In this document: one piece after another, positions 1 to 64,000 of the stretch
How the letters are laid out: each line of letters starts with the position of its first letter
How positions within the stretch are numbered: the stretch's first letter is position 1
Source: Proteobacteria bacterium UBA981
Lineage (GTDB): Bacteria; Pseudomonadota; Gammaproteobacteria; Ga0077536
Reading direction: 5' to 3'
NCBI GenBank assembly: GCA_002292285.1
Contig: DBBP01000002.1
Coordinates: forward strand, 133,214 to 197,213
Length of the DNA stretch: 64,000 bases
Translations under genes and position numbers: made by a program
Notes under the pieces: generated by a model
Told to the model about the DNA's origin: nothing
What the model saw: the letters and a program-made list of their open reading frames with translations, nothing else
Database searches by the model: none

Positions 1-597
1 CGCAGTTAAATGCAGAGCCAGCTGACGGAGCTCGGGGTCCATACGGTCCTCGGAGCGAAAGATATCGAGCGCCAGCGCGTGCATAAACCCAGCGACCACG
101 ATCGCCGCCACCAGCCCACTGACCCGCGCTGGGCCTAAACTGCGCCCGGTTCCGCGGCGAAAGCTAAGCGCGAAGGCGGCGCTCATGAGCGCCAACGACA
201 CCAGGCAATAGGTGCAATACGTTCCAATGACGATGCCCGAGACGGCGGTCAAATAAACGCTGACGACAAACCCGGCAGTGCCTAACAAAGCAGCCCAGAA
301 GTTGCGCCGGCCTGGCCGCTTCTGCGCTGCCACAATGCCTAAACTGGCATAGGCGAAAAAACCCCAGGCCGCGAGTGGAAGTCCGACAAAACTTGACCAC
401 GCGCTTTGCTGAACTAGGTCGCAACCACTCCCGGCACCGCAATACGGCAAGCTGCCGCTCGTAAAATCGCCCCATAACAAGATGCCGGTCACGACCAGGC
501 CGGCGATCGACACGCCAAGCAACATGTGGTCTAAGCGGGCCGCCTTGCCGTGGGCGCCGGCGTCTTTGGCGCGTTTTTCAGTTCGGCCTTTAGCCAC
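1..597 (-). CDS. VKOR (vitamin K epoxide reductase) family membrane protein, N-terminal part; CDS runs off the window start
   Basis: Minus-strand frame not in the ORF track because it has no stop in the window. GTG start at 597-595, preceded by a strong SD (AAGGAG, forward 609-614 as ctcctt). Translation MAKGRTEKRAKDAG...LLGVSIAGLVVTGILLWGDFTSGSLPYCGAGSGCDLVQQSAWS...GTYCTYCLVSLAL shows TM helices, loop cysteines and the TYCxxC active site typical of bacterial VKOR. Confidence 0.6.
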   Translation of the reverse strand, partial: MAKGRTEKRAKDAGAHGKAARLDHMLLGVSIAGLVVTGILLWGDFTSGSLPYCGAGSGCDLVQQSAWSSFVGLPLAAWGFFAYASLGIVAAQKRPGRRNFWAALLGTAGFVVSVYLTAVSGIVIGTYCTYCLVSLALMSAAFALSFRRGTGRSLGPARVSGLVAAIVVAGFMHALALDIFRSEDRMDPELRQLALHLTA

Positions 598-766
598 GGG
601 GAGTTCTCCTTAACATTGGACGGGCACGCGAGAACGGCAATTCTACCCGAGCCATTCCTGGCCCCGGAACCACTCAAGCTCAGGCGGAACACGCCGCGCA
701 TTTATCCACACTCTTCGAGTAGACTCTGGGACGAAGCTGCCACGCACTGATTTACCTGAGCTTGCC

Positions 767-1738
767 ATGCCACAATCGATTTCGAGTGTTGCCGAACACT
801 TCAATCTGGAATTCAGCGGCGACGGGACCCTGGAAATTGCCGGCATCTGCGGCTTGTCGGATGACTTTCCCGGCTATTTGTCGTTTATCGCTGACCCGGC
901 GCATGCCGCCACTGCTGCCAGCTCCCGCATACCCGCTTTCATTGCCGCCGCGAACGTCGATGTTCCTGGAAAAACGCTGCTTCGTCACGACGATCCGGAA
1001 TATCTGATCGCTCGCGTCGCCGCGCTGTTCTCGCCAAGCCAGTTGGCCGACGGCATCGGCGTCCATGCCAGTGCCGTCGTTGACCACAGCGTCCAGATGG
1101 GTGCCGATGTCCATATCGGAGCCAACGTCGTTATCGGCGAGGCCGTGCGGCTTGGAGCTCGGACGAGGATATTTGCCAACGTCGTCATTATGGACCGGTG
1201 TGAAATTGGTAGTGACTGCATCATCTACCCTAACTGCACACTGCGCGAGGACAGCGTCCTTGGCGACGGCGTCATTCTCCAACCGGGCGTGTCGATTGGT
1301 GGCGACGGCTACGGCTACGTGGAGCATGAAGGGGAACACGTGAAGATTCCGCAACTGGGACGCGTGGTACTGGAAGACCATGTGGAAGTGGGCGCGAACT
1401 CAACGATTGACCGCGCGCGATTCAGCGACACTCGTATCGGTCGCGGAACGAAAATCGATAACCTGGTAATGGTCGCGCACAATGTTGTCACTGGCGAACA
1501 TTGTTTGCTCGTTTCACAAGTTGGCGTCTCAGGCAGCACCAAGCTCGGTAACCGAGTGGTCCTCGCCGGTCAGGTCGGTACTGTTGGCCACGTTGAGATT
1601 GCGGACGATGTCACCGTCCTAGGTAAAGGCGGTGTCACTAAAGATATTCGCGAAGCTGGTATCTATGCCGGCATGCCGCTAAAACCGGCCCGCCTGTGGC
1701 GCCGCGCAATGGCCCGCCTGTATAGCGGTATCAAGTAA
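767..1738 (+). CDS. lpxD: UDP-3-O-(3-hydroxyacyl)glucosamine N-acyltransferase (LpxD)
   Basis: 323 aa; long run of hexapeptide (left-handed beta-helix) repeats ([14 protein letters not shown]..., [10 protein letters not shown]...) and the overall LpxD architecture. Confidence 0.8.
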
Positions 1739-2645
1739 CTGCGCGACGCGCCTCAAGCACCACGACCCCACCGATGATCAACAGCGTTCCCAATACTTGA
1801 ATGGGATGCATGCTCTCACCCAGTACCACCACCGCAATTCCGATTGTCGCCGGCGGTCCAATACTGCTGATGATGGACGCACGCTGGGCGCCGAGACGCT
1901 GCATGCTCGCCGAAAACAGAAAGAGCGGCAGTACATTTGTGAAAGCCGTCATCAAAAACAACAGCCCCCACGCGTGTGCCGACAACAGTAATTCGCCGGA
2001 CGAACCGAAAACCGCGAAATGAAGCGTCAAGCCAAGTGCCGCGCCGCACGACGCATAGACAATAAAAGCCTCGCTCGGTGCGCTGTTTGTGAAACGTTCG
2101 TTGGCCATCAGGTAGTAAGCAAAACTGGCCGCAGCCGCCAGCACCAGAGCTGCACCAACCCCGTTGGCTTGCCACAACGATTGAGCGACTCCGCCTACCG
2201 CGCAAAGGATTCCGAAGTACGTTAACGCAACCGCAGCAAGCACCTTCGGCGCGGGCCAACGGCGTTGCGTAATGGCGCGGGCGACGACCACCATCGCCGG
2301 ATAAGAAAACATCAGGACGCGCTCGAGACTGGCATCGATCATGGTTAACGCGACGAAGTCGAACCAAGTGCCCAGGTAGTAGCAGGTGATGCCGGCAAGG
2401 CCTGCGCCGAGCGCGAGATCAGATCGTACAGATAACAAGCGCCGCGGCCCGATTCGATACATTGCCCAGGCCAGCACCAGTGGTAAGGCTATCCACCCGC
2501 GCAACAGAATCAGCGCCTCTACGCTCACGTTCTGCTGGTACATCAATTTGGCGATGATCCCCTTAAGGGACATAAGGACTGCGCCTAGTACAACGAGGGA
2601 AACGTCGAAAAAATCGGGTTGCCCCGCCCGACCGGCGCCGCTCAT
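1731..2645 (-). CDS. DMT superfamily (EamA-like) membrane transporter
   Basis: 304 aa, about 10 predicted TM helices in a duplicated EamA-type arrangement. Confidence 0.65.
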
Positions 2646-2723
2646 CGAACGGCTTCTGGAGAACGATTGGCTATTGAGCCGTTCGCGCGTTCGTATCGTG
2701 CGGTATGTGAAAGCAATGCGGGC

Positions 2724-3632
2724 TCACGCGGCAGGGCGGTGCGGGAACACACCAGCGTGGGTCAGCATGGCTGGCATGGACGTTTGCAAGGGCTGTTCCA
2801 GCCATTTGGCGGTCGCGATAACTTCCTCAATGTCGATGCCGGTGGCATAGCCCAATCGATGCAGCAGATACAGCACGTCCTCGGTACCAACGTTACCGGT
2901 GGCTCCCGGCGCGAACGGGCAGCCGCCGACGCCGCCACAACTTGCATCGAAAATTCGCACACCGGCCTCGACTGCAGCATAAACGTTGGCAATGCCGGTA
3001 TTGCGGGTGTTATGGAAATGCAGGCGAAGCGGAATTGCGCCACTGACTTCGCGCACTGCCATGACCACTCGGGTCACGTCTGACGGAACCGCGACGCCAA
3101 TGCTGTCGGCTAAGGAAATTTCGTCAATGCCCATTGCAGCAAGCCGCTGCACGATGTTAACCACGGTATCGACCGCCACTTCACCTTCAAACGGACAGCC
3201 AAATGTCGCCGCGACCGTAACCCCGAAAAACCTGCGCGATCGTTGCGCGGTGAGCGCCATCGCGGCAATGGCTTCGAGCATGTCCGACGCATTCTTACCT
3301 TGGTTGCGCTGACAGAATGTATCGGTCGTCACCATGACGCAATTGAGCTGATCGATATCAGTATCAAGCGCCCGCTCCAGGCCTTTCTCGTTCAATACCA
3401 GACCGATGTAACTGACATCCTCGTGACGAGGAAGTTGTTCGATGACCGCGTCGGCATCAGCCATTTGGGGTACCCGTTTCGGATTCACGAAACTCACCGC
3501 TTCCAAACGCCGTATCCCGGCTGCAATCAGGCGCTTGATAAGCGAGATTTTAGTTTGCGTGTCGACCAGTTGCGGCTGACTCTGCAAACCATCCCGTGGG
3601 CCAACATCCACTATTTCAATATTCTCGTGCAT
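2724..3632 (-). CDS. hydroxymethylglutaryl-CoA lyase (HMGL-like DRE-TIM aldolase)
   Basis: 302 aa; N-terminal VEVGPRDGLQ motif, HFHNTRNTGIANVYAAVEAG, CGGVGGCPFAPGATGNVGTEDV are diagnostic of HMG-CoA lyase. Confidence 0.8.
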   Translation of the reverse strand: MHENIEIVDVGPRDGLQSQPQLVDTQTKISLIKRLIAAGIRRLEAVSFVNPKRVPQMADADAVIEQLPRHEDVSYIGLVLNEKGLERALDTDIDQLNCVMVTTDTFCQRNQGKNASDMLEAIAAMALTAQRSRRFFGVTVAATFGCPFEGEVAVDTVVNIVQRLAAMGIDEISLADSIGVAVPSDVTRVVMAVREVSGAIPLRLHFHNTRNTGIANVYAAVEAGVRIFDASCGGVGGCPFAPGATGNVGTEDVLYLLHRLGYATGIDIEEVIATAKWLEQPLQTSMPAMLTHAGVFPHRPAA

Positions 3633-3842
3633 GCCCAGCGGCCCCGCGCCTTGTTTATGACGGTTTCAATTGTACTCAATCGAACGGTAAGTCGATGGTC
3701 GCAGGCGCCAGCTTGCGACGCTGGCACATTCCGGGCGCGATAGGCACCCCGTTTGCCCCGATGACCACGCACAGCCGCAGCACCAAATTCATATACTATT
3801 TGCGCGTCCGGGTACCTTTGCAATATTTGAGTTGGCGATGAC

Positions 3843-5192
3843 ATGAGCGAGTACGACTTCGATCTTTTTATTATCGGTGGCGGTTCTGGTGGCGTGCGCG
3901 CTGGACGCATGGCTGCAGGGTTCGGGGCTCGCGTCGCCGTTGCGGAAGAACGCTATATGGGCGGCACTTGTGTCAACGTGGGTTGCGTGCCGAAAAAACT
4001 GTTTTCCTATGCGGCCCACTTTGCGGAGGATTTCGAGGACTGCGCAGGCTTCGGATGGCAGGTCGGCGCACGCAGCTTTGACTGGCAAACACTGGTAAGA
4101 AACAAGAACACCGAAATCGAGCGCCTGAATGGTATTTATCAGCGCCTGCTGGATAACGCCGGCGCGACCGTCATACGCGGGCACGCCGAGCTCCGGGACG
4201 CCCATACGGTCGCTGTCGGGGACAAGACCTACACCAGTGAGCGCATTCTGGTGGCGACTGGTGGCTGGCCATTTGTGCCTGAATTCCCGGGTAGCGAACA
4301 CGCGATTACATCCAACGAAGCGTTTTTCCTCGATGAGTTACCGGAACGCGTCGTAGTCGTCGGCGGCGGTTATATCGCGGTCGAGTTTGCCGGCATCTTT
4401 AACGGACTGGGGTGTCAGACTTCCCAGCTCTACCGCGGGTCACTGTTCCTGCGCGGGTTTGATGATGATGCGCGCACTTTTCTTGCCGATGAAATGCAGA
4501 AGAAAGGTATCGATCTGCGCTTCGACACAGACGTGAGTGCGATCGAAAAATCAGATAACGGTTATCGTTTGCAGCTCACCGATGGCACGTCGTTCGAGTG
4601 TGATTTGGTGATGTATGCCACCGGACGCAAGCCCTTGTCTGACAAAGTTGGCCTGGAGACGTGTGGTATCGAAACGAATGCGCAGGGCGCCATTGTGGTC
4701 GACGAAAACTACCAAACCAACGTGCCGTCTATTTATGCGCTTGGCGATGTTACCGACCGTATCAACCTCACGCCTGTTGCACTCGCTGAGGGTATGGCGC
4801 TGGTATGGCATTTGTACCGGGACGCCGGCAAACCGGTCGATTACGAGTACATTCCAAGTGCGGTTTTTAGTCAGCCTAACCTCGCCTCGGTCGGCTATAC
4901 CGAAGCACAAGCCAGAGAAAAATTTGGCGACGTCACTATATTCCGCTCAGGATTCACACCGCTGAAACACACATTGTCCCGCAATGCCGAAAAAACCCTG
5001 ATGAAGCTGGTTGTCGACACGGCTAGTGATCGCGTCGTCGGAGTGCATATGGTCGGCCCCGACGCTGGCGAATCGGTGCAAGGGCTCGCCATCGCCCTGA
5101 AAGCCGGCGCGACTAAGGCACTGTTCGATCGAACGATTGGCATTCACCCCACCTCGGCAGAGGAATGGGTGACGATGCGCGAGCCGGTGTGA
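3843..5192 (+). CDS. gor: glutathione-disulfide reductase
   Basis: 449 aa; FAD GGGSGG motif, redox-active [14 protein letters not shown]-terminal [12 protein letters not shown], collinear with E. coli Gor throughout. Confidence 0.85.
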
Positions 5193-5308
5193 GCGTCATG
5201 GCACTTATGCGACATGCGACTTGGCATTCGCTCAAGCAAGCGAAGCCGGTTACGGGGCGCTGGAAACCCGTTTTTTTCCACGCAATATCGGTCCAGAGGC
5301 TAGTTACG

Positions 5309-5836
5309 ATGCGCTATTTCTCCCTCGGTATCCTCGTCGCTTCACTCACCCTATGTGCGCCGTTGTTGTGGGCCGTCGATGTCAGCGTCGGCCAACCGGC
5401 GCCGCAGTTCGAACTAACGGGTTCCGACGGCGCACTGCACGACCTTGCGAGCTATCGCGGTAAAACTGTGGTGATCGCCTGGTTCCCGAAAGCGTTTACC
5501 GGTGGCTGAACGGCCGAGTGCAAATCGCTCCGTGAGAGTGGTGAATCATTACGTGAATTCGATGTGGTTTATTTCATGGCGAGTACCGAAGACATCGCTA
5601 CCACTACTGCCTTTGCGCAAGCTAATCAGGCAGATTTCGTGATTCTGAGTGATGCAGGAAAAGACGTCGCACGGGCCTATGGGGTGTTAACACCGGCTGG
5701 ATATGCAGCACGCAGAACGTTTTACATCGATCCGACAGGCGTCGTGAGTTTCATCGATTCGCAAGTTAGCGCGTTACACGCCGGCCGCGATATCGCGGCC
5801 AGACTGTCAGCACTTGGCACCGCCGGGGCGCGCTGA
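5309..5836 (+). CDS. periplasmic peroxiredoxin (BCP/PrxQ-like) with in-frame TGA at 5507-5509 at the peroxidatic Cys position; candidate selenoprotein (or TGA-disrupted pseudogene)
   Basis: ORFs 5165-5509 and 5564-5836 share a frame and are separated only by TGA. Joined translation reads KTVVIAWFPKAFTGG-[TGA]-TAECKSLRESGESLREFDVVYFMASTEDIATTTAFAQANQADFVILSDAGKDVARAYGV, collinear with E. coli BCP (FYPKAMTPGCTVQA...VLGISTD...FTLLSD). The TGA falls exactly in the PxxxTxxC motif. ATG at 5309 with SD AGAGG; signal peptide MRYFSLGILVASLTLCAPLLWA. Confidence 0.65.
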
Positions 5837-5915
5837 AGAATTGTCAGATGTGTTGCCATTTGTTCCTGAGCGTTCCCAGCTGTAGCTTCGTCGACATTTA
5901 GCCTGACCCGCACAA

Positions 5916-6569
5916 TCACCACTGATTACGATGGATGTAGCGGTCGAGGTCCTTGCGAGGCGCAGCGCGAAACTGGGTTCCGACGGTATAAGCGACCGGT
6001 ACCATTGCCACCTGAGTATATTGTTCGTAAGGAATGCCGAGGATGTCGGCTGCCTCTCGTTCATACATAAGATGTATCGTCGTCCAGCACGTACCAAGCG
6101 AACGTTCACGCGCAGCCAGCATAAAACTCCACACCGCTGGCAATATTGAACCGAACGCACCCGCTGTAGCACTCGTGTCGAGCTTGTCGTACCGACCTGT
6201 AATGAGTGGAACGACCAGCCACGGCGCGCGGCCCATATTCTCAGCAAGATATTCAGCAGAGTCCGTCGCCCGCCCGGCAATCTCAGTCATCGACGAATCG
6301 CCTTTGTGCAAGTTGTAGATTGAATACGGTTGTTCGGCATAAACCGGCCATCCACGCCGATAAAGATCACCCAGCGCTGCGCGCTTGTCCGGGTCGTCTA
6401 CCAGCATGAAATGCCAGAATTCGCCAACCGAACCGGTCGGTGATTGAACCGCGATATCGAGACACTCGCGAATCAGTGAAAATTCGACCGGACGGTCGAA
6501 ATCCAGACGCTTACGCACTGCGCGGGTCGTGGTTAATACTTCGTCAACACCGAGATTTAGGCGGCTCAT
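5916..6569 (-). CDS. nitroreductase family protein
   Basis: 217 aa; nitroreductase-fold signature stretches (RAVRKRLDFDRPVE..., LGTCWTT). Confidence 0.65.
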   Translation of the reverse strand: MSRLNLGVDEVLTTTRAVRKRLDFDRPVEFSLIRECLDIAVQSPTGSVGEFWHFMLVDDPDKRAALGDLYRRGWPVYAEQPYSIYNLHKGDSSMTEIAGRATDSAEYLAENMGRAPWLVVPLITGRYDKLDTSATAGAFGSILPAVWSFMLAARERSLGTCWTTIHLMYEREAADILGIPYEQYTQVAMVPVAYTVGTQFRAAPRKDLDRYIHRNQW

Positions 6570-6787
6570 AGTAGCGTTCCTGCATTGTTGTTCAGTCTGA
6601 GAATTCTAGACAGACCGCGCGTATTCACAAGCGCCCCGAAAGAGCCATGCCTGAGTCGATGCAAGGGCACATTGCACTGGCTACGTTCTCGGCGCGCCTG
6701 AAGATATTTTCGGGAGTCCGCGTTCCGCGCTCATTCTCAAGCTAAACTAGAGCAACAATCACGTACAAGTCGCCAAGGAGCCCCGTC

Positions 6788-7210
6788 ATGTCGAGCGCAA
6801 TCGAAGAGATCACGATGGTCAAACAGGCCATTCACAACCCAGCAGACGCGCGGCACTTTATGCGTCTCGGCGAACCGACACATACGATAACGGCGACATT
6901 CAAAGGCATTGAATTGGCCCGCAGTAACAAAGCACTGAAGTGCAAGGAAGTAGGCTTTGATATTTACGACAGTGTCATTTACTTCCCGCGGGACGATGTT
7001 GATATGCAACGCCTGGAGAAAAATGCCAAAACGACTCACTGCCCACTAAAAGGCGATACTGAGTATTTCGATGCGGCAGGACCATCCGGCCAGATCGAGA
7101 ACATCGCGTGGTCTTACAACACGACCATCGACCGGGCCAGTGCCTTGACTGACTATATCGGATTCGACAGTCGGCAAGTTCAAATCGTAGAGCACACGGC
7201 CGAGGCTTGA
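6788..7210 (+). CDS. DUF427 domain protein
   Basis: 140 aa; YFPRDDV...THCPLKGDTEYFD matches the conserved core of the DUF427 family. Confidence 0.55.
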   Translation: MSSAIEEITMVKQAIHNPADARHFMRLGEPTHTITATFKGIELARSNKALKCKEVGFDIYDSVIYFPRDDVDMQRLEKNAKTTHCPLKGDTEYFDAAGPSGQIENIAWSYNTTIDRASALTDYIGFDSRQVQIVEHTAEA

Positions 7211-7278
7211 CGGGCGGCACTGCGCGAGCCTTGACGCCCGCACACCGGCGGCCGCTGTCCATGGGCTGGTCGGAGACG

Positions 7279-8700
7279 CTAGCGGAGTGGCTGCAGGTCT
7301 GACAACTCCGCTTGCGTCGCGCATAAGCGCCGGGTTACGACCCTAAATCGGGCAATCAGCAAGATACCGGCCGTCAACAGCGCAGTTGCCAGACCGATCC
7401 AGATGCCGCGCGCGCCATAGCCGAGCACGATGCCCAACACATAGGCAAGCGTGAACCCGAGTCCCCAGTAGTTGGCGGCGTTCAACAGCAGCGGTACGCG
7501 AGTATCTTTCAGACCGCGCAGCGAAAATGCCGCTGCCACCTGAATACCGTCGCCGAGTTGCAACACGGCCGCGATGCGGAACAAATCTGCGACCAGAACA
7601 GCGAGTTCAGCATCGTCGGTGTAGACGGCTGTAATCGTGTCGGCGAGAAAAAAAGTCGTGACCGCCGAGATTAACGACAGCGAGCCACACAACACGATTC
7701 CCGTATAGCCGATTCGCGCTGCTGCCACGACATCCAGGCGCCCTACTGCATGACCGACACAAACGGTCAGCGCCATAGCGAGCCCTAGCGGAACCATGAA
7801 CACGAGACCGGAATAGTTCAGCACGATCTGATGGCCGGCGACGGCAAATGTTCCTAATGCCCCCATCATCAGCGCGACACAGGTGAACAATCCGGATTGC
7901 AGGAACAGCGACAATCCGATCGGTACCCCAAGTGTTAACAGGCGACTCAAGGCGCGTGCTTCCGGCCAGCTCCAGTGCCGCCATAGTCCGAACGCGCGAT
8001 AGTGTCGCGACCGACCGACGTAAAGCGCCAACAGCGCGAACATGATCCAGAAGCTGATCCCGTTGCCGAGACCGCAACCCACCGCGCCAAGCTGCGGCGC
8101 ACCGAAGCGTCCGAACATGAACGTGTAATTCAGCGCGATGTTGATTGGTAACGCCACGGCCATCACAACCATGATCGGCACCGTACGACCGACGCCTTCG
8201 CTCATCTGCTTCAAGGTGTGATAAGCATAGGCGGCAAATACGCCCCAACTCAACGCGTCCAGATAACCCTGCGCCAAAGTGCATACATCTGTGGCAATGC
8301 CCATCATCAATAGCAGCGGTTCTATCGAACGCATGGCAACAACGATGATCACGCTGATCACCAAACCAAGCCAAAAACCCTGGCGCGTGTCGTCGCCAAT
8401 CTCGTGGCCGCGCCCGGCGCCGAAATGTTGCGCGACCGTTGGCCCAATCGCCATGATGGTTCCAAGCCCGAGTAGAAACAGCGCTATCCATATCCCGGAA
8501 CCAATCGCAACGGCGGCAAGCTGCGTCGCACCGAGCGTTGAGGCCATAAGCGTATCCGCGACGGTCACGCCAATACTCGAAACGTTGTTGATAATGAGGG
8601 GCAGGCCAACCCGGAAAATAATCCCGAGGTCGGATGCCAGATGTCCACCGCGCAGTTTCAGCACGGGCGATTTTCCGCTTCCAGCAGATTTAGAACGCTC
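7279..8700 (-). CDS. MATE family efflux transporter (true start likely internal to the 515-aa ORF)
   Basis: 12-TM polytopic protein with MATE-like duplicated halves. The longest ORF (to 8826) would overlap the upstream ABC ATPase gene by 127 nt, so an internal or alternative start near 8700 is more plausible. Confidence 0.65.
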   Translation of the reverse strand, partial: ERSKSAGSGKSPVLKLRGGHLASDLGIIFRVGLPLIINNVSSIGVTVADTLMASTLGATQLAAVAIGSGIWIALFLLGLGTIMAIGPTVAQHFGAGRGHEIGDDTRQGFWLGLVISVIIVVAMRSIEPLLLMMGIATDVCTLAQGYLDALSWGVFAAYAYHTLKQMSEGVGRTVPIMVVMAVALPINIALNYTFMFGRFGAPQLGAVGCGLGNGISFWIMFALLALYVGRSRHYRAFGLWRHWSWPEARALSRLLTLGVPIGLSLFLQSGLFTCVALMMGALGTFAVAGHQIVLNYSGLVFMVPLGLAMALTVCVGHAVGRLDVVAAARIGYTGIVLCGSLSLISAVTTFFLADTITAVYTDDAELAVLVADLFRIAAVLQLGDGIQVAAAFSLRGLKDTRVPLLLNAANYWGLGFTLAYVLGIVLGYGARGIWIGLATALLTAGILLIARFRVVTRRLCATQAELSDLQPLR

Positions 8701-10327
8701 AAGCGGCCGTATCAATAACAGGAACTGCAGCCAAAAGAGCGCGTGTGTAATCGTGTTGCGGCCGCTGCAGAATCTGTTCCACATCGCCGTATTCGACAAT
8801 CTGACCCTGGTACATAACCGCGACACGATGAGCGAGATACGCCACCACCCCGATATTGTGGGTGACGAACAGATAAGTCAGCCCCAGCCGCCCTTGCAGG
8901 TCGCGTAACAACTCGAGAATCTGCGCTTGTACAGAAACATCCAGTGCGCTGGTTGGTTCGTCGCACACGATCAGTTTCGGATCGACAGCGAGCGCACGCG
9001 CAATACAAATTCTCTGTCGTTGTCCGCCCGAAAATTCGTGCGGATAGCGCAAGGCGTGCAACGGCTCCAGACCGACCTGCACGAGTAGCTCGGCAACGCG
9101 CGCATCCTGCTGTTGCATGGAACCGCCCAGCTTCTGCGCGAGCATCCCCTCTTTAACGATATCGCCAACAGTCATGCGCGGGTTCATTGATGAATACGGA
9201 TCCTGGAAAACAACTTGCAACTCACCACGTAGTTTGCGCATTTGCGCACGACTCAATTCAGCGAGATTGTGCCCGTCATAGGAGACTTGTCCGTGTGCGA
9301 TGTCGGTGAGGCGTAATATGCCCTTCCCCATCGTTGTTTTGCCCGACCCGGACTCACCGACGACAGCGAGGGTCTGCCCCCGAATAATCTCGAGGTTAAC
9401 GCCATCGACAGCCTTCACATGTCCGACGGTTCGACGTAAAACACCACGCTTAATCGGGAACCAGACTTTCATGTCACGAACGGTGAGAATTGGCTGCTCA
9501 TCCACGGCCTCGGGTTGATGCCCCTCGCGCAAGCGTTTTTCCCAGCTTGGCAGCGAGTCGAATAGCTGCCGCGAATACTCATGTTGTGGGTTGCTGTAAA
9601 AAGTGTCGCGACGTCCCTGTTCGACGATGCGGCCGTTCTTCATCACCACGACACGATCGGCCACCTGGTGCGCGACCGCGAGATCATGAGTAATAAACAA
9701 AATACCCATGTTGCGCTTGCGCTGAATCGATTTGATCAACTCAAGTACCTGAGCTTGAATAGTGACGTCGAGTGCTGTCGTCGGTTCGTCGGCGACCAGA
9801 AGTTTCGGATCGCCCGCCAGCGCAATTGCGACCATCACCCGTTGCTTCATGCCGCCTGAGAACTGGTGCGGATACTCATCCAGGCGTCTGTGTGAATCCG
9901 CGATGCCGACATCATCCATCAGTTCTTGTACGCGTTGCCGCAACGCTTGCCCACGCAGTCCGTGGTGACGACGTACGGTTTCTCCGATTTGAGCCCCGAT
10001 CGTCATGACCGGATTGAGCGACGACTGCGGCTCCTGGAAGATCATGCCGATCGCGGCGCCGCGAACGTCGCGCATACGGTATTCCGGAAACTTGAATATA
10101 TCCTCGCCGGCGAGCAGGACCCGCCCACTGTGAATTCTGGCCGTTGGTGGCAACAAACGCGCAATGGCAAGCGCCGATAGCGACTTTCCACTGCCGGACT
10201 CGCCAACCAGGACGACGGTTTCTCCTGCATCGATGTCGAAACTAATGCCGTCTACGGCTCGTGTCAGCGCCTCACCGTGACCGAAGTGGATAGCGAGATC
10301 CTCCACGCTCAGCAAAGTCTCACTCAT
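8699..10327 (-). CDS. ABC transporter ATP-binding protein with two fused nucleotide-binding domains (YejF/DppDF-like)
   Basis: 542 aa; two Walker A motifs (GESGSGKS twice), two LSGGQ/LSGGM signatures, two Walker B motifs. Confidence 0.85.
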   Translation of the reverse strand: MSETLLSVEDLAIHFGHGEALTRAVDGISFDIDAGETVVLVGESGSGKSLSALAIARLLPPTARIHSGRVLLAGEDIFKFPEYRMRDVRGAAIGMIFQEPQSSLNPVMTIGAQIGETVRRHHGLRGQALRQRVQELMDDVGIADSHRRLDEYPHQFSGGMKQRVMVAIALAGDPKLLVADEPTTALDVTIQAQVLELIKSIQRKRNMGILFITHDLAVAHQVADRVVVMKNGRIVEQGRRDTFYSNPQHEYSRQLFDSLPSWEKRLREGHQPEAVDEQPILTVRDMKVWFPIKRGVLRRTVGHVKAVDGVNLEIIRGQTLAVVGESGSGKTTMGKGILRLTDIAHGQVSYDGHNLAELSRAQMRKLRGELQVVFQDPYSSMNPRMTVGDIVKEGMLAQKLGGSMQQQDARVAELLVQVGLEPLHALRYPHEFSGGQRQRICIARALAVDPKLIVCDEPTSALDVSVQAQILELLRDLQGRLGLTYLFVTHNIGVVAYLAHRVAVMYQGQIVEYGDVEQILQRPQHDYTRALLAAVPVIDTAA

Positions 10328-10348
10328 CGCAGCTTGCCTCTCCTGGCC

Positions 10349-12415
10349 TCACAGGGCGTGCCAACCGGGGTCGGCGGCGAAGCGCGAGCCGAATTGATCC
10401 TCGAATCGTTGCAGACGAAATAATATTTCACCAATACCGCGGTCCCGCGCGTACTGGATTGGGCCGCCGCGAAATGGCGCGAAGCCGGCACCAAACACCA
10501 ACGCGACGTCGATTAGATCCGCGTTATCGACGATCCCTTCACGCAAACAGGCAACCGCCTCATTAAGGAGCGGCAGCAGCAGGCGGTCGCGGATATCAGC
10601 GGTCGCGGCGCCGCTTTGCGATCGACTGCGTGGTAATCTTTGCCGCGCTATCTTGCCATTCACATAAGCGTGGTAGCCGGTGTTTGATTTGCGCCCAAGG
10701 CGCCCAGCACTAACGTGCCCGCGTAGACTCTGTGGCACCTCGCCGCCAAATGCCGCGCCAAGAATTTCCCCAACGTGCAGGCAAATATCGAGCCCGACTG
10801 TATCGGCAAGCTCGAGGGGGCCCATCGGCATGCCGAAGCTTTTCGCGACAGCATCGATCTCCGTTGCCTGTAAACCTTGTTCGAGCATCAACATCGCTTC
10901 TTGCAGGTAGGGTGACAGGACCCGGTTGATTAAGAACCCTGGCGCACTGCGCGCACGCAAGGGTAAGCGATCAATGGCCGTGGTGAAGGCCGCTGCTCGC
11001 GTCACAACGGCCTCATCAGTCTGTTCGGAACTGATAATTTCGACCAACTGCATTTGTTGGACGGGATTGAAAAAATGAATGCCGACCAAGCGCGTCGGAT
11101 CATTCAGCGACGAGGCGATATCAGTCAGCGGAATACTGGACGTGTTGGTCGCCAGTATCGCGTCCGGCCGTGCCCGAGCTTCCAGTGCGCTGAACAACTC
11201 ACGCTTCGCTTCAACGTCCTCGATAATCGCCTCGATAATCACGTCGGCGCGCACGATGCCGTCGCCATCAAAGTCGGCGACCAGGCGATCGCCAAGCATT
11301 AAACGCTCATGGCGCCGCTTGACCCGACGATCGAAAAGACCGGCGGCACGTTGCATGGCGGGGGCGATGTACTGCGGAGCGCGATCTTGCAAGGTCACGT
11401 GCATGCCACGCAGAGCGCACCAGGCAGCGATGTCGCCCCCCATCGTACCGGCGCCGACAACGTGTACGTGTGTTGGTTGCTTAGCAGAGGACTCGATGGC
11501 GCGCTTGAGCCCCTCCTGAAGCTTGAACAAACGAACCAGATTGCGGCTTGCCGGACTGACCAGTAATCGCGCCACAGACCGTGCTTCCTCGGGATACATC
11601 CGAGTAGGGTTACCGGCGAATCGCTGCCATAAATCGAGGAGTGAATACGGTGCCGGGTAGTGTTGCGGCAGTACTTTTTTGGCGACTTCGTTGCGGGTAA
11701 TACGGGCGACTATGGGTCGAGCCAAAGCATGCGAGGCGAGGCGCTTGGTAACGCCTGGGGTACGCTGCTGCTGCCGCTTGTGGACAAACGATAGTGCGGC
11801 TGCATCGAGGTGACGGGTCGGGACTGCGCGGTCAATCAAACCGCACTGTTCGGCACGCCGTGCGTCCACCAGGCGCCCGGTTAACATCAAGTCCAGTGCA
11901 GCTGGCGCGCCACAATAACGTACGGCTCTAACGGTCCCTCCAAAGCCCGGGTGAATGCCCAGCAACACCTCCGGGAAACCCAACCGGGTCGCCCGACCGT
12001 CGTCGGCAACAATATGCTTACATGCCAACGCCAATTCCAGTCCACCACCGAGGCAAAATCCGTGCACGCGCGCGACGCTCGGAAAGCTCAGATTCTCGAT
12101 CCGCGCAAAGAGTGAGTGCACCTCGTCAATTCGCTTTACAGTGTCGTCGACATCGAGCATCTGCTCGAACTCGCGCACATCTGCACCTGCAGCGAACCCA
12201 CTCTCTTTAGCCGAATAGACGATCAAGCCGCGCGGGCGCTCGGCGACAACAGCATCGATGGCGACCTGCAACTCCTGCAAAACCAGTGAGGACAGGGTGT
12301 TGGTTGACTCGCCAGCGCAATCCAGGCCAAGCCACAAAATATCGTCTGCATCGCGATACAGCTGCCAGTTGTGCAGGTCTTCAAGCGCGACCGGCGTTTT
12401 CGATGTGTCGTTCAT
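10349..12415 (-). CDS. fatty-acid oxidation complex alpha subunit (enoyl-CoA hydratase + 3-hydroxyacyl-CoA dehydrogenase), FadJ/FadB-like
   Basis: 688 aa; N-terminal crotonase fold, central NAD-binding VGAGTMGGDIAAW, C-terminal 3HCDH domain. Gene order thiolase then dehydrogenase resembles fadIJ. Confidence 0.8.
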   Translation of the reverse strand: MNDTSKTPVALEDLHNWQLYRDADDILWLGLDCAGESTNTLSSLVLQELQVAIDAVVAERPRGLIVYSAKESGFAAGADVREFEQMLDVDDTVKRIDEVHSLFARIENLSFPSVARVHGFCLGGGLELALACKHIVADDGRATRLGFPEVLLGIHPGFGGTVRAVRYCGAPAALDLMLTGRLVDARRAEQCGLIDRAVPTRHLDAAALSFVHKRQQQRTPGVTKRLASHALARPIVARITRNEVAKKVLPQHYPAPYSLLDLWQRFAGNPTRMYPEEARSVARLLVSPASRNLVRLFKLQEGLKRAIESSAKQPTHVHVVGAGTMGGDIAAWCALRGMHVTLQDRAPQYIAPAMQRAAGLFDRRVKRRHERLMLGDRLVADFDGDGIVRADVIIEAIIEDVEAKRELFSALEARARPDAILATNTSSIPLTDIASSLNDPTRLVGIHFFNPVQQMQLVEIISSEQTDEAVVTRAAAFTTAIDRLPLRARSAPGFLINRVLSPYLQEAMLMLEQGLQATEIDAVAKSFGMPMGPLELADTVGLDICLHVGEILGAAFGGEVPQSLRGHVSAGRLGRKSNTGYHAYVNGKIARQRLPRSRSQSGAATADIRDRLLLPLLNEAVACLREGIVDNADLIDVALVFGAGFAPFRGGPIQYARDRGIGEILFRLQRFEDQFGSRFAADPGWHAL

Positions 12416-13731
12416 GTGCGCTCAACCAGCATTGCGCCGCCCTGCCCACCACCAATACAGATCGCAGCAACGCCACGCCTGGCCTGCCTTTGCTCAAGGA
12501 CCTTAAGGAGATGCAAAACAATGCGCGCGCCACTGCTACCGACCGGATGTCCCAACGCGATCGCGCCGCCGTCAACGTTCAACTGCCCCTCGTCAATGCG
12601 TCCCATCGCGTTGCGTAAACCGAGTTCCTTGCGGCAGTAATCCACATCATCGAAAGCCCGGATACAGGCAAGCACCTGGCCTGCAAACGCTTCGTTAATT
12701 TCCCAATAGTCAATCATGTCGAAATTCAAGCGGCGACGCTTGAGTAACGGTGTCGCTGCGTGTACCGGGCCAAACCCCATTTGCGCAGGGTCGAGACCTG
12801 CCCATTGCGTGTCGACGAGCTTGCCGAGCACCGGCAACTTGTGGTCGTTCACGGCCTGCTCGCTGGCCAGCAATACCCACGCTGCACCGTCGGTAATCTG
12901 TGAGCTATTGGCCGCCGTGACGTTACCAAATTCGCGGTCGAAAAACGGCTTTAGTCTGGCAAGTTTCTGTACGCTCGAGTCCGGCCGTACGCCGTCATCG
13001 TGATCGTAGACCTGACCGTTTGTGTCTATCAGTGGCACGATTTCGTCGAGACGCCCGGCAGCTTGCGCTTCGGCCAGTCTGTGATGACTTCTTACCGCGT
13101 AGGTATCCATGGCGAGACGGTCGATCCCATAACGTCGACTGATCACTTCGGCGGTCTGCCCCATCGACAGACCAACCACGGGATCCGTGAGACCGAGCAA
13201 TAACGCGATAACGGGTTTCAGATGCATGGGGCGTAAGCTGGCAATAACCCCCAAGCGTTGGCGCAAATTTCGCGCCGCCGCCCATTGCGCTAGCAGAGCA
13301 GTAGTCTCGCGCGAAAACAGCACGGGTGCATGGCTCATCGACTCGGTGCCGCCAGCCAGAATCAGATCAGCACGTCCACTGACAATCGCGCCCGCCGCGC
13401 TATCTATGGCCTGCATACCGGACGCGCAATTGCGCTGCACGGTCCAGGCCGGAACCTGATCGCCACAACCCAGGCGCAACGACACGACGCGCGCGATATT
13501 GGCCTCCTCTGGGCCGGGCATAATGCAGCCAACAATGACTTCATCGAGTTCCGGCGGCTCGAATTGCTGCCTCGCCAACAACGGGCGCGCGGCGTGAACG
13601 GCGAGATCGGAGGGTCGAAACGGTCCCGGCCCCACCCGTGCCTTCAGAAACGGTGTTCGCGTTCCGTCAACGATGTACACCGCCCGTCGCGCTGGGCTGC
13701 GGGAAGTTGTGCGATTTGCTGCCTTAGCCAC
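12412..13731 (-). CDS. acetyl-CoA C-acyltransferase (3-ketoacyl-CoA thiolase), FadI/FadA-like
   Basis: 439 aa thiolase fold; catalytic-Cys region and C-terminal GGGQGGAMLVE motif. A 4-bp overlap with the downstream dehydrogenase gene indicates translational coupling. Confidence 0.8.
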   Translation of the reverse strand: MAKAANRTTSRSPARRAVYIVDGTRTPFLKARVGPGPFRPSDLAVHAARPLLARQQFEPPELDEVIVGCIMPGPEEANIARVVSLRLGCGDQVPAWTVQRNCASGMQAIDSAAGAIVSGRADLILAGGTESMSHAPVLFSRETTALLAQWAAARNLRQRLGVIASLRPMHLKPVIALLLGLTDPVVGLSMGQTAEVISRRYGIDRLAMDTYAVRSHHRLAEAQAAGRLDEIVPLIDTNGQVYDHDDGVRPDSSVQKLARLKPFFDREFGNVTAANSSQITDGAAWVLLASEQAVNDHKLPVLGKLVDTQWAGLDPAQMGFGPVHAATPLLKRRRLNFDMIDYWEINEAFAGQVLACIRAFDDVDYCRKELGLRNAMGRIDEGQLNVDGGAIALGHPVGSSGARIVLHLLKVLEQRQARRGVAAICIGGGQGGAMLVERT

Positions 13732-13789
13732 AAGCGATTACCCGACGGACTCAATTTGCACAGCCGATTCCCTACTTCGGATCACGAAT

Positions 13790-15193
13790 TCAGCGCGCTT
13801 CACGTAAGCGCGGGTCGAAAGCATCACGGACCGCATCCGCGAACACGTTTGCAGCAAGAACCAGAATAAACATAAACAAAAAGGCTGCGCATAGCGACCA
13901 CCACACGACCGGTTCGCGGGCGAGTTCGAGGCGCGCACTGTTAATCATGTTGCCCCACGATTCCATGCTTGGGTCGACACCAATATCGATGTAGGTCAGG
14001 GCCGCCTCGGCAAGCACCAAGCCACTGAAATCGAGGACGATTGAAATCATCACAATATGCATGATGTTGGGTACGATATGACGCACCACGATGACCCAAT
14101 GTGCGACGCCAAATGCGCGTGCCGCAACAATGAAATCAGCCTCGCGGAGTTTCAGAGCCTCGCCGCGTAAATAACGGCACAGTCCCGTCCAGGTCGTGAC
14201 GCCAAGGATCATGCAGAGCGCCAGTAGCCGTAAATCGGCACGCGCTGCAAGGTTTGCAAAATCTTCGCCGTGGCGTGCCATATAGACTTCGAGCATCAGC
14301 GCCGAGGCGGCAATCAACAGGACGCCGGGAATCGATGATAGCGTGGTGTAAATGTACTGGATAACATCGTCAACCCAGCCACGAAAATAGCCGGCTGCGA
14401 TGCCGAGCACGATAGCAAACGGCAACATCACCAGGGTAGTCAGCGTGCCAATCAGGAGACCGGTGCGAATGCTCTTAATCGCCTGATATAGCACGTCTGT
14501 CCCGACTTTATCGGTACCCATGATGTGGTAATAAGGCCCTACTCGCACGCAAAATCCGACAGCCATCGCAAGCAACATGACGGTTAGCACGATGGCCCGC
14601 CATGGAACTTCTGTACGACCGCTCACCACGGCGCTCAGGCTTTCCGACCAGGGTCCGGCAGTGCTGCGGGCACGCAAGGTCACGATGACCAGCACCACTG
14701 CCAGCGTTGCGCCGAGCCCCAGCACGACACCCCCCAGGCTGCGCTGCATAATGTCTGAACGGCGCTCCAGTGGATCCCGTAAATGGACGCCGGCATGGCG
14801 CAGGCGAGGATAATCGCGTCGGGTTGCGCCACCCTCCACCTCGATGGTTTCTTTAGCGTAGGCATAAATCGCGAAGGGCGCCGAATAGGTTTTCTCGAAG
14901 TTGTTCTTCAGTGGTGCTATCAACAACTCAAGTACGCTACTGATTTCGCCACTGTGCCTGGTATCCGAATTCTCAGCACCGTCAAGGCGCGGATGGAAAT
15001 GGCACGAGTCCAGTACCGCCACGAGCAAGAATGCACTCAGTACTACAGCCGCTGACATCCCCAATGGTCGGCGCGACACTTGTCGCCAGGGTGCGGCAAG
15101 ATGCTCGCGCCGTGATGCGTAAATGGCATACACCGAAATGCTCGTGAGGAGCACGAAAAACAGCACGTCGGTGGTCAGGAATACGATTTGCAT
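13790..15193 (-). CDS. ABC transporter permease (DppC/OppC/YejE-like) with extended N-terminal region
   Basis: 467 aa; C-terminal half carries the BPD-transporter inner-membrane domain; long N-terminal TM and periplasmic extension. Confidence 0.75.
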   Translation of the reverse strand: MQIVFLTTDVLFFVLLTSISVYAIYASRREHLAAPWRQVSRRPLGMSAAVVLSAFLLVAVLDSCHFHPRLDGAENSDTRHSGEISSVLELLIAPLKNNFEKTYSAPFAIYAYAKETIEVEGGATRRDYPRLRHAGVHLRDPLERRSDIMQRSLGGVVLGLGATLAVVLVIVTLRARSTAGPWSESLSAVVSGRTEVPWRAIVLTVMLLAMAVGFCVRVGPYYHIMGTDKVGTDVLYQAIKSIRTGLLIGTLTTLVMLPFAIVLGIAAGYFRGWVDDVIQYIYTTLSSIPGVLLIAASALMLEVYMARHGEDFANLAARADLRLLALCMILGVTTWTGLCRYLRGEALKLREADFIVAARAFGVAHWVIVVRHIVPNIMHIVMISIVLDFSGLVLAEAALTYIDIGVDPSMESWGNMINSARLELAREPVVWWSLCAAFLFMFILVLAANVFADAVRDAFDPRLREAR

Positions 15194-15196
15194 TAG

Positions 15197-16174
15197 TTAG
15201 TTCAGGCGAACTCTGGGGTCAACCATGGTGTAGGAAATGTCGGTCAGAACCAGTCCAATGATGTACAGAACCGAGCCCAGAAAGACCATCGCTCTAACGA
15301 TGGCGAAATCCTGAGACTGGATTGCCTCGATGGTGTAGCTGCCGAGACCGGGAATTCCAAAGAATGCTTCGGTAATGAGACTCCCTAGAAATAACGACGG
15401 CAATACGACAACAACGCCCGTCAGAATCGGGATCAATGCGTTGCGTAGTACGTGGCCGTAGAGAACCATCTTCTCGGACAAACCCTTAGCTCTTGCAGTG
15501 CGAACATAATCTCGATTGATCTCTTCGAGAAAAATCGTTCTATACCAGCGTGTGCCGTGCCCAAGGCCTCCGATAACGCCGATCAGGACGGGCAGGGCAA
15601 GAAATTTGATCGCAGAAAAACCGACGTCATAGCCGGAAATCGGCACCAGGCGAAGCATCTTCCCGATCAAAAACTGCCCGCCGATAATGTAGAACAAGCC
15701 GGAAATGGACATCATCGCAACGCAAATCACCACCGCCCAGGAGTCAATATACGTCCCTCGAAAAAAAGCGATCGCAAGCGCAATCGTGATGGTCAAAAGA
15801 AGACCGAGGACGAATACCGGCAAAGTAATCGCGAGACTCGGCCACATCCGTTGCGAAATGTCATAGCCAATATCCCGACCGCTATCTGATTGACCGAAGT
15901 CGAACAGGAAAAGTTTGACTGTATTGCGATAGAAAATCGTATCCGTAAAGCGCTCACTGCTCGACTGCGCTTCGTTAAACAGTAGCGGTTTATCGTAGCC
16001 TCGTTCCGATTTCCATTTCTCGATGGCCGTTGCAGTGACATGCTTGTTGCCCAGATGCAGGCGCGCCATGTCGTCTGGTGAGTTAACAACAAAAAACAAC
16101 ACGAACGTGATGACATTAACGCCCAGTAATATGGGGACCGCATACGCAAGCCGGCGAATAATGTAGGCGATCAT
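15197..16174 (-). CDS. ABC transporter permease (DppB/OppB/YejB-like)
   Basis: 325 aa; MIAYIIRRLAYAVPILLGV start typical of DppB-family permeases, 6 TM helices. Confidence 0.8.
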   Translation of the reverse strand: MIAYIIRRLAYAVPILLGVNVITFVLFFVVNSPDDMARLHLGNKHVTATAIEKWKSERGYDKPLLFNEAQSSSERFTDTIFYRNTVKLFLFDFGQSDSGRDIGYDISQRMWPSLAITLPVFVLGLLLTITIALAIAFFRGTYIDSWAVVICVAMMSISGLFYIIGGQFLIGKMLRLVPISGYDVGFSAIKFLALPVLIGVIGGLGHGTRWYRTIFLEEINRDYVRTARAKGLSEKMVLYGHVLRNALIPILTGVVVVLPSLFLGSLITEAFFGIPGLGSYTIEAIQSQDFAIVRAMVFLGSVLYIIGLVLTDISYTMVDPRVRLN

Positions 16175-18336
16175 CGCGCGGCGGCCCTCTGGCGCGCGAC
16201 ATAAGTTCGCCAGGCTGGCAATGCGCTAATGAGCAGAACGACGAACAACGCCGCCACTGGCCAGACAACGGCGTCATTCCATTGGCCGCGCTTGCGCTCG
16301 CGTAATTGTGCGTCGATAGTTTTGTACTTCAACGTGTTGCGCGCCATAAGATTCGGTTTCACGTTGCCGTACCAATCGTGATAGAGCGTATAGCCAGTTG
16401 GGTGAAAGCCCCATACCCATGGACTGTCCCGACGAAGTATTTCCGTCATATCGTTGATGAGTTCCTGCCGCTCAGAACCATCCGACATCGAGCGCATGCG
16501 CACGAACAATTCATCGAATCGGGGGTTCTGATAATTGACCGCATTCTCCCCCTGCGAGGCAACCTTGGCGTTGGGCCCGTACAGCAAGAATAGAAAATTC
16601 TCCGGATCGGGATAGTCAGCGTTCCAACCCCAACCAAAGATCTGCGCGCTACCTTTACGGATCTTTTCCTGAAAGCGGTTGTAGTCAGTCGCCCGGATCA
16701 CGAGTTGAATGCCGAGTTTATCGAACTGCTTGCGGTACCAGTTAAGCATCGCCTTGCTGCCCGGACCTGAGGAAACAGTTTCGAAATATAAGGTCAATTG
16801 TTCTCCGCTCTCAGCGTCGCGGCCGTCGGGATAACCAGCTTCACTCAGTAGTTCGCGCGCCGCTGCAACGGATTTCCGCACGGGATGGCCGTCACGCCAC
16901 TCGTAGACGTAGGGGTTAATCCCCTCGGGGCCGCCGATCTGACCAAAAATCCCAGGGGGGATAGGCCCCTGCGCAGGCACGCCGCGACCGTTAGCGAATA
17001 TCGAAATTAGCTCCTCGTAGTCGATAGCGATCGAGATGGCACGACGCAGCTTACGGGCGCGCTCGGTGTCCCCTCCTACAACATTGTCGACCATGTTGAA
17101 GCCGAGATAGGAAATGGACGTGGTCACCGCAGTGACCAGGTTAATGCCCTTTTCGCGCATAACGTTGGTGAGTTGAGCTTCACCTTGCGGGTTGAACTGG
17201 ATTGCCTGGTCAAAGCTATCGGAGAGAATGCTGGACGCATCGTAGTAGCCTTGCAGGAATTTGGTCCAGCCTGGAATAGCTTCTTTCTCGAGACTGTAGT
17301 GAGCCACGTCAATGAACGGCATGCGCTGGTCAGCGCTGGCCAGCAAGCCATTGCTCGCGTCATCCGCTGCGCCAGTCGTGGGATATAGCTCGCCGCGAAA
17401 ATTTGGATTTTTTACAAGCACCATGCGCCGATTCGGATTGTTTTCCGCGAGCATGTACGGTCCCGTACCAATCGGGTACCAATCCAGCGAAATATTGCGC
17501 GCCTTCATACCCGGTTGGTTGTAAAACGCGTCGGCCTCCCAAGGTACAGGCGCAAAAAAAGGCATGGCCAGCCAGTAACGGAACTGCGGGTACTTTTGCG
17601 TCAAACGGATTTCATAAGTGTAGCGATCGACGGCCTTCGCGCCCGCGAAGTCGTACGCGCGCAAATCGACGAAACTATCATTTGCATGCTCATCAGCGGC
17701 AACGCGGGTCGACAATTCCGGCAGCCCTTTGATGTACTTACCCATCAGCCCGGCTATCGGTGAATGCAAGTGCGGGTGTACCAGTCGTTTGATCTGGTAA
17801 ACATAGTCCTCAGCCACAAGCTCACGGCTTCCGGTAAGCTCGAAATCTGCGAGGGTCGCCCGATGTTCAAGGTCGGCTGCGGTCAACGTGTGATACTGAA
17901 AACCGTTGTTCTCGTTGCGCGCGAAGGCGGGATGCGGTTGGTACATGATGCCGGGCTGGATCTGTATCCGATACACGGTCTCCTGCACATCCTCCTGGGC
18001 CGCGTCGGCCGCTAGTTGTTGCCCGGAAGGGTCGAAATAAGTCGGCTCCGGCAGCGCAACCGCAGTCAGAGGAGTGAGTTCGTAGGGACGCTTCAGATAG
18101 TGATACTGGACCACTGGCTCGTAAATCTGACTGTTAAAGCGCGCCTCGTTTTCGCTGTATGAGGAGACCGGGTCGAGATGCTTGGGTCGCTCGCGGAACG
18201 AGTCGTAAAAAACCGCCTCGCTACTGCTCGACGCGGCATAGGGGTTGTTCAACGGGCCATCGCTGCAACCAATCAACGTCACGCACATAATCACGATGAC
18301 ACGGCGTGTGATTGCAGCTGTGATCGGAGATTGCAA
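16171..18336 (-). CDS. ABC transporter substrate-binding protein, family 5 (peptide/opine type, YejA-like), lipobox plus C-terminal hydrophobic tail
   Basis: 721 aa; N-terminal signal with LIGC lipobox; family-5 SBP core; unusual C-terminal predicted TM helix (AVVWPVAALFVVLLISALPAW). Confidence 0.75.
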   Translation of the reverse strand: MQSPITAAITRRVIVIMCVTLIGCSDGPLNNPYAASSSSEAVFYDSFRERPKHLDPVSSYSENEARFNSQIYEPVVQYHYLKRPYELTPLTAVALPEPTYFDPSGQQLAADAAQEDVQETVYRIQIQPGIMYQPHPAFARNENNGFQYHTLTAADLEHRATLADFELTGSRELVAEDYVYQIKRLVHPHLHSPIAGLMGKYIKGLPELSTRVAADEHANDSFVDLRAYDFAGAKAVDRYTYEIRLTQKYPQFRYWLAMPFFAPVPWEADAFYNQPGMKARNISLDWYPIGTGPYMLAENNPNRRMVLVKNPNFRGELYPTTGAADDASNGLLASADQRMPFIDVAHYSLEKEAIPGWTKFLQGYYDASSILSDSFDQAIQFNPQGEAQLTNVMREKGINLVTAVTTSISYLGFNMVDNVVGGDTERARKLRRAISIAIDYEELISIFANGRGVPAQGPIPPGIFGQIGGPEGINPYVYEWRDGHPVRKSVAAARELLSEAGYPDGRDAESGEQLTLYFETVSSGPGSKAMLNWYRKQFDKLGIQLVIRATDYNRFQEKIRKGSAQIFGWGWNADYPDPENFLFLLYGPNAKVASQGENAVNYQNPRFDELFVRMRSMSDGSERQELINDMTEILRRDSPWVWGFHPTGYTLYHDWYGNVKPNLMARNTLKYKTIDAQLRERKRGQWNDAVVWPVAALFVVLLISALPAWRTYVARQRAAAR

Positions 18337-18445
18337 AGTGATGGGCTACCACTAGAAAGGCTCAGGATTATAAACTCCGGCTGGACACTGTACACTCACC
18401 AGCCGTTCGGGAACGCTCAATCAGGTACAACAGGAAGGTCTCAAC

Positions 18446-19228
18446 ATGGGGATATTAGAAGGCAAGCGCGCGCTGATATTCGGCGTCGCCAGCAACAAAT
18501 CGATTGCCTGGGGAGTTGCTCGCGCCATGCAACGAGAGGGAGCCGAACTGGCCCTCACCTACCAGAATGAGCGACTGCAGTCGCGCGTAGAAGATTTCGC
18601 GGGCGAGCTGGGCTCAGAAATCACCCTGGAATGCGATGTTGCTACCGATGACAGTATCCAGAAGGCGTTCGAACACCTGGACGATTACTGGGACCATTTC
18701 GATATTCTGGTCCACTCCCTCGCCTACGCCCCGCGTGAGGAACTTCAGGGCGGCTATCTTGACAGTGTGACCCGCGAGGGATTCCGGGTCGCGCACGAAA
18801 TCAGCTCATACAGTTTCGCCGCGCTCGGCAATGCGGCCCGCCCGTTCATGAGTGGGCGCAACGGCGCCATGCTAACGCTGAGCTATCTGGGTGCTGTTCG
18901 CACCATGCCGAGCTACAACGTGATGGGCTTGGCCAAGGCCAGCCTTGAAGCCAACGTCCGCTATATGGCGGAAAGCCTTGGCCCCGAAGGCATTCGGGTC
19001 AATGGTGTTTCTGCCGGCCCGATTCGGACGCTGGCAGCATCCGGGGTGAAAGATTTACGCAAGTTTCTCGGTTACGTCGAAAACACCGCACCACTGCGTC
19101 GCAATGTCACGACGGACGAAGTCGGAAACGTCGCCGCATTCCTATGCTCAGACATGGCCTCCGCCGTGACCGGCGAAATCACCTTTGTCGACTGCGGTTT
19201 CAATATTATGGGACTGGCTGGCATCTGA
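18446..19228 (+). CDS. fabI: enoyl-[acyl-carrier-protein] reductase (NADH), FabI
   Basis: 260 aa; MGxLxGKRxLIxGVASxxSIAWG N-terminus and catalytic YxxxxxxK spacing, collinear with E. coli FabI. Confidence 0.9.
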
Positions 19229-19405
19229 TACGTCGGCCGGCATCGCGGTGACGAGACATGACCCGCAGGTGCGCAACAAACGAGCCTGTTTGGCCTGAGA
19301 CCCGGCGTCAGTAGTCGCGCCGCAGCGCGCACTTGATTCGCGTTTCGCAGACAGGGCCGTTCAGCAAAAAGCAAGCCGTCAATACGCCTCCGTCGGCGAC
19401 CAGAG

Positions 19406-21310
19406 CTAGAGATTGTTGCGATAGACTTCGACGTCGCTCCTGGAGCGCAGCGCACCGACAAATTCGCGCCAGGTAGATTCGGCACGTGAGCCGACCAGTT
19501 CTTTCTGAATCCGCCCAACTTCGGCGTCATCGAGTTCGTCGGTGGCCGGTGTCGCGATGTTAGCGATCCGAATCACCGCGTAGTCGGCGTTACCCATAGG
19601 AATACCTTCGAATACGGGAGCCGAGTGAGATCCGGATACGCGGAAAGCGGCGCGCAAAACCGCGCGATTGACCTCATTGGACTCGCGCCCAGCCGCTTCG
19701 ACACTCTCCCAACCGAGACCAACTTCTTCGACGACTTCGGACAGGAGGGCCCCACCTCTTAAGCGTTCTAACAAAGATTTCCCGGCCGCTTCGGTAAGCG
19801 CGCGCCCTTTCTCGGTGACGATTGCTGCCTCGATGTCTTCACGAACGTCGGCGAGAGGAGGAATGCGTGCCGGGAAATGTTCGCCAACACGAATGGCGAC
19901 GACCCGGCCATCATCAAGCTCGATGGGTTCAGCGTTTAGCCCTTCGAGTAATACTTCCGTCTCGAATGCTGCACTGGCGACTTTATCGGAGAACAGTGCA
20001 GCGATCTCACTTCTACCGAGGTTCTCGGTTTCCAATATATTTAACGTGAGTGACTCTGCTGCAACGTCGAGCCCGTCAGGATGTTCGTAGACCAGATTGG
20101 CAAACTGGTCGGCCTGGTCGATAAACATTCGCTGCGCTTCCGCCTCTCGATAGGCCGTCTCCACTTCAGCACGCGCTTCGGCAAAGGTTTTCGTGCCGCC
20201 AGGCTTGATCGCTTTGAGCTTGATCAGGTGATAGCCGAATTTAGTTCGGACCGGTTCACTCACACCACCAACTTCGAGGTCGAAAGCGGCCTGCTCGAAT
20301 TCTGGCGCCATGACACCGCGGGGAAAATAACCGGTCTCGCCGCCGTCAGCACTCGAACCCACATCGTCCGATAGTTCTTGCGCCACGGTTTCGAAGGCCT
20401 CCCCACCCTTGGTACGAGCCATCGCGAGCGCGATTTTCTCTAATGCTGCGGCTTCCTCTTCGCCCGACGCCACCTCAGGGGTGTGGACGAGAATATGATT
20501 AACGTTGCGCTCTTCATCGACGGTATAGGTTGCCTTGTTGGATTCGTAAACTTCCTGGAGGACGTCCTCGCTGATTTCGACTCGGTCGTGCAGTGTTGCC
20601 GCGCTGATTTCCAAGTACCGCAGGGTGACCCGCTCCGCGACACGAAATGTCTCAGCATGTTTGGCGAAGTAGGTCGATATATCGTCCTCGCTCACTGTAA
20701 TTTGATCGCTGTAATCGCTGGCCGGGATCGTCGCGTAACCGATATCACGCTTTTGTTCACGCAATTGCTGGATGACCTCAGCTTCGGTCTGGGTAACAAA
20801 TTCTGATGCCGCGATGCCAGCACGAAGCTGCGCCCGTGCCATATCTTCGCGCAATTTTTGCTCAAACCCGGTTGGTGATAAACCAAGTAGCGGGACTCGC
20901 TGAACGTACAAGTCGCGTGAAAAGGTGCCGTCGGCCTGGAAAGCCGGAATCTGCTGCAACTGCCGCGCAACCTGCACATCCGCGATGCTGATGCGTGCGG
21001 AATTGATGACCCGGCCCAGAATGCGTTCATCGATAAGTTGGTCCAGCGCTCGCTGGCGAACTTCAGGACTGTCCCACGCTCCTGAATCAAACTCCTCTCC
21101 CAAGACTGACTGGGCCTGAGTTCGGTATCGCTGCAGACTTTCCTGAAACTCTTGCAGCAAGATTTCCTGGCCATCCGCCTCCGCCACGACAACTTGCGAG
21201 TCGCCGTCAATGTAGCTCTGCACTCCCCACAACACGAAGGTAAGGGATATCAGGAAAACAATGACGCCGGCGATAATGCCTTTGGAGCCGTCTCGAATAG
21301 TTTGGAGCAT
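19406..21310 (-). CDS. ppiD: periplasmic chaperone / peptidyl-prolyl isomerase PpiD
   Basis: 634 aa; N-terminal membrane anchor MLQTIRDGSKGIIAGVIVFLI, parvulin-like domain. Sits downstream of lon-hupB as in Enterobacteria. Confidence 0.85.
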   Translation of the reverse strand: MLQTIRDGSKGIIAGVIVFLISLTFVLWGVQSYIDGDSQVVVAEADGQEILLQEFQESLQRYRTQAQSVLGEEFDSGAWDSPEVRQRALDQLIDERILGRVINSARISIADVQVARQLQQIPAFQADGTFSRDLYVQRVPLLGLSPTGFEQKLREDMARAQLRAGIAASEFVTQTEAEVIQQLREQKRDIGYATIPASDYSDQITVSEDDISTYFAKHAETFRVAERVTLRYLEISAATLHDRVEISEDVLQEVYESNKATYTVDEERNVNHILVHTPEVASGEEEAAALEKIALAMARTKGGEAFETVAQELSDDVGSSADGGETGYFPRGVMAPEFEQAAFDLEVGGVSEPVRTKFGYHLIKLKAIKPGGTKTFAEARAEVETAYREAEAQRMFIDQADQFANLVYEHPDGLDVAAESLTLNILETENLGRSEIAALFSDKVASAAFETEVLLEGLNAEPIELDDGRVVAIRVGEHFPARIPPLADVREDIEAAIVTEKGRALTEAAGKSLLERLRGGALLSEVVEEVGLGWESVEAAGRESNEVNRAVLRAAFRVSGSHSAPVFEGIPMGNADYAVIRIANIATPATDELDDAEVGRIQKELVGSRAESTWREFVGALRSRSDVEVYRNNL

Positions 21311-21447
21311 GGTTAATGTATGTCCCGGATTAATCAGTTCGATTGACGTTGAACTAGCGTGCGATGCCGTGCTGTGTCTGATTTTTAGACGACACGCCGA
21401 TACGTTCTGTTATCGCTGTCGGTAAGTATTTTTGAGACCGCGAGTGC

Positions 21448-21478
21448 ACAAAAGGAAAAGCGCACCGAGGTGCGCTTC
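21448..21478 (-). terminator. rho-independent terminator downstream of the tRNA-Val/tRNA-Asp pair
   Basis: Minus-strand RNA AAGCGCACC-UCG-GGUGCGCUU hairpin followed by UUCCUUUU. Confidence 0.5.
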
Positions 21479-21506
21479 GTTTGTTTGTCACATAGGCAGA
21501 AGTAAA

Positions 21507-21583
21507 TGGCGGAGTGGACGGGACTCGAACCCGCGACCCCCGGCGTGACAGGCCGGTATTCTAACCAACTGAACTACCACTCC
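21507..21583 (-). tRNA. tRNA-Asp (GTC)
   Basis: Reverse complement reads GGAGTGGTAGTTCAGTTGGTTAGAATACCGGCCTGTCACGCCGGGGGTCGCGGGTTCGAGTCCCGTCCACTCCGCCA; cloverleaf with GUC anticodon, near-identical to E. coli tRNA-Asp. Confidence 0.9.
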
Positions 21584-21595
21584 GGTGGCTTTACC

Positions 21596-21672
21596 TGGTG
21601 GGTGCTGAGGGGATCGAACCCCCGACCTTCGCCTTGTAAGGGCGACGCTCTCCCAGCTGAGCTAAGCACCCG
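21596..21672 (-). tRNA. tRNA-Val (TAC)
   Basis: Reverse complement GGGTGCTTAGCTCAGCTGGGAGAGCGTCGCCCTTACAAGGCGAAGGTCGGGGGTTCGATCCCCTCAGCACCCACCA; anticodon loop CUUACAA. Confidence 0.9.
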
Positions 21673-21692
21673 AGCGTGCCCTGGAAGGCGCG

Positions 21693-21965
21693 CTAGTTTA
21701 CGGCATCCTTTAGAGCTTTGCCAGGTTTGAACCCGGGCACTCTGGATGCCTTGATTTGAATCGTCTCGCCCGTCTGCGGATTGCGTCCAGCACGGGCCGC
21801 TCTGCTTCGGACAACGAACGTACCGAAGCCCACGAGGGTGACTTGGTCGTCGGATTTAAGTGCACCAGTAATGTTGTCGATGACGGCATCAACCACTCGT
21901 GTTGCGGATGCTTTGGATAGGTCTGCCGCTTCGGCAACTGCATCAATCAATTCTGCTTTATTCAT
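21693..21965 (-). CDS. hupB: DNA-binding protein HU-beta
   Basis: 90 aa; [12 protein letters not shown]...[26 protein letters not shown] is the canonical HU sequence. Confidence 0.9.
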
Positions 21966-22124
21966 CGGTGTCGTCCCCTTAGGAATCTTGTCCGGCGTAG
22001 GTGGAAAGCTGACTTGGCGACCAGAACCCGAGTGTTCTTCGCGGAAAGTGCCTGCGTTATATCAAGCACCGTATAGACCGTCAAGCGAGCAAGCATGCAC
22101 GTTAGTAGCGTTGTGATTTAAACC

Positions 22125-24533
22125 TCAATGATGCCGCAATACATCCGCGTCGTCGTCACCATCGGACTTTTCTTTACCCACCTCATTGGCGTCTTCAGGA
22201 GCGGCCACAATGGGTTCAGGAAGACGCTGAAGTGCTATCGCAAATACTTCATCTATCCATTGCACTGGTTTGATTTCGAGACCCTGTTTTATGTTCGCAG
22301 GGATTTCCTTGAGCTCCCGCTCGTTCTCTTGTGGGATCACGACTTCCTTGATTCCTCCACGCAAGGCTGCGAGAAGTTTCTCCTTTAACCCTCCGATGGG
22401 CAGGACTTCTCCGCGCAGGGTGATCTCTCCGGTCATGGCGACACTCCGTTTCACAGGGATGCCAGTGAGAGCGGAAACCAGCGACGTACACATGCCAACG
22501 CCGGCGCTCGGACCGTCTTTGGGTGTGGCGCCTTCAGGCACGTGGAAATGCGTATCGTGGTCACGGTAAAAATCCGGTTTGATGCCGAGCGACTGGGCGC
22601 GACTTCGGACGACCGTCATGGCGGCTTTGATGGACTCCTGCATCACGTCACCAAGGCTACCCGTATAGATTTCTTTGCCTTTGCCAGGCACAACCACCGA
22701 CTCAATCGTCAGCAGATCGCCGCCAACTTCAGTCCACGCCAGGCCAGTAACCTGGCCAACCCGGTCCTCGGTATCCGCAAGGCCATAACGAAACTTCTTG
22801 ACGCCCAAGTACTTCTCTAGCGTCTTGGAAGTGACATTGGCGGACGTCACAGCCGGCTTTTGCAGTATCTCTTTGACGACCTTACGGCAAATGTTTGCCA
22901 GTTCCCGTTCCAGACTACGTACCCCGGCTTCGCGCGTGTAGTAGCGCACGATGTCTCGCAGGACGCCTTCGGAGACCTTGATTTCGGCATCCTTTAGTCC
23001 AGCATTCTTAATCTGCTTGGGTAGCAAGTACTTCTGCGCGATGCTGACCTTCTCACCCTCGGTGTACCCCGAGATCTTAATCACTTCCATTCGGTCTAGA
23101 AGCGGCCCGGGTATATTCAGACTATTTGCGGTCGTAATGAACATGACATCGGAGAGGTCGTAGTCGATCTCCAGGTAATGGTCGTTGAATGAATTGTTCT
23201 GCTCGGGATCCAGAACCTCCAGTAAAGCCGACGCCGGATCGCCACGAAAATCCATTGCCATCTTGTCAACTTCATCGAGCAGGAATAGCGGGTTGCGGGT
23301 TTCAACTTTCGCCATGTTCTGCAATATTTTGCCTGGCAAAGAACCGACATAAGTTCGTCTGTGTCCACGGATCTCCGCTTCGTCGCGGACGCCACCCAAG
23401 GACATGCGTACAAATTTGCGATTGGTCGCTCGCGCGATCGAGCGGCCGAGCGATGTTTTACCGACTCCCGGCGGGCCCACCAGGCACAAGATCGGACCTT
23501 TCATCTTCTTGACCCGTTGCTGAACGGCAAGGTACTCAAGGATCCGTTCCTTGACCTTCTCAAGTCCGTAATGGTCCGCCTCAAGAATCTCTTCCGCGCG
23601 ATTGAGATCGCGACTGATTTTAGAGCGTTTCTTCCAGGGTACGGAAAGAATCCAGTCAATATAGTTACGCACCACTGTCGCTTCGGCGGCCATCGGCGAC
23701 ATCATGCGAAGTTTCTTAAGCTCGGCGTCGGCTTTACCCCGCGCCTCCTTGCTCATGCCTGATTCGGCAATTCGGATGGCAAGTTCCTCGAACTCGTTGA
23801 CACCGTCCTCGCTCTCGCCGAGTTCGTTTTGGATCGCCTTCATTTGCTCGTTCAGATAGTACTCGCGCTGGCTCTTTTCCATCTGTTTCTTAACGCGACC
23901 GCGCAGACGTTTTTCGACCTGCAGCAGATCGATCTCGCCTTCCATTAACAAGATCAGGTGCTCAAGCCTTTCCCGTAACGCAACGATCTCGAGTACCCCT
24001 TGTTTGTCCTCGATTTTTACCGCCATGTGGGCGGCAATCGTGTCTGCGAGGCGCGACGGATCATCGATACTGGATAGTGAAGAGATAATCTCTGGAGGAA
24101 CTTTCTTATTCAGTTTTACGTACTGATCAAACTGTGTCATCAATGACCGACTGAGCACTTCGGCTTCCCGGTCTGTCACTTCTTCGACGTCAATTTTCTC
24201 CACTTTAGCCGCGTACAAATCGCTGGTTTCCGTAAACGATTCGATACGACCACGATACTCGCCTTCAACTAGCACCTTGATCGTCCCGTCCGGGAGCTTC
24301 AGGAGCTGAAGAATGTTCGCAACGGTACCAATCGAGTAGATATCGGCCGGTTTTGGATCGTCGTCGCCGGCACTTTTTTGCGCAACCAATAGAATCTGTT
24401 TGCCGGCTTCCATCGCGCGCTCGAGCGCGCGTATCGATTTTTCACGCCCAACAAAAAGTGGGATCACCATGTGCGGGTAAACAACCACATCACGCAATGG
24501 CAAGACGGCTAGTTCACAGATTGATTCACTCAT
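22125..24533 (-). CDS. lon: ATP-dependent Lon protease
   Basis: 802 aa; N-terminal [27 protein letters not shown]+ Walker [10 protein letters not shown], protease domain with catalytic PKDGPSAG. Confidence 0.95.
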
Positions 24534-24699
24534 TACGGGGTTACTCCGCCCGGCCGGCTACATCGAAAAGCAGATGCCTCGAATGCAGCCGTCGGCATTG
24601 GGGAATTGACCGGCACCACGGTGCCGAATTTTGAATGTGGGAAGCGGGCCGCAACAAGTTCATTAGTTGGCGGCCGCAGCAGCGAGGAAATAGCCAACC

Positions 24700-25977
24700 C
24701 TAATCTGGGGCCGCCTTGGGAATTTCCGGGCTCTCGTAAATCACAAGAGGATTCGACTCACCCTTAATCGCACCTTCGTCGACCACCACTTTGGTCGCGT
24801 TGTCCAACGAAGGCAGGTCGTACATTGTGTCGAGCAGACTCTGTTCGAGGATCGAACGCAAACCACGCGCGCCCGTTTTACGCTCGACAGCACGCGCAGC
24901 AACCGCCCGCAGTGCGTCTTCGCGGAATTCCAGTTCGCAGGATTCCATTTCGAAAAGTTTCGCATACTGTTTGGTTAGCGCGTTCTTTGGCTCAAGCAAG
25001 ATCTCAACGAGCTGGTCTTCATCCAGTTCGTCCAGTACCGCGAACACGGCCAGGCGGCCGACGAACTCAGGGATCAGACCGTAACGAATCAGATCTTCGG
25101 GTTCAACTTGATGCAGCAGTTCGCCAGACGTTTGCTTGTCATCTTTGGTTTTCACCTCAGCAGAAAATCCAATACCACCTTTTTCTGAGCGGTCCCGAAT
25201 GATCTTATCGAGTCCTGAGAAGGCGCCACCACAGATAAACAAAATATTGCGTGTATCAACCTGCAGGAATTCTTGCTGAGGATGCTTTCTGCCACCTTGT
25301 GGCGGGACGGAAGCGACCGTTCCTTCGATGAGCTTAAGCAATGCTTGCTGCACGCCCTCGCCCGAAACATCGCGGGTGATCGAGGGGTTATCCGATTTGC
25401 GAGAAATTTTGTCTATTTCATCAATATAGACAATGCCGGTTTGAGCTTTCTCGACGTCGTAATCACATTTCTGCAAAAGCTTTTGAATGATGTTTTCGAC
25501 ATCTTCACCAACGTAGCCCGCTTCGGTGAGGGTCGTGGCATCGGCTATCGTAAACGGAACGTTTAACAACCGCGCCAGCGTTTCCGCCAGCAAGGTCTTG
25601 CCGCTACCAGTCGGACCGATTAGCAGTACATTGCTTTTGGCCAACTCGACATCGTTTTGTTTGACCCGGGTGTCGAGCCGTTTGTAATGGTTGTACACCG
25701 AGACCGAGAGAATTTTCTTTGCCTGATTCTGACCAATCACGTACTCATCAAGTATCGCGTTGATTTCGTGAGGTGTCGGCAGTTTACTACCGACGCCGCC
25801 AGGCGATTTCTCCTGGATTTCTTCCCGGATGATGTCATTACACAGCTCAACACATTCGTCGCAAATAAATACGGACGGTCCCGCAATTAGTTTGCGCACC
25901 TCGTGCTGGCTTTTGCCGCAGAAGGAACAATAGAGCAACCGATCGCCATCGCCCTTGGAGTTCTTGCTATCACTCAT
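24700..25977 (-). CDS. clpX: ATP-dependent Clp protease ATP-binding subunit ClpX
   Basis: 425 aa; zinc-binding CSFCGKSQ...CDEC, Walker [12 protein letters not shown] loop region. Confidence 0.95.
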
Positions 25978-26010
25978 CGCACAAGTCCTCGAGATCTCAT
26001 TCGTTACCGC

Positions 26011-26664
26011 CTAGCTTTCCGCAGTGGGCGTTGCACGTTTCGCCAGCATGCCGTCGATAATACCGTAATCGACAGCCTCGTCGGCGCTCATGAAACGATC
26101 GCGATCGGTGTCGCTGGCGATTTTGTCCAAGGACTGGCCAGTATGGTTGGCCAGAATTTGATTCAGACGCTCGCGCGCATACAGGATTTCCTTGGCATGG
26201 ATGTCGATATCCGACGCCTGCCCCTGAAATCCGCCCAGGGGTTGGTGAATCATCACCCGTGAATGCGGCAAACAATAACGCTTACCAGCTGCACCGCCGC
26301 ACAGTAAGAGCGCCCCCATGCTCGCGGCCTGACCGATGCACATGGTGCTAACGTCCGGCTTAATAAATTGCATGGTGTCATAAATTGCCAGCCCGGCGGA
26401 GACAGAGCCGCCCGGCGAATTGATGTAGAAATGGATGTCCTTATCGGGGTTTTCCGATTCCAGGAACAACAGTTGGGCCACAATGACATTGGCCACGTAG
26501 TCCTCGACCGGACCAACGAGGAATATCACCCGTTCTTTGAGAAGACGGGAATAAATGTCGTAAGCGCGCTCTCCGCGTGCTGACTGCTCGACAACCATCG
26601 GCACGAGGTTTAGCGCGTGCGGGCCTGAGCCCATATTTGAATCTGAGTAATCTATAGACTTCAA
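26011..26664 (-). CDS. clpP: ATP-dependent Clp protease proteolytic subunit ClpP
   Basis: 217 aa; catalytic triad context [14 protein letters not shown]. Confidence 0.95.
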
Positions 26665-26678
26665 GAGCTTACCTCTAT

Positions 26679-27995
26679 CTATGAGCCAGTCTGAACCGGG
26701 TTCATCAAGGCGTCAAACGCCAGATCAAGTTCGGTCACTTTCGCCTGTTCGGCAATCCAATTAACAGCATCTTCTTCGAGACATAAGGCCTCGACCTGCT
26801 GCATTTGTTCCGGATTATCGTAATACCATTTAACCACTGCTGCCGAATCTTCGTAGCTTGAGGCCATATTTTCGATCATTTTGCGAACCCGTTCCGCGTC
26901 TGCCACGATTTCGGCCTTTCTGACGACTTCAGCCATTATCAGCCCAAGTTTGACCCGACTGGTGGCTCGCTCGCGCACCGAGTCCTCAAAACCCTGCCCA
27001 CCTGCCGATGGGTCGATTCCGCGCATCATCATTTCCTGTGCGACTTGCTGACGTAAACGTCCGGATTCGGCCTCGACCATGGCGTTCGGAACCGCGAAAT
27101 CGTTCGCCTCGGCGACCTTCTCCATGACTTCGTTGCTGAATCGCTGGCGCAGAGCCCGTTCGCGCTCCTTCTCCATATTGGCGCGAACGTCGGTGCGAAA
27201 AGCGTCGATGTCGCCTCCGCTAACTCCGAACTTGTCGATAAACGCCTCGTCGAGCTCCGGGAGTACGGGCTCGGAGACCTTGTTGATCGTAATCTCGAAC
27301 CGAACAGCCTTGCCGGACAAGTCCTCTTTGCCATAATCGTCCGGGAAAGTGAGATTGAGATCGGCGGTCTCACCGGCGCTTTTGCCGGCCAATCCGTCCT
27401 CGAAGCCCTCAATCATCATCCCAGTACCAAGCTCAAGGTCGAAGTCCTGTCCGGAACCGCCCTCAAAAGGCTCGCCTTCGATTGTGCCCTCAAAACTGAT
27501 TTGGAGTTGGTCGCCATCAGTCGCCCCGCGCTCCACCGCCACCCATTCCTTGTTCTGTTCGCGTAACTTTTCGATCATGAGATCGACGTCGGCGTCGCCG
27601 ATGTCGCAGGTATGGCGCGTGAGCGCCACCTGCTCAAACGGAGCCAACTCTATTTCCGGGAATACTTCGAAAGTCGCGGTGTAGGTCAAGCCACTCCCCG
27701 TCTCGCTGGAAACCGGATCGATGACTGGCTGTCCGGCGGGCCGCAAAGCCTCTTGCCCCATTGCTTCGCCGAAAGTGCTCTGCACAACCTCGCCCACGAC
27801 TTCATCACGGACACGCTGGCCAAATCGTTGTTTCAGCACTGTCATGGGCACTTTGCCCTGACGAAAACCGTCGATACGTGCGGACTTACGCATATCTTCG
27901 AGCCGAGACTTAACTTCGGTCGAAATACGTTCTTCTGGCACTTCGACCGTCATACGACGTTCAAGCGCCGATGATTCTTCAACGGAAATTTGCAT
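26679..27995 (-). CDS. tig: trigger factor
   Basis: True start [20 protein letters not shown] matches the E. coli MQVSVETTQGLGRRVTITI start; the track ORF has an 8-codon N-terminal extension. FKBP-type PPIase domain in the middle. Confidence 0.9.
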
Positions 27996-28074
27996 GGGTA
28001 AACCGAATCTATAGTGCAAATGTAGCCCCGCGACAGTCGCGGAGGCATCAATTCGCTGTTGAACATTTATGGAT

Positions 28075-28159
<85 letters not shown>

Positions 28160-28410
28160 GGCTGCCGAACCATAATTAGAACGTCGCCCAGGCCCCTGAA
28201 ACCAGGCCCGGAGTGCCGTTACCAGCGCCGATGATCAAGAGCCAGCGAGCCCTTGCCGCGGGCGGCGGCGCGCACTGGCGGGCGCCATTATAGGTGCAGC
28301 CTCAACACGTTGGTAGCCCCGCAATTGCCCGCCAAACTGCGCTTGCATACTATACTGGCCAGCGCGAACCGACTGATGTTGGGACGCTCCCACAAATTGA
28401 GGTGCGACCG

Positions 28411-28890
28411 ATGAATAAGCTTTTGCCTGCGTGTGTATTCGCCTTAGTTGTGATGAACACCCCGAATGTGTCGGCGGTCACCGTTGTCGAATGCGTCGAT
28501 GCTGATGGCAACACCTCATTCCGGGACCAATGTCCGCCCGGCTCAAGCCAAAAAGGCAAGAAGGAAATCAGCGGCCTGGGGGGCAACGACGGCCCGGACC
28601 TGAGCGCCGTTGCAGCAGCAAATCCGATTACGCTCTATACCGTGCCGGACTGCGATGCCTGCGATCTGACCCGCAACGCCCTGAGCGGACGGGATCTGCC
28701 CTTCACTGAGAAAAATGTCCAGGACAACGCGGAAATGCAGGAAGAGCTGAAAACGGCCACAGGCGGACTAACCGTTCCGGGCATCGTGATTGGCGACAAA
28801 GTGCTCACCGGCTACAGCCGCGATGCAATTGACAGTGCGCTAAACGGGGCGGGCTATCCGGCTCCAGCTGAATCCGGAACGCCGCAATAA
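28411..28890 (+). CDS. secreted DUF4124-glutaredoxin fusion protein (CxxC = CDAC)
   Basis: ATG at 28411 with GAGG SD; signal peptide MNKLLPACVFALVVMNTPNVSA. A DUF4124-like segment (VECVDADGNTSFRDQCPPG) is followed by a glutaredoxin-fold domain: ITLYTVPDCDACDLTRNALSGRDLPFTEKNV...GLTVPGIVIGDKVLTGY. Confidence 0.6.
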   Translation: MNKLLPACVFALVVMNTPNVSAVTVVECVDADGNTSFRDQCPPGSSQKGKKEISGLGGNDGPDLSAVAAANPITLYTVPDCDACDLTRNALSGRDLPFTEKNVQDNAEMQEELKTATGGLTVPGIVIGDKVLTGYSRDAIDSALNGAGYPAPAESGTPQ

Positions 28891-28902
28891 TCCCCCGACA
28901 GT

Positions 28903-29349
28903 TTGTTACTGGCCGTGTTTAATTCGTCAATCGATGCTGAAGCGGCATTTTACGCCGCCTTTAGCAACGCCGATATTGATGCCATGGCCGCTATCTGGAT
29001 GCCGGGATCAGATGCAATCTGCGTTCATCCCGGCGGCCCGCGTCTATGCGGTCTGGACGCAATACGCCAGAGCTGGTCACTGATTCTGAGCGATTCGATG
29101 CCGCGGCAGTTCGAACTCCGTGGGCGCCTCATTATCGGCTCCGGTGATTGCCGCATTCACACTCTTGAGGAAAACATCAGTGTACCCGGGACCGAATTCG
29201 TCGCGCCGCCGGTGCTGGCGACGAATATTTATCAAAAACATCGGGATGGCTGGTTGATGGTGCTACATCACGCCAGTGTGTCTCCAGAATCAGTCGCGGA
29301 CACGAAAGATACCGACAAGCCGCGCCATTCATCGCAGGTTCTGCATTAG
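28903..29349 (+). CDS. NTF2-like (SnoaL/DUF4440-type) small protein
   Basis: 148 aa; AEAAFYAAFSNADIDAMAAIW is the typical SnoaL-like N-terminal helix. Start codon uncertain (TTG 28903 or GTG 28915). Confidence 0.45.
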   Translation: MLLAVFNSSIDAEAAFYAAFSNADIDAMAAIWMPGSDAICVHPGGPRLCGLDAIRQSWSLILSDSMPRQFELRGRLIIGSGDCRIHTLEENISVPGTEFVAPPVLATNIYQKHRDGWLMVLHHASVSPESVADTKDTDKPRHSSQVLH

Positions 29350-29478
29350 ACCAAATTGAGACGACGACGACGGTAACCCAGGTTGGGTGCCGCTTGGCGG
29401 TTTCGCAATATCCTGCGCTAGGATTACGTCGGGAGTCGCGCGATCAAAGTTCGGAATTCTTCAATCCAACGAGAAAAT

Positions 29479-29554
<76 letters not shown>

Positions 29555-29612
29555 GCTAAAGCGGAAGGTATCTCGGCAATTCGCTCGTGAAATTGCTGAA
29601 ATATTTATTTAG

Positions 29613-29689
29613 TGGGGTGGACGATGGGGTTCGAACCCACGACATCACGGACCACAACCGTGTGCTCTACCAACTGAGCTACGCCCACC
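29613..29689 (-). tRNA. tRNA-His (GTG) with encoded G-1
   Basis: Reverse complement G-GTGGGCGTAGCTCAGTTGGTAGAGCACACGGTTGTGGTCCGTGATGTCGTGGGTTCGAACCCCATCGTCCACCCCA. The extra 5' G pairs with discriminator C73, the histidine identity element. Confidence 0.85.
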
Positions 29690-29796
29690 ATAGGACTAAA
29701 ATGCTTGGATTGAACAGCAACCGCGTTCGGTGCGAGCTAGCCGCTCACCCTGCCACAGTAACGTGCAATCCGTCACTCGAGCCAATCTTCATAGAT

Positions 29797-29873
29797 TGGC
29801 GCGCCTGGCAGGATTCGAACCTGCTACCCTCGGCTTAGAAGGCCGATGCTCTATCCATATGAGCTACAGGCGC
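29797..29873 (-). tRNA. tRNA-Arg (TCT)
   Basis: Reverse complement GCGCCTGTAGCTCATATGGATAGAGCATCGGCCTTCTAAGCCGAGGGTAGCAGGTTCGAATCCTGCCAGGCGCGCCA; anticodon loop CUUCUAA. Confidence 0.85.
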
Positions 29874-29941
29874 ACGACATCGGACGCCTGAACGTGACAC
29901 CCTGCAAGTACAAGTTTAAACCTTGCGACTGCCAACTCAAA

Positions 29942-30018
<77 letters not shown>

Positions 30019-30323
30019 GGCACCGTATCCGTGGCCGAAACCGCGGAGGGGCGATAATACGCACGCCCCGAACAAGCGTCAACGTGCGGTGTCAGCCGAT
30101 TGACGAGCCTTCAGTGGCCTCAATAGAGCACCACTTCGGGACGCTATTCACACACCCGCAAACTTGCGCTCAGACCCGCACCTCGGCACCATATGCCCGG
30201 CTTGGCGCGACCGCATCGGGTCCGCCGGTAAGCACAACCCGCAGCCCCTTAAACTTATTCCCAAGAACTCGGCGGCGCCAAACGGCGTGCCGACAAAATC
30301 ACAGCACAGTGACGGAGCTTTCC

Positions 30324-30827
30324 ATGACCCGCGTAAAACTTGCCACGACCTCAGGCGACATTACCCTTGAGCTGAACAGCTCTGCCGCGCCAGAAACGGC
30401 GCAAAACTTCCTGAACTACGTAGAGAGCGGTCATTACGCCGGTACGATTTTTCATCGGGTCATCAACGGATTCATGGTTCAGGGTGGTGGCATGGATCGC
30501 GATATGCAGGAGCGCGCCACGAACGCATCGGTAAAAAACGAGGCGAACAACGGCCTCGGCAACGACGAAGGTACGGTCGCAATGGCGCGCACATCCGACC
30601 CGCACTCAGCATCGGCGCAATTCTTTATTAACGTAAAGGACAACGACTTTCTTAACCATACTGCAGAGACGCAAAGTGGTTGGGGCTACTGTGTCTTCGC
30701 CAAAGTTGTCGATGGGATGGATACGGTCAACACCATCAAAGCCGTGGCAACTTCGAATCGCGGGGCGCACCAGGACGTCCCCACAGAGCCTATCGAAATC
30801 ATTAGCGCAACCGTGGAGACGAACTAG
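30324..30827 (+). CDS. ppiB: peptidyl-prolyl cis-trans isomerase B (cyclophilin)
   Basis: ATG 30324 with GGAG SD; [17 protein letters not shown]...[14 protein letters not shown]...[16 protein letters not shown] is the cyclophilin fold. Confidence 0.9.
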
Positions 30828-30829
30828 GA

Positions 30830-31588
30830 TTGCGGACCGACGCGCCTGCCTTGACGACACTATTCGTCTCAGATCTGCATTTATGTGCCGAGCGCGCAGA
30901 CAAACTCAAGCTGTTCGAACAGTTTGCGGAGCACGCACGTAGGCGCGCCGACGAAATTTATATCCTCGGTGATTTGTTCGAGGTCTGGATAGGTGACGAC
31001 AGCGGCGCGCCTGCGCATCGCCGAGTCGTTGACGCAATCGCTGCTCTCAGCCGGAGTGGGGTCAGGGTCTCGATTACCCGAGGTAATCGAGACTTTTTAT
31101 TGGGGCAGAAATTCTGCAACGAGACTGGCGCCACACTACTCGATGATTTCACCACCATCACTTTGCAGGGCCAGCAAACGTTGCTGACACACGGCGATGT
31201 GTTGTGTACGGCAGACACCAAATATCAAAAATTTCGGCGTGTCGTGCGTAATCCCGTGTTGCAAGCCGTGTTCCTTGCTTCGCCACTATCGTGGCGTTCC
31301 CGCATTGCGCAGCACACCCAATCAGGCACCCAGGCGTCTATGGCTGTCAAAGCGCCTGAAATCATGGATGTCGAGCAGGAGACTGTGGTGGCCGCCATGC
31401 ACCGCTATGGTTGCAGCCAACTCATCCACGGACACACCCATCGCCCCGACACCCATGAGTTCGAGCATCAAGGAGAAGTATGGCGACGAATTGTGCTCGG
31501 CGATTGGTATGAACAAGACGAAGTACTCGTGTGTCGTGACGCAGAACCGCGCAGTTTACGCATCGACGAATTTCTTTCGTCCGCCTGA
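30830..31588 (+). CDS. lpxH: UDP-2,3-diacylglucosamine diphosphatase LpxH
   Basis: 252 aa; LFVSDLHL, GNRDF, THGD, GHTHRP calcineurin-like motifs, collinear with LpxH; adjacent to ppiB as in E. coli. Confidence 0.85.
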   Translation: MRTDAPALTTLFVSDLHLCAERADKLKLFEQFAEHARRRADEIYILGDLFEVWIGDDSGAPAHRRVVDAIAALSRSGVRVSITRGNRDFLLGQKFCNETGATLLDDFTTITLQGQQTLLTHGDVLCTADTKYQKFRRVVRNPVLQAVFLASPLSWRSRIAQHTQSGTQASMAVKAPEIMDVEQETVVAAMHRYGCSQLIHGHTHRPDTHEFEHQGEVWRRIVLGDWYEQDEVLVCRDAEPRSLRIDEFLSSA

Positions 31589-31589
31589 T

Positions 31590-32465
31590 TTACCGGATTA
31601 AGAGCGCGACGCCCGCCATCAACACTATCCATGCCGTCAGGGTCCGTAACAGTAGCGCGTACATGGCATCGATACGGTGAGCACGAATATCACCACTGAT
31701 TGGTACGTCGATCCGACCGTTGTCTGTTGCGGCAAGCGCCGCACGAGCGAGTAGTTCGCGGCTGCTGCCCCAACGAAACACGCCGAAGTCGCGCCCACAG
31801 TCGAGTACCGGCAGCAGGGTCCCCGCGATGCCGAGCAGAAACATGCTGAGGCGCGCCGGCAACCACTCAAGCGCTTCGCACAAATCGCCCAGCAACGCTT
31901 CAATTTCCGCACTTAGCCCAGCGCGCTCACGCAGGTTGCAGATCAATCGGTAGGCGATAGCGCCTAGCGGACCCGCAGCGAAGAACCACATCACGGGCAC
32001 GAACCACGCACGATTGGCCGACACCGCAAGAGCGGCTAAATCGCCGCGGGTCGCGTTGAATTGCACGTCATCGGTAGCGTCACCGACATCGTAATCCGAT
32101 CCAGCTGTAGCAAACGTAACTTGCGGCACTCCAGACGAGCCCTCCCCGGCAAGTTGGTTTTTGTACGTCTCGACTTCATCGCTCAAGTCTTCCGGCCCAA
32201 AAGCTAATAGCAATGTCGCGAAGCTTGCAAGATAACCAAGAAACGGTGCGAGGCCATGCAAGATGGAAAACAACGCGCTCGCGACACACAGCGGCAATCC
32301 GACGATAACAGCGATTGCGACCGACTTAGTCCACCACTGGTAGCGTGCGCAAAATCCTTCCAGCCACGTGACCCACAATATAGTCCAGCCACGGCGTCGC
32401 TGTTCGACCATGCTTTTGACGATGAATTCGACCACGACGGCGAGCAAAACGATGAGAAAATTCAT
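31590..32465 (-). CDS. ampE: AmpE-like membrane protein
   Basis: Polytopic membrane protein directly downstream of ampD, overlapping it by 4 bp. Start taken as MNFLIVLLAVV (32465) rather than the longer ORF. Confidence 0.6.
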   Translation of the reverse strand: MNFLIVLLAVVVEFIVKSMVEQRRRGWTILWVTWLEGFCARYQWWTKSVAIAVIVGLPLCVASALFSILHGLAPFLGYLASFATLLLAFGPEDLSDEVETYKNQLAGEGSSGVPQVTFATAGSDYDVGDATDDVQFNATRGDLAALAVSANRAWFVPVMWFFAAGPLGAIAYRLICNLRERAGLSAEIEALLGDLCEALEWLPARLSMFLLGIAGTLLPVLDCGRDFGVFRWGSSRELLARAALAATDNGRIDVPISGDIRAHRIDAMYALLLRTLTAWIVLMAGVALLIR

Positions 32466-33022
32466 GGTCGAAATGCCGCATCGATCCGGGACCACTCAAA
32501 GCAGGGTCCGGGATCGGTTTTACGCCTCGGTGCAATGTCACTGTGACCTACAAATCTGTCGCGCGTCAGCGTTGGCATGCGCCGCCTCAATTCATCGATC
32601 AGTGTCTGCAACGTCTTGTACTGGTGCTCAGAGAACGGCATTTCGTCGCAGCCTTCCAACTCAATGCCGAGTGAAAAATCGTTACAGGCGCGACGGCCAC
32701 ACCATTGCGACACGCCAGCATGCCAAGCACGGTCTTGGGTGGCGACGAACTGCAGAAGATCCCCTCCCCGTTCGATATAGAAATGAGCGGACACCCGCAC
32801 ACCTTCGAGCGTGGCGAAGTAGGGGTGTAGAGAATAGTCAAGCTGGTTAGTAAAAAGCCGCTCGACATAGCCGCCGCCAAACTCATTCGGCGGCAGAGAA
32901 ATCGCGTGTATAACGACCAGTTCTACCTCGGCGCCAGCGGGGCGCTGATCGAAATTCGGTGAAGAAATACGACGCGCCAGGGGTAGCCACCCCCCCTCTA
33001 CTTCGAGTGCTTCTATTGCCAC
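32462..33022 (-). CDS. ampD: 1,6-anhydro-N-acetylmuramyl-L-alanine amidase AmpD
   Basis: 186 aa; amidase_2 family; SPNFDQRP, VIHAISLPP, AWHAGVSQW, VGHSDIAPRRKTDPGPCF are AmpD hallmarks. Confidence 0.85.
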   Translation of the reverse strand: MAIEALEVEGGWLPLARRISSPNFDQRPAGAEVELVVIHAISLPPNEFGGGYVERLFTNQLDYSLHPYFATLEGVRVSAHFYIERGGDLLQFVATQDRAWHAGVSQWCGRRACNDFSLGIELEGCDEMPFSEHQYKTLQTLIDELRRRMPTLTRDRFVGHSDIAPRRKTDPGPCFEWSRIDAAFRP

Positions 33023-33088
33023 CGTCTGACGGATATCTGCATGCGCAGTTTTAAGTTGTGACGTGGTCTCAACTGGCGTCGACGTGAC

Positions 33089-34108
33089 CTATACGGGGTG
33101 AGCCAGCACGAGCGAAAATTTCGTGCCTGCCGATTCGTAGTGGTTGGCAATCGTGAAGCCCGCCTCACGCAACAGGCGCTCGAGCTGCGCACGGGTGAAC
33201 TTCCTACTGATTTCCGTGAGGATGTGGTCGCCCTCCTGGAATTCAATAACCTGATCGAGAGCGTTCAGCCGAACTTGTTGCCCGCACATTGAAATCAAGT
33301 GCATCTCGATGCGCGATTCCAGAGGATTAAAGTGCGCATAGTGCTCAAAACTTTCAACGTCGAAATCCGCACCAAGCTCCCGATTCAGCACGTGCAGCAG
33401 GTTGAGGTTAAACGCGGCGGTGATGCCGGCGTCGTCGTTGTACGCAGCGTGCAGAACATCCGGCTGCTTGACCCGATCGGCGCCTATGAGCAGGCTGTCG
33501 CCAGGCGACATGGTGGCGCGGAGTTCAGCAAGAAAATCACGCGCGTCAGATTCGGCGAAATTACCGATTGTGCCGCCCAGAAACACCACCAGATTTCGTC
33601 CCTTGTGGCGCGGCAGATTGCCGAGCCCGGCCGTGTAATCCCCAACCAGCGGACGCACGTCGAGCCACTCATAGTCCGCCTGTAGAGATTCGCTCGAACT
33701 GACCAGAATTTCATCGCAAACATCGACCGGTGAGTAAACCGGATACCACGCTTGCTCAGTACAGGCATCGAGCAGATAGCGTGTCTTTCGGGACGTACCG
33801 CTACCCAGTTCTACGATGCATTCCGGTTTCTCCGCGGCGATAACTTCGCTTGCGATCTCACGAAGCAAAGCCGCCTCGGTCCGGGTTGGATAGTATTCAG
33901 GAGCGTCGCAAATTTGATCGAATAGCAGTGACCCGCGCTCGTCATAAAAATATTTGGGCGGCATTGTGCGAGGTTCGAGCAAAAGCCCGCTTTCGACGTC
34001 CTCTGACAGGCTGTTTATCGACCGTGTCGGGAGGATTTGTTGACAGGCCACGGGGACGGAAGTTGCTGTGTTCACGGTAGAATCCTTGTGCGATACTCGC
34101 TTGCGCAA
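33089..34108 (-). CDS. EgtD-family SAM-dependent histidine N-alpha-methyltransferase homologue
   Basis: 339 aa; PPKYFYDERGSLLFDQICDAPEYYPTRTEA, ELGSGTSRKTRYLL, LVVFLGGTIGNF, AAYNDDAGITAAFNLNLLHVLNRELGADFDVESFEH are collinear with M. smegmatis EgtD. Confidence 0.75.
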   Translation of the reverse strand: MRKRVSHKDSTVNTATSVPVACQQILPTRSINSLSEDVESGLLLEPRTMPPKYFYDERGSLLFDQICDAPEYYPTRTEAALLREIASEVIAAEKPECIVELGSGTSRKTRYLLDACTEQAWYPVYSPVDVCDEILVSSSESLQADYEWLDVRPLVGDYTAGLGNLPRHKGRNLVVFLGGTIGNFAESDARDFLAELRATMSPGDSLLIGADRVKQPDVLHAAYNDDAGITAAFNLNLLHVLNRELGADFDVESFEHYAHFNPLESRIEMHLISMCGQQVRLNALDQVIEFQEGDHILTEISRKFTRAQLERLLREAGFTIANHYESAGTKFSLVLAHPV

Positions 34109-34209
34109 TCGGACAGACTAGAGCGGGTTCACCCCGTACTCAGGATGTACTAGGTTAGCATTCACCCGAGTATTATTCACGAGTCGATTGCGCATTCCGC
34201 CCCTTCAAC

Positions 34210-34734
34210 ATGTCAACTGCACGCCTTGGCTCAACCATGTACGTCGTTGCGATTGTCAGCTTCATCGGACTGATGGCTTGGCTATTCTCCCAGCAGATTG
34301 ACGAACAAAGAAACCCGAATCAGGCGCCCACTGGCAGCACAACGCCGACCGGAGCCACCCAAGTCCGCTTGCAGCGGAATCGGCAGGGCCATTACATTGC
34401 TAACGGCGAGATTAATGGTGCGAGGGCGGAATTCATTGTCGATACTGGCGCGACGGATGTTGCGGTCTCGGCGGAGGTGGCTCGCCGGGCCGGCCTGGTC
34501 GCCGGGCCAGCAGTCGCCGTGACAACTGCTAATGGCCGCGCAACTGCTTACGTGACGCGCATCGATGAATTGAAACTGGGCACCATCGTCGAGCACAACG
34601 TGCGGGCCACAATCGTACCTAACCTCGGCGAGATTGAAGTGTTACTCGGGATGAGCTTCCTGAAACGTCTCGACTTTGCCCAGAATGGAGACGCATTGAT
34701 CCTGACCTCGCATCGACAGCAGCGCAGCGACTAG
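34210..34734 (+). CDS. membrane-anchored retropepsin-like (clan AA, TIGR02281-type) aspartic protease
   Basis: 174 aa; N-terminal TM helix; ANGEINGARAEFIVDTGATDVAVS contains the DTGA active-site motif. Confidence 0.6.
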   Translation: MSTARLGSTMYVVAIVSFIGLMAWLFSQQIDEQRNPNQAPTGSTTPTGATQVRLQRNRQGHYIANGEINGARAEFIVDTGATDVAVSAEVARRAGLVAGPAVAVTTANGRATAYVTRIDELKLGTIVEHNVRATIVPNLGEIEVLLGMSFLKRLDFAQNGDALILTSHRQQRSD

Positions 34735-34745
34735 GTTCGAAAGCC

Positions 34746-36095
34746 ATGCCGGACACGTCACTCAGTAACTTACTCACGTCTTTCAGCAGTGTGCTGTGGA
34801 GCGAATATTGCCTGATTCCGTTGCTGGCCGGCGTTGGGGTCTATCTCACCGTCGGACTGCGCGGCTTTCCGTGGCGCCGCATCGGCCAAGCAGGCGGTCT
34901 CCTTTGGCGTGGACGTCGACCCGATACGGGTAAAGGCACGATATCTCCCTTTCAAGCCCTTATGACCGCCCTTGCTGCGACCATCGGCACAGGCAATATT
35001 GCGGGCGTCGCCGCTGCAATTCATTTTGGCGGTCCCGGTGCAGTTTTCTGGATGTGGGTGATCGCCTTGTTCGGCATGGCAACCAAATATGCCGAGGCTG
35101 TTCTGGCGGTCCACTTTCGCGAATTCGACGCATTCGGTAACGCTGTTGGCGGGCCGATGTACTACATCCGTAACGGTCTGGGCCCCGGGTGGGCGTGGCT
35201 TGGCACGTGCTTCGCCGTTTTCGGCATGATCGCCGCGTTTGGTATCGGCAACATGGTGCAGGCGAATTCAGTCGCCGATGTCATGTTCTCGGAATTCGCC
35301 GTCCCGACGTTACTTACCGGAATCACAGCAGCCGTGCTCACGGGCCTTGTGATTATTGGTGGCGTAAGACGCATCGCGCAGGTCGCTGAGGCCGTGGTGC
35401 CCGTAATGGCAGTCGCCTATGTCAGTCTTGCGTTGGTGATTCTTACCCTGAACTGGGTCGCCATACCTGCCGCAGTCCATCTGATTGTCACCAGCGCCTT
35501 TGAGCCTGCCGCGGGCGTCGGCACCGGCATCTGGGTGGCGATGCGTTGGGGATTTGCACGCGGTATCTTCTCAAACGAAGCCGGACTGGGCAGCGCGGCG
35601 ATTGCACATGCTGCAGCTCGCTGCGACAACCCGGTTGAGCAAGGCATGGTCGCGATGCTTGGCACTTTCATCGACACCTTGTGCGTTTGTTCCATGACGG
35701 CATTGGTGATTATTGTGACCGGCGCCTGGAGCGGCCCAGAGCAGGGCGCGGCACTGTCGGCGAACGCATTTACGCTCGGCATCGGGGCACTGGGGGCGCC
35801 GATCGTTGCGATAGCCCTGGCAGTTTTCGCCTTCACGACCATTATCGGCTGGAGTTATTACGGCGAACGCTGCGCGGCTTATTTGTTTGGCGCGCGTGTC
35901 ATTGTTGGCTATCGGATAGCCTGGGTGTGCGCTTTATTGGTCGGCGCGTTGATCAAACTGGAACTGGTGTGGACCATTGCTGACATCTTCAACGGCATGA
36001 TGGCCTTACCGAACCTCGTTGCGCTGGTTCTACTCAGCCCGATTGTATTCAGGCTCACACGAGAACAGGCACCGCAAGTAAGCGCCCGCCGCTGA
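34746..36095 (+). CDS. alanine/glycine:cation symporter (AGCS family)
   Basis: 449 aa; ISPFQALMTALAATIGTGNIAGVAAAI is the AGCS signature; about 11 TM helices. Confidence 0.85.
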   Translation: MPDTSLSNLLTSFSSVLWSEYCLIPLLAGVGVYLTVGLRGFPWRRIGQAGGLLWRGRRPDTGKGTISPFQALMTALAATIGTGNIAGVAAAIHFGGPGAVFWMWVIALFGMATKYAEAVLAVHFREFDAFGNAVGGPMYYIRNGLGPGWAWLGTCFAVFGMIAAFGIGNMVQANSVADVMFSEFAVPTLLTGITAAVLTGLVIIGGVRRIAQVAEAVVPVMAVAYVSLALVILTLNWVAIPAAVHLIVTSAFEPAAGVGTGIWVAMRWGFARGIFSNEAGLGSAAIAHAAARCDNPVEQGMVAMLGTFIDTLCVCSMTALVIIVTGAWSGPEQGAALSANAFTLGIGALGAPIVAIALAVFAFTTIIGWSYYGERCAAYLFGARVIVGYRIAWVCALLVGALIKLELVWTIADIFNGMMALPNLVALVLLSPIVFRLTREQAPQVSARR

Positions 36096-36110
36096 CACGA
36101 AGGTTTCACC

Positions 36111-36962
36111 ATGACTGACTTATCCTTGCCCGCGCCGTTACCCGACGATATAGCGACGACAGTCGCACGCGCCCTGGCGGAAGATGTCGGCAGCGGCGAC
36201 GTGACCGCAAGCCTGATCCCGGCTGCGCATCATTGCAGTGCCGAAGTCCTCTGCCGGGAGCAGGCCGTACTGGCCGGGCAAGCATGGTTCGACGCGGTCT
36301 ACGCCTCGCTCGACCCAACTGTCGCAATTGAGTGGCACCAGACAGACGCGCAAGATCTCAGTCCTGACTCGCTCGTTTGTACCGTGCGAGGCCCGGCCCG
36401 CAGCATCGTCACTGGCGAGCGCTGTGCGCTCAATTTTCTGCAAACATTGTCGGCAACCGCAACGGCGACGCGCAGCTACGTAAACGAATTAGCAGGCAGC
36501 GGAACACAAATTCTGGACACGCGGAAAACCATTCCGGGACTACGCTCGGCGCAGAAATACGCCGTGCGGTGTGGCGGCGGCGCAAACCACCGGCTCGGAT
36601 TATTCGATGCCGTTTTGATTAAGGAGAATCACATTGCAGCGGCCGGTTCGATTGCCGCGGCGATAAGTGCCATTCGCAACACCCATCCGGGCCTACGCGT
36701 GGAAGTAGAGGTCGAGACAATGGCGGAACTCGAACAAGCACTCAACGCCAACACTGACATGGTGTTACTGGATAATTTTGCCGTGAACGAAATTCACGCG
36801 GCCACGCAACTCGTAGCGGGCCGAGCCAAGGTCGAAATATCGGGTGGTGTTGATTTCAATCAATTGCGGCAACTCGGGCAAACGGGTGCGGACTACATCT
36901 CGGTAGGCGCCCTGACAAAGCATGTGCGCGCGATCGATTTTTCCATGCGCGTGTCGGTCTAA
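36111..36962 (+). CDS. nadC: nicotinate-nucleotide diphosphorylase (carboxylating), NadC
   Basis: 283 aa; QPRTase fold; LDTRKTIPGLR, AGADYISVGALTKH. Confidence 0.9.
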   Translation: MTDLSLPAPLPDDIATTVARALAEDVGSGDVTASLIPAAHHCSAEVLCREQAVLAGQAWFDAVYASLDPTVAIEWHQTDAQDLSPDSLVCTVRGPARSIVTGERCALNFLQTLSATATATRSYVNELAGSGTQILDTRKTIPGLRSAQKYAVRCGGGANHRLGLFDAVLIKENHIAAAGSIAAAISAIRNTHPGLRVEVEVETMAELEQALNANTDMVLLDNFAVNEIHAATQLVAGRAKVEISGGVDFNQLRQLGQTGADYISVGALTKHVRAIDFSMRVSV

Positions 36963-37127
36963 TGGCTCGAACTGGCAGTAATTACTGCCGCTCGTTGGTC
37001 GCACCTGTCAATCGACTGCCGGCTCGACAAGGCGCTGCGCGAAGCACTCAAACTTGTTATCGGACGGCCTTGTGCACGCTCGTTCATCCGCGTTAATGTG
37101 CGCTGACAATCGGCGGCCGCCCGACGC

Positions 37128-37997
37128 ATGAAAAAGATCCTCTTCCAGCTCGACACCGATCCAATCCCCAATACCTTCGATACCGTGGTCGCCTACGACG
37201 GCGGCGCAGAGCACGTGTCTTGCCGCGGCAATGTTAAACCCAGTACGGTCGGTACGATGGTTGACGGCGCCGTGTTCACGCGACCGCCGCGCGCAAAGAA
37301 AAATACCGCTTTATTTATTACCGGCAGCAACATGGGCGAAGGCGAGGCCGTGCTCGCTTCCATCCGAAATCATTTCTTCGCTGATTTTCGCGTCTCAGTC
37401 ATGCTCGATAGCAACGGTAGTAACACCACAGCTGCTGCGGCTGCCGCTGTCATCGGCAACCATCTCGACGTACGCGGCAAGCGCGTCGTCATCCTGGCCG
37501 GGACTGGCCCTGTCGGTCAAAGGGCGGGGGTCATGCTGGCCGGCGAAGGCGCTGAAGTGACGTTGACCTCGAGACGTCTTGACCGCGCCGAAACCGCTTG
37601 CGAAGCCATGCGTAGACGCTTCAAAGTTGAGCTGACGCCTGCCGCTACGGGTGACCCGGCTTCGTTAAGCGAAGTTGTCAGTCGCGCCAACATATTGCTG
37701 GCGACGGGCGCCGCGGGCGTGCAGCTAATTCACAACGTAGAGTGGCAAAGCGTTACCGAACTCGAACTCCTACTTGATGCCAATGCGACCCCACCATTGG
37801 GTATCGAGGGCGTCGACATGATGGATCGTGCCACCGAGCGCCACGGCAAAATTTGCTATGGCGCAATAGGTTTTGGTTCGTTCAAACTCGAAGTCCATCG
37901 CGCTTGCATCAGCCAACTGTTCGAATCAAATTCGCGCGATCTCGACGCACCAGAGATATTTGCATTGGCGAAGTCCATGGTGGAGGGCCGCGCGTGA
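37128..37997 (+). CDS. MtdA-like NAD(P)-dependent methylene-tetrahydromethanopterin/methylene-tetrahydrofolate dehydrogenase homologue
   Basis: 289 aa; MKKILFQLDTDPIPNTFDTVVAYDGGAEHV, FRVSVMLDSNGSNTTAAAA, VILAGTGPVGQRAGVMLAGEGAEV, LEVHRACISQLFES are collinear with Methylobacterium MtdA. Confidence 0.7.
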   Translation: MKKILFQLDTDPIPNTFDTVVAYDGGAEHVSCRGNVKPSTVGTMVDGAVFTRPPRAKKNTALFITGSNMGEGEAVLASIRNHFFADFRVSVMLDSNGSNTTAAAAAAVIGNHLDVRGKRVVILAGTGPVGQRAGVMLAGEGAEVTLTSRRLDRAETACEAMRRRFKVELTPAATGDPASLSEVVSRANILLATGAAGVQLIHNVEWQSVTELELLLDANATPPLGIEGVDMMDRATERHGKICYGAIGFGSFKLEVHRACISQLFESNSRDLDAPEIFALAKSMVEGRA

Positions 37998-38025
37998 TCT
38001 CCGGACCAGCGGGACATAACCTCTA

Positions 38026-38691
38026 ATGTGCGGGCGCTTCGCTCTCATCAGTGATCCGGCGGAATTGGCAGAACAATTCGGCGCCGAGTTACCCGCCCGA
38101 TTTGCACCGCGCTATAACATCGCACCATCGCAAGCGCTGCTGAGCGTACGCATGGAACACGGTGAACGTCGCTCGGCATTGTTGCAATGGGGACTGTTGC
38201 CGAGCTGGGCCAAAGACGCGTCCGCCAGCCGCCGGCCGATTAATGCGCGCGCCGAAACGGTCGCCGAGAAACCTTCCTTCCGGGCCGCTTACCGACGGCG
38301 TCGATGTTTGGTCCCGGCAGATGGATATTACGAATGGCGAAGCGAGGACGGGCGCAAACAACCCTACTTCATTTACCGCCGCGACCGCGCCAGTTTCGCT
38401 ATGGCCGCGCTGTGGGAATATTGGGAGCAGGACGGCAGCGCGATTGAAACTTGCGCATTGCTGACCTGCGCAGCTAACCAGATCATTGCCCCGGTACATC
38501 ACCGCATGCCAGTGATTATCGACTCGACAGACTACTCGGTGTGGCTGGATCCGGCAGCCGGATCCACACACGTCGCACATTTACTGCAGGCGAGTAGCGA
38601 TGAAACGCTTGCCTATTATCCGGTCTCGACACGGGTCAATTTACCCGCGAACGATTCCGTGGAATGCATCGAGGAGAAGCTTGTTGGCTAA
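38026..38691 (+). CDS. SOS response-associated peptidase (SRAP/YedK family, abasic-site processing protein)
   Basis: 221 aa; N-terminal MCGRFAL with catalytic Cys2; conserved YNIAPSQ, ADGYYEW motifs. Confidence 0.85.
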   Translation: MCGRFALISDPAELAEQFGAELPARFAPRYNIAPSQALLSVRMEHGERRSALLQWGLLPSWAKDASASRRPINARAETVAEKPSFRAAYRRRRCLVPADGYYEWRSEDGRKQPYFIYRRDRASFAMAALWEYWEQDGSAIETCALLTCAANQIIAPVHHRMPVIIDSTDYSVWLDPAAGSTHVAHLLQASSDETLAYYPVSTRVNLPANDSVECIEEKLVG

Positions 38692-39652
38692 GCCGTACTA
38701 CCTGTTGCTGGCGCTTCTCGCTGTGTGCCCTGGAAGCATTGCAGATAACCATCTTGCTGGTTCAAACACTCAATCCCCACACGCCTCTGCGGGCCAATCG
38801 GGCGCATCGGCGGCTGCTTCCGATCCCGGAGCGGCCATGTTCAAGGCGGCCCGAGCAGCGAGCGCTGCGTATCTCGCCGGCGACCCTGGTACAGCTATCG
38901 ACTGGTGGCAACGCGCACACGAACTCGGATACCCCGATGCGGCATTCAACCTCGGCTTACTGTTGTTGCGAGAAACCGCTACCGTCGAGCAAGGCCGGCA
39001 ATGGTTGCACCTGGCAGCGGCTACAAACGATCCGTTGGCATGTTTCGTTCTCGGCACGAGCCTTGCCGAAGACGGCCGTACGGAATGGTCTGCGGAAGCG
39101 CTAAAGTTTCTTGAATGTGCGGCCAGTCAAGGTTACGCGCCGGCCCAGTACAACTTAGCGACGCTATTGGCCGGGCAGGAATTGTCACCCGCAACGCTGA
39201 GCAGCGCGCGCGCCTGGTACGCGGCAGCAGCAATCACCTTTGCGCCCGCCCGCGGGGCTTTGTCCGCACTCCCGACACAGGCGCCAGTGAGGGCGCCAGC
39301 GACAGCAGTTGTTCAGCCGGGTGTCCACGGGATCGACTGGGTTATGTCCCGCCCGTCAGACTATTTCACGGTGCAAATCGGCGTTGGTCGAGACACGGCG
39401 GCGCTCGAGGCGATGCTAAAACGTCACGTAAAAGATGTTGATACTGCATGGTTTCTCCATCGCCCTGCGGCGCGAGCGCCGTATAGCGCTATTGCAGGTG
39501 CTTACGCGGATCAAAGCGAAGCGGAACAGTTACTTGCAGGGCTCCCTGCCAGCCTTAAACGCAACGGACCATGGGTTCGGCGCTTCGCTACTTTGCACGC
39601 GGAACTGGCGCTCATCGAAGCACCGGCTCTCCCCCCTCCGTCGCCAGAGTAA
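38681..39652 (+). CDS. secreted Sel1-repeat protein with C-terminal SPOR domain
   Basis: Probable TTG start at 38681 with GAGGAG SD, overlapping the SRAP stop. Signal peptide LLAKPYYLLLALLAVCPGSIA, Sel1-like repeats (AQYNLATLLAGQ...), C-terminal SPOR-like domain (YFTVQIGVGRDTAALEAMLKRHV...). Confidence 0.6.
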   Translation: MLAKPYYLLLALLAVCPGSIADNHLAGSNTQSPHASAGQSGASAAASDPGAAMFKAARAASAAYLAGDPGTAIDWWQRAHELGYPDAAFNLGLLLLRETATVEQGRQWLHLAAATNDPLACFVLGTSLAEDGRTEWSAEALKFLECAASQGYAPAQYNLATLLAGQELSPATLSSARAWYAAAAITFAPARGALSALPTQAPVRAPATAVVQPGVHGIDWVMSRPSDYFTVQIGVGRDTAALEAMLKRHVKDVDTAWFLHRPAARAPYSAIAGAYADQSEAEQLLAGLPASLKRNGPWVRRFATLHAELALIEAPALPPPSPE

Positions 39653-39698
39653 GGTGATATGATCGCGCCCTTCCTTCTGTAATTTACGTACTCTGGAG

Positions 39699-40436
39699 AT
39701 GTCCCGATTCGAGGAGATCCTAACCGCGCATAGCGAAGTCCTGCTCAAGGCCCTCTACAGATCCGCGAGTAGTCACGACGATCGCGCACCAGGCGGCACT
39801 GCTCGCACGCGTCAGGTCGCCGAAAACCTCGGCCTCAGCTATCCACAGTTGGTTTGTGCGGTTGGCTTCAATCCCCATATTGAGAATTTGTCAGACGTTA
39901 TCGCGATAATGGGCTTCAGCTCCTACGATGCGCTGGCCCGCGAGCGAAATCTCGCTTTCGTCAATGACATCTACCAGCAACTTTCAATCAGAGACATTCT
40001 GGCGCTGTATCTGCACGTGGCTGGCAGCGCACCGATGCTCGAGATAATTCAGCATCTGCTGCAAAAACGTCTGGAAAAAATTGAAGAGCGCATAGAGCAG
40101 ACGGTGAGCTCGTTGTTCATCGAGCGCTATAAGAAAGAAATGCGGGCCATTTACAGTGACGGCGTGGCGCAAATTGATTTCGCGGAGACCAGACTGGAAA
40201 AAACCCACAGCGGTTTCCGCGCGTTGCTGAACAAGGTGGCCTTGATTGTAGAAAGTCGCTTGATCCCGGTTGGGGATATCTTTTTTCGCGCCTCAATCCT
40301 GCCTGAAGAAAAACGACGTCTGATTATCCGCGGTCTGATTCCGCGCGAGATTGTTGAAGCGCGTTTGGCGGATGCGAAAATTTCCGAACAAGAGCGGTAC
40401 GTTCTGGAAGACCAACTCAAGTTACTCGACGCATGA
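39699..40436 (+). CDS. uncharacterised protein, paralogue A of a tandem pair
   Basis: 245 aa, predicted all-alpha, no recognisable motifs. Shares collinear similarity with the next gene (QLVCAVGFN / QLVCALGFN; VGFSSY; IVESRLIP / IVESDLLP; PEEKRRLI / PAEKRFLI; C-terminal EQERYVLED / EDERQMLED). Confidence 0.55.
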   Translation: MSRFEEILTAHSEVLLKALYRSASSHDDRAPGGTARTRQVAENLGLSYPQLVCAVGFNPHIENLSDVIAIMGFSSYDALARERNLAFVNDIYQQLSIRDILALYLHVAGSAPMLEIIQHLLQKRLEKIEERIEQTVSSLFIERYKKEMRAIYSDGVAQIDFAETRLEKTHSGFRALLNKVALIVESRLIPVGDIFFRASILPEEKRRLIIRGLIPREIVEARLADAKISEQERYVLEDQLKLLDA

Positions 40437-40503
40437 ACGCTCGCTGCACATCCACACTCTCGCATGTCCGTTTGATTGTTGATCGCCAGGATAACCATTA
40501 AGC

Positions 40504-41220
40504 ATGTCGTCATTTCGCGAAGTACTTACTGCCAGTGACGCCGAGTTGGTCAAGATCTTTTATAAGATCGCGCCCAGCGACGAAAGCGATTTCATCAAGA
40601 AAATAAACAGTACCGCAGCCCAGATAGGGCTCAATCACAGCCAGTTGGTGTGTGCGCTAGGGTTCAATACGAATATTCGCGATCTCACCGATATCCTGTC
40701 CGTGGTGGGTTTCTCGTCTTACAAACTGCTCACCTATCGGCGTAACGAACTGTTCGCAAACGACATCTATCGCCATCTCGACATCGACAATATTGTCGAT
40801 GTCTATGCTGAGCATATTGAAGATGAAGATATTCTTGCGACCTTGCGTGAATTGTTGCCTGCGCGCCTTGGCAACATCGAAGCCTTACTGGCGGACTCCC
40901 CCGACCCCGCCGCGCTTATCAGTTACAAGATGGAAGTGCATTCCGTCTACAGCGGCGGTGTAGTGACTGCGGAGTTAATCAACCAGCGCCTCGAATCTCC
41001 GATCGGTGGTATCCGGGTGATGATTGAGGAAATCCAGATGATCGTCGAAAGCGATCTCCTCCCGCGCAGCAATATGTTTTTCTCCGAGCATCTCCTGCCT
41101 GCCGAGAAGCGCTTTTTGATCGAAAACGGTGATATCGATCAATCGATGATCGTGAATCGTCTGAACAATTCAGAAGTGTCCGAAGATGAACGGCAAATGC
41201 TCGAGGATTTCGTCGAGTAG
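40504..41220 (+). CDS. uncharacterised protein, paralogue B of a tandem pair
   Basis: 238 aa; see paralogue A. 67-bp spacer between the two genes. Confidence 0.55.
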   Translation: MSSFREVLTASDAELVKIFYKIAPSDESDFIKKINSTAAQIGLNHSQLVCALGFNTNIRDLTDILSVVGFSSYKLLTYRRNELFANDIYRHLDIDNIVDVYAEHIEDEDILATLRELLPARLGNIEALLADSPDPAALISYKMEVHSVYSGGVVTAELINQRLESPIGGIRVMIEEIQMIVESDLLPRSNMFFSEHLLPAEKRFLIENGDIDQSMIVNRLNNSEVSEDERQMLEDFVE

Positions 41221-41365
41221 GGCTGGGGTTCCCGGAGAACACTGCGAAAGTGCTTGCGCTGCCCACTATCCGCATTGCGCGGCTTAACCACCATGCATAA
41301 ATGCGCGTCCCCGAGCAGCCCACACATTGCCCGCAGGCAAGCCCACTCACTGTTGCGGCGATTGC

Positions 41366-43735
41366 CTAATTGCGCGCCGCAAGATCAAGCCAAGTTTGCA
41401 CCACCGTATCCGGATTGAGCGAAATGCTCTCGATGCCCTGATCAAGCAGCCATTCAGCAAGATCTTCATGATCTGATGGCCCTTGCCCGCAGATCCCAAC
41501 GTATTTGTCAGCCGCCCGACAGGCTGCAATCGCTTGCGCCATAAGCGCTTTAACCGCGTCGTTGCGCTCGTCGAAACGATCGGCAACGAGCCCCGAGTCG
41601 CGATCCAGGCCGAGCGTCAATTGAGTTAAATCGTTCGAGCCGATGGAAAAACCATCGAAATGTTCGAGAAATTGTTCTGCAAGTAGTGCGTTGGAGGGCA
41701 ACTCACACATCATGATGACGCGTAAATCATTCTCACCGCGAGCCAATCCGTTCGCGCCGAGCAATGTCATTACTTGTGCCGCCTCTTCCACCGTTCGCAC
41801 AAACGGGACCATCACTTGTACGTTACTGAGACCCATCTCATTGCGGACATAGCGCAAGGCCTCACATTCCATTTCAAAGCAGGGTTGAAACGATTCGGCG
41901 ACGTAACGCGACGCGCCTCGAAATCCGAGCATAGGGTTCTCTTCGTCCGGCTCGTAGCGCTGTCCACCGATGAGATTCGCATATTCATTCGATTTAAAGT
42001 CAGACAAGCGGACAATCACCGGCTCTGGGGCAAACGCCGCGCCAATCGTTGAGATACCTTCAATGAGGCGCTGGACAAAGAACTCCCGCGGACTCGGGTA
42101 GGCGGCGATAAGCGGCGCGATTGTGGCCTTCAGATCGACCGGTAAGTGGTCGTATTCGAGTAACGCACGTGGATGAATGCCAATCATCCGGTTGATAATG
42201 AACTCAAGGCGCGCGAGACCAACACCACGATGCGGTAATGCGGCGAACGCGAACGCGCGGTCAGGATTGCCGACATTCATCATGATTTTGAGGCCGATTT
42301 CGGGCATCGCATCGAGTTTTATTTCGCGTCGCTCAAAATCCAGATCGCCGGCATAGACATACCCGGTATCACCACCCGCGCAAGACACTGTGACGGCGTC
42401 GCCGGCCTGGATCGCGTCAGTGGCGTCGCCGCAACCCACGATAGCGGGAACGCCTAGTTCGCGCGCGATGATCGCGGCATGACAGGTGCGGCCACCGCGA
42501 TTGGTGACGATCGCCGAAGCGCGCTTCATGACCGGCTCCCAATCCGGGTCAGTCATGTCTGTTACGAGCACATCGCCTTCCCGTAGCGTGTCCATTTGTT
42601 CAATGCTACTGAGAACGCGCGCGGTGCCGGCACCAATTTTCTGACCAATACTACGACCTTCGGCGAGCACTGGGCCTTCGCCCTTCAATTCGTAGCGTTC
42701 GATGATTTGGCCGCTGTGGCTTTGCACGGTCTCGGGGCGAGCCTGCACGACATAGAGCTGGCCGTCGATACCATCTTTGGCCCACTCGATGTCCATCGGA
42801 CGGCCATAATGGGCTTCGATCGCCATCGCGAGGCGAGCGAGTTCTTCAACCTCGTCGTCCGTAATGCAAAAGCATTGACGTTTGGCCTCGGCAACTTCTG
42901 TGGTGATCACCGGTTCTGCGCCGTCGGCACCTTTATCGGCGTAGATCATCTGCAAGTGCTTACTGCCCGCAGTGCGTCTCAAAATGCCTTTTTTAGCAGC
43001 AGCAATTGCCGGCTTGTAGACGTAAAACTCGTCAGGATTTACTGCCCCCTGAACGACCATTTCACCCAGTCCGTAGCTGGCCGTCACAAATACAACATCG
43101 CGAAACCCCGACTCGGTATCGAGCGTGAACATCACGCCGCTGGCGCCGATGTCACTGCGTACCATGCGCTGGATTCCGGCCGACAGGGCGACCTGATGGT
43201 GGGAGAATCCCTGATGCACGCGGTAGGAAATCGCGCGGTCGTTAAACAACGAAGCAAACACATCCTTGATGCGGCGGCAAACGTCGGCAATGCCATTAAC
43301 GTTGAGGTAGGTCTCCTGTTGACCGGCAAATGAAGCGGTCGGTAAATCTTCGGCAGTGGCCGATGAGCGCACTGCAACGGAAAATTCTTCGCCAATGTCG
43401 CTCTGCATCGCGCTGTAGGCAGTCTCGACGCTTTGCTGGAGGGCTGGAGGAAATGGGGCGTCGATAATCCATTGTCGGATTTCCTTGCCGGTGCGCACCA
43501 GTTCTCCAACGTCTTCGACATCCAGACCGTCAAGCGTGTCATTGATGCGCTGGTCGAGGCCAGCAGCGTTGAGAAAATCGCGGAATGCCTGTGCGGTGGT
43601 GGCGAAACCGCCTGGTACACGTACGCCAGCGGCGTCGAGGTGGCGGATCATTTCGCCAAGCGACGCATTCTTACCACCGACGCTGTCGACGTCATCGATA
43701 CCCACGTCTTTCAGAGAGACGATATAATCGTTCAT
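41366..43735 (-). CDS. ppsA: phosphoenolpyruvate synthase (pyruvate, water dikinase)
   Basis: 789 aa; [29 protein letters not shown] start, phosphohistidine-domain [24 protein letters not shown]-utilising C-terminal domain. Confidence 0.95.
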
Positions 43736-43845
43736 TGCAATTTTTTTAGTCCCTGGAAACCATGCTGAGGGTCGCCAGTAGACCGGCCGGTCCTGGCAAC
43801 TTCAGGCCCGGGATTGTACCCGAGACCAGCGATACCCCATAAATT

Positions 43846-44652
43846 ATGAAACGTCGTGTTTTTTTTATCTCCGATCGCACCGGAATCACTGCGGAAATGC
43901 TGGGAGCCAGCCTGCTCACGCAGTTCCCTGATATCGAATTCCAGCGCACGAATATCCCGTTCGTGACCAATACGTTGGCAGCGCAGAGCGCCGTCGCCAC
44001 AATCACCAAGGCAGCCAACGAGAGTGACGCGCCGCCACTGGTGTTCAGTACTCTTACCGACCCGGACGTGCAGCACATTATTGCGACCAGCAGCCCCTAC
44101 GTCTTCGACCTGTTCGGCACCTTCATTGAGCCACTTGAAGCGGCGCTTGACCGCGAATCTTCGCATACGGCCGGGCGCATGCACGGTATCGGCGACGCCA
44201 ATGTCTACGAACGCCGTGTACACGCACTCAATTTTACCCTTGGACACGACGATGGACTCAGTCCCCGTAGTCTTAATGAAGCCGATATTGTCCTGCTGGG
44301 CGTGTCGCGCTGCGGGAAAACGCCGACGTGCCTGTACCTGGCGATGCATTATTCGCTCAAGGCCGCCAATTACCCCCTTACCGACGACGATTTTGACGAC
44401 CAGCGCCTGCCCAAAATTCTCATGCCTGCGCGCGACAAATTATATGGCCTGACAATCGTTCCCGAGCAATTAAGCCGTATTCGCCGTGAGCGCCGCCCGC
44501 AGGGAAAGTACGCGACACTACCTCAGTGCCGGGCTGAAGTATCGCAGGCGGAAGCGATGTTTCGTGCCGACAACATTCAATTTATCGACACAACCACTGT
44601 CTCGATCGAAGAGATCGCCGCCACTATCGTGCGCGATATGCAGCTCCACTAG
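43846..44652 (+). CDS. ppsR: PEP synthase regulatory protein (bifunctional kinase/pyrophosphorylase, DUF299)
   Basis: 268 aa; FFISDRTGITAE, GVSRCGKTPT P-loop; divergent from ppsA as in E. coli. Confidence 0.9.
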   Translation: MKRRVFFISDRTGITAEMLGASLLTQFPDIEFQRTNIPFVTNTLAAQSAVATITKAANESDAPPLVFSTLTDPDVQHIIATSSPYVFDLFGTFIEPLEAALDRESSHTAGRMHGIGDANVYERRVHALNFTLGHDDGLSPRSLNEADIVLLGVSRCGKTPTCLYLAMHYSLKAANYPLTDDDFDDQRLPKILMPARDKLYGLTIVPEQLSRIRRERRPQGKYATLPQCRAEVSQAEAMFRADNIQFIDTTTVSIEEIAATIVRDMQLH

Positions 44653-44972
44653 CCGTCGGCGTGCGGCCCGTCGTTCACGCTGTAGGCGAACCGGTTCCAG
44701 CGAACTAAGGAGGGAACTCCGTGCCACCAGCCCACTCGAGCATCACATCGCGGTGAATCGCTGAGGGCGGGGAAACGCATATCTGAACTCGATATATGCA
44801 GCGAATACCGCGACAATGCCGGGCGTAAGGTCAGTGCGACCGCCGCGTAGCGGATCGCTGATCTGGTGCTCAGTCTAGAATCATCCACAAGCCTCGACCC
44901 GCTAGTGCGGGCTGTGACGTCCGCTCTCGATATCGGACTGGCTTCCTGAAACTCTGTTGTTGGCGGTGACCT

Positions 44973-45551
44973 ATGCGAATTGTGACCCTGATTTTTGCCC
45001 TTGCGCTGTTTTGCTCAACGGCTCAGGCCGAGTCGACGACTTTTCAACAGCATGAAGTCGATATTTACTCGGCGTTGATCAACCACGGTCTGGGTACCCG
45101 GGTACCGATTGTGGTGCTCTCCGAGCAGACCACCGGTGTCCCCGCCGCTATCGCGGAACACGAAGACACTGCGGCCCTGGTCAACGAACTCGGCGCACCC
45201 GCCACCGCACTGCGAAGCTGGCAACGTCGCAATGACTCCCGCCACGCGATTGAAAGCCCGCTCAAACTCGACGTGTCCTATCAAATGCTGGATGCCGAAA
45301 TGCGCGCCGAACTATTCGATGGTGTGGAACCGGCTGCCGGTTGGGGTCGATTCTTTGCCCACTTCGAGGGCGCACCGGGCCTGCTACGAGTGTCGCGCGC
45401 TGGCTTTGACGACGTTCTCAAACACGCGCTGGTCTATGCGGAGTTCCAATGCGGGATCAATTGCGGCTCTGGGCGTCTAATCCACCTGATCAACGACACC
45501 GGTAAGACGTGGCAAGTGAGCAATGCCGCTGTCGTGTGGATGGTCGAGTAA
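44973..45551 (+). CDS. secreted hypothetical protein
   Basis: 192 aa; signal peptide MRIVTLIFALALFCSTAQA; no recognisable domain; first gene of a tightly spaced plus-strand cluster. Confidence 0.5.
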   Translation: MRIVTLIFALALFCSTAQAESTTFQQHEVDIYSALINHGLGTRVPIVVLSEQTTGVPAAIAEHEDTAALVNELGAPATALRSWQRRNDSRHAIESPLKLDVSYQMLDAEMRAELFDGVEPAAGWGRFFAHFEGAPGLLRVSRAGFDDVLKHALVYAEFQCGINCGSGRLIHLINDTGKTWQVSNAAVVWMVE

Positions 45552-45670
45552 CGGTCATCTGTGCCGATGGCAACAGCGGTCTCGGGTCATGCGCAGGTTT
45601 TATTTTCGATCGGACGCAATTCCAGCGCCGCTCTAACCAGCGACGCCTAATCACAAGGTAGCATTCGATC

Positions 45671-46222
45671 ATGGCCTATTCGGTCTGCGTGTTCTGCGGC
45701 TCACGCAACGGCAACGACGAAGTTTATCGCGACGCTTGCGATAATTTCGGTCGCGAGCTCGCCATGCGGGAGATGTCGCTGGTGTACGGCGGCGGCAAAG
45801 TGGGTTTAATGGGCGCAGTCGCCGACGGCGCGCTCGATTTAGGTGGCCACGTAGTAGGCGTCATCCCGGATTTCCTCAGTCGTGACGAAGTGATCCATCC
45901 CGGGCTGCATGAGAATCTGGTTGTCGATGACTTGTTCGAGCGTAAGGCCATGATGATTGAACGCGCAGACGCCTTCGTCGCACTGCCGGGCGGGATCGGC
46001 ACTTACGACGAGGTCCTCGAAGTAATCGCCTGGCGACAACTGCGTCAGTTACGCCAACCGATTGGATTTCTGAATGTGATGGGTTATTTCGATCCATTTA
46101 TCCAGCTGCTGGACCACACCGCGAGTCAGGGTTTCCTAGCACAGCAGGAATACGCTCATCTGATTGTTGAAGCAAATGCCGCGACATTGCTCGACGCGCT
46201 TGTCGACGCCCCCGCCCCATGA
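45671..46222 (+). CDS. LOG family protein (TIGR00730 Rossmann-fold nucleotide-binding / cytokinin riboside 5'-monophosphate phosphoribohydrolase-like)
   Basis: 183 aa; VFCGSRNG, LVYGGGKVGLMG, PGGIGTYDE motifs. Confidence 0.8.
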   Translation: MAYSVCVFCGSRNGNDEVYRDACDNFGRELAMREMSLVYGGGKVGLMGAVADGALDLGGHVVGVIPDFLSRDEVIHPGLHENLVVDDLFERKAMMIERADAFVALPGGIGTYDEVLEVIAWRQLRQLRQPIGFLNVMGYFDPFIQLLDHTASQGFLAQQEYAHLIVEANAATLLDALVDAPAP

Positions 46223-46899
46223 GTAAAACCCACAGCCATTTCCGAGCCGTCGTGTTCGATATGGACGGCATCCTGATCGACTCCGAACCGCTGTTTCGTA
46301 GTGTCGCGAAACAGACCGCGGCGGATTTGGGCTATACCTTGAGCGACGCCGTCTATGTGCAGTGGATGGGGCTGCCACCCAAGGCCGTCGAAGCGGCTGT
46401 CGTTCAGAGCATGGGACCTGAATTCCCGATTGAAACATTTCGCGAACGCTTCTCTGAGCACTGGACGACCCATACCGACTTGCATGGCGTCCCGGCGCAG
46501 CCGGGCATCCCCGAGCTACTGGCTGAATTGCAGGCCCGTGATATCCCCTTCGCAGTCGCGACATCGACGCGGCGCAATCACGCAGAGCGCTCGCTCGAAA
46601 TGGCCGGATTAGCAAGCTTCATCGATGTGCTGGTCGGCGGCGATGAAGTTGAGCAAGGGAAACCGGAACCTGAAATCTTTCAGTCTGCGGCTAAAAAGAT
46701 CGCGGTGCCTGCGGCATCATGTGTGGCGCTGGAAGATTCAAGCGTCGGCGTACGCGCTGCCTCAAGCGCCCGCATGCTGACCATTATGGTGCCTGACCTA
46801 CACTTGCCGAGCGCCGAAATTGCCGCGCTCGCTCGCTTCGTCGTACCGTCCACAAGTCGTGCCGCCGAAGTCGTCCTTACGCTGTTCGATTCCCGGTGA
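46219..46899 (+). CDS. HAD-IA family phosphatase
   Basis: 226 aa; motif I VVFDMDGILIDSEP, motif III K, motif IV ED; 4-bp overlap with LOG gene. Confidence 0.75.
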   Translation: MSKTHSHFRAVVFDMDGILIDSEPLFRSVAKQTAADLGYTLSDAVYVQWMGLPPKAVEAAVVQSMGPEFPIETFRERFSEHWTTHTDLHGVPAQPGIPELLAELQARDIPFAVATSTRRNHAERSLEMAGLASFIDVLVGGDEVEQGKPEPEIFQSAAKKIAVPAASCVALEDSSVGVRAASSARMLTIMVPDLHLPSAEIAALARFVVPSTSRAAEVVLTLFDSR

Positions 46900-47396
46900 A
46901 TAACGCCATGATGAAAACCGTCGCGGCAACAGTGCTGCTTACCCTACTCTCAGTAGCCGCCGCCGAAACCTTACAAGCGCCGGCTCTACCGAGCGCAGCG
47001 GAGGCACTCGCCGCCTACAAGGAATTCAACGCCGCGCCGGTCGCAGGTCTCAGAGCGGCGCAGACGTTCGTAGATTTCATCCGCGGCACCGGCGAAATCC
47101 ATATTGTGCTGAACGAAAACTTGCTGAGCTGGATGTATAAGGACTTCGACCCGCAATCGAAAGCAGTCCTGTACGCTGCCTTTCTGGGTGGCAATATGCG
47201 CGCGCAATTAGAAGATGGTGAAAGCAGTAACGGGGATGTCGCCGGTATGCTGAGCGCTGTCGCGGCCTATCGCGCTTTGCAGGCACAGAACGCGAATTTT
47301 TCACTACCGTTTTTCGAGCGCTTACTCAGCGCCGAGACGAATGGTGATCTGACGTTAAAACTCAATCAGCTCATGGCCGGAGCGGACAACGACTGA
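46896..47396 (+). CDS. secreted hypothetical protein
   Basis: 166 aa; signal peptide MMKTVAATVLLTLLSVAAA; 4-bp overlap with the upstream HAD gene. Confidence 0.5.
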   Translation: MNNAMMKTVAATVLLTLLSVAAAETLQAPALPSAAEALAAYKEFNAAPVAGLRAAQTFVDFIRGTGEIHIVLNENLLSWMYKDFDPQSKAVLYAAFLGGNMRAQLEDGESSNGDVAGMLSAVAAYRALQAQNANFSLPFFERLLSAETNGDLTLKLNQLMAGADND

Positions 47397-47399
47397 CCG

Positions 47400-47909
47400 A
47401 TGAGTGGCACTCGCTTGGTTACCAGCGTCGTTGATATCACCAGATTGAAATACGACGCGATTGTCAACGCGGCCAACGAGTCTTTGCTTGGCGGCGGTGG
47501 CGTGGACGGCGCGATCCATCGAGCTGCCGGACCGGAGCTGCTCGAATTCTGCCGTCACCTTGGCGGCTGCCCGACGGGCGCAGCCCGGATCACGCCCGCG
47601 TTCCAGCTACCAAGCCAACACATCATTCATACTGTCGGTCCGGTATGGCAGGGCGGCGTAGCGCACGAGGCGGACCTTCTGACGAGTTGCTATAACGTTT
47701 CTCTCACTTTGGCGCGAGAAAACGAGATTAAATCGATTGCCTTCCCAGCGATCAGTTGCGGGGTCTACGGCTACCCGCATGCTGAAGCTGCTGTCGTCGC
47801 CGTCGAGACTGTCCGAGCCAGTGTTGCCCGCTCCGATGAGATAGAATTGGTTCACTTCGCGTGCTTCAGCGAACCCATGCTTGAGCTGTACGCAGCACTG
47901 CTCGAATAA
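47400..47909 (+). CDS. macro-domain protein (YmdB-like O-acetyl-ADP-ribose deacetylase)
   Basis: 169 aa; [23 protein letters not shown] and HTVGPVW are the macro-domain ADP-ribose-binding signatures. Confidence 0.8.
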
Positions 47910-47918
47910 ACCGGCGTC

Positions 47919-48803
47919 ATGGCGAGAAAACAACGCTTCCACCGCAAAACACTGGCCATCGTTTACGACTTCGACGGCACGTTAACGCCGCAGCCCATGC
48001 AGGAATACACGGTGCTGCCTGAACTCGGCATCTCTGCCGCGGAATTCTGGTCTGAGGTCAACGACGAAGTACGCCGCACCGGTGGCGATTCGATCCTGAC
48101 CTACATGCGTTTGCTGGTCGAAAAAATTGAAGCTAACAAAGCGCACCTGAGCCGCGAAGCGCTGCGCCAATTGGCCTCTGACATCCAGTACTACCCTGGC
48201 GTCGAGGGGTGGTTTGATCACGTCAACGACTATGTGGCAAAAATCAGTGGCGATACGGTACAGACGAAGCACTACATTATTTCTGCCGGACTAAGCGAAA
48301 TTCTCGAAGGCATCAGTATCAAGCATCACTTCAGCCGAATTTACGCCTCGCAATATTATTTCGACCATCATGAAGCTGCACGTTTCCCCACCATCGTGAT
48401 CAACGACACCGCAAAAACGCAGTACCTTTTTCGAATCAACAAAGGACGTGAACAAGCGCTGGAGACGATTAATGAGTACATGCCTGAAACTGAGCGCCCG
48501 GTTCCGTTTCAACACATGCTCTATATCGGCGACGGCCTCACCGACGTGCCGTGTATGACAGTCGTTAAAAACTATGGTGGCTTCGCGTTGGCCGTGCATA
48601 AACCGCGTAGCGCGCCGGCGGTCGCGGTGTGCAAGGAGCTCGCCGATGCGAATCGCATCGATTTTTACGCACCAGCGGACTATCGCCCGGGTCGTACACT
48701 CGAGCGTCGGGTGCAGAAGATTCTCGACTTGATCGTTGCGCGCATCAGTTTCGAAACTGAGCGCAATGAATTTCTCCACGACATTGATAAAGGCCAGGCG
48801 TGA
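47919..48803 (+). CDS. HAD-superfamily hydrolase (subfamily IB-like)
   Basis: 294 aa; motif I VYDFDGTLT, motif IV YIGDGLTDVP, with a large cap insert. Confidence 0.6.
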   Translation: MARKQRFHRKTLAIVYDFDGTLTPQPMQEYTVLPELGISAAEFWSEVNDEVRRTGGDSILTYMRLLVEKIEANKAHLSREALRQLASDIQYYPGVEGWFDHVNDYVAKISGDTVQTKHYIISAGLSEILEGISIKHHFSRIYASQYYFDHHEAARFPTIVINDTAKTQYLFRINKGREQALETINEYMPETERPVPFQHMLYIGDGLTDVPCMTVVKNYGGFALAVHKPRSAPAVAVCKELADANRIDFYAPADYRPGRTLERRVQKILDLIVARISFETERNEFLHDIDKGQA

Positions 48804-49402
48804 CCTCAATAGTACGGCGCGAATTTCCTCGGGACGCGATTGCGCCCTGTCGTTTAGCGGACACCAAACCCGGACGACGTCAGCTGCTGGTACTCGCGCT
48901 GCTCTTTGGACTGCTTAGTAGCGGCGGCTGCAGCAAAGTCGCTATGCCGTCAATGCCAAACGTATCGATGCCGAAAGTCTCAATGCCCAAGCTCCCAAGC
49001 CTTGGCGGCGATGACGTAGCGGATTCGACGGCGACACCGCGCGATTTACTGACCGCACGCCTGGTCAATCCCCGCGCTAGTGAAAACACACCGAATATGA
49101 CTGTTGGAAAGATGATCGAATTCGCCGACCGTTACCTGGCCTGCGATTGTTCCAGTACCCGTTTCGTACGTGCATGGGAACGCACCGATCGGGGCTATAA
49201 GCTACTCACGAATTCAGATGTTCTGCGCCCGATCGAATTCATTTGCCAGACTGCCGACAGCGGTCGCGAATGTTTTCTGACCGAAATCGACCGCGGCGCG
49301 AACGAGCCGGCGCTGGCTGAGCGTTTTGTACCCGGTTCACAATTCATACAGTTTCTTTACGACAACGGCGTGCGCTGCGATCGTGAAGAACCGTGCCCCT
49401 AA
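48800..49402 (+). CDS. lipoprotein with short tandem MP(S/K)x peptide repeats
   Basis: 200 aa; lipobox LLSSGGC; repeat AMPSMPNVSMPKVSMPKLPS encoded by a near-perfect 12-nt DNA repeat at about 48944-48995; 4-bp overlap with the upstream gene. Confidence 0.5.
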   Translation: MTSIVRREFPRDAIAPCRLADTKPGRRQLLVLALLFGLLSSGGCSKVAMPSMPNVSMPKVSMPKLPSLGGDDVADSTATPRDLLTARLVNPRASENTPNMTVGKMIEFADRYLACDCSSTRFVRAWERTDRGYKLLTNSDVLRPIEFICQTADSGRECFLTEIDRGANEPALAERFVPGSQFIQFLYDNGVRCDREEPCP

Positions 49403-49485
49403 TCGAAATAGACGCTAAGCTATCGATACACTGAAATATCGGGTGCCGAACGACCGAGCAGACCGAGGCAAAGACGGGTAAATCC

Positions 49486-52131
49486 ATGGCAGAAGCTGAC
49501 AGCGACCCGCAAGAGACACAAGAATGGCTTGAAGCTCTGGACGCGGTGATCGACGTCGAGGGGGTTGAACGCAGCCACTATCTGCTCGAGAAACTCATCG
49601 ACCAGGCACGCCGCTCGGGCGTCAACTTGCCCTACTCTGCCAAGACCGCCTACATCAACACAATCCCACCGCAACGTGAAGTCTACACACCCGGCAACCC
49701 CGAACTCGAATGGCGAATTCGTTCGATCAATCGCTGGAACGCGATGGCGATGGTGGTCAAAGCAAATCTGCACAACAGTGAACTTGGTGGTCACATAGCG
49801 AGCTACGCCAGTGCAGCTACCTTGTACGAAGTTGGTTATAACCACTTCTGGCACGCTCCCAGCGCCGACCACGGTGGTGACCTGGTGTTTTTTCAGGGCC
49901 ACTCGGCGCCTGGAATCTACGCGCGAGCGTTTTTACTCGGGCAGCTCGACGAACAGCAACTGAACAATTTTCGCCAGGAAGTCGATGGCGGCGGGCTGTC
50001 GTCGTACCCCCATCCGTGGCTGATGCCGGGCTTCTGGCAATTCCCCACAGTGTCGATGGGCCTCGGCCCAATCATGGCGATTTATCAGGCGCGCTTCATG
50101 CGCTATTTGCAGAACCGGGAACTCGTACAGAGCCCGCAACGTAAAGTCTGGGCTTTCATGGGCGACGGCGAGATGGACGAGCCGGAAGCTTTCGGCGCTG
50201 CCGCGCTGGCTTCGCGGGAGAAGCTCGACAATCTGGTCTTTGTCATCAATTGCAATTTGCAGCGCCTCGACGGTCCGGTGCGCGGCAACGGCAAAATCAT
50301 CCAGGAGCTCGAATCTGATTTTCGCGGCGCCGGTTGGAACGTGATCAAAGTCATTTGGGGTTCAGCCTGGGATCCGCTGCTGGCGAAAGACGCTAAGGGT
50401 TTGCTCCAGGACCGTATGGAAGAATGCGTCGACGGCGAATACCAGGCCTACAAAGCGTTTAACGGTGGCTACGTGCGCGAACATTTCTTCGGCAAATATC
50501 CCGAGTTGAAGGCGATGGTCGCGAGCATGAGCGACGATGATATTTGGCGCCTCAATCGCGGCGGTCACGACCCCCATAAAGTCTACGCGGCCTACGCCGA
50601 GGCGGTCGCGCACACCGGCCAACCGACCGTCATCCTGTGCAAAACCGTCAAGGGTTACGGCATGGGCGAGGCCGGCGAAGGCAAGAACATCACACACGGC
50701 CAGAAGAAGATGGGCCTTGATGCACTCAAACACTTTCGCGATCGTTTCAATATTCCGGTCGCTGACGAAATCATTGCCGACGCGCCGTACTACAAACCAG
50801 CCGAAGACAGTGACGAGATGCGCTATTTGCGCGAGCGTACTGAAGCACTCGGTGGCTTTCTGCCACAGCGTCGTACCCATGCCGAACCGCTCACGATTCC
50901 CGATATCTCGATCTTCGACAATCTCCTGGCAGGCTCAGGTGAACGTGAGTTGTCGACCACCATGGCTTTTGTGCGTCTGCTCAATGCGCTGGTCCGGAAC
51001 AAGGAAATCGGCCCGCGCGTGGTCCCCATCGTGCCGGACGAAGCGCGCACCTTTGGCATGGAAGGGATGTTCCGCCAGCTCGGAATTTATTCGGCCGTCG
51101 GGCAACTGTATGAGCCGATGGATCATGATGAATTGATGTACTACCGCGAGGACATCAAAGGACAGATCCTCGAGGAAGGCATCAACGAGGCAGGTGGCAT
51201 GTGCTCGTGGATTGCTGCGGCGACGGCCTATTCCAGTCACAACCTGCAGATGATTCCATTCTTCATCTACTACTCGATGTTTGGTTTTCAACGCATTGGT
51301 GATCTCGCCTGGGCGGCCGGCGATATGCAGGCACGCGGATTTTTGCTCGGTGGGACAGCGGGACGTACAACCCTCGCCGGCGAAGGGCTCCAGCATCAGG
51401 ACGGCCACAGTCACATTCTCGCCGCGACCATTCCTAACTGCGTCAGCTATGACCCCGCGTTTGGCTACGAACTCGCGGTCATTGTGCATTACGGCATGAA
51501 GCGCATGTTCGAGCGGCAGGAGAACGTGTTTTATTACCTCACTGTGATGAACGAAAACTATGCCCACCCCGCCATGCCGGACGGCGTTGAAGACGCGATA
51601 GTAAAAGGCATGTATCTGTTTCGCAGTGACGCTGGTGCACAGGTGCAATTGCTAGGTAGCGGCACCATTCTGCGCGAGGTGCTCGCGGCTGCGGATCTTC
51701 TGGCGGCAGATTTCGGCGTTAGCGCCAACGTCTGGAGCGTAACCAGTTTCAATGAGCTGTTACGCGACGGACTCGAGTGTTCGCGTTGGAACATGCTGCA
51801 TCCCGCCGAGGCGCCGAAAGAAAGCTATGTGACCGGTCAACTGAGCCCGCATCGCGGTCCGTGTGTCGCGGCGACGGATTACATCCGCGCTTACGCTGGG
51901 CAGATCCGGGAATACGTACCGGGGCGTTATAGCGTGCTCGGTACGGATGGATTCGGGCGCTCGGACTCGCGCGCAAAATTGCGTGCCTATTTCGAGATCG
52001 ACCGCCACTATGTTGTCGTCGCCGCCCTGAAGGCGCTCGCGGACGACGGCGATATCGATATACAGCTGGTTGCCGATGCTATCAGCCGCTATGGCATCGA
52101 CGCAGACAAACCCAACCCAATGAGTCAGTAG
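49486..52131 (+). CDS. aceE: pyruvate dehydrogenase E1 component
   Basis: 881 aa; homodimeric E1 (AceE-type) collinear along its full length, thiamine-diphosphate GDG motif region. Confidence 0.95.
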   Translation: MAEADSDPQETQEWLEALDAVIDVEGVERSHYLLEKLIDQARRSGVNLPYSAKTAYINTIPPQREVYTPGNPELEWRIRSINRWNAMAMVVKANLHNSELGGHIASYASAATLYEVGYNHFWHAPSADHGGDLVFFQGHSAPGIYARAFLLGQLDEQQLNNFRQEVDGGGLSSYPHPWLMPGFWQFPTVSMGLGPIMAIYQARFMRYLQNRELVQSPQRKVWAFMGDGEMDEPEAFGAAALASREKLDNLVFVINCNLQRLDGPVRGNGKIIQELESDFRGAGWNVIKVIWGSAWDPLLAKDAKGLLQDRMEECVDGEYQAYKAFNGGYVREHFFGKYPELKAMVASMSDDDIWRLNRGGHDPHKVYAAYAEAVAHTGQPTVILCKTVKGYGMGEAGEGKNITHGQKKMGLDALKHFRDRFNIPVADEIIADAPYYKPAEDSDEMRYLRERTEALGGFLPQRRTHAEPLTIPDISIFDNLLAGSGERELSTTMAFVRLLNALVRNKEIGPRVVPIVPDEARTFGMEGMFRQLGIYSAVGQLYEPMDHDELMYYREDIKGQILEEGINEAGGMCSWIAAATAYSSHNLQMIPFFIYYSMFGFQRIGDLAWAAGDMQARGFLLGGTAGRTTLAGEGLQHQDGHSHILAATIPNCVSYDPAFGYELAVIVHYGMKRMFERQENVFYYLTVMNENYAHPAMPDGVEDAIVKGMYLFRSDAGAQVQLLGSGTILREVLAAADLLAADFGVSANVWSVTSFNELLRDGLECSRWNMLHPAEAPKESYVTGQLSPHRGPCVAATDYIRAYAGQIREYVPGRYSVLGTDGFGRSDSRAKLRAYFEIDRHYVVVAALKALADDGDIDIQLVADAISRYGIDADKPNPMSQ

Positions 52132-52148
52132 AGGCTGGCCCCCGACAC

Positions 52149-52710
52149 ATGAGTGAAATCGAAATAAAGGTCCCGGATATCGGCGATTTCGATGTTGTCG
52201 ACGTCATTGAGGTGCTGGTCAAACCTGGCGACGTGGTTGCGCTCGAAGATCCTCTCATCACGCTCGAAAGCGACAAAGCCACCATGGACATCCCGGCACC
52301 CCAGCCTGGCGAGGTGGTGTCTATACTCGTGAGTGTGGGCGATCGGGTGGGTGAAGGGACCGTCATCATCACACTGCGCAGCGCTGCCGATGCAGCGTCG
52401 ACGGCAGTGTCGGAAAGCGCACCGTCTGCTCCCATCGCTGTTCCCTCCGCCAGCCCGGCTAGCGCGACCTTGTTTGAAGTTCGAGTACCGGACATCGGCG
52501 ACTTCGACGCTGTTGATGTGATCGAGATTATTGCCCAAGCCGGAGCAGCCGTGGCTCTGGAGGATCCATTGCTCACGCTCGAAAGCGACAAAGCGACGAT
52601 GGACATCCCGGCCCCCGCAGCCGGTATTGTTGCCAGCATTGACGTCGTCGTCGGTGACAAAGTCCGCGAAGGCGACCTTATTGCAACGCTCACTGTAGAG
52701 ACTGAAAACG
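52149..52710. repeat. internal tandem duplication encoding the two lipoyl domains of aceF
   Basis: DNA-level direct repeat: 52243-52300 (GAAGATCCTCTCATCACGCTCGAAAGCGACAAAGCCACCATGGACATCCCGGCACC) versus 52557-52614 (GAGGATCCATTGCTCACGCTCGAAAGCGACAAAGCGACGATGGACATCCCGGCCCC). Confidence 0.7.
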
Positions 52711-53711
52711 CTGCGCAACCGGCCTCGCCAGTTGAGGTTCCGCGCGCCCCTGCTTCAATCCCGAAGAGCCCCACGCGAGTCGAGACGCCGCCGCTGCCTG
52801 CCAAGTCCAATAAAGCCTACGCCAGTCCGTCCATTCGCAAGTTTGCGCGTGAACTTGGCGTCGATATCGCGCTTGTTTATGGCACCGGCAATAAGAGTCG
52901 CATCCTCAAAACCGATGTGCAGGCGCATGTCAAAGAGGTCATGCGTGGCACGCGCGGGCAGGCAGCGGGTAGTTTTGCGCTGCCCGCGGCGCCTACGATT
53001 GATTTCACTAAGTTCGGCTCGGTCGAAGTCACGCCGCTCAACAAAATCAGAAAACTCACGGGGCAGAATTTACATCGCAGCTGGATCACCGCACCGCATG
53101 TGTTCCAGATGGACGAAGCCGACATTACTGAGCTTGAAGCGTTCCGTAAATCGAAAGCCGATGAAGCCGAACAAAAAGGCGCCAAGCTGACTTTGCTAAC
53201 CTTTCTGGTCAAAGCGGTCGTTGTGGCACTGAAGAAATTTCCGGACTTTAACGCTTCGCTGTCACCGGATGGTGAAGCCCTGATTCACAAGCAGTACTTC
53301 CACATTGGCATCGCAGTGAATACCGAAAACGGATTGATGGTGCCGGTGATACGCGATGTCGACAATAAGGGGCTCTACGAGATCGCACTTGAAGTACGCG
53401 AGTTATCGACAAAAGCGCGCTCGAGAAAAATCAGCCCGGCAGAAATGCAAGGCGCGTGCTTCACGATTTCGAGTCTCGGTGGTGTCGGCGGGACGGCGTT
53501 TACGCCAATCATCAACCTGCCCGAAGTCGGCATACTCGGCATTTCGCCGTCAGCCATGAAGCCAGTCTGGCGCGGCAGCGAATTCGTCCCGCGCCTGATG
53601 CTGCCGTTCACTTTATCTTACGACCATCGCGTCATCGATGGCGTCGCGGCAGCGCAATTTACCCGCTATCTAACCACCGTGCTGGGCGATATCCGGCACA
53701 TTCTGTTGTAA
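52149..53711 (+). CDS. aceF: dihydrolipoyllysine-residue acetyltransferase (PDH E2) with two lipoyl domains
   Basis: 520 aa; two lipoyl domains (LESDKATMDIPAP twice), E3-binding domain (AYASPSIRKFARELGVD), catalytic DHRVIDG. Confidence 0.9.
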   Translation: MSEIEIKVPDIGDFDVVDVIEVLVKPGDVVALEDPLITLESDKATMDIPAPQPGEVVSILVSVGDRVGEGTVIITLRSAADAASTAVSESAPSAPIAVPSASPASATLFEVRVPDIGDFDAVDVIEIIAQAGAAVALEDPLLTLESDKATMDIPAPAAGIVASIDVVVGDKVREGDLIATLTVETENAAQPASPVEVPRAPASIPKSPTRVETPPLPAKSNKAYASPSIRKFARELGVDIALVYGTGNKSRILKTDVQAHVKEVMRGTRGQAAGSFALPAAPTIDFTKFGSVEVTPLNKIRKLTGQNLHRSWITAPHVFQMDEADITELEAFRKSKADEAEQKGAKLTLLTFLVKAVVVALKKFPDFNASLSPDGEALIHKQYFHIGIAVNTENGLMVPVIRDVDNKGLYEIALEVRELSTKARSRKISPAEMQGACFTISSLGGVGGTAFTPIINLPEVGILGISPSAMKPVWRGSEFVPRLMLPFTLSYDHRVIDGVAAAQFTRYLTTVLGDIRHILL

Positions 53712-53868
53712 CAACAGCAATTGGGGCTGGCGGCCCGAAACTAAGTTGATCTGCGCTTGAGGGCAACGGCCGGGTTGGGCTGCAATCGCAGACCAGCGAT
53801 TAGCACCTCAGCTTGAGCGGTGCCACAATGACGTCCCCCTCATTGCTCATTCGGGAGGCGCACGGCCC

Positions 53869-55074
53869 ATGCCTGCATTAACTGGTCTTAGAGTCCTTGA
53901 TCTCACCCAATGGGAGGCCGGCACGTCCTGCACCCAGGCACTGGCGTGGATGGGCGCCGATGTGGTCAAGATTGAGCCGTTCACGACGGGCGATCCAGGT
54001 CGCGGAGTTGGTGACTCGTCGGATTATTTCCTGAATTGGAACGCGAACAAACGTAGCGTCGAACTCAATCTGCGCGATCCGCGCGGTCGCCAGTTGCTAC
54101 TCGATCTCGCACCCCGCTTCGATGTATTTATCGAAAATTTTGGACCGGGGGTCGTCGAGAAGCTCAATATCGGCTACGACGTCGTGAAAGCATTACACCC
54201 GCAAATTATCTACGCGCAATTGAAGGGCTTCGGCCTCACTGGGCCCTATGCCCATTACAAATGTTTTGACATGGTCGCGCAGTCAGCCGCCGGCGCGCTT
54301 TCAGTAACCGGCGCTCCCGACGGCCCGCCGCAGCGGCCCGGCCCGACGTTGGGGGATTCAGGCACGGGGGTGCAGATGGCGCTTGCGGTCACTGCCGCCT
54401 ACGCCCAGAAACTTCGCGACGGTACCGGCCAGCACATTGAATTGTCGATGCAGGAAGCGGTCACCTACTACATGCGTTCGATGGTTGCGCTCGGGGCGGA
54501 TGGTGGCAAAGCCGTTGCGCCGCGGCTTGGCAACGATCTCGGCCCGACTATCTCTCTGCACGCGTGCAAACCATTTGGCGCTAACGATTACGTCTACGTG
54601 ATGACCGCAACAGAACCGCAGTGGGTGACGCTCTGTAAGGCGATTGGGCGGCCGGAGCTCGCCGCTGACCCGCGTTTCGCTGATGCGGACTCAAGAACAG
54701 TACATGAAGCGGAGATCAAGGCAGTGCTGGCAGCGTGGATGGCTGAACACACAAAGCACGAGTCCATGAAGATCTTGTGCGATGCGGGCGTCCCGGCCAG
54801 TGCCGTTCTCGACACCGTCGATCTGTTCGCCGACCCGCACCTGAATGAGCGTGACTTCGTCAAACGTTTGCCTGCCGACCAGGGTGACAAGGAGATCGCG
54901 TTGCTTGGGTGGCCAATACGATCGTCGTCCGGAGAGGTGCCGATCAGTCGCGCGCCGGGTCTCGGCGCACACAGCGCCGAGATTATGCGCACCGAACTCG
55001 GTTTGTCGGAAGACGAGATCGCAAACCTGCTGAACGATGGCGTCATTGGCGCGACGAGTTTAATCGGGCGCTAG
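53869..55074 (+). CDS. CoA-transferase family III (CaiB/BaiF) protein
   Basis: 401 aa; LTGLRVLDLTQWEAGTSCTQALAWMGADVVKIEP N-terminus, catalytic Asp region, typical of family III CoA-transferases. Confidence 0.8.
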   Translation: MPALTGLRVLDLTQWEAGTSCTQALAWMGADVVKIEPFTTGDPGRGVGDSSDYFLNWNANKRSVELNLRDPRGRQLLLDLAPRFDVFIENFGPGVVEKLNIGYDVVKALHPQIIYAQLKGFGLTGPYAHYKCFDMVAQSAAGALSVTGAPDGPPQRPGPTLGDSGTGVQMALAVTAAYAQKLRDGTGQHIELSMQEAVTYYMRSMVALGADGGKAVAPRLGNDLGPTISLHACKPFGANDYVYVMTATEPQWVTLCKAIGRPELAADPRFADADSRTVHEAEIKAVLAAWMAEHTKHESMKILCDAGVPASAVLDTVDLFADPHLNERDFVKRLPADQGDKEIALLGWPIRSSSGEVPISRAPGLGAHSAEIMRTELGLSEDEIANLLNDGVIGATSLIGR

Positions 55075-55121
55075 AAAAACCAATCGGCAATCGTGGCGAG
55101 CGCGCCCGCCATCCGCCGCCT

Positions 55122-56138
55122 CTAGGCCAGTTTGATTATCCGTTTACCAAGATTTTCGCCGCGATAAAGGCTCGCAATGGAATCCGGCGCGTGCTCGATA
55201 CCTTCCGCGATCTCCTCGCGGTATTGAATCAATCCATTGCGTACCCAAGGGGTCAGGGCTGCCAGCGCTTCGTGGTAGCGCGCCGCATAATCGAATATCA
55301 CGAAGCCCTGCATACGCGCGCGACGGGTCAGCAAAATGCGTTCAGCACGTGGACCGAGTGGCGCCGGGTCCCAGTTCGAAACCGACGCTGTGCCACAGAT
55401 CACCACCCGTGCGCCGACATTCAGATGGCGTAGCACGGCATCGGAAATAGCACCTGCAGTGTTATCAAAATAGACATCAACGCCGGCGGCACAAGTGGTT
55501 GTCAAGGCCGCATCAACATCTTCAGACTTGTAATCTATGGCTGCCGCGAAACCGAATTCATCGGTGCAGATCTGCTTCTTGGCTTCCCCACCCGCGATGC
55601 CAACCGTTCGACACCCCATAATGTTGGCGATTTGACCGACGCACGATCCAACCGAGCCCGCTGCCGTTGAGACGACGACGGTCTCCCCAGGACGCGGCTG
55701 TCCAACCTCCAACAGACCAAAATAGGCAGCCAGCCCGTTAATGCCAAGCACCCCGAGTGACGTCGATAAGGGCAGGTCAGGGTCCGCAACCTTGCGCTCG
55801 ATCTGTGCTGCATCAATCGTCGCGTAGTCCTGCCAACCGAACATGCCTTTGACGAACTCACCGCGCTCATAGCCGGGTAGGTTGCTCGCCTCGATTCGGC
55901 CAACCGTAAGCGAACGCATGACCTCACCAATCCCTACTGGTTGGGAGTAGTTTCCGACGTCGGCAACCCAACCGCGCATCGCCGGTTCAACGGACAGGTA
56001 CAGATTGCGCACCAGTAGTTGCTCAGTACCAGGCTGCGATATCGGACCGTCGACAATCTCGAAATGTTCCGCCTGCGGTATGCCGGTGGGACGAGATTTG
56101 AGTAAGACCTGACGATTGCCTGCAACACTCATACGCAA
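55122..56138 (-). CDS. NADP-dependent oxidoreductase (MDR superfamily, YncB/CurA/prostaglandin-reductase-like)
   Basis: 338 aa; GETVVVSTAAGSVGSCVGQIA nucleotide-binding motif, overall MDR fold. Confidence 0.8.
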   Translation of the reverse strand: MRMSVAGNRQVLLKSRPTGIPQAEHFEIVDGPISQPGTEQLLVRNLYLSVEPAMRGWVADVGNYSQPVGIGEVMRSLTVGRIEASNLPGYERGEFVKGMFGWQDYATIDAAQIERKVADPDLPLSTSLGVLGINGLAAYFGLLEVGQPRPGETVVVSTAAGSVGSCVGQIANIMGCRTVGIAGGEAKKQICTDEFGFAAAIDYKSEDVDAALTTTCAAGVDVYFDNTAGAISDAVLRHLNVGARVVICGTASVSNWDPAPLGPRAERILLTRRARMQGFVIFDYAARYHEALAALTPWVRNGLIQYREEIAEGIEHAPDSIASLYRGENLGKRIIKLA

Positions 56139-56280
56139 TAACTCCGCTTGTTGGATACGACTGCGCGCAGTCTAACCGCTAGAGGCGTGTGAGCGCAGTG
56201 AATCACAGCCCTGCCGCGTCGTTTTCTGGTCCATGGCAGTTGTTCAATCAACACGTCCGGCAGGGACAGGCCGGCGTTCC

Positions 56281-57587
56281 TTACTCCTCGCTAAGGTCGA
56301 TCTCGGTCTCCGGATGAATGCCGAGCCAGCACAACCCGGCGAGCAGACTGAGCACACCCATCACTGACAATGCAGTTTGCCAGTCGTAAGTTTGGGCGAT
56401 ATATGGCGTCAGGGTGGGTGAAACAGTGCCACCCAGATTCCCCCCCATGTTCATAAACCCGGAGATCGTCCCGGCGTACGTGCGGGATAAATCAATAGTC
56501 ACTGCCCAGAAAGACGAGACGCTCAAATACAGTGCGCCGAGGCTGAGCGACAACATCACCACGGCAATCACAGCGTCCTCAATACTCGCGCCAACCAGCA
56601 ACAACAGACCGGTCAGGGTCATGCTCACGAAGCCGAGTCCGCAGCGCCCGGCACGCTGACCGTAGCGTTGACACAAACGGTCACTCAGCCAGCCACCGAA
56701 TGGGCCGGCGACTGCGCAGGTAAGGAACGGCGCCATGGTGTAGAAGCCGCCGCTGGTCACAGAAAAGCCCCGTTCGTTAACCAGATACAAATAAAACCAT
56801 GCGAAATAAAAATACACGATGTAACCCAGCACCACGTAGGCCGCGGTCAATAGCCATAAGTCACGCGCGCCAAACAGCTTGCGCCACGGTACTTTCAGAC
56901 CGAGTGCCGCTGCTGCCCGTGTCGCCTCGGCGTCGATATCGATCAAATCACGCTCGGCCGCGTTAGTCCGCGGATGTTCAGCGGGCGTATCGGTACTCAG
57001 CCAGTACCACAGTACGGCCACCAGCACGCCGGCGGCGCCAGAAATATAGAAGGCCTCGCGCCAGCCCCAGGTGATCATGATCCAGACAATCAGCGGTGGC
57101 GTTAGCGCCGCACCCAGCGAGGTGCCGCTAATGGCGATTCCCAGGGCAAATGCACGCTCGTTGGGAGCGGCCCAGTTGGCCACGATGCGGTTGCCGTTTG
57201 GCGGGGCTGCTGCTTCGCCAAGGCCGGTCAGAATTCGCACGATTGCGAACGACCCGACGACCCCGAACATTGACGCCAGGAATAACTCACCTGCGACAGC
57301 TGTTACGGCAGTAAAAACCGACCACCAGATGATTGCCCAGGTCATCACTCGCCGAGGCCCGAACCGATCGCCGAGCCAGCCGCCCGGAATTTGTGCGAGC
57401 GCGTAACCGAGCACGAAGGCACTGAAGATCCAACCAAACTCAACTTCGCTGAGCCCGTACTCGGGCATGATGAATTTCGCGGCGATAGAAATGTTCACCC
57501 GATCGATGAACATCAGCACATAGATTAGAAATACCAGGCCAACGATCTGCCAGCGCACGCTGGTCGGTGATTGCGGTTCGGTCATTG
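56281..57587 (-). CDS. MFS transporter
   Basis: About 435 aa from the internal start MTEPQSPTSVRWQIV; 12 TM helices; MFS motif-A-like GWLGDRFGPRR. Confidence 0.75.
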
Positions 57588-57752
57588 CCAGATTCTCGTT
57601 GCGGGGCTGGACGTTGTGCTCAGTATGCGCGAGGAGCGACTGCGGCGCAGCAAAAAATGGCCCTGACCTGAACGTCGGGATAGTATCGGGTCGACACACC
57701 AGCGGCTTCGAGAGGACACGACTTCGGGTCCGGAGCACGCTGTCAACACCTT

Positions 57753-58775
57753 ATGGGGAGCCAGGCTTTGGACAATTTGGGCATCGGTATTTCTTACGAC
57801 TTTCGTAATCCACCTGACTCCGGCGTCAGTGATCAGCGCCTGTACGAAGAAATCCTGTCACAGGTGCAATGGCTAGACCAGCTGGGCGCCGATTTGGTCT
57901 GGTTCACTGAGCATCATTTCGTCGACGACGGCTATTTACCCAGTTGGGTGCCAGTTGCCGGCGCCATGGCAGCGATGACCGAACACGTCCGTTTCGGCAC
58001 CGATATTTGTCTGATGCCGTTTAATCACCCATTGCGCCTCGCCGAAGACCTCGCGGTACTCGACAACCTGTCCAATGGCCGTATCGAACTCGGTCTGGGT
58101 ATGGGCTACGCGCCGCACGAGTTCCGCGGCTTCGGCATACCGGTCAGCCACCGCGTATCGCTGACCAACGAGGGCATCGAAGTGCTGCAACATTGTTTCC
58201 GGGGTGAGCGCTTTAGTTATCACGGCAAACGCTATCAGTTCGATGACGTCAAAATAACACCCGGCTATGTTCAACCGGGCGGGCCGCCGCTGTGGATAGC
58301 TGCAATGTCTGAAGCCGGTGCCCTGCGCGCCGCTCATTACGACACCCACTTTTTGCCGCAAGGATCAGTGGAGGGGGTATTCAACCCGTGGGTGAATGCC
58401 TTGCAGAACAGCGGTCGTAAACCGGGCGATTATCGGGTCGGGGTTATTCGCAGCATTCTTGTCACCGATGACCGTGATACGGATTGGCCCATCGTACGCG
58501 CCGCCGAGCGCTACCGCATGGAACTGTACAAACGTTTTTTCAAAGAAAGCGGCGAAGGTTTTGGCGAACCCAGCGAAGCGCTACCGCAGACGTGGATTGT
58601 CGGCGACGTCGATCATTGCGTGAATGAGCTCAAGACCTTCATTAATACCTTCGGGATCACAGACATCGTCTCCATGGCCGTGCCCCCAGGGCTTCGCGCC
58701 GAGCAAATGTCGAGTAGTCTTGAACGCTTGTTTCGCGAGGTGGTTCCACGGCTGAAGGCTGAGCTCGCAGCTTGA
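57753..58775 (+). CDS. LLM-class flavin-dependent oxidoreductase (luciferase-like monooxygenase)
   Basis: 340 aa; TIM-barrel LLM signatures (LWFTEHHF, GRIELGLGMGY). Confidence 0.75.
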   Translation: MGSQALDNLGIGISYDFRNPPDSGVSDQRLYEEILSQVQWLDQLGADLVWFTEHHFVDDGYLPSWVPVAGAMAAMTEHVRFGTDICLMPFNHPLRLAEDLAVLDNLSNGRIELGLGMGYAPHEFRGFGIPVSHRVSLTNEGIEVLQHCFRGERFSYHGKRYQFDDVKITPGYVQPGGPPLWIAAMSEAGALRAAHYDTHFLPQGSVEGVFNPWVNALQNSGRKPGDYRVGVIRSILVTDDRDTDWPIVRAAERYRMELYKRFFKESGEGFGEPSEALPQTWIVGDVDHCVNELKTFINTFGITDIVSMAVPPGLRAEQMSSSLERLFREVVPRLKAELAA

Positions 58776-58842
58776 TTTCGCAATCACCAATAATCACACC
58801 GCACCGCCCGGCACAGCGACCCAGACTCAAGCCGGGGATACC

Positions 58843-60642
58843 GTGCTGATGCAGAACGCAAGCGAGGACTCGCGTGTGACTCGCTTCCAGACCATGGTCG
58901 AGATGTCAGATGGCGTGCGCCTGAACACATTCGTATTTCTTCCTGCCGCCGGCGGACCACGCTTCCCCGTCATCGTGCAACGCACCCCCTACGGCATCAC
59001 GGCGTCACAAAGCGTCGACCCGCAAGATTGCACTCGAGCCTGGCTACCGACCGCCGAGCGACCACTGGGTGGCTCAATTTTACGTGGCTGGGAGCAGATC
59101 ACAGCTCACGGTTACGCGGCGGTCTATCAGGACACGCGTGGCCGCCATGGTTCCGAGGGAGAAGATCGTGTCTACGCTGATGACGCCGACGATGGGCATC
59201 AGACATTAGCCTGGACCGCCGCGCAACCCTGGTGCAATCAGTACGTCGGCGTGTCCGGATCATCGGCCGGCGCGACCACGGCAATGGCCGCAGCGTCGCG
59301 CCGTCATCCATCCTTGCGCGCGATGTTCGTGCAGGTCGGCGGATCGAGTATTTACGACGATGTCGTCTACGAGGGCCAGTCGATTGAGCTGGAACGGCTG
59401 TGGTTGTGGGTGGGTCGCAATCTCGCCGGGCTCTCGGCACCGCATCGCGACATTGTCATGCAGCGGCTCGGATTGAGTAGCGAACAAATGGACGCCACAG
59501 CGAAGGCCGCCATGGCGCGTTGCGAGTCGCTCGAGGCTACGGTGAACGATGCGACAGCGTTTACGGACAACCCGGCGTGGATGCATTTGCCGCTATCTGG
59601 TTACCCGGACTTCAGCATCGGGCAACCGTGGCTTGATGAAATCATCACACACCCCGGCCCGGACGAATTCCGCGCGCAGCACAATTTTCGCCGCACCATC
59701 GATGTCCCCGGACTACATGCAACAACCTGGTTCGATATATTCCAGACTAGCGTGATCGCCGCTTTCAATGACATCCAGGGACGCGTCGGTAATCAGCAAT
59801 TGTGGATTGCGCCGAACGACCATTTCGCAATCTACCGTGAGAACTTCTGGCCACACGATCCGTATTTCGAATGGTTCGACCATTGGTTAAAGGGCAAGCC
59901 GAATGATCTCGTCGCCCGCCCATCGGTGCACTATAGTCCGCGTGCCTGGGTCGACGACCCCGATACTTACCAAGCCACCGATTGGCGCTACACCGAGCGC
60001 TGGCCACCCGCGGGAAGCCGCCCGGCGCGACTTTATCTGTGCAGCGACGGCAGTCTGTGCAGCGAATCGCAGGATGGCGAGCCACGCAGCTTTCGCTACG
60101 ACCCACGGCACCCTGTCACGACCTGTGGTGGGCGTAACATGCTCATAGCTGCCGGTCCGCTCGATCAAAGTTCGTTGTACGCGCACCATGACTACGGCCT
60201 CTGCTATCGCGGTTCGCCGCTCGAACGTGAGGTCACTCTGGCTGGCGAGGTTCGGGTCACCCTGAACGTGCAATCGGATTGCCCCGATACTGACTTTGTC
60301 GCCAAGTTGATTCAATGCGAGCCCGATGGCAACGCACGATTGTTGATGGATGGCGTGATACGCACCATGTATCGCGAACCAGCCTTGGGCGCGCAGCCGC
60401 TCACGGCCGGCAGCACCTGTGTCGTCACTATCCACCTTGCCCACATCTATCACACCGTGCCGGCGGGCTGCCGCATGCAAATAGACATCACCAGCAGTAA
60501 CTTCCCACGCCGTGCGCGCAACACGAATAGCGGAAATCCGGTTTTGGCATGCGATAGTCCTAGCGATATTCGGGTAGCAACCAACACCGTCCTGCATTCG
60601 AATCACAATCCGTCTTACGTGACCTTGCCGGTTCTCGCTTAA
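58843..60642 (+). CDS. CocE/NonD family hydrolase (S15 X-Pro dipeptidyl-peptidase-like alpha/beta hydrolase)
   Basis: 599 aa; nucleophile elbow GVSGSSAG, long cap and C-terminal beta-sandwich region typical of CocE/NonD. Confidence 0.75.
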   Translation: MLMQNASEDSRVTRFQTMVEMSDGVRLNTFVFLPAAGGPRFPVIVQRTPYGITASQSVDPQDCTRAWLPTAERPLGGSILRGWEQITAHGYAAVYQDTRGRHGSEGEDRVYADDADDGHQTLAWTAAQPWCNQYVGVSGSSAGATTAMAAASRRHPSLRAMFVQVGGSSIYDDVVYEGQSIELERLWLWVGRNLAGLSAPHRDIVMQRLGLSSEQMDATAKAAMARCESLEATVNDATAFTDNPAWMHLPLSGYPDFSIGQPWLDEIITHPGPDEFRAQHNFRRTIDVPGLHATTWFDIFQTSVIAAFNDIQGRVGNQQLWIAPNDHFAIYRENFWPHDPYFEWFDHWLKGKPNDLVARPSVHYSPRAWVDDPDTYQATDWRYTERWPPAGSRPARLYLCSDGSLCSESQDGEPRSFRYDPRHPVTTCGGRNMLIAAGPLDQSSLYAHHDYGLCYRGSPLEREVTLAGEVRVTLNVQSDCPDTDFVAKLIQCEPDGNARLLMDGVIRTMYREPALGAQPLTAGSTCVVTIHLAHIYHTVPAGCRMQIDITSSNFPRRARNTNSGNPVLACDSPSDIRVATNTVLHSNHNPSYVTLPVLA

Positions 60643-60693
60643 CTGACTTTGCGAGGGCAACGTCCATCTTCTCGATCCCAATCAGGAGCTACC

Positions 60694-61914
60694 ATGACTC
60701 AGGAAAATGAACACGTACTCAGCGGCTTACGCGTACTCGATCTCACTCGCGCACTTGCCGGCCCGACCTGTACTCGCATGTTCGCCGAGATGGGCGCAGA
60801 TGTGATCAAAGTCGAATCGGCGCCCAACGGCGACATGACTCGGCAGATATCGAAAATACGCAATGAACGCAGCATGTATTTCGTGCAGCAGAATCTCGGC
60901 AAAAAAAGTCTTTGTGTTGATCTGCGCGATCCACGCGGCATGGCCTTGGTGACTTCACTGGTGCCCAAAGTCGACGTCGTCGTAGAAAACTTCAAACCCG
61001 GTACGCTGGCCGCGATGGGCCTCGGTTACGAGCGTTTACGCGAGATGCGCGAAGACATCATCCTGTGTTCGATATCCGCCATGGGGCAATCCGGCCCGCT
61101 GTCGGGGCTGCCCGGTTACGACTTCATCGCACAGGGCTATTCGGGGGTGACTTCGATGATTGGTGATGCGGATGGCACGCCACACATCCCGCCGCTCGGC
61201 CTGGGTGATGTGAGTACCGGTGTGCACGGCGCGTTAGCGGTGTTGGCAGCGTTGCGCTATCGGGACCGAACAGGCAAAGGCCAGCATCTCGACGTCGGCC
61301 TGCTCGACGTTTACTACCACTGCAATGAAGTCACCGTACACCAGTGCAGTGGCAGTGACGGCGAACTCAAACCCAGCCGGCAGGGCCCGCATCTGAATTA
61401 CATTTGCCCCGCCGGCGTATTCAAAGCCAATGGAGGGTGGGTTGTGATCATGGCGTTCCTGCACCACTGGAAAGATCTGTGCAGCGCGATGCAGCGCCCC
61501 GATTTAATTGACCACGAAACCCTCGGCAACGACACCGGGCGCCTCGCGAACCGTGCAGAGGTGGTCGAACTGCTGGAATCCTGGCTGGCCGGCTTCCCCG
61601 ATCGGGACAGCGCGATTGACGCCCTGCACGCCCACGGCGTGCCGGCAGCACCAGTATTGTCCATCGAAGAAACTCTGACTCACCCCCACCTGCAAGCACG
61701 CAAAACCGTGCGCACGATTAACGACCGTCTAACCGGCGAATTTCAAATCCCCGGCATGCCGCTCAAGTTCTCGGAGTTCCCCGATGATCTGCCCCTACAG
61801 GCTGCAACGATGGGCGAGCACAACGCTGACATTCTGCGCGAGTGGCTTGGCCACAGCGATGATGAGATCGCACAGCTACGCGCGGCTGGCGTGCTGCACG
61901 ACGCCGAAATTTAG
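60694..61914 (+). CDS. CoA-transferase family III (CaiB/BaiF) protein, second copy
   Basis: ATG 60694 with AGGAG SD; LSGLRVLDLTRALAGPTCTRMFAEMGADVIKVES N-terminus, paralogous to the 53869-55074 product. Confidence 0.8.
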   Translation: MTQENEHVLSGLRVLDLTRALAGPTCTRMFAEMGADVIKVESAPNGDMTRQISKIRNERSMYFVQQNLGKKSLCVDLRDPRGMALVTSLVPKVDVVVENFKPGTLAAMGLGYERLREMREDIILCSISAMGQSGPLSGLPGYDFIAQGYSGVTSMIGDADGTPHIPPLGLGDVSTGVHGALAVLAALRYRDRTGKGQHLDVGLLDVYYHCNEVTVHQCSGSDGELKPSRQGPHLNYICPAGVFKANGGWVVIMAFLHHWKDLCSAMQRPDLIDHETLGNDTGRLANRAEVVELLESWLAGFPDRDSAIDALHAHGVPAAPVLSIEETLTHPHLQARKTVRTINDRLTGEFQIPGMPLKFSEFPDDLPLQAATMGEHNADILREWLGHSDDEIAQLRAAGVLHDAEI

Positions 61915-62002
61915 TTATGCGCTACGGTATGTCGTGGCACGACGGCGGCGTCTGACGAGTGTGAGAAGTTGCGGGTTAACAGCATTCACCATTAGCGTCG
62001 CG

Positions 62003-62680
62003 CTAGATAATTTGCCGCCAGGTCTCCAGATCTTCGACCTGTAGATAAGGGTTCTGGGCTTTCGTATCGCCCATCGACGCACTCGGCTGATGACCGTAGT
62101 TATGTCCTGGCAACAACAGGGTATCGTCCGGCAGGGCTTTCAATTTAGCCATGCTGTGATACATGTCTTCCTTGTTCGAGCCGGGCAAATCCACTCGACC
62201 GCAGCCGTTAATAAACAAAGTATCGCCGGACACCAGGGTGTTCTGGACGCGAAAGCACTGCGAGCCTGGCGTATGTCCGGGTGTATGAAGGAACTCGATT
62301 TCAACCTCGCCGACTTTCAGTGTGTCGCCGGAATCCACTTGTACGAGATCGGTCTCGGAAACGCCGGTCACTTTGCACACACCACTCGCCTCATGCTTGT
62401 TGGCGTAAATCCGCACCGGGTTCGCGGCCAGTAATTCGGGCAAGCCGATGACGGTGTTGGTACCGAAACTACCGCCGATGTGATCTGGGTGGTAGTGAGT
62501 GACCAAAGCGCCTCTGAGGATGTAGCCCGCGTTGTTCACCCGTTCGAGTAACGCATCGATATCCCAAGCAGGATCGACAATCACGACTTCACGCGTGCTG
62601 CGCGAACCAATGACGTAGCAAAAATTCTGCATCGGGCCAATTTGAATTTGCTCGACAATTAATTCACTTTCGGCTTCCAT
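62003..62680 (-). CDS. MBL-fold metallo-hydrolase (glyoxalase II / persulfide dioxygenase-like)
   Basis: 225 aa; THYHPDHIGG metal-binding motif, HTPGHTPG. Confidence 0.75.
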   Translation of the reverse strand: MEAESELIVEQIQIGPMQNFCYVIGSRSTREVVIVDPAWDIDALLERVNNAGYILRGALVTHYHPDHIGGSFGTNTVIGLPELLAANPVRIYANKHEASGVCKVTGVSETDLVQVDSGDTLKVGEVEIEFLHTPGHTPGSQCFRVQNTLVSGDTLFINGCGRVDLPGSNKEDMYHSMAKLKALPDDTLLLPGHNYGHQPSASMGDTKAQNPYLQVEDLETWRQII

Positions 62681-62809
62681 GGCATTCCCTGTGCACTATC
62701 AACGAGCATCGACAGTTAGTTTAACGTGAGGTATGAAGACGCGGCCGGGGTCATTCAACTCTAGTCGCAGAATGAATGCTTGAACTGCACCCGCGTGGTC
62801 GCGAGAAAG

Positions 62810-63226
62810 CTATGCCGCAGACGCTGCGGTGTGGACTACCGCAGCGACGAACTTCCAGCCACCGCCGGATTTACGCAACGTGTATTTGGCACCTGTGCGC
62901 TCGAGTTCGGAGCCACTGCTGTCAAACCGTACTGCAATTCCAGAGACTTCCGCGAGGCGGTCGCTTAACATCTCGACAGTCAATTCTCGAACGTCTGAAT
63001 GGTCGTAGTCACGCGCTTGAAGCCCGCTGATAATTGTTTCAAACAGGTTCCTGACCTCATCCTCGCTGGAGAACGAGAGAACGACCTCGTCGCTGATGAA
63101 AAGACACGGTGGCGCATAAAATGGCGCCACTAACTCCGCGCGCTGGGTATGGAAAGCGGACAGGTATTGGGCGTATACATCACGAATCGCCGCCTCTTCA
63201 GCACCGTTCCCCGCTATCAGAGTCAT
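62810..63226 (-). CDS. NTF2-like (DUF4440/SnoaL-type) protein
   Basis: 138 aa; N-terminal EAAIRDVYAQYLSAF helix typical of SnoaL-like folds. Confidence 0.45.
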   Translation of the reverse strand: MTLIAGNGAEEAAIRDVYAQYLSAFHTQRAELVAPFYAPPCLFISDEVVLSFSSEDEVRNLFETIISGLQARDYDHSDVRELTVEMLSDRLAEVSGIAVRFDSSGSELERTGAKYTLRKSGGGWKFVAAVVHTAASAA

Positions 63227-63253
63227 CGGTATCGACGGTCCGCAAAGCCAGTC

Positions 63254-63476
63254 TTACGGCTTAAGACCGAGTACGCAGTGCTTGGTATACGCAGCTGCAT
63301 CGTCGCCGTTCCATTCGCCCTTGGGCTTGTCATTCATCATCGTGCACCAGTCTTCGCTGCCGACTTTTGGTGAACATCCACTCACCAGTACGCCGACCGC
63401 AATTACAGCCAATGTGGCGCGCAAAAGACGTGCAGTCTCGCGCAGACTTGAAACTATGTTATTCATCGTTGATTCC
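63254..63476 (-). CDS. DUF3012-like small lipoprotein
   Basis: 74 aa taken from the internal start MNNIVSSLR; lipobox LVSGCS; conserved EDWCTMMNDKPKGEWNGDDAAAYTKHCV. The track ORF carries a long Arg-rich 5' extension that is probably not translated. Confidence 0.5.
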
Positions 63477-63503
63477 GTCCTGTCAGTTTGCGTTAGTACG
63501 ACG

Positions 63504-63926
63504 TTAGTAACGTGGCACTTCTGGATCGATATGCTGCGACCACGCATCAATCCCGCCGGCGAGATTAAACACGTTGGTAAAACCCTGGGTGCGAAAGTAT
63601 TCGGCTGCTGATTGGCTGCGCATGCCCGAGTGACATTGAAAAACCAATAGCGCATCGCGCGCAAGCGTATCAATCGCCTTGACCGCTTCTTCGTCGAGCA
63701 TTTGCGACCCTTCAATGCACGCGATGTCGCGCTCTGCTTGTTCTCGGACATCGAATAAATGGACTGACTCCCCTGCGTCCATGTGTGCTTTCAATTCTTG
63801 CACCGACATCTGCGGCACTGGCGCGGGCGCGTTCGGGTTGCTGATACTGAAACCGGAACCCTGTGGGGTTTCTGTCATGTCGAGACTGAGGCCGTCGGCG
63901 CGCGCGGCCGAATCAAGGTCGAACAA
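63504..63926 (-). CDS. rhodanese-like domain protein (sulfurtransferase); start uncertain
   Basis: Active-site loop CHSGMRS; single rhodanese domain probably beginning at MSVQELKAHMDAG (63809); the longer ORF adds a 39-aa low-complexity N-terminus. Confidence 0.65.
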   Translation of the reverse strand: MFDLDSAARADGLSLDMTETPQGSGFSISNPNAPAPVPQMSVQELKAHMDAGESVHLFDVREQAERDIACIEGSQMLDEEAVKAIDTLARDALLVFQCHSGMRSQSAAEYFRTQGFTNVFNLAGGIDAWSQHIDPEVPRY

Positions 63927-64000
63927 AATATCGATACCGTTTGCGGCCCCGACAATTTCATGCCCCTTGGCGGGAGCCAGACTAAACTCGTGATTGAACG

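Follow-up and report, generated by a model that had tools for sequence, protein, structure and literature searches.

A PrxQ-like peroxiredoxin gene with an in-frame TGA at the peroxidatic position very probably encodes a selenoprotein

The DNA analyzed here, referred to as the window, is a stretch of 64,000 nucleotides. Positions 5309-5836 of its plus strand very probably constitute one functional gene, encoding a secreted PrxQ/BCP-like peroxiredoxin with selenocysteine (Sec) at its peroxidatic residue. An earlier, sequence-only reading had argued for Sec recoding of the internal TGA and against a decaying pseudogene, and that argument is now supported by conservation of the TGA, by a covarying hairpin that follows it and by purifying selection on the codons downstream.

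Reading frame and identity of the product

Translation of the plus strand from the ATG at 5309-5311 to the TGA ending at 5836 gives a single frame of 175 codons, Sec67 included. The sole internal in-frame TGA is that at 5507-5509; it is followed by 108 sense codons, without stops or frameshifts, and then by the terminator TGA at 5834-5836. Two ORFs of the mechanical list, 5165-5509 and 5564-5836, lie in this same frame and are separated by the internal TGA, as the sequence-only reading had described; its statements that the ATG is preceded by a Shine-Dalgarno sequence and that no further stops follow the TGA also agree with the translation. The features of the gene are collected in Table 1.

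Table 1. Features of the putative Sec-peroxiredoxin gene (window coordinates)
Feature	Position	Strand	Basis and details
Shine-Dalgarno-like GAGG	5296-5299	+	Direct sequence reading; spacer to ATG 9 nt
Sec-peroxiredoxin, complete CDS (putative)	5309-5836	+	Translation; Pfam AhpC-TSA, E 2.9e-29; collinear with full-length homologues
Predicted signal peptide MRYFSLGILVASLTLCAPLLWA	5309-5374	+	Sequence; putative cleavage after LWA
Active-site motif P60-K-A-F-T64-G-G-U67 (PxxxTxxU)	5486-5509	+	Alignment A1; motif of Sec-Prx in PMC13188914
In-frame TGA, putative Sec codon U67, peroxidatic position	5507-5509	+	Translation, alignment, genome scan
TGC, Cys71, candidate resolving Cys (UxxxC), 4 residues past Sec	5519-5521	+	Invariant in A1; putative role
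SECIS-type hairpin	5524-5542	+	5' arm 5524-5530 AUCGCUC, loop 5531-5535 CGUGA, 3' arm 5536-5542 GAGUGGU
CGC, Arg135, conserved Prx active-site arginine	5711-5713	+	Invariant in alignment A1

The 175-aa read-through product matches the Pfam profile PF00578 (AhpC-TSA) over profile positions 1-123 of 124 with 102 bits (cutoff 26), a full-length domain match above the gathering score that places it in the peroxiredoxin superfamily; it also matches Redoxin (E 8e-22). At E up to 1e-5, 1,200 homologues came out of a protein search; among the full-length ones, the best are 47-58% identical and carry the name peroxiredoxin Q/BCP in their source records. The window product was aligned with 15 full-length homologues that were not chosen on Cys71 (alignment A1). 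All 15 have Cys in the peroxidatic column, and it is in this column that the TGA is placed; P60, T64, G65, G66, T68, C71 and R135 are invariant. The segment W-F-P-K-A-F-T-G-G-C-T-A-E-C is near-invariant across A1, and the window has FPKAFTGG-U-TAEC in its place; the flanks of the UGA are thus conserved on both sides, in A1 as well as in a set of 116 Cys homologues. With these residues unchanged throughout A1 and the TGA in the column of the peroxidatic Cys (Cp), the active site (PxxxTxxC(U) plus Arg: P60, T64, U67 and R135) is complete apart from the TGA-encoded Cp itself. R135 would serve as the active-site arginine that peroxiredoxins conserve. These data bear out the earlier proposals that a product of about 175 aa is collinear with BCP/PrxQ, that the TGA replaces the peroxidatic Cys in PKAFTGG-TGA-TAEC and that a further Cys follows four residues later.

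The best matches among solved structures are BCP-type proteins (archaeal BCPs and mycobacterial AhpE, E 1e-15 to 1e-12), yet the product scores only 66.9 bits against NF006960, the E. coli Bcp model (cutoff 140), and 55 against NF053650 (cutoff 260). We therefore describe it as PrxQ-like and not as a BCP/PrxQ equivalog. The product has a hydrophobic N-terminus, and the N-terminal 12-mer is uncharged in 114 of the 120 Sec homologues among the matches listed. A signal peptide and a periplasmic enzyme had been proposed for this gene; the hydrophobic segment is indeed there, and it is from this segment that we infer export to the periplasm.

When the codons past the TGA were compared with those of the six nearest relatives among the matches listed, pN was 0.25-0.39 and pS, which is saturated, 0.70-0.83. 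The values are much like those of the portion before the TGA. This downstream part is 59-67% identical to the four nearest relatives listed, and its codons are, judging from these comparisons, under purifying selection. TGA terminates 12 of the 30 long ORFs in the window, and the gene at 5309-5836 as well; the genetic code is therefore standard and the internal TGA a special case. A reassigned code with TGA as a sense codon is ruled out by the same counts.

Conservation of the TGA and of a hairpin downstream

The glutathione reductase (gor) protein encoded upstream was found on 21 public contigs. At all six places shown from among these contigs, the peroxiredoxin had been called in two pieces of 66 aa and 86-90 aa, labelled 'AhpC-TSA' (in the window 5309-5509 and 5564/5576-5836; loci L121-L125). 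The DNA of five of the contigs carrying gor, from ENA, Logan and JGI assemblies, was compared, and in each the gene is nucleotide-identical to that of the window, TGA included. Resequencing had been suggested earlier as a check that might reveal TGC or TGT at this codon; the five contigs have the identical TGA.

A collection with one genome per species, covering 185,579 species, was scanned with the pattern CCN NNN GCN TTY ACN GGN GGN TGA ACN NNN NNN TGY, corresponding to PxAFTGG-TGA-TxxC. Matches were found in at least 120 species genomes, and all 120 that are listed are peroxiredoxin homologues with TGA at Cp. By our own estimate this pattern of 19 fixed bases should match about once at random in the collection, so the result is far beyond chance. 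In 117 of the 120 listed matches the frame past the TGA runs open for 103-131 codons to a stop (423 in L007), and in the remaining three it reaches the end of the locus still open. The hosts of the listed matches are MAGs and one isolate not labelled as a MAG, and they belong to at least five phyla: Acidobacteriota (many of them Vicinamibacterales), Planctomycetota, Verrucomicrobiota, Gammaproteobacteria/Pseudomonadales, Acidimicrobiia and a few others were seen. Among the matches listed, the proteins nearest to the window product share 60-68% identity with it, and each of them is a TGA form encoded in a gammaproteobacterial MAG. By similarity to the MAG loci L011, L022 and L090, the window comes from a marine gammaproteobacterium.

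The gene order gor-Prx(TGA)-MATE is kept in at least five gammaproteobacterial MAGs, whose gor products are 52-79% identical to that of the window (gor lies directly upstream of the Sec-Prx in window 3843-8826 and in L011, L022, L090, L096 and L076). These five syntenic genes are positional orthologues that bear the TGA, and the UGA is thus conserved in other species both at these loci and across the at least 120 species genomes. It had been considered that close relatives might show a fragmented locus with further lesions; the five orthologues keep the TGA and an open frame downstream. Glutathione reductase is a cytoplasmic enzyme, and for this reason we attach no function to its adjacency.

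Some of the listed loci have features of their own. Four Sec-Prx genes (L012, L019, L062 and L115) contain an insertion of about 22 aa right after the hairpin region (...CDSLRVSVIDDPLSV...); three of these are labelled as Planctomycetota or a family therein, and one as an unclassified bacterium. Two distant Sec-Prx copies (L069 and L075) are located on one 10.2-Mb Marinacidobacterales chromosome, OZ253507.1. The orthologue is further carried by the complete chromosomes OZ244144.1, CP170502.1, OZ253950.1 and JBFXAQ010000001.1.

The 60 nt after the UGA were folded in each TGA gene, and a hairpin common to nearly all of them was found. It has a 7-bp stem and a 5-nt loop and begins 14 nt past the UGA, with its arms at positions 18-24 and 30-36 counted from the U of the UGA. 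In the window, all seven pairs form and the hairpin, with its small G-containing apical loop, has an energy of -6.1 kcal/mol in this register. As a control, metagenomes supplied 116 distinct genes that share the motif and encode Cys. All seven pairs form in the same register in 89 of 119 TGA genes among the matches listed, as against 3 of 116 Cys genes; the loop is CGUG[A/C] in 106 of the 119 and heterogeneous in the Cys genes. The median energy in the fixed register is -8.5 kcal/mol for the listed TGA genes and +0.35 for the Cys genes, and the two sets differ in pair counts (Mann-Whitney p = 5e-29) and in local MFE (p = 2e-17). Among the closest Sec/Cys pairs, with 70-86% identity (L070 and L193, which are very close, and five further pairs), every one of the six Cys members shown has fewer stem pairs than its Sec partner, and four of them no longer have the CGUG[A/C] loop.

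To score covariation, 113 distinct TGA genes from the matches listed were aligned without gaps; 92.8% of the cells hold standard pairs. Two-sided changes were seen in five of the seven pairs, for example C-G to G-C 30 times at 24/30 and U-G to G-C 11 times at 19/35. There were 84 double-change cells, compared with 19 in shuffled alignments, and none of 500 shuffles reached 84; slid registers all score far below the hairpin's own. Since the hairpin overlaps the codons K-S-L-R-E-S-G, some of the compensatory changes alter amino acids (KSLRESG versus KALRDSA). As published (PMC1088965), the bacterial SECIS element is a stem-loop that follows the UGA directly and has a G in its small apical loop. 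The hairpin fits this description and lends Sec recoding independent support. The earlier suggestion to look for a SECIS element past 5507 has thus yielded a conserved, covarying structure that is specific to the TGA genes. Being so uniform and covarying, it might serve as the starting point of a covariance model with which such genes are detected automatically.

By local MFE (-7.2 kcal/mol) the window hairpin, in which two pairs are G-U and the closing pair is A-U, is among the weakest 8% of the listed Sec set; in register and loop it is clearly Sec-like. Single-sequence folding of 5495-5580 gave z = -0.23, no better than shuffles, and the MFE structure missed the hairpin, so that one sequence alone is uninformative. 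No Rfam SECIS or tRNA-Sec family matched in the whole window at the gathering score, or in 5400-5700 at E up to 10. It was also observed that UGAAC (window 5507-5511) can pair with GUUCGA of conserved F-D codons some 48-54 nt downstream (window about 5555-5561). This pairing, which occurs in the MFE folds of L002, L015, L025, L081 and L112, would form a long lower helix around the SECIS hairpin; both of its sides are invariant, which leaves no covariation to score.

Decoding of the UGA and alternative explanations

The genes for Sec insertion were sought near the peroxiredoxin. Neither the 64-kb window nor its flanks (10 kb per end, about 20 kb in all) nor the 120 related loci listed yielded any selA, selB, selD or tRNA-Sec. 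ARAGORN detected no tRNA-Sec in the window, 125 loci and two flank loci, and a Pfam scan of 39 window ORFs gave no SelA, SelB, SelD or formate dehydrogenase. Regular expressions for the N-terminus of SelD, the PLP site of SelA and the G1 motif of GTPases, a weak test, had no match in a six-frame translation of 1.57 Mb. Among 11 candidates for selenoprotein genes in the window, each an in-frame TGA with coding-like sequence around it, only the peroxiredoxin has a redox motif or homology support; the other ten were judged to be adjacent genes or off-frame. Judging from the intact gene and its SECIS-type hairpin, the organism probably still decodes Sec.

Other genes were noted in the region. An EgtD-like histidine-specific SAM methyltransferase is encoded at 33089-34108 on the minus strand (Methyltransf_33, E 1e-108), which suggests ergothioneine-type thiol-histidine biosynthesis. 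On the minus strand, a tig-clpP-clpX-lon cluster (22125-28019) is flanked on one side by a tRNA Asp-Val pair and on the other by a group of Leu, Lys, His, Arg and Pro tRNAs (21507-30018), and a 198-aa ORF with a C-terminal glutaredoxin domain is found at 28294-28890. Beyond the 3' end of the window, two neighbouring GST genes (178 and 369 aa) and a fusion of glutaredoxin with rhodanese (308 aa) occur at L247 6429-9177, in a record that stems from a marine metagenome assembly.

We have weighed four other readings of the locus. The lineage might have inherited a Sec-peroxiredoxin and the genome then lost its Sec machinery, in which case translation stops at 5507 and the gene is heading for decay. 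The lack of sel genes and tRNA-Sec in the approximately 84 kb examined is in keeping with such a relic, as is a hairpin weaker than in most of the listed relatives. However, 84 kb is a small fraction of a genome, the stem retains all its seven pairs and the loop its canonical CGUGA sequence, and the 108 codons downstream remain free of stops and frameshifts, with pN well below pS and the identity to the four nearest listed relatives given above; we regard a relic as quite unlikely. A recent pseudogene, in which an ordinary nonsense mutation from TGC or TGT struck the catalytic codon by chance, would require a single base change, and gene callers do report two fragments. It is nevertheless extremely unlikely in view of the same TGA in at least 120 other species, syntenic orthologues included, the compensatory changes in a hairpin specific to the TGA genes, and the purifying selection on the downstream codons.

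An error of sequencing or assembly in the window has only the prior probability of such errors to recommend it and is barely conceivable, given the nucleotide-identical gene and TGA on five public contigs from ENA, Logan and JGI. It is also very unlikely that near-cognate or suppressor decoding inserts one of the standard amino acids, Cys or Trp, at the UGA. Sec insertion at this site is something that we infer, and TGA and Cys interchange frequently in the family, both of which leave room for such read-through; but a conserved hairpin with a small G-containing loop right past the UGA is the hallmark of SelB-dependent decoding (PMC1088965), and TGA serves as a normal stop for other genes of the window.

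The favored reading thus remains that of a Sec-containing peroxiredoxin, for which we propose the following mechanism. The CGUGA-loop hairpin, 14 nt past the UGA, would recruit SelB-GTP-Sec-tRNA(Sec), and Sec would be inserted at 5507-5509 in place of termination, as in the bacterial SECIS mechanism; by this analogy the recoding is most likely SelB-dependent. The predicted signal peptide would direct the protein to the periplasm. There T64 and R135 would activate the selenolate of U67 for the reduction of H2O2 or organic hydroperoxides, and the selenolate would become a selenenic acid, which could condense with the invariant C71 (UxxxC) to an intramolecular selenenylsulfide; a thioredoxin-like periplasmic reductant would then re-reduce this bond. 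Atypical 2-Cys PrxQ is the model for this chemistry, which is most likely of the atypical 2-Cys peroxiredoxin type.

Relation to known selenoproteins and peroxiredoxins

Sec and Cys forms of this protein are interleaved: for 10 of 119 listed Sec forms the best match is a Cys form, with identity of up to 86%. This fits the frequent Sec/Cys exchange described in PMC1794560, and the close pairs suggest that some Sec/Cys switches are recent. One Cys-form homologue, L155, has a stop eight codons past Cp (TAECKSLR*); either true pseudogenization or faulty assembly may explain this stop, and the TGA genes, by contrast, are clean. The window gene is covered neither by an NCBIfam equivalog nor by an Rfam SECIS family. 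We tentatively raise the possibility that it represents an exported sub-clade of Sec-PrxQ in its own right, marked by UxxxC and occurring in at least 120 species, mostly uncultured, from at least five phyla. Its members would have switched repeatedly between Sec and Cys, gene callers would systematically split them, and their role would be that of a selenoenzyme acting in the periplasm against peroxides in aerobic bacteria of sea and soil. Such a sub-clade would have its own uniform SECIS class, with a 14-nt spacer, a 7-bp stem and a CGUGA loop over the K-S-L-R-E-S-G codons.

The practical value of these observations lies in annotation, the gene having been split into two 'AhpC-TSA' fragments wherever its calls were shown. 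The mis-annotation is probably systematic across the at least 120 genomes with the TGA-interrupted gene. As a consequence, an exported antioxidant enzyme, and with it evidence of selenium utilisation, probably goes unnoticed in a large number of uncultured Acidobacteriota, Planctomycetota, Verrucomicrobiota and marine Gammaproteobacteria. With so many close Sec/Cys pairs, the family also offers a natural data set for asking under which conditions a peroxiredoxin favors Sec over Cys. What is known of Sec decoding and of peroxiredoxins is left unchanged by the window gene.

Peroxiredoxins with Sec in a TxxU motif are an established family (PMC1088965, PMC2398784, PMC13188914). The bacterial 'Prx' selenoprotein family (TxxU; COG1225/pfam00578) was described by Zhang, Fomenko and Gladyshev in 2005 (PMC1088965), 253 of its genes were reported from the GOS survey (PMC2398784), and a 2026 review lists Prx with the conserved motif PxxxTxxU (PMC13188914). 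The family, known since 2001-2005, is not confined to a few bacterial lineages as had been stated earlier. The window gene is a further, mis-annotated member of it, and the call is correct but ordinary. Shared with the family are the AhpC-TSA domain, Sec at the peroxidatic position of PxxxTxxU, a SECIS element right after the UGA, widespread Cys homologues and a marine source (the contig flanking the window comes from a marine metagenome assembly). The likeness is one of description, as opposed to an alignment of the sub-clade with published sequences such as WP_011365628.1. A predicted signal peptide, an invariant Cys at UxxxC and a uniform 7-bp/CGUGA hairpin distinguish the window gene, being absent from the available portions of the published descriptions.

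The hairpin resembles SECIS elements of the fdhF type and of Rfam in being a coding-region stem-loop just 3' of the UGA with a small loop and a conserved G-U. It differs in that no Rfam SECIS family matches it even at the most permissive E value used; it has a conserved sequence of its own, because of the conserved codons that it overlaps. With PrxU of Eubacterium acidaminophilum (Sohling et al. 2001), the selenocysteine-containing peroxiredoxin cited in the review (PMC13188914), the window protein has in common Sec at the peroxidatic position of a peroxiredoxin. It is, however, PrxQ/BCP-like, 175 aa long and provided with a predicted signal peptide, and with 50.4 bits against a cutoff of 270 it falls outside the 233-position PrxU model (NF040737, peroxi_PrxU).

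The thiol peroxidases of the BCP/PrxQ type share with the window protein the fold, the PxxxTxxC active site and a second Cys shortly past Cp. Its best solved-structure and NCBIfam matches are found among them; the set compared comprised E. coli Bcp (NF006960), Sulfolobus Bcp1 (3drn) and Bcp4 (3hjp), an Aeropyrum protein (2ywn) and M. tuberculosis AhpE (1xvw). The window protein differs from these in a score below the equivalog cutoff, in its predicted export, in the UxxxC spacing, which in E. coli Bcp is CxxxxC, and in the putative Sec that takes the place of the peroxidatic Cys.

Follow-up and report, generated by a model that had tools for sequence, protein, structure and literature searches.

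The window, that is, the whole 64-kb stretch of DNA analysed in this work, carries on its minus strand a pair of beta-oxidation genes placed between the permease and ATPase genes of an ABC importer. The first gene encodes a family-5 SBP of 721 aa (16171..18336; SBP_bac_5 PF00496, E 3e-50). It is followed by the genes for permease B (PermB), a DppB/OppB-type protein of 325 aa (15197..16174; BPD_transp_1 PF00528 and PF19300), and permease C (PermC), a DppC/OppC-type protein of 467 aa (13790..15193; PF00528 BPD_transp_1 at residues 260-464). Then come a 3-ketoacyl-CoA thiolase of 439 aa, similar to the beta subunit of the trifunctional enzyme, TFE (12412..13731; Thiolase_N/C), and a FadJ-like fused enoyl-CoA hydratase/3-hydroxyacyl-CoA dehydrogenase of 688 aa, corresponding to TFE alpha (10349..12415; ECH_1, 3HCDH_N and 3HCDH). 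The sixth gene encodes a YejF-like fused double-NBD ABC ATPase of 542 aa (8699..10327; two ABC_tran PF00005 domains and oligo_HPY), which the fad genes separate from the permease genes by 3.4 kb. On the same strand, a MatE-family transporter gene (7279..8664; PF01554) begins 34 bp after the ATPase gene if the gene callers' start (461 aa) is used; it also lies downstream of the ATPase gene in L024, L086-L088, L141, L155, L169 and L170, and the transcription unit of the window's clade probably ends with it. On the plus strand, fabI for enoyl-ACP reductase (18446..19228; PF13561) diverges from the SBP gene.

The order and coordinates of the six minus-strand open reading frames, the gaps of 58 and 21 bp and the overlap of the thiolase and FadJ genes, all listed in an earlier note on this DNA, proved correct to the base. 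The SBP and PermB genes overlap by ATGA, PermB and PermC are separated by 3 bp, and the thiolase stop codon forms a second ATGA overlap with the FadJ start; the two overlaps would allow translational coupling. The 58-bp PermC-thiolase junction (13732..13789, minus strand) and the 21-bp FadJ-ATPase junction (10328..10348, minus strand), the latter with a GGAGAGG Shine-Dalgarno sequence, form the upstream and downstream edges of a slot whose content is variable. For the thiolase, gene callers picked later starts, giving 407 or 422 aa and gaps to PermC of 154 or 109 bp, of which the 407-aa start is disfavoured because a conserved N-terminus would be lost. The GTG at 13731, preceded by a weak Shine-Dalgarno sequence, is backed by an NCBIfam match that begins at profile position 6 and by homologues whose start codons fall at the corresponding position, 43-75 bp beyond PermC.

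From its sequence, the pair is predicted to encode the beta and alpha subunits of a FadIJ/mitochondrial-type trifunctional beta-oxidation enzyme. A separate thiolase gene lies directly upstream of the alpha-subunit gene, which is the gene order of the FadIJ type. The thiolase scores 728.4 bits against the acetyl-CoA C-acyltransferase model NF006030/PRK08170 (cut-off 593; profile positions 6-432 of 434). Among solved structures, the thiolase comes nearest in sequence to human TFE-beta (6dv2) and E. coli FadI (8bnu), and the FadJ-like protein to E. coli FadJ (6ysv/8bnu) and human TFE-alpha. The "fadI/fadJ-like" label of the earlier note thus stands for architecture, gene order and closest structures. 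It does not extend to equivalogs: the FadJ models were missed (NF008363, 507 vs 869 bits; TIGR02440, 428 vs 968), as were the FadI models (NF006516, 331 vs 560 bits; TIGR02446, 258 vs 712), and the pair is therefore regarded as a relative of FadIJ. The thiolase motifs NCASG, NEAFA, GHP and CIGGG are all present, and the FadJ-like residues E127, E149, G321-x-G323-x-x-G326 and H447 (in HFFNP), which are the two hydratase glutamates, the NAD-binding GxGxxG motif and the dehydrogenase histidine, are invariant in 21 homologues. With their catalytic residues intact, both enzymes look functional. No homologue of fadE, fadD or yciA was found anywhere in the 64-kb window, and PermC rather than fadE stands upstream of the thiolase gene.

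The importer belongs by domain content to the Opp/Dpp (PepT) superfamily, with a family-5 SBP, two BPD_transp_1 permeases and ABC domains with oligo_HPY. The "yejABEF-like" designation given earlier holds for the fused ATPase only, which is 46% identical to YejF and scores 610 bits against the YejF model (cut-off 834); the permeases are about 27% identical to their Yej counterparts (96 vs a cut-off of 445 for the YejB model, 60 vs 439 for YejE), and the SBP hardly resembles YejA at all. The translated SBP contains a lipoprotein signal (..VTLIGC) and a hydrophobic C-terminal transmembrane helix; of 120 homologues, 119 have the C-terminal tail and 82 the lipobox. The SBP is remotely similar, over its C-terminal half only, to HbpA, DppA and OppA, and the nearest solved SBPs, which match that half with E values of 1e-21 to 1e-24, bind peptides, glutathione or haem. 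A profile search of the SBP against the PDB returned no closer relatives than the single-sequence search did. An AlphaFold2 model built from a 33-sequence alignment (mean pLDDT 64.9, pTM 0.48) was not good enough for searching by fold or analysing the pocket and was set aside. PermC has an N-terminal extension of about 220 aa that is conserved among aligned relatives. The FabI protein is 60% identical to E. coli FabI and scores 390 bits against the FabI models, under their cut-offs. A search with the SBP gave 744 representatives of 50%-identity clusters at E <= 1e-30, and a divergent fabI adjoins the SBP gene in 44 of 48 readable loci as judged by script, or 47 of 48 after inspection. The transporter thus represents a large, uncharacterised, fabI-linked family, the substrate of which may be lipid-related.

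Since the source is a metagenome-assembled genome, one might suspect that assembly or binning joined unrelated DNA; nothing else speaks for such an artefact. The identical 688-aa protein occurs in the same gene order on 21 contigs (32 index blocks) read from ENA, NCBI, JGI and Logan, which come from independent samples and assemblers, and more divergent relatives carry the same layout on contigs of 1.3-5.9 Mb. On these two grounds a chimeric assembly was rejected as having a negligible probability. The layout recurs in relatives with FadJ-like proteins 54-66% identical and SBP identity down to 62% (L006, L024, L086, L087, L088, L089, L126, L130, L132, L141, L152, L153 and L155), and a further 25 pairs of FadJ and SBP homologues share the size of the longest contig across both match lists. 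The nested layout is of old date and has been conserved within an uncultured gammaproteobacterial lineage. A full-text search of the literature gave no description of a fad pair nested in such an importer operon.

The best promoter-like site was found in the 109-bp fabI/SBP intergenic region, where a sigma-70-type candidate (TGTACA-16-TATAAT; 18367..18394, minus strand; 10 of 12 matches) coincides with a block, AGTGTACAG-N15-GTTTATAAT, that relatives of clades X and Y1 have conserved in the same position; this site would be the promoter of the operon. In the window's PermC-thiolase and FadJ-ATPase gaps, the scans predicted neither terminator-like nor promoter-like sites. Predicted terminator-like sites all lie inside genes, and since promoter and terminator counts in the window and in L101 do not rise above those in shuffled sequence, weight was given only to the promoter ahead of the SBP gene, which is phylogenetically conserved. 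An Rfam scan of the window revealed seven tRNAs only, and neither a riboswitch nor a leader in the vicinity of the operon. The palindrome CTCCGGCCGGAG in the clade X promoter spacer was considered as a regulon site; its other matches in the window are at chance level and, with no other convincing copy there, no regulon could be proposed.

Junction lengths in relatives bear on the possibility that the fad pair is nested but autonomous, having its own promoter and terminator, with a separate promoter for the ATPase gene, so that the arrangement is positional only. In the clade with thiolase-FadJ-FadD-YciA cassettes, the PermC-thiolase gap is an AT-rich region of 170-350 bp with a conserved palindrome, AACGAGCGCTCGCTCTT (matched exactly in three closely related loci only), so the cassette looks to have brought regulatory DNA with it, and weak promoter-like sites occur in both gaps. 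The ATPase gene is also separable from FadJ: in L006 the two are parted by a GNAT gene and by an oxidoreductase gene on the opposite strand, which indicates that read-through into the ATPase gene is not obligatory everywhere. In the window's clade, however, the PermC-thiolase gap is 25-75 bp (in relatives, the thiolase ATG is preceded by a Shine-Dalgarno sequence), and the FadJ-ATPase gap is 0-40 bp or an overlap, as in L087 and L088. Together with the empty scans of the window's gaps and the shuffled-level counts elsewhere, these distances make autonomy improbable, although a promoter could conceivably lie within the 3' end of PermC or FadJ. The earlier proposal that the fad pair breaks into the importer operon and shares its transcript is supported by the tight junctions, the gaps free of terminator-like sites, the conserved SBP promoter and the order kept in relatives, and co-transcription with the importer genes is very likely.

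The content of the PermC-ATPase slot was compared in 84 loci. It is empty in 46 loci, holds thiolase-FadJ in 14, thiolase-FadJ(-FadD-YciA) in 12 and YciA alone in seven, the thioesterase gene being tightly packed between PermC and the ATPase gene in the last group. Unrelated genes were found in four loci (HicAB twice, a TPR/sulfotransferase-like gene and a DMT-like gene), and one locus has no ATPase gene downstream. The earlier note named, as evidence that would refute its idea, relatives with the ATPase gene immediately after the permease genes and the fad pair elsewhere, combined with transcripts showing a promoter and terminator proper to the fad pair. This holds only in part: loci with the ATPase gene next to the permease genes do exist, namely the 46 with an empty slot, but the insertion persists across the clade of the window save for two close empty-slot relatives, and the nesting of these two inside the fad-bearing clade points to secondary loss.

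Outside the slot, thiolase-fadJ homologues occur in Gammaproteobacteria, Bradyrhizobium and Legionella (loci L008-L085). In most of the Proteobacteria sampled, the two genes belong to a free operon of fadE, thiolase and fadJ, sometimes with fadD and yciA. In neighbour-joining gene trees, all 100 bootstraps unite the slot-type thiolase-FadJ (TJ) cassettes in a single clade, within which divergence reaches 0.44 substitutions per site. None of 100 bootstraps placed the cassettes of both transporter clades together as one monophyletic group, and with Dayhoff recoding 1 of 100 did so. A long-branch or compositional artefact behind these non-sister cassettes was unsupported by Dayhoff-6 recoding and by an outgroup-distance check, which revealed no rate acceleration in the window's clade that could explain them. 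Transporter clades X and Y, which may be sisters, group together with 64-75% bootstrap. Overall, the trees point to a history in which the cassette was captured twice independently and cleanly lost once. Composition gives no evidence of recent horizontal transfer, as the GC3 of the fad genes (0.64) matches that of their neighbours (0.58-0.68); this match and the deep divergence within the slot-type clade argue that the insertion is old.

The recurrence of cassettes at one junction raises the possibility of metabolic coupling, in which the importer would take up a fatty-acyl compound, such as an N-acyl amino acid, a lipopeptide, a lysolipid or a free fatty acid, and the slot genes would process its acyl chain, FadD activating it, thiolase and FadJ oxidising it and YciA releasing CoA, so that nesting would be selected for. 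Acyl-CoA enzymes are the only ones that recur in the slot, filling 33 of its 37 occupied cases, the compact YciA-only loci included. The non-sister cassettes suggest two captures at the same junction, which hints at selection for the association, and this association has been kept over deep divergence (PpiD identity among these loci is only 30-58%). The constancy of fabI as a neighbour fits the same idea, and an SBP with membrane anchors at its two ends would be well suited to binding a hydrophobic ligand. Against this, the slot is empty in more than half of the loci and the pair was cleanly lost from two relatives in the window's own clade; unrelated genes land in the slot too; outside the slot, the cassette forms conventional fadE-linked beta-oxidation operons without a transporter; and the nearest solved SBPs bind peptides, glutathione or haem. 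Moreover, if X and Y are sisters, one ancient capture followed by cassette replacement is possible. We consider metabolic coupling possible, though on balance unlikely. The stronger proposal that the fabI-linked ABC system is an Opp-superfamily importer of a fatty-acyl-bearing compound, not of peptides, feeding a dedicated FadD/trifunctional-enzyme/YciA module recruited to its operon at least twice, is more doubtful still. The uptake of an acylated or lipo-amino-acid compound, raised in the earlier note, is a hypothesis that the acyl-CoA genes recurring in the slot make more plausible.

With moderate confidence, we favour an old operon chimera, in which a fad cassette moved into an importer operon, is read on one transcript and is coupled to the importer at the level of expression. 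The event would date to an ancestor of this uncultured lineage of Gammaproteobacteria: the cassette, minus fadE, would have moved in between the genes for the second permease and the ATPase of a core-genome importer that belongs to the Opp/Dpp superfamily and lies beside fabI. The SBP, PermB, PermC, thiolase, FadJ and ATPase genes, and probably MatE, would be expressed on one message from the promoter beside fabI, as the junctions are too short for signals of their own, and the ATPase of the importer would be made only via read-through of the fad pair. The enzyme itself would carry out general fatty-acyl-CoA beta-oxidation rather than act on the cargo of the importer. The GTG start and weak Shine-Dalgarno sequence of the window's thiolase gene count against this model, as does the gene arrangement of L006. 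A reading limited to expression has to account for the presence of acyl-CoA genes at one junction in two clades with non-sister cassettes.

The component families are all known; their arrangement is unusual yet stable across an uncultured gammaproteobacterial lineage. The series of slots (empty, YciA, thiolase-FadJ, thiolase-FadJ-FadD-YciA and one apparent clean loss) provides a natural experiment on the capture and shedding of genes by operons. If the substrate is lipid-related, an ABC-type entry route into fatty-acid catabolism would be added; if the system is truly a fatty-acyl importer, this would be a previously unrecognised ABC route from lipid-type carbon to beta-oxidation in Gram-negative bacteria. 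If it is not lipid-related, the locus would document well how genes can hitch-hike on the expression of a housekeeping operon.

Among known systems, E. coli FadIJ (the anaerobic trifunctional enzyme) and human mitochondrial TFE (HADHA/HADHB) share with the window the thiolase gene in first position and the same domain set, whereas the window pair resides in a transporter operon rather than a fad operon and falls below the NCBIfam FadJ and FadI equivalog cut-offs. The free fadE-thiolase-fadJ operons resemble it in order and spacing, with thiolases 54-67% and FadJ proteins 46-53% identical; they differ in having no transporter nearby, fadE directly upstream of the thiolase gene (45 loci) and, in many cases, fadD/yciA downstream. 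In P. aeruginosa, fabI is co-directional with the Npp/opp transporter genes, while that of the window is divergent. The linkage of a P. aeruginosa transporter to fabI is named in the title of Mistry et al. 2013 (cited in PMC12728205) as an "opp-fabI operon". E. coli YejABEF and P. aeruginosa NppA1A2BCD share with the window importer a single SBP, two permeases and one fused double-NBD ATPase. In the window, the ATPase has the architecture of E. coli YejF and matches it over the full length, but stays below equivalog level; the permeases are 27% (YejB) and 27.5% (YejE) identical, and the SBP matches YejA with 21% identity over 244 residues (E 1e-4). In contrast to both systems, the window SBP is about 720 aa long and anchored at both ends, and the operon is interrupted by fad genes. 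The E. coli sapABCDF-ycjD-fabI locus is likewise an Opp/Dpp-superfamily ABC operon beside fabI, but it encodes two separate ATPases and contains no fad genes, and the identity of its products to those of the window is 33-36% for SapD/F, 31% for SapB, 27% for SapC and marginal for SapA.

The importer operon lies on the minus strand of the window and comprises genes for the SBP (SBP_bac_5 by Pfam, 16171-18336), permease B (PermB, 15197-16174), permease C (PermC, 13790-15193), a thiolase (12412-13731), a FadJ-like fusion of enoyl-CoA hydratase and 3-hydroxyacyl-CoA dehydrogenase (10349-12415), and the double-NBD ATPase (8699-10327). A divergent fabI gene (18446-19228) is located upstream of the SBP gene, and a MatE gene follows the ATPase gene. 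Every coordinate and domain of the earlier note was reproduced by ORF listing and Pfam, as were its 58-bp PermC/thiolase gap, its 21-bp FadJ/ATPase gap, which contains a GGAGAGG Shine-Dalgarno sequence, and its thiolase/FadJ overlap. This overlap and that of the SBP and PermB genes are of the ATGA type, and the two permease genes are separated by 3 bp. The least certain point of the layout is the thiolase start, for which gene callers choose later positions (407 or 422 aa); GTG at 13731 is favored, since the match to the PRK08170 profile starts at profile position 6 and the thiolase homologues begin at an equivalent position, 43-75 bp past PermC. With a GTG start, the mechanical MatE ORF (7279-8826, minus strand, 515 aa) and the ATPase gene share 128 bp, and the start chosen by gene callers (461 aa, ending at 8664, with a 34-bp gap to the ATPase gene) is more likely. 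Samples from Tara, JGI, and ENA contain the organism. Twenty-one contigs from ENA, NCBI (MAG GCA_002390245.1), JGI, and Logan encode the identical FadJ-like protein with unchanged gene order; this rules out an assembly artifact, and the chance that the arrangement is artifactual is negligible.

By sequence, the alpha subunit is nearest to the anaerobic FadJ of E. coli (6ysv, 8bnu) and human mitochondrial TFE-alpha, and the thiolase to human TFE-beta and E. coli FadI; the catalytic residues are intact in both proteins. However, both miss the NCBIfam equivalog cut-offs for FadJ and FadI, so the description "FadIJ-like" proposed in the earlier note is retained for kind and gene order and not at the equivalog level. 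The thiolase passes the NF006030/PRK08170 model (728 bits, cut-off 593). The importer belongs to the Opp/Dpp superfamily according to Pfam, and its proposed resemblance to yejABEF is confined to the fused ATPase, with 46% identity to YejF, whereas identity of the permeases to YejB/YejE is only ~27% and the SBP hardly resembles YejA or SapA in sequence. The SBP, a protein of ~720 aa whose family includes 744 representatives (50%-identity clusters) at E <= 1e-30, possesses a lipobox and a C-terminal transmembrane helix; among 120 homologues (P0121-P0240), the helix is present in 119 and the lipobox Cys in 82. As predicted from these features, this family-5 SBP would be anchored at both ends, by an N-terminal lipoprotein signal and by the C-terminal helix. 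Such double anchoring is probably unusual among Gram-negative SBPs, and residues ~25-685 would make up the soluble part. Solved binders of peptides, glutathione, and haem are matched by the SBP over its C-terminal half only.

The layout is conserved in relatives. The order ppiD, fabI (opposite strand), SBP, PermB, PermC, thiolase, FadJ, ATPase, MatE recurs, with the fad pair nested, in the loci L006, L024 (a 5.8-Mb chromosome), and L086-L089 and on seven metagenome contigs, at identities down to 54% for FadJ, 62% for SBP, and 43% for PpiD; the FadJ and ATPase genes overlap in L087 and L088. In the lists of FadJ and SBP homologues, 25 further clusters agree in the size of their longest contig, and this indirectly indicates a shared contig. 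In L006, a groundwater MAG, an opposite-strand oxidoreductase gene (luciferase-like, as assigned by eye from the sequence) and a gene for a GNAT acetyltransferase lie between FadJ and ATPase (12215-13820) and break the tight packing found elsewhere. In L089 (14683-18094 of a 3.46-Mb contig), the thiolase is split into 326 and 105 aa and the FadJ-like gene into 301 and 382 aa, either because the pair is decaying or because the long-read assembly contains frameshift errors.

Another feature shared with L086 and L088 is a secreted AhpC/TSA-type peroxiredoxin frame (window 5309-5836, plus strand), which gene callers cut into two ORFs in all three genomes, although these relatives are divergent. 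Its single in-frame TGA (5507-5509) falls exactly on the peroxidatic cysteine position (..FPKAFTGG[TGA]TAEC..), which, together with the same split in both relatives, makes the protein a candidate selenocysteine protein and disfavors a pseudogene. The stability of the hairpin that follows the UGA does not exceed that of shuffled sequence and thus does not support a SECIS element.

A search of metagenomes with an alignment of PermC, combined with the remaining loci, provided 84 transporter loci in which the PermC-ATPase junction, termed the slot, was readable. The slot is empty (0-220 bp) in 46 of these. It holds thiolase-FadJ in 14 loci, thiolase-FadJ(-FadD-YciA) in 12 (four of them complete, e.g., L173, MAG GCA_022565215.1), and a YciA-like thioesterase only in seven; one locus lacks the ATPase gene downstream. 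The remaining occupants are a HicA/HicB toxin-antitoxin pair (L124 11443-11845 and L129 11301-11845), a 600-aa TPR/sulfotransferase-like gene (L120 6327-8126), and a small DMT-like membrane protein (L113 9363-9785), and thus the junction tolerates insertions in general.

The fabI/SBP intergenic region (18337-18445) carries a predicted promoter, AGTGTACAG-N15-GTTTATAAT, whose sequence is strongly conserved across clade X, the window's transporter clade, and clade Y1; besides the window, it is present in this region of L006, L024, L086-L090, L093, L095, L107, L132, and L153. In the window's clade, its spacer carries the palindrome CTCCGGCCGGAG, perfect in L089, which may be an operator for a regulator; a search of the window revealed no second copy above chance. 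Neither promoter-like nor terminator-like sites were predicted in the two slot junctions of the window, and in its clade only 25-75 bp precede the thiolase and 0-40 bp the ATPase. Given the conserved promoter, the absence of junction signals, and the short spacing, we infer from anatomy and conservation that a single transcript would extend from SBP to ATPase, with translational coupling at the overlaps, and would probably reach MatE. One message would start at the promoter between fabI and SBP, and synthesis of the importer's ATPase would then depend on read-through of the fad pair. Autonomous transcription of the nested pair is unlikely for this layout. In the clade with FadD and YciA, an AT-rich spacer of 170-350 bp with a conserved palindrome precedes the cassette, which may keep its own control.

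A scan of the genome collection with a FadJ alignment yielded 80 loci, in most of which the thiolase-FadJ pair is free of any transporter. Since these free copies often have FadD-like ligase and/or YciA-like thioesterase genes next downstream, and in 45 loci a large FadE-type acyl-CoA dehydrogenase gene directly upstream, the pair belongs to a generic type of beta-oxidation operon that is widespread and consists of fadE, thiolase, fadJ, and sometimes fadD and yciA. The fadE-thiolase-fadJ operon was found in Gammaproteobacteria, Bradyrhizobium, and Legionella; the 64-kb window contains no fadE, fadD, or yciA.

The history of the slot was analyzed using neighbor-joining trees (100 bootstraps) of PermB+PermC for the transporter and thiolase+FadJ for the cassette. 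Clade X is supported at 99%, and the empty-slot loci L169 and L170 adjoin the window's subclade within it (93%), a nested position that implies clean secondary loss of the pair. Clade Y (100%) unites YciA-only and thiolase-FadJ-FadD-YciA loci, and its slot YciA proteins are monophyletic (97%); therefore, the YciA-only slot is a deletion derivative. Once the SBP is included, X and Y form sister clades with 64% support (75% with L112). In the cassette tree, each slot type is monophyletic in 100/100 replicates, but the two types jointly in 0/100, or 1/100 after Dayhoff recoding. The FadD/YciA-bearing cassette is 62-63% identical to free cassettes versus 58% to the window's type, in which no rate acceleration was found. 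It is thus somewhat more likely that the junction captured cassettes twice, or once with later replacement, while a single capture with differential loss is a reasonable alternative at less than even chance. Under either history, the insertion is old, since the GC3 of the fad genes equals that of their neighbors.

Whether importer and enzymes share a substrate can be weighed against these data. In favor of true metabolic coupling, acyl-CoA genes are present in 33 of 37 occupied slots, capture of cassettes may have happened twice, the association has long persisted, the importer family constantly has fabI as a neighbor, and the SBP would be anchored in the membrane. On the other hand, the slot is empty in most of the family, clean loss has happened, unrelated genes also enter the slot, free cassettes are generic fadE-linked operons, and the closest SBPs of solved structure bind ligands of the peptide type. 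A shared substrate is therefore doubtful, and coupling at the level of expression without one has about an even chance of being correct.

A literature search found no description of fad genes nested in an importer operon. The nearest precedent in which a lipid gene is linked with a Yej-like importer is the P. aeruginosa "opp-fabI operon," named in a title cited by PMC12728205. In the family studied here, divergent fabI adjoins SBP in 47 of 48 readable loci, and in E. coli K-12 (L171, 1348000-1359000) fabI likewise lies beside an Opp/Dpp-superfamily ABC operon, sapABCDF-ycjD-fabI; together these hint that the linkage between fabI and transporter genes in Gammaproteobacteria is old. The parts of the window's operon are known, and their organization is new.

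What the first reader, a model, noticed from the sequence alone, without database searches (positions are those of the whole stretch)
39699..41220. Tandem pair of paralogous, uncharacterised ~240-aa proteins between the Sel1/SPOR gene and ppsA
The two adjacent plus-strand genes (245 and 238 aa, 67-bp spacer) are clearly homologous along their whole length, with several conserved blocks (listed in the feature evidence). I recognise no known domain, catalytic motif, signal peptide or TM segment; both look all-helical and acidic at the C-terminus. A diverged tandem duplication of an unknown family is a good candidate for an undescribed function, for example a regulator/anti-regulator or immunity-like pair.
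Basis: seen in the sequence. Interest (0 to 1): 0.6.

Follow-up and report, generated by a model that had tools for sequence, protein, structure and literature searches.

The report
Unnamed paired helical-scaffold proteins, function unknown
Two neighbouring genes in an uncultured marine bacterium encode related, all-helical proteins from a small family that no database names; they are ordinary inherited chromosomal genes that probably work as a two-part unit, but what they do remains unknown.

Summary
ORF1 (39699-40436, 245 aa) and ORF2 (40504-41220, 238 aa) are real genes under purifying selection, 37% identical over their full length (E=1e-52), separated by 67 bp.

The family is tiny (120 clusters among 1.84 billion representatives). 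All 63 genome hits are uncultured MAGs, nearly all labelled Gamma-/Pseudomonadota. It is inherited vertically inside a conserved housekeeping block: nadC-mtd-(SRAP)-(Sel1/SPOR)-ORF1-(ORF2)-ppsA.

The pair is not obligatory. ORF1 stands alone in about 40 of 58 informative genomes. ORF2 stems from one ancient duplication followed by repeated loss. Four natural ORF1-ORF2 fusion proteins exist, and one folds as a compact two-lobed unit (pTM 0.76).

Best reading: a cytoplasmic alpha-solenoid binding module acting as a (pseudo)dimer, ligand unknown. The immunity-pair and regulator/anti-regulator ideas are not supported. It is a genuine but modest finding, in effect a new domain-of-unknown-function family.

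The parts
39699..40436 (+). ORF1, 245 aa: the universally retained paralogue. Cytoplasmic, all-alpha (16 helices), near-neutral (pI 6.1).
   Evidence: ORF. 100%-identical protein present in public assemblies. AlphaFold pLDDT 91.2, pTM 0.85. Present in all 63 related genome loci. dN/dS 0.06-0.12.
40437..40503 (+). 67-nt ORF1-ORF2 spacer with no terminator-like site and no promoter-like site; co-transcription is inferred.
   Evidence: Sequence. The promoter/terminator scan finds nothing in the spacer. Spacers in the 18 other pair-bearing loci are 16-55 nt in 16 cases, and 206 and 235 nt in two.
40504..41220 (+). ORF2, 238 aa: the acidic paralogue (pI 4.5, net charge -21), retained in only about a third of related genomes.
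   Evidence: ORF. 37% identical to ORF1, E=1e-52. Orthologue clade is monophyletic. Median pI 4.7 across 19 orthologues. dN/dS 0.04-0.18. Found in 18 of 58 informative loci.
38684..39652 (+). Context only: the upstream exported SPOR-domain (Sel1-like) protein. It is the commonest immediate upstream neighbour, and no functional link has been shown.
   Evidence: SPOR E=2.4e-7 and Sel1 E=0.016. Gene callers use the 322-aa start. The TTG at 38684 overlaps the SRAP stop and is followed by a signal peptide. Present upstream in 43 of 62 loci and in 18 of 18 ORF2-bearing loci.
37128..37997 (+). Context only: Mtd-like (Mpt_N) dehydrogenase gene, a conserved upstream neighbour that is retained next to the fused forms.
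   Evidence: Pfam Mpt_N E=1.5e-27. Upstream in most loci and in the fusion loci L068/L070 beside FchA and MCH.
41366..43735 (-). Context only: ppsA (PEP synthase), convergent downstream neighbour.
   Evidence: Pfam PPDK_N, PEP-utilizers and PEP-utilizers_C. Follows ORF1 or ORF2 in most loci but not in all.

Best explanation
ORF1 and ORF2 are ancient tandem paralogues of an unnamed, lineage-restricted family of soluble cytoplasmic alpha-solenoid proteins. The family is a vertically inherited core gene of a group of uncultured (mostly gamma-)proteobacteria.

The most likely working unit is a two-lobed dimer. That would be an ORF1-ORF2 heterodimer where both genes are kept (as in this window), an ORF1 homodimer where ORF2 was lost, and a single-chain pseudo-dimer in the clade where the two genes fused.

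Like other HEAT/ARM/TOG/MIF4G-type solenoids, it most likely acts by binding a partner, whether protein, peptide or other ligand, rather than by catalysis. Binding would use a surface built from the about 18 polar residues kept in both paralogues (Q50, C53, N58, D90, Y92, Y104, R124, E129, Y144, E147, Y152, R165, R174, E179, E204, K205, R222, E232).

Shown: the paralogy, the single ancient duplication with later losses, purifying selection, vertical inheritance, the existence of fusions in the ORF1-then-ORF2 order, and the helical solenoid-like fold.

Inferred: physical dimerisation, a binding rather than catalytic role, and homodimerisation of lone ORF1. The ligand and the cellular process are unknown.
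For: Paralogy: 37% identity, E=1e-52.

Duplication history: an NJ tree of 60 ORF1-type and 19 ORF2-type proteins makes each type monophyletic, with matching internal groupings. That fits one old duplication plus several ORF2 losses.

Fusions: four natural 485-489-aa fusion proteins span 47-81% identity to each other. Their N-terminal halves score best against ORF1 (155 vs 117 bits) and their C-terminal halves against ORF2 (197 vs 141 bits). This is the classic Rosetta-stone signal of a shared complex.

Fusion model: the AlphaFold model of fusion P0241 has pLDDT 86.2 and pTM 0.76 over 485 residues, with only the linker (243-246) and one loop disordered. This implies a defined packing of the two halves.

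Co-transcription: spacers are short, 16-55 nt in 16 of 18 loci and 67 nt in the window.

Shared residues: 32 positions are at least 93% conserved with the same residue in both clades, so both paralogues keep the same functional surface.

Core-gene status: conserved synteny in 63 genomes; ORF1 identity tracks ppsA and ppsR (rho 0.85 and 0.87); dN/dS 0.04-0.18; GC3 like the neighbours; no viral relatives.
Against: No interface was actually inspected, because the tool returns no PAE or coordinates. pTM 0.76 is therefore only indirect evidence that the lobes pack.

The mirror-tree test was uninformative. Partial r for ORF1-ORF2 was 0.40-0.69, and one reference (Sel1/SPOR, only 8 species) gave -0.22. 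Unrelated neighbour genes gave 0.20-0.70.

The many invariant Tyr, Arg, Glu and Cys residues would also suit an active site.

Two thirds of species manage with ORF1 alone, so ORF2 cannot be an essential partner.

No partner gene is constant across the family. One subfamily sits in an hrpA / Na-H exchanger / CMD-Rieske / transglutaminase context. Gene neighbourhood therefore gives no clue to the ligand.
Confidence: 0.5

Rival explanations
1. The proteins are subunits of an all-helical enzyme or enzyme-like chaperone. This would resemble the helical-repeat CpcE/CpcF bilin lyases, or could be an unknown small-molecule-modifying enzyme. The invariant Cys53 and the Tyr/Arg/Glu residues would form the active site.
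For: There are 32 positions conserved in both paralogues, including a single invariant Cys in the motif QLVCAxGFN and several Tyr, Arg and Glu. Conservation is as strong as in the neighbouring metabolic enzymes: median identity 60% against nadC 58% and Mtd 63%, with dN/dS similar to mtd. ORF1 often directly follows mtd or nadC with gaps of 17-35 nt, and pairwise distances of ORF1 and Mtd correlate at r=0.95. There is precedent that adjacent helical-repeat paralogues, sometimes fused, can form a heterodimeric enzyme (PMC2246261).
Confidence: 0.22
2. The two paralogues do not interact. After duplication they subfunctionalised and each binds its own target independently, or ORF2 is a dispensable back-up copy.
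For: ORF2 is absent next to ORF1 in about 40 of 58 informative genomes. ORF2 evolves faster than ORF1 in most comparisons, for example 70% vs 82% identity to L001. There are 18 ORF1-only and 12 ORF2-only conserved positions and a large charge shift, from median net charge -2.5 to -16. The co-evolution test was inconclusive.
Against: Four independent, diverged fusion proteins keep both halves in the same order under selection. The fusion is predicted as one compact unit. ORF2 is still under strong purifying selection (dN/dS 0.04-0.18) and is always immediately adjacent to ORF1.
Confidence: 0.18
3. This is a regulator/anti-regulator pair. ORF1 would be a DNA-binding or sigma-factor-like regulator that uses the helix-turn-helix-looking stretch at residues 38-57 (AENLGLSYPQLVCAVGFN). 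The acidic ORF2 would be its mimic or antagonist.
For: Residues 34-56 form two helices joined by a short Gly-containing turn, with an 'A-x-x-L-G-L-S/T' pattern reminiscent of HTH motifs. ORF2 orthologues are uniformly very acidic, as DNA mimics and anti-factors often are.
Confidence: 0.07
4. This is an immunity-like, toxin-antitoxin or defence pair.
For: Only the superficial layout fits: two small adjacent co-directional genes of unknown function, one of them acidic.
Against: There are no PADLOC or PHROG hits and no relatives in 2.9 million viral contigs. The genes lie in a deeply conserved housekeeping block with no mobile-element genes in the 64-kb window. Inheritance is vertical and codon-position composition is native. 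The two proteins are paralogues of each other, which is atypical for toxin/immunity pairs. The gene mostly occurs alone.
Confidence: 0.03

Closest known systems
Generic HEAT/ARM-type alpha-solenoid binding domains (TOG domains of CLASP/Stu2, PP2A A-subunit, importin-beta family, MIF4G, CID/VHS)
   Different: Sequence identity is only 4-15%. Foldseek finds nothing below E=0.02 and TM-scores are at most 0.35. No HEAT, Arm or TPR profile matches any of 41 members. No internal sequence repeat is detectable by profile-profile comparison of segments. The matched proteins are eukaryotic machines with no counterpart here. The resemblance is to a fold class, not to a family.
CpcE/CpcF (PecE/PecF) E/F-type phycobilin lyases and their fused form RpcG
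   Same: Adjacent genes encode two subunits that form a heterodimer, and in some lineages one fusion gene replaces them, with N- and C-terminal parts corresponding to the two subunits (PMC2246261). That the subunits are helical-repeat proteins and distant paralogues of each other is my own knowledge. This is the same genetic pattern seen here: a tandem pair, a fusion in the same order, and lineage-specific loss.
   Different: There is no sequence match to HEAT_PBS or lyase families. No phycobiliprotein genes are in the window or related loci, whose surveyed gene content is heterotrophic housekeeping. The NHCQGN-type motif is absent. This is an analogy of architecture only, not membership.
AlkC/AlkD HEAT-like-repeat DNA glycosylases (considered because an SRAP/YedK-type abasic-site protein is encoded two genes upstream)
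   Same: Both are bacterial, about 240 aa, single-domain and all-helical repeat proteins (own knowledge). The window gene lies near a DNA-damage gene, SRAP.

Membership tests
HEAT / ARM / TPR / Sel1 helical-repeat families (Pfam clans) | Repeat units recognisable by the family profile HMMs | tested here: not met
   No HEAT, Arm, TPR or Sel1 hit for ORF1 or ORF2 at E<=1, nor for any of the 41 family members at E<=5, apart from single stray hits to HAT_Syf1 and Cse1.
HEAT / ARM / TPR / Sel1 helical-repeat families (Pfam clans) | Internal sequence periodicity (tandem repeats of 30-45 residues) | tested here: not met
   hhalign of halves and quarters of the family alignment against each other gives a best probability of 2.5%.
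HEAT / ARM / TPR / Sel1 helical-repeat families (Pfam clans) | Alpha-alpha solenoid three-dimensional architecture | tested here: inconclusive
E/F-type bilin lyases (CpcE/CpcF, RpcG) | Sequence membership (HEAT_PBS / lyase profiles) | tested here: not met
   No such Pfam or NCBIfam hit.
E/F-type bilin lyases (CpcE/CpcF, RpcG) | Adjacent paralogous genes, with fused variants in some lineages | tested here: met
   Tandem pair in 18 loci plus the window. Four fusion clusters in ORF1-ORF2 order. This is an analogy only.
E/F-type bilin lyases (CpcE/CpcF, RpcG) | Genomic association with phycobiliprotein genes in a phototroph | tested here: not met
   Window and related loci contain only heterotrophic housekeeping genes.
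AlkC/AlkD HEAT-like-repeat DNA glycosylases | Pfam DNA_alkylation match and catalytic Asp/Trp residues | tested here: not met
Anti-phage defence / toxin-antitoxin / immunity pairs | Match to known defence or immunity models | tested here: not met
   PADLOC gives 0 families for both proteins; PHROGs gives only noise (E=0.0022 and 0.25 to short families of unknown function).
Anti-phage defence / toxin-antitoxin / immunity pairs | Location in variable or mobile regions with patchy, horizontally transferred distribution | tested here: not met
   Deeply syntenic core block. Identity tracks ppsA and ppsR. Native GC3. No viral relatives. No mobile-element genes found in the window.
Helix-turn-helix transcription regulators | Recognisable HTH domain by profile or fold, and a basic DNA-binding surface | tested here: not met
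   No consistent HTH family. No HTH proteins among the fold matches. ORF1 median pI 6.1, ORF2 4.7. DNA binding itself cannot be tested with these tools.

The most novel reading that the evidence does not exclude
ORF1 and ORF2 found a previously undescribed bacterial protein family: a heterodimeric (or single-chain fused) alpha-solenoid assembly factor with a dedicated housekeeping role in a large group of uncultured Gammaproteobacteria. Examples of such a role would be coupling cytoplasmic C1/NAD metabolism (mtd, nadC) or envelope and division functions (the co-conserved Sel1/SPOR protein) to an as-yet unknown client. A remote branch would reach an archaeal-looking ribosome-biogenesis neighbourhood (P0345, between the RIO1 kinase and a KH/PNO1-like gene).
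Probability: 0.2. Interest if true: 0.55.

Novelty: new variant of a known kind. Interest (0 to 1): 0.33.

Why it matters
If the reading is right, this is a clean, well-conserved family that escaped all curated libraries because every carrier found is an uncultured MAG. It is worth registering as a new DUF-type family.

It offers a tidy natural experiment in paralogue evolution, with singleton, tandem heterodimer and fused single-chain forms in sister lineages. It may also mark an unknown housekeeping process in abundant environmental Gammaproteobacteria.

It does not at present open a long-standing question, and nothing about it is mechanistically surprising. Thousands of comparable orphan helical families exist.

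Tried and rejected
1. Sequence libraries. Pfam, NCBIfam, PHROGs and PADLOC on both proteins, and Pfam on all 41 alignment members, gave only scattered sub-threshold noise such as EutH, PBP4 and Peptidase_S11.

2. PDB by sequence, using a single sequence and a profile: nothing.

4. Guilt by association.
- The upstream block nadC/mtd/SRAP/Sel1-SPOR and the downstream ppsA are conserved in the main clade.
- Downstream genes vary elsewhere: TonB-dependent receptor, OM barrel, redoxin, PrpD.
- The fusion clade sits in an H4MPT/THF C1 cluster.
- The divergent P0300 subfamily has a wholly different context: hrpA, Na/H exchanger, CMD-Rieske, transglutaminase.
- No partner gene is constant across the family.

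5. Physical link to the Sel1/SPOR protein: judged unlikely. That protein has a signal peptide and is exported, whereas ORF1 and ORF2 are cytoplasmic.

6. Mirror-tree co-evolution of ORF1 and ORF2: not distinguishable from the neighbour-gene controls.

7. Internal repeat detection: negative.

8. Paired-MSA modelling of the window's own ORF1+ORF2. It was solved only partly, by modelling a natural fusion with a 19/5-row alignment.

10. Horizontal-transfer idea, prompted by the GC dip at 40-42 kb: rejected because GC3 is normal and the dip comes from amino-acid composition.

11. Literature searches for the neighbourhood or family found nothing relevant.

Full report

Yes. The ORF list shows 39699..40436 (+, 245 aa) and 40504..41220 (+, 238 aa), both starting with ATG, and the spacer is 67 nt.

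BLASTP of the two products gives 37% identity and 57% positives over 238 columns with only three gaps, E=1e-52. They are unquestionably homologous over their whole length.

Both are genuine coding genes. Identical proteins are called in many public assemblies. dN/dS is 0.12 (ORF1) and 0.15 (ORF2) on an unsaturated species pair, and 0.04-0.18 on more diverged, near-saturated pairs. That is comparable with the neighbouring mtd gene and lower than nadC.

Neither protein has a hydrophobic N-terminus or a TM-grade segment. The maximum 19-residue hydropathy is 1.36 and 0.88. An AlphaFold model of ORF1 built on a 41-sequence alignment is confident (pLDDT 91.2, pTM 0.85) and consists of 16 helices.

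The upstream gene has a solid SPOR domain, but its Sel1 repeats are below threshold in this copy (E=0.016). They are clear only in its counterparts (tblastn-matched, same position) in L068/L070.

**2. What family is it?**

None that has a name. Pfam, NCBIfam, PHROGs and PADLOC give only noise. Scanning all 41 aligned members against Pfam reveals no family hit by more than two members. PDB sequence searches with one sequence and with the profile return nothing.

A profile search of 1.84 billion cluster representatives finds just 120 proteins, about 50 of them full length, so the family is small.

In the species-representative genome collection, 63 genomes carry it. All are MAGs, nearly all labelled Gamma- or Pseudomonadota, and a few carry implausible binning labels such as Klebsiella. 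They come from marine, groundwater, lake and sludge samples. All source names are 'hypothetical protein'. No relative occurs on viral contigs.

**3. Structure**

The fold is therefore a generic alpha-alpha solenoid without a specific relative. There is no detectable internal sequence repeat. AFDB50 was unavailable.

**4. Genomic setting and inheritance**

Mapping the window's genes onto the 63 loci by tblastn shows a strikingly conserved block: AGCS-nadC-mtd-(SRAP)-(Sel1/SPOR)-ORF1-(ORF2)-ppsA(convergent)-ppsR.

The wider window is plain core genome. It holds tig, clpX, lon, ppiD, a tRNA cluster, fabI, an oligopeptide ABC transporter, fadAB, ppiB, lpxH, ampD/E and aceE, with no mobile-element genes.

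ORF1's identity to the window copy tracks that of ppsA and ppsR across genomes (Spearman 0.85 and 0.87). The GC3 of both ORFs (0.61 and 0.63) equals that of the neighbours, so the GC dip in this bin is an amino-acid-composition effect. This is a vertically inherited chromosomal gene, not a mobile or defence element.

**5. Is the pair obligatory?**

No. ORF2 follows ORF1 in 18 loci. In 40 loci it does not; 32 of these have the next known gene less than 700 nt away. Five loci end too early for the automatic tally to tell.

In an NJ tree, the 60 ORF1-type and 19 ORF2-type proteins form two reciprocally monophyletic clades with parallel internal groupings. Pair-bearing species are scattered through the ORF1 clade. 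The simplest history is a single ancient tandem duplication followed by several independent losses of ORF2. The caveat is that this is a distance tree with midpoint root and no support values.

ORF2 orthologues are uniformly acidic (median pI 4.7, net charge -16), whereas ORF1 is near neutral (pI 6.1, net charge -2.5).

Thirty-two positions are conserved with the same residue in both clades. They include Q50, C53, G56-F57-N58, D90, Y92, Y104, R124, E129, Y144, E147, Y152, R165, R174, E204, K205 and R222. A further 18 positions are conserved only in ORF1 and 12 only in ORF2.

**6. Evidence that the two act together**

The representative search revealed 485-aa proteins with two copies of the domain. 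A dedicated search found four such fusion clusters, 47-81% identical to each other.

Their N-terminal halves are closer to ORF1 (155 vs 117 bits) and their C-terminal halves to ORF2 (197 vs 141 bits). They are therefore fusions of the tandem pair in its genomic order, stably maintained across a diverged clade.

They are single intact genes on long contigs, and are again preceded by mtd and a Sel1/SPOR gene.

An AlphaFold model of fusion P0241 has pLDDT 86.2 and pTM 0.76 over 485 residues, with disorder only in the linker and one loop. For two equal domains on a flexible linker, this pTM implies a defined inter-lobe packing. That is an inference, because no PAE or coordinates were returned.

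**7. What does it do?**

Gene neighbourhood does not say. The immediate upstream gene varies between Sel1/SPOR, mtd and nadC, with small gaps.

The Sel1/SPOR protein most likely starts at the TTG at 38684, overlapping the SRAP stop by 8 nt. It carries a signal peptide (MAKPYYLLLALLAVCPGSIA|DN), so it is exported and is unlikely to contact a cytoplasmic protein directly.

Downstream genes differ wherever ppsA is absent. In the fusion clade the block sits in a C1-transfer cluster with MCH, ATP-grasp genes and FchA.

In a divergent high-GC subfamily (P0300 type, 16 metagenome loci) the context is hrpA, a Na+/H+ exchanger, a CMD-Rieske protein, the family gene and then a convergent transglutaminase-like gene. 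None of the window's neighbours is present.

A still more remote homologue is P0345 (hhalign probability 97%, E=5.5e-11). It lies between a RIO1 kinase gene and a KH/PNO1-like gene.

With no constant partner, no catalytic signature and only scaffold-type structural neighbours, I commit to the following. This is a cytoplasmic alpha-solenoid binding module that works as a two-lobed dimer: hetero, homo or fused. Its ligand is unidentified. My confidence is about 0.5.

The main rival (0.22) is an all-helical enzyme or lyase-like chaperone. That is suggested by the many invariant Tyr, Arg, Glu and Cys residues and by the tight linkage and rate correlation with mtd (r=0.95).

**8. Comparison with known systems**

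The fold class matches HEAT/ARM/TOG/MIF4G scaffolds, but every sequence-level membership test fails.

The genetic pattern mirrors the CpcE/CpcF bilin lyases and their fused form RpcG: adjacent genes for two subunits, a heterodimer, and a fusion gene in some lineages (PMC2246261). That is an analogy of architecture only, since there is no lyase profile and no phycobiliprotein context.

Defence, immunity and TA pairs and HTH regulators are not supported (plus the context above).

**9. Verdict**

However, it is a conserved hypothetical core gene, not an exotic system.

The most interesting points are the singleton / tandem / fused series and the restriction to uncultured lineages. Interest is 0.33, and the novelty category is a new variant of a known kind: an unnamed alpha-solenoid family forming a paralogous (pseudo)dimer.

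Noticed in passing
window 38600-38691 (SRAP 38026-38691; Sel1/SPOR ORF 38600/38684-39652): The longest ORF for the SPOR-domain gene (350 aa, ATG at 38600) would overlap the SRAP gene by 92 nt. Gene callers on identical contigs use a 322-aa product instead. That start is a TTG at 38684, which overlaps the SRAP stop by 8 nt (TTGGCTAA) and yields a textbook signal peptide. The arrangement suggests translational coupling of SRAP and the SPOR protein.
   Followed up: partly
window 44973-45551 (+), 192 aa: This is a second conserved hypothetical with no Pfam or NCBIfam hit. It has a signal-peptide-like N-terminus (MRIVTLIFALALFCSTAQA) and is syntenic downstream of ppsR in about 23 of the related loci (34-58% identity).
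   Followed up: partly
window 37128-37997 (+); L068 5497-6354; L070 4870-6372: The Mtd-like (Mpt_N) dehydrogenase stands alone next to nadC in this window, with no other H4MPT/C1 genes found in the 64 kb. In the fusion-bearing lineages the same gene sits beside FchA (methenyl-THF cyclohydrolase equivalog), MCH and ATP-grasp genes of a C1-transfer cluster. This suggests an MtdA-type methylene-THF dehydrogenase role here.
   Followed up: partly
ORF1 vs Mtd across 14 species (loci L001-L060): Pairwise protein distances of ORF1 and Mtd correlate at r=0.95, with a partial r of 0.82 when controlling for nadC. This is the strongest correlation among all neighbour pairs tested. It may only reflect two clock-like genes, but it is unexplained.
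   Followed up: no
L075 4775-5587 (NCBI GCA_014874255.1, contig JACWAN010000078.1): P0345 (270 aa) is a remote but real homologue (hhalign probability 97%, E=5.5e-11). It lies between a RIO1 kinase gene and a KH/PNO1-KRR1-like gene, near a Toprim protein and an aspartyl/lysyl-type tRNA synthetase. That is an archaeal-looking ribosome-biogenesis neighbourhood on a 60%-GC contig, so the family may reach beyond Proteobacteria.
   Followed up: partly
L078-L093 (metagenome loci), e.g. L079 38-7526, L084 2431-8109, L090 444-9880: A divergent singleton subfamily (P0300 type, 43-62% identical to P0300) has its own conserved neighbourhood: hrpA-type DEAH helicase (DUF3418), a 389-aa Na+/H+ exchanger, an optional CMD-Rieske fusion protein, the family gene, and then a convergent transglutaminase-like/DUF4129 gene.
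   Followed up: partly
window 39680-39701: ORF1 has no well-spaced Shine-Dalgarno sequence. The only GGAG abuts the ATG directly (CTGGAGATG), even though the N-terminus MSxF is conserved across the family. ORF2 has only a weak AGGA 17 nt upstream.
   Followed up: no
window 21507-21671 and 28075-30018 (- strand): There are seven tRNA genes in two groups: Asp-Val at 21.5 kb, and Leu plus a Lys-His-Arg-Pro cluster at 28-30 kb. They flank the tig-clpX-lon-ppiD chaperone/protease region.
   Followed up: no
L013, L020, L024, L034, L055, L056 record titles: Several MAGs carrying this syntenic block are deposited under implausible names (Klebsiella pneumoniae, uncultured Enterobacteriaceae, Hydrogenophaga intermedia). 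Their locus content matches the uncultured gammaproteobacterial group, so these are probably taxonomic mislabels in the public records.
   Followed up: no

Follow-up and report, generated by a model that had tools for sequence, protein, structure and literature searches.

The window analysed here is a stretch of 64,000 nucleotides from Proteobacteria bacterium UBA981 (GCA_002292285.1, DBBP01000002.1:133214-197213). Between ppsA-ppsR and aceEF it carries a run of seven genes (44973-49402) in which a LOG-family enzyme, a macro domain protein and two HAD phosphatases are encoded together with three exported proteins. The question raised by the locus is whether these genes form one unit and whether that unit serves one pathway. 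An earlier note, made from the sequence alone, had described a seven-gene operon behind a regulated leader and had assigned it to the processing of an ADP-ribose- or nucleotide-derived metabolite or signal.

Gene organization

All seven ORFs were confirmed on the plus strand at the coordinates that the earlier note had given. The first gene, g1 (44973-45551), encodes an exported protein of 192 aa and is followed by a spacer of 119 bp (45552-45670) and by g2 (45671-46222), a type-I (TIGR00730) LOG gene whose product is a homologue of nucleoside-5'-monophosphate phosphoribohydrolases. The remaining genes are g3 (46219-46899), encoding a HAD-IA phosphatase of the beta-phosphoglucomutase/HxpB/MtlD-phosphatase-like type; g4 (46896-47396), an exported helical protein of 166 aa; g5 (47400-47909), a MacroD/YmdB-type macro domain of the O-acetyl-ADP-ribose deacetylase family; g6 (47919-48803), a HAD-IB-like phosphatase of 294 aa that is cytoplasmic and falls in the PADLOC candidate family PDC-S34; and g7 (48800-49402), a lipoprotein of 200 aa. 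Overlaps of 4 bp are found at 46219/46222 (LOG/HAD-IA), 46896/46899 (HAD-IA/g4) and 48800/48803 (HAD-IB/g7), and the gaps are 3 bp between g4 and the macro gene and 9 bp between the macro and HAD-IB genes. The description of every junction as a gap of 3-9 bp or an overlap of 4 bp therefore holds at five of the six (-4 to +9 bp) and fails at g1/LOG, where the median gap among the relatives is 0 bp. In one relative, L088, the LOG ORF reaches further upstream and overlaps g1. The 119-bp gap of this genome could provide room for an internal promoter. Promoter-like and terminator-like sites were not more frequent in a consensus scan than in shuffled sequence. Downstream, only 83 bp separate the block from aceEF on the same strand, so this genome sets no firm 3' limit to the transcript.

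Conservation and inheritance

About 80 related loci from uncultured Gammaproteobacteria, collected with two anchor genes (HAD-IB and g1), have the same gene order, with the block placed between ppsA-ppsR and aceEF. The HAD-IB-anchored set consists of 63 non-redundant loci, and the g1-anchored loci were gathered independently. Five genes are constant: g1, LOG, HAD-IA, HAD-IB and g7. Median junctions in the HAD-IB-anchored loci are 0 bp for g1-LOG, -4 bp for LOG-HAD-IA (61 loci) and -4 bp for HAD-IB-g7. Among the g1-anchored loci with sufficient room LOG adjoins g1 in 34 of 35, and HAD-IB, together with g7 where the contig reaches, is present in 15 of 15. The adjacency of the block genes is far beyond chance.

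The earlier note had made its reading depend on co-localisation elsewhere; dozens of related genomes were found to carry the genes together, with unchanged order and close spacing, which supports a single conserved operon-like unit. The features expected of an operon (co-directional genes, short or overlapping junctions, conservation across genomes) are all found, except for the 119-bp g1-LOG gap here. The block genes would be co-transcribed from a promoter upstream of g1, with probable translational coupling at the 4-bp overlaps.

The flanks are variable. Among 51 loci the interval between ppsR and g1 contains an FAA hydrolase gene on the minus strand in 44, a PrpD gene in 23 and a gene for a protein of 434 aa in 19, and it is empty in 6; the interval between g7 and aceE contains an M17 peptidase gene, also on the minus strand, in 11 of 45 loci. 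A divergent FAA hydrolase gene marks the upstream limit of the unit in many relatives, and a convergent M17 peptidase gene sometimes marks the downstream one. The identities of g1, LOG, HAD-IA and HAD-IB to the window track that of aceE (Spearman rho 0.80-0.88) and the GC content of the block matches that of its surroundings; the block has therefore been inherited vertically. As all co-localisation comes from one lineage and the block was inherited with its flanks, its conservation may partly reflect inheritance and not selection for a shared pathway.

It is possible, though rather unlikely, that the block has no common function at all and that unrelated housekeeping and lineage-specific genes are held together by inheritance and read-through transcription in a compact ppsR-aceEF region. 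In the window as in L088, all genes from ppsR to aceF do share a strand, and the identities follow aceE as they would in simple vertical descent. The wider distributions of the genes differ (HAD-IB widespread and solitary, g1-like proteins in other contexts, g7 confined to the lineage), and a pathway would not usually be expected to mix cytoplasmic with exported products. However, while the flanks were repeatedly remodelled, the g1-LOG-HAD-IA and HAD-IB-g7 junctions stayed at 0 to -4 bp, even where the identity of g1 has fallen to 23-35%, and divergent or convergent neighbours bound exactly this unit in many loci, which suggests selection for the arrangement.

Upstream region

The 320-bp region upstream of g1 (44653-44972) had been read as a structured, regulated leader with a strong-SD mini-ORF. 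The mini-ORF stands: an SD-like AAGGAGG and 11 codons (44708-44756) are present, at the deletion boundary of a prpD remnant. The leader does not, as the RNA folding z-score of the region is +0.59, no better than shuffled sequence, a search of the region against Rfam returned no credible match (a single miRNA match, far below threshold, lies inside ppsR), and its sequence can be aligned with the 3' coding end of prpD in relatives. An RNA leader or riboswitch was rejected on these three grounds.

Most of the region is occupied by the decayed 3' end of an mmgE/prpD-family gene on the plus strand (44725-44949), which contains an in-frame stop and a frameshift. Residues 389-458 of the L088 PrpD protein match the window in tblastn with 43% identity over 70 aa (E 4e-7), and when the DNA is aligned with the 3' ends of prpD from L088 and L012, the original TGA proves to have been kept, at 44947-44949. 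The gene is intact in the closest relative; L088 carries an intact copy at the position of the remnant, and in 23 of the 51 loci an intact prpD lies between ppsR and g1, either immediately upstream of g1 or at a distance of up to about 0.8 kb from it. Judged from these alignments, the 'leader' is what remains of a deleted mmgE/prpD gene.

The LOG and HAD-IA enzymes

The family calls made earlier (LOG, HAD, macro, HAD-IB-like) agree with Pfam and NCBIfam profile matches. The LOG protein, a member of the constant core, matches PF03641 (E 7e-40, 136.7 bits; cut-off 27) and, over the full domain, TIGR00730 (177.1 bits; cut-off 96.35). Its translation contains both signature motifs, GGGxxGxMG and PGGxGTxxE, as GGGKVGLMG and PGGIGTYDE, and the closest solved chain is 5zbj, a 'putative cytokinin riboside 5'-monophosphate phosphoribohydrolase' (E 3.5e-48). 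Two narrower assignments were rejected, namely the cytokinin-riboside-5'-monophosphate phosphoribohydrolase equivalog (NF058542, 122.7 bits; cut-off 300) and the PpnN equivalog (NF038390, 15 bits; cut-off 450). In its full-length match above cut-off, both motifs and single-domain size the protein resembles type-I LOG/TIGR00730 phosphoribohydrolases such as 5zbj; it differs from them in its predicted translational coupling to a HAD-IA phosphatase and in the exported ORFan encoded upstream, an arrangement not described in the literature searched.

The HAD-IA protein, likewise a core member, matches PF13419 (E 3e-31, 109.6 bits; cut-off 23.8) and TIGR01509 (53.2 bits; cut-off 29.4), and the four HAD motifs (DxDG, T/S, K, ED) are present as DMDG, ATS, GKPEP and EDS. 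Among solved chains it comes closest to the MtlD phosphatase domain 7oct (E 2e-32), the sugar-phosphate phosphatase TM_1254 and pseudouridine-5'-phosphatase. It shares the two profile matches and the motifs with HAD-IA sugar- and nucleotide-phosphate phosphatases (7oct, TM_1254, HxpB, pseudouridine-5'-phosphatase), but the substrate-specific equivalogs tried (HxpB, beta-PGM, MtlD, YqaB and others) were all rejected with scores below cut-off, for example 100.5 against 191 bits for HxpB and 90.9 against 189.4 bits for beta-PGM, so that no substrate can be assigned. LOG, too, stayed below every NCBIfam equivalog cut-off.

The macro gene and the variable slot

The macro protein (47400-47909) matches PF01661 (E 2e-45) and NF001664 (222.1 bits; cut-off 200), and the closest solved chains are the O-acetyl-ADP-ribose deacetylases 5cb3 and 1spv (E 7e-49). 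The motifs N-x6-GGG-[VL]-D and G-[IV]-[YF]-G are both present in its translation, the second within ISCGVYGYP. With these scores and the motifs NAAN...GGGVDGAIH and GVYGYP it is like the deacetylases of the E. coli YmdB/human MacroD type (5cb3, 1spv, 4iqy); it differs in being optional in this lineage. The E. coli ymdB gene is not known to be linked to a LOG gene.

The macro gene was found in 28 of the 63 HAD-IB-anchored and 6 of the 15 g1-anchored loci, and g4 in 32 of the 63. The two share a slot between the HAD genes that occurs in all four states: 15 loci have both genes, 17 have g4 alone, 13 have the macro gene alone and 18 have neither. Where the slot is empty the HAD genes abut or lie tens to a few hundred bp apart, and in L047 and L040 it is filled by other ORFans. 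The macro gene is an accessory insert that is dispensable to the block.

This occupancy bears directly on the model of the earlier note, in which all seven genes form one pathway for an ADP-ribose- or nucleotide-derived metabolite or signal, macro and LOG enzymes cutting different bonds and the two HAD enzymes dephosphorylating in sequence. The gene string is indeed tight and conserved, and the macro protein is a bona fide MacroD/YmdB-type member by profile and structure matches. SLOG, Macro and NADAR domains moreover co-occur in large DNA phages, where they have been proposed to divide the work on ADPr derivatives (PMC9503650). Against this, 35 of the 63 and 9 of the 15 loci lack the macro gene although they are otherwise intact, so the core functions in its absence; the macro gene shares its slot with g4 and ORFans, and HAD-IB is solitary in other phyla. 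A LOG-macro link that defines an ADP-ribose-processing pathway is thus not supported, and the seven-gene pathway as a whole is improbable. Among the loci with annotated genes, the unit showed no gene for an ADP-ribosyltransferase, sirtuin, TIR or Nudix protein.

The phage gene neighbourhoods described by the Aravind group (PMC9503650) resemble the block in having genes for a SLOG-superfamily enzyme and a macro domain near each other on one strand. They mostly use, however, the YpsA-like SLOG clade, whereas g2 belongs to the LOG-like clade; the block has no NADAR gene that was seen and a dispensable macro gene, and it is chromosomal and vertically inherited, not viral. Assignment to a phage-type ADPr-processing neighbourhood, with YpsA-like SLOG obligatorily linked or fused to Macro/NADAR (PMC9503650), was rejected on the LOG-like g2, the macro absences and the NADAR result.

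The HAD-IB-like phosphatase

The g6 protein (47919-48803) scores above the cut-off of PF12710 (31 bits; cut-off 27) and under that of TIGR01488 (35.7 bits; cut-off 45). Its catalytic motifs DxDxT and GDGxxD are represented by YDFDGTLT and GDGLTD, invariant across 16 homologues. Residues 9-282 align with positions 4-276 of the 284 in the PADLOC PDC-S34 HMM (PDLC05002; E 5.9e-100). It is very highly conserved in the lineage, at about the level of aceE (median identity 74% and 79%, respectively). Homologues in other phyla are solitary and have no conserved neighbour; they stand in unrelated contexts, some near defence genes, and the neighbours of distant homologues include genes for AbiV (E 1e-15 with Pfam, 1e-20 with PADLOC), SIR2-like, MADS mad3/mad8 and AriA/PtuA-like proteins. 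These defence-type neighbours, seen for some of the distant homologues, and the PDC-S34 label hint at a different biology.

It is very improbable that the block is an anti-phage or conflict module around a PDC-S34-type HAD phosphatase, in which LOG and macro proteins act on nucleotide-derived immune signals. The near full-length PDC-S34 match and the neighbours of the distant homologues would fit such a module, and SLOG and macro domains are frequent in NAD/ADPr conflict systems (PMC9503650). In the window, however, g6 lies in a stable core-metabolism setting, coupled to a lineage-specific lipoprotein gene in a conserved pps-ace operon, with vertical descent and aceE-level conservation that are atypical of defence genes. 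The other six proteins gave no PADLOC match save a weak SLOG-fold one, PDC-S34 is a single-gene candidate label of which no mention was found in the literature searched, and 2.9 million viral contigs yielded a single weak g6 homologue. A defence island was rejected on the flanks (ppsA, ppsR, aceE, aceF) and on the PADLOC results for the neighbours.

The exported proteins

The earlier calls of signal peptides for g1 and g4 and of a lipoprotein for g7 agree with N-terminal hydrophobic, signal-like segments that are kept among orthologues (34 of 43 for g1, 26 of 29 for g4, 32 of 32 for g7). The signal peptide of g1 (44973-45551) ends in AQA, and its conserved C-terminal domain carries an E-x2-CG-x2-CGxGR motif in which C160, G161 and C164 are invariant in a 43-sequence alignment. 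Neither g1 nor g4 (46896-47396) had a Pfam, NCBIfam or PDB match, and g4 is unrelated to g1 and to g7. Orthologues of g7 (48800-49402) have an invariant lipobox cysteine (Cys44), an MPKVS-type repeat linker and six further invariant cysteines in a C-terminal domain that is about 115 aa long. Proteins like g1 also occur in other contexts; g7 was found in this lineage only and seems to have been added there, in coupling with the HAD-IB gene. No obvious pathway emerges from three hydrolases in the cytoplasm combined with two or three proteins that are exported.

Proposed role of the block

The reading preferred here, to which about an even chance is given, is that the block is an operon specific to one uncultured gammaproteobacterial lineage and passed on vertically within it. 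Situated between ppsA-ppsR and aceEF and composed of a five-gene core and a variable slot, it would encode a set of nucleotide and sugar-phosphate hydrolases and, besides these, exported proteins particular to the lineage. The cytoplasmic enzymes may together form a loose set for the clean-up and salvage of nucleotides and sugar phosphates. A nucleoside 5'-monophosphate would be cleaved by LOG to the base and ribose-5-phosphate, and the HAD-IA sugar/nucleotide-phosphate phosphatase encoded by the overlapping gene would then take the phosphate off the LOG product, a two-step sequence read from family-level chemistry only. In loci that have it, the macro enzyme would remove acetyl or phosphate groups from ADP-ribose derivatives, and the HAD-IB enzyme would hydrolyse some further substrate. 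The block would then be a fairly ordinary lineage-specific operon.

Gene organization

Mechanical ORF calling in the window recovered all seven plus-strand ORFs where the earlier note had placed them. These encode an exported protein (g1, 44973-45551), a LOG-family protein (g2, 45671-46222), an HAD-IA phosphatase (g3, 46219-46899), a secreted protein (g4, 46896-47396), a macro-domain protein (g5, 47400-47909), an HAD-IB-like protein of the PDC-S34 type (g6, 47919-48803) and a lipoprotein (g7, 48800-49402). The block lies between ppsA (41366-43735, minus strand) and ppsR (43846-44652, plus strand) on the upstream side and aceE (49486-52131) and aceF (starting at 52149) on the downstream side. 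The tight spacing described for the whole series holds for most junctions, with three 4-bp overlaps, one 3-bp gap and one 9-bp gap, but g1 and g2 are separated by 119 bp. The genes are probably co-transcribed, and the 4-bp overlaps would provide translational coupling. A scan for promoter and terminator consensus sequences found no excess of sites over shuffles. The G+C content of the block (0.54-0.59) is that of the remaining window.

Protein families

The families proposed for g2, g3 and g5 were also confirmed. The g2 product is a canonical single-domain LOG protein (PF03641, E 7e-40; TIGR00730, 177 bits, cut-off 96) with both the GGGKVGLMG and the PGGIGTYDE motif; its nearest solved chain is 5zbj (E 3.5e-48), and it scores too low for either the cytokinin-PRH or the PpnN equivalog. 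The g3 product is an HAD-IA phosphatase below all equivalog cut-offs, closest to the MtlD mannitol-1-phosphate phosphatase domain, TM_1254, HxpB and pseudouridine-5'-phosphatase. The g5 product is a MacroD/YmdB-type macro domain (NF001664, 222 bits, cut-off 200; E 7e-49 against the solved chains 5cb3 and 1spv). Sequence and profile searches of the PDB gave no match for g6, whose model reaches no more than moderate confidence.

The three exported proteins g1, g4 and g7 matched nothing in Pfam, NCBIfam, PADLOC, PHROGs or the PDB, and hhalign probabilities below 3% ruled out that they are paralogues of one another. Pfam scans of all g1 and g7 orthologues returned noise only, including weak matches of 3 of the 43 g1 orthologues to Xre-MbcA-ParS_M (E 0.015), which were not considered meaningful. 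When 1.84 billion representative proteins were searched exhaustively with its profile, g7 proved limited to the lineage, with 20 clusters only. Proteins of 210-230 aa distantly resembling g1 are encoded on other metagenome contigs (L139:2751-3395, L146:4848-5477 and L152:2392-3087), with no LOG, HAD or g7 gene nearby, and carry the C-terminal domain of g1 (...ALVYVEHxCGxxCG...) after an N-terminal hydrophobic segment. The occurrence of this domain in other contexts places g1 in a wider uncharacterised exported family for which Pfam has no model.

Conservation among relatives

Homologues of the HAD-IB protein number more than 7000, and its conservation is strong, with 72% identity still at rank 120. 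Gene maps around four of these homologues showed the same block, placed between ppsR and aceE. A scan with the g6 alignment, using one genome per GTDB species, yielded 80 loci, nearly all from MAGs labelled Gammaproteobacteria, against which all window proteins were run by tblastn. About 65 of the loci have conserved flanks (64-85% identity to the window for ppsA, 69-90% for aceE) and share one order: ppsA on the minus strand, ppsR, then g1, LOG, HAD-IA, a variable slot, HAD-IB and g7, followed by aceE and aceF. In the 63 non-redundant loci the median junctions are 0 bp for g1-LOG, -4 bp for LOG-HAD-IA and -4 bp for HAD-IB-g7; start codons were set heuristically, and although the medians are robust, single values far below zero are artefacts.

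In 15 of the 63 loci the slot, which separates the two HAD genes, contains both g4 and the macro gene; 17 loci have g4 alone there, 13 have the macro gene alone, and 18 have neither of the two. Where the slot is empty, the HAD genes abut or lie only tens to a few hundred bp apart. The unit is real, discrete and conserved, consisting of a five-gene core (g1, LOG, HAD-IA, HAD-IB and g7) and a variable slot, with macro and g4 as accessory genes. Extra small plus-strand ORFs of 119, 175 and 215 aa occupy the slot of some relatives (L047:8409-9346, L040:8515-9162) and had no match in a Pfam search; it seems that the slot is a hot-spot at which lineage-specific genes collect.

Because the first scan was anchored on g6, a second scan, in metagenome contigs, was anchored on g1. 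LOG was the next gene after g1 in 34 of the 35 loci with room for it, HAD-IB was present in 15 of 15, together with g7 where the contig extends far enough, and the macro gene in 6 of 15. Two loci (L053 and L104) pass directly from g1 to HAD-IA and keep g1, HAD-IA, macro and HAD-IB; the apparent absence of LOG there indicates that this gene may be dispensable in one sub-lineage.

Flanking regions and inheritance

The core stays intact while the flanking intervals are remodelled. The interval between ppsR and g1 contains a divergent FAA-hydrolase gene in 44 of 51 loci; mmgE/prpD lies there in 23 of them and a 434-aa ORFan in 19, and the interval is empty in 6. Of 45 loci, 11 have a convergent M17 peptidase gene between g7 and aceE. 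The limits set by these neighbours, divergent on one side and convergent on the other, are exactly those of the g1-to-g7 unit. One sub-lineage encodes a 245-aa protein between prpD and g1, overlapping by 4 bp on each side (L006:4867-5604, plus strand), with weak, sub-threshold matches to membrane domains (GPDPase_memb, UPF0259).

Identity to the window of g1, LOG, HAD-IA and HAD-IB rises and falls with that of aceE (Spearman rho 0.80-0.88), which argues for vertical inheritance in place. With a median identity of 74%, HAD-IB is about as conserved as aceE (79%); g1 (39%), HAD-IA (48%), LOG (55%) and g7 (57%) have diverged more quickly. Horizontal acquisition of the block was ruled out by these correlated identities and by a G+C content matching the surroundings. 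All loci of the block are MAGs or metagenomes from one lineage, an uncultured gammaproteobacterial one, within which the block is inherited vertically. A serious rival to a functional unit is a null model in which unrelated genes are kept together by inheritance; against it stands the persistence of the tight junctions while the flanks were repeatedly rearranged.

Region upstream of g1

The 320-bp region 44653-44972, read in the earlier note as a regulated leader, is for the most part a gene remnant. The closest relative found (L088, g6 89% identical) carries a 467-aa mmgE/prpD gene between ppsR and g1 that runs straight into g1. The C-terminal 70 residues of its product align to 44725-44928 with 43% identity (E 4e-7 against the whole window). 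An in-frame stop breaks the alignment, and the adjoining LEHHIAVNR (LEHHIRVNR in L088) is read in a second frame. At the DNA level, the alignment to the 3' ends of prpD in L088 and a further related locus, L012, continues as far as the original TGA at 44947-44949. These alignments indicate that most of the region was left behind by a deletion of approximately the first 385 prpD codons.

Rfam gave no credible match in the upstream region, the only hit being a miRNA model far below threshold and inside ppsR, and the fold z-score of +0.59 is no better than that of dinucleotide shuffles. Together with the prpD remnant, this ruled out a regulated leader or riboswitch. A strong SD-like AAGGAGG stands 6 nt before the GTG that opens an 11-codon ORF (44708-44756), at the 5' boundary of the remnant, which is the deletion boundary. 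It is unlikely to be the old prpD ribosome-binding site, since no counterpart was found at the ppsR-prpD junction of L088. The only Rfam matches at gathering threshold in the window are tRNA genes, in minus-strand clusters of five (28078-30018) and two (21510-21671).

HAD-IB homologues outside the lineage

Homologues of HAD-IB with 56-65% identity occur in MAGs of Desulfobacterales, Sedimenticola, Scalinduaceae, Planctomycetales and Nitrospira. The rest of the block is missing from the vicinity of these distant loci, and no neighbour or partner recurs among them. An AbiV-type HEPN gene and a SIR2-like gene (L082:11046-11603 and L074:8778-9863, both plus strand) directly adjoin such homologues in Scalinduaceae, Sedimenticola and others. 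Among 72 ORFs scanned at a distance of up to 5 kb from the g6 homologue in L069-L086, PADLOC also matched MADS mad3/mad8 and AriA/PtuA-like ATPases. Other distant loci adjoin housekeeping genes, namely those for an RF-1-domain protein, PanE and an AlkZ-like protein. A defence role, as the PDC-S34 label suggests, is unlikely and fits poorly with the stable core-metabolism setting of g6 and its slow evolution. The literature searched contained nothing specific on PDC-S34 and reported no test of it.

A PHROG search gave no relevant match for g1, g4, g5, g6 or g7, and 2.9 million viral contigs yielded a single weak g6 homologue; a phage origin of the block was ruled out on these grounds.

Proposed function

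By the established chemistry of its family (PMC11228631), LOG would split a nucleoside monophosphate into the base and ribose-5-phosphate. The overlapping HAD-IA would next dephosphorylate a sugar or nucleotide phosphate, HAD-IB would hydrolyse some phosphoester, and the macro enzyme, where present, may clean up O-acetyl-ADP-ribose or ADP-ribose-1''-phosphate. No specific account of a LOG-HAD operon was found in the literature searched. In E. coli, ygdH/ppnN and ymdB are not known to be linked.

The conserved operon-like unit anticipated in the earlier note is borne out across the relatives; its dedicated ADP-ribose pathway joining LOG and macro is weakened because the macro gene is dispensable. 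It is weakened further because phage SLOG-macro neighbourhoods mostly hold YpsA-like SLOG domains (PMC9503650), whereas the SLOG of the present block is LOG-like. A broader reading, which taken as a whole we consider improbable, is that the core is one module making or destroying a nucleotide-derived small molecule, with an N-glycosidase and two phosphatases as its chemistry and two lineage-specific exported proteins linking it to the envelope. Its slot would take plug-in genes such as macro that extend it to ADP-ribose derivatives, and the module could act in phage conflict or signalling.

The block is probably an ordinary operon, passed down vertically in a single uncultured lineage, and adds a new, lineage-specific example to a common kind of conserved bacterial operon. 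Its products include exported proteins of three uncharacterised families and a phosphatase that is a defence candidate. Its present value is mainly corrective, in that the LOG-macro link is not obligatory and the supposed leader is a gene remnant. If the core is truly one functional unit, it would establish g1 and g7 as new families of exported proteins, give the defence candidate PDC-S34 its first stable genomic context, and offer a hypothesis for the role of single-domain bacterial LOG proteins, in which nucleotide cleavage is coupled to a dedicated phosphatase.
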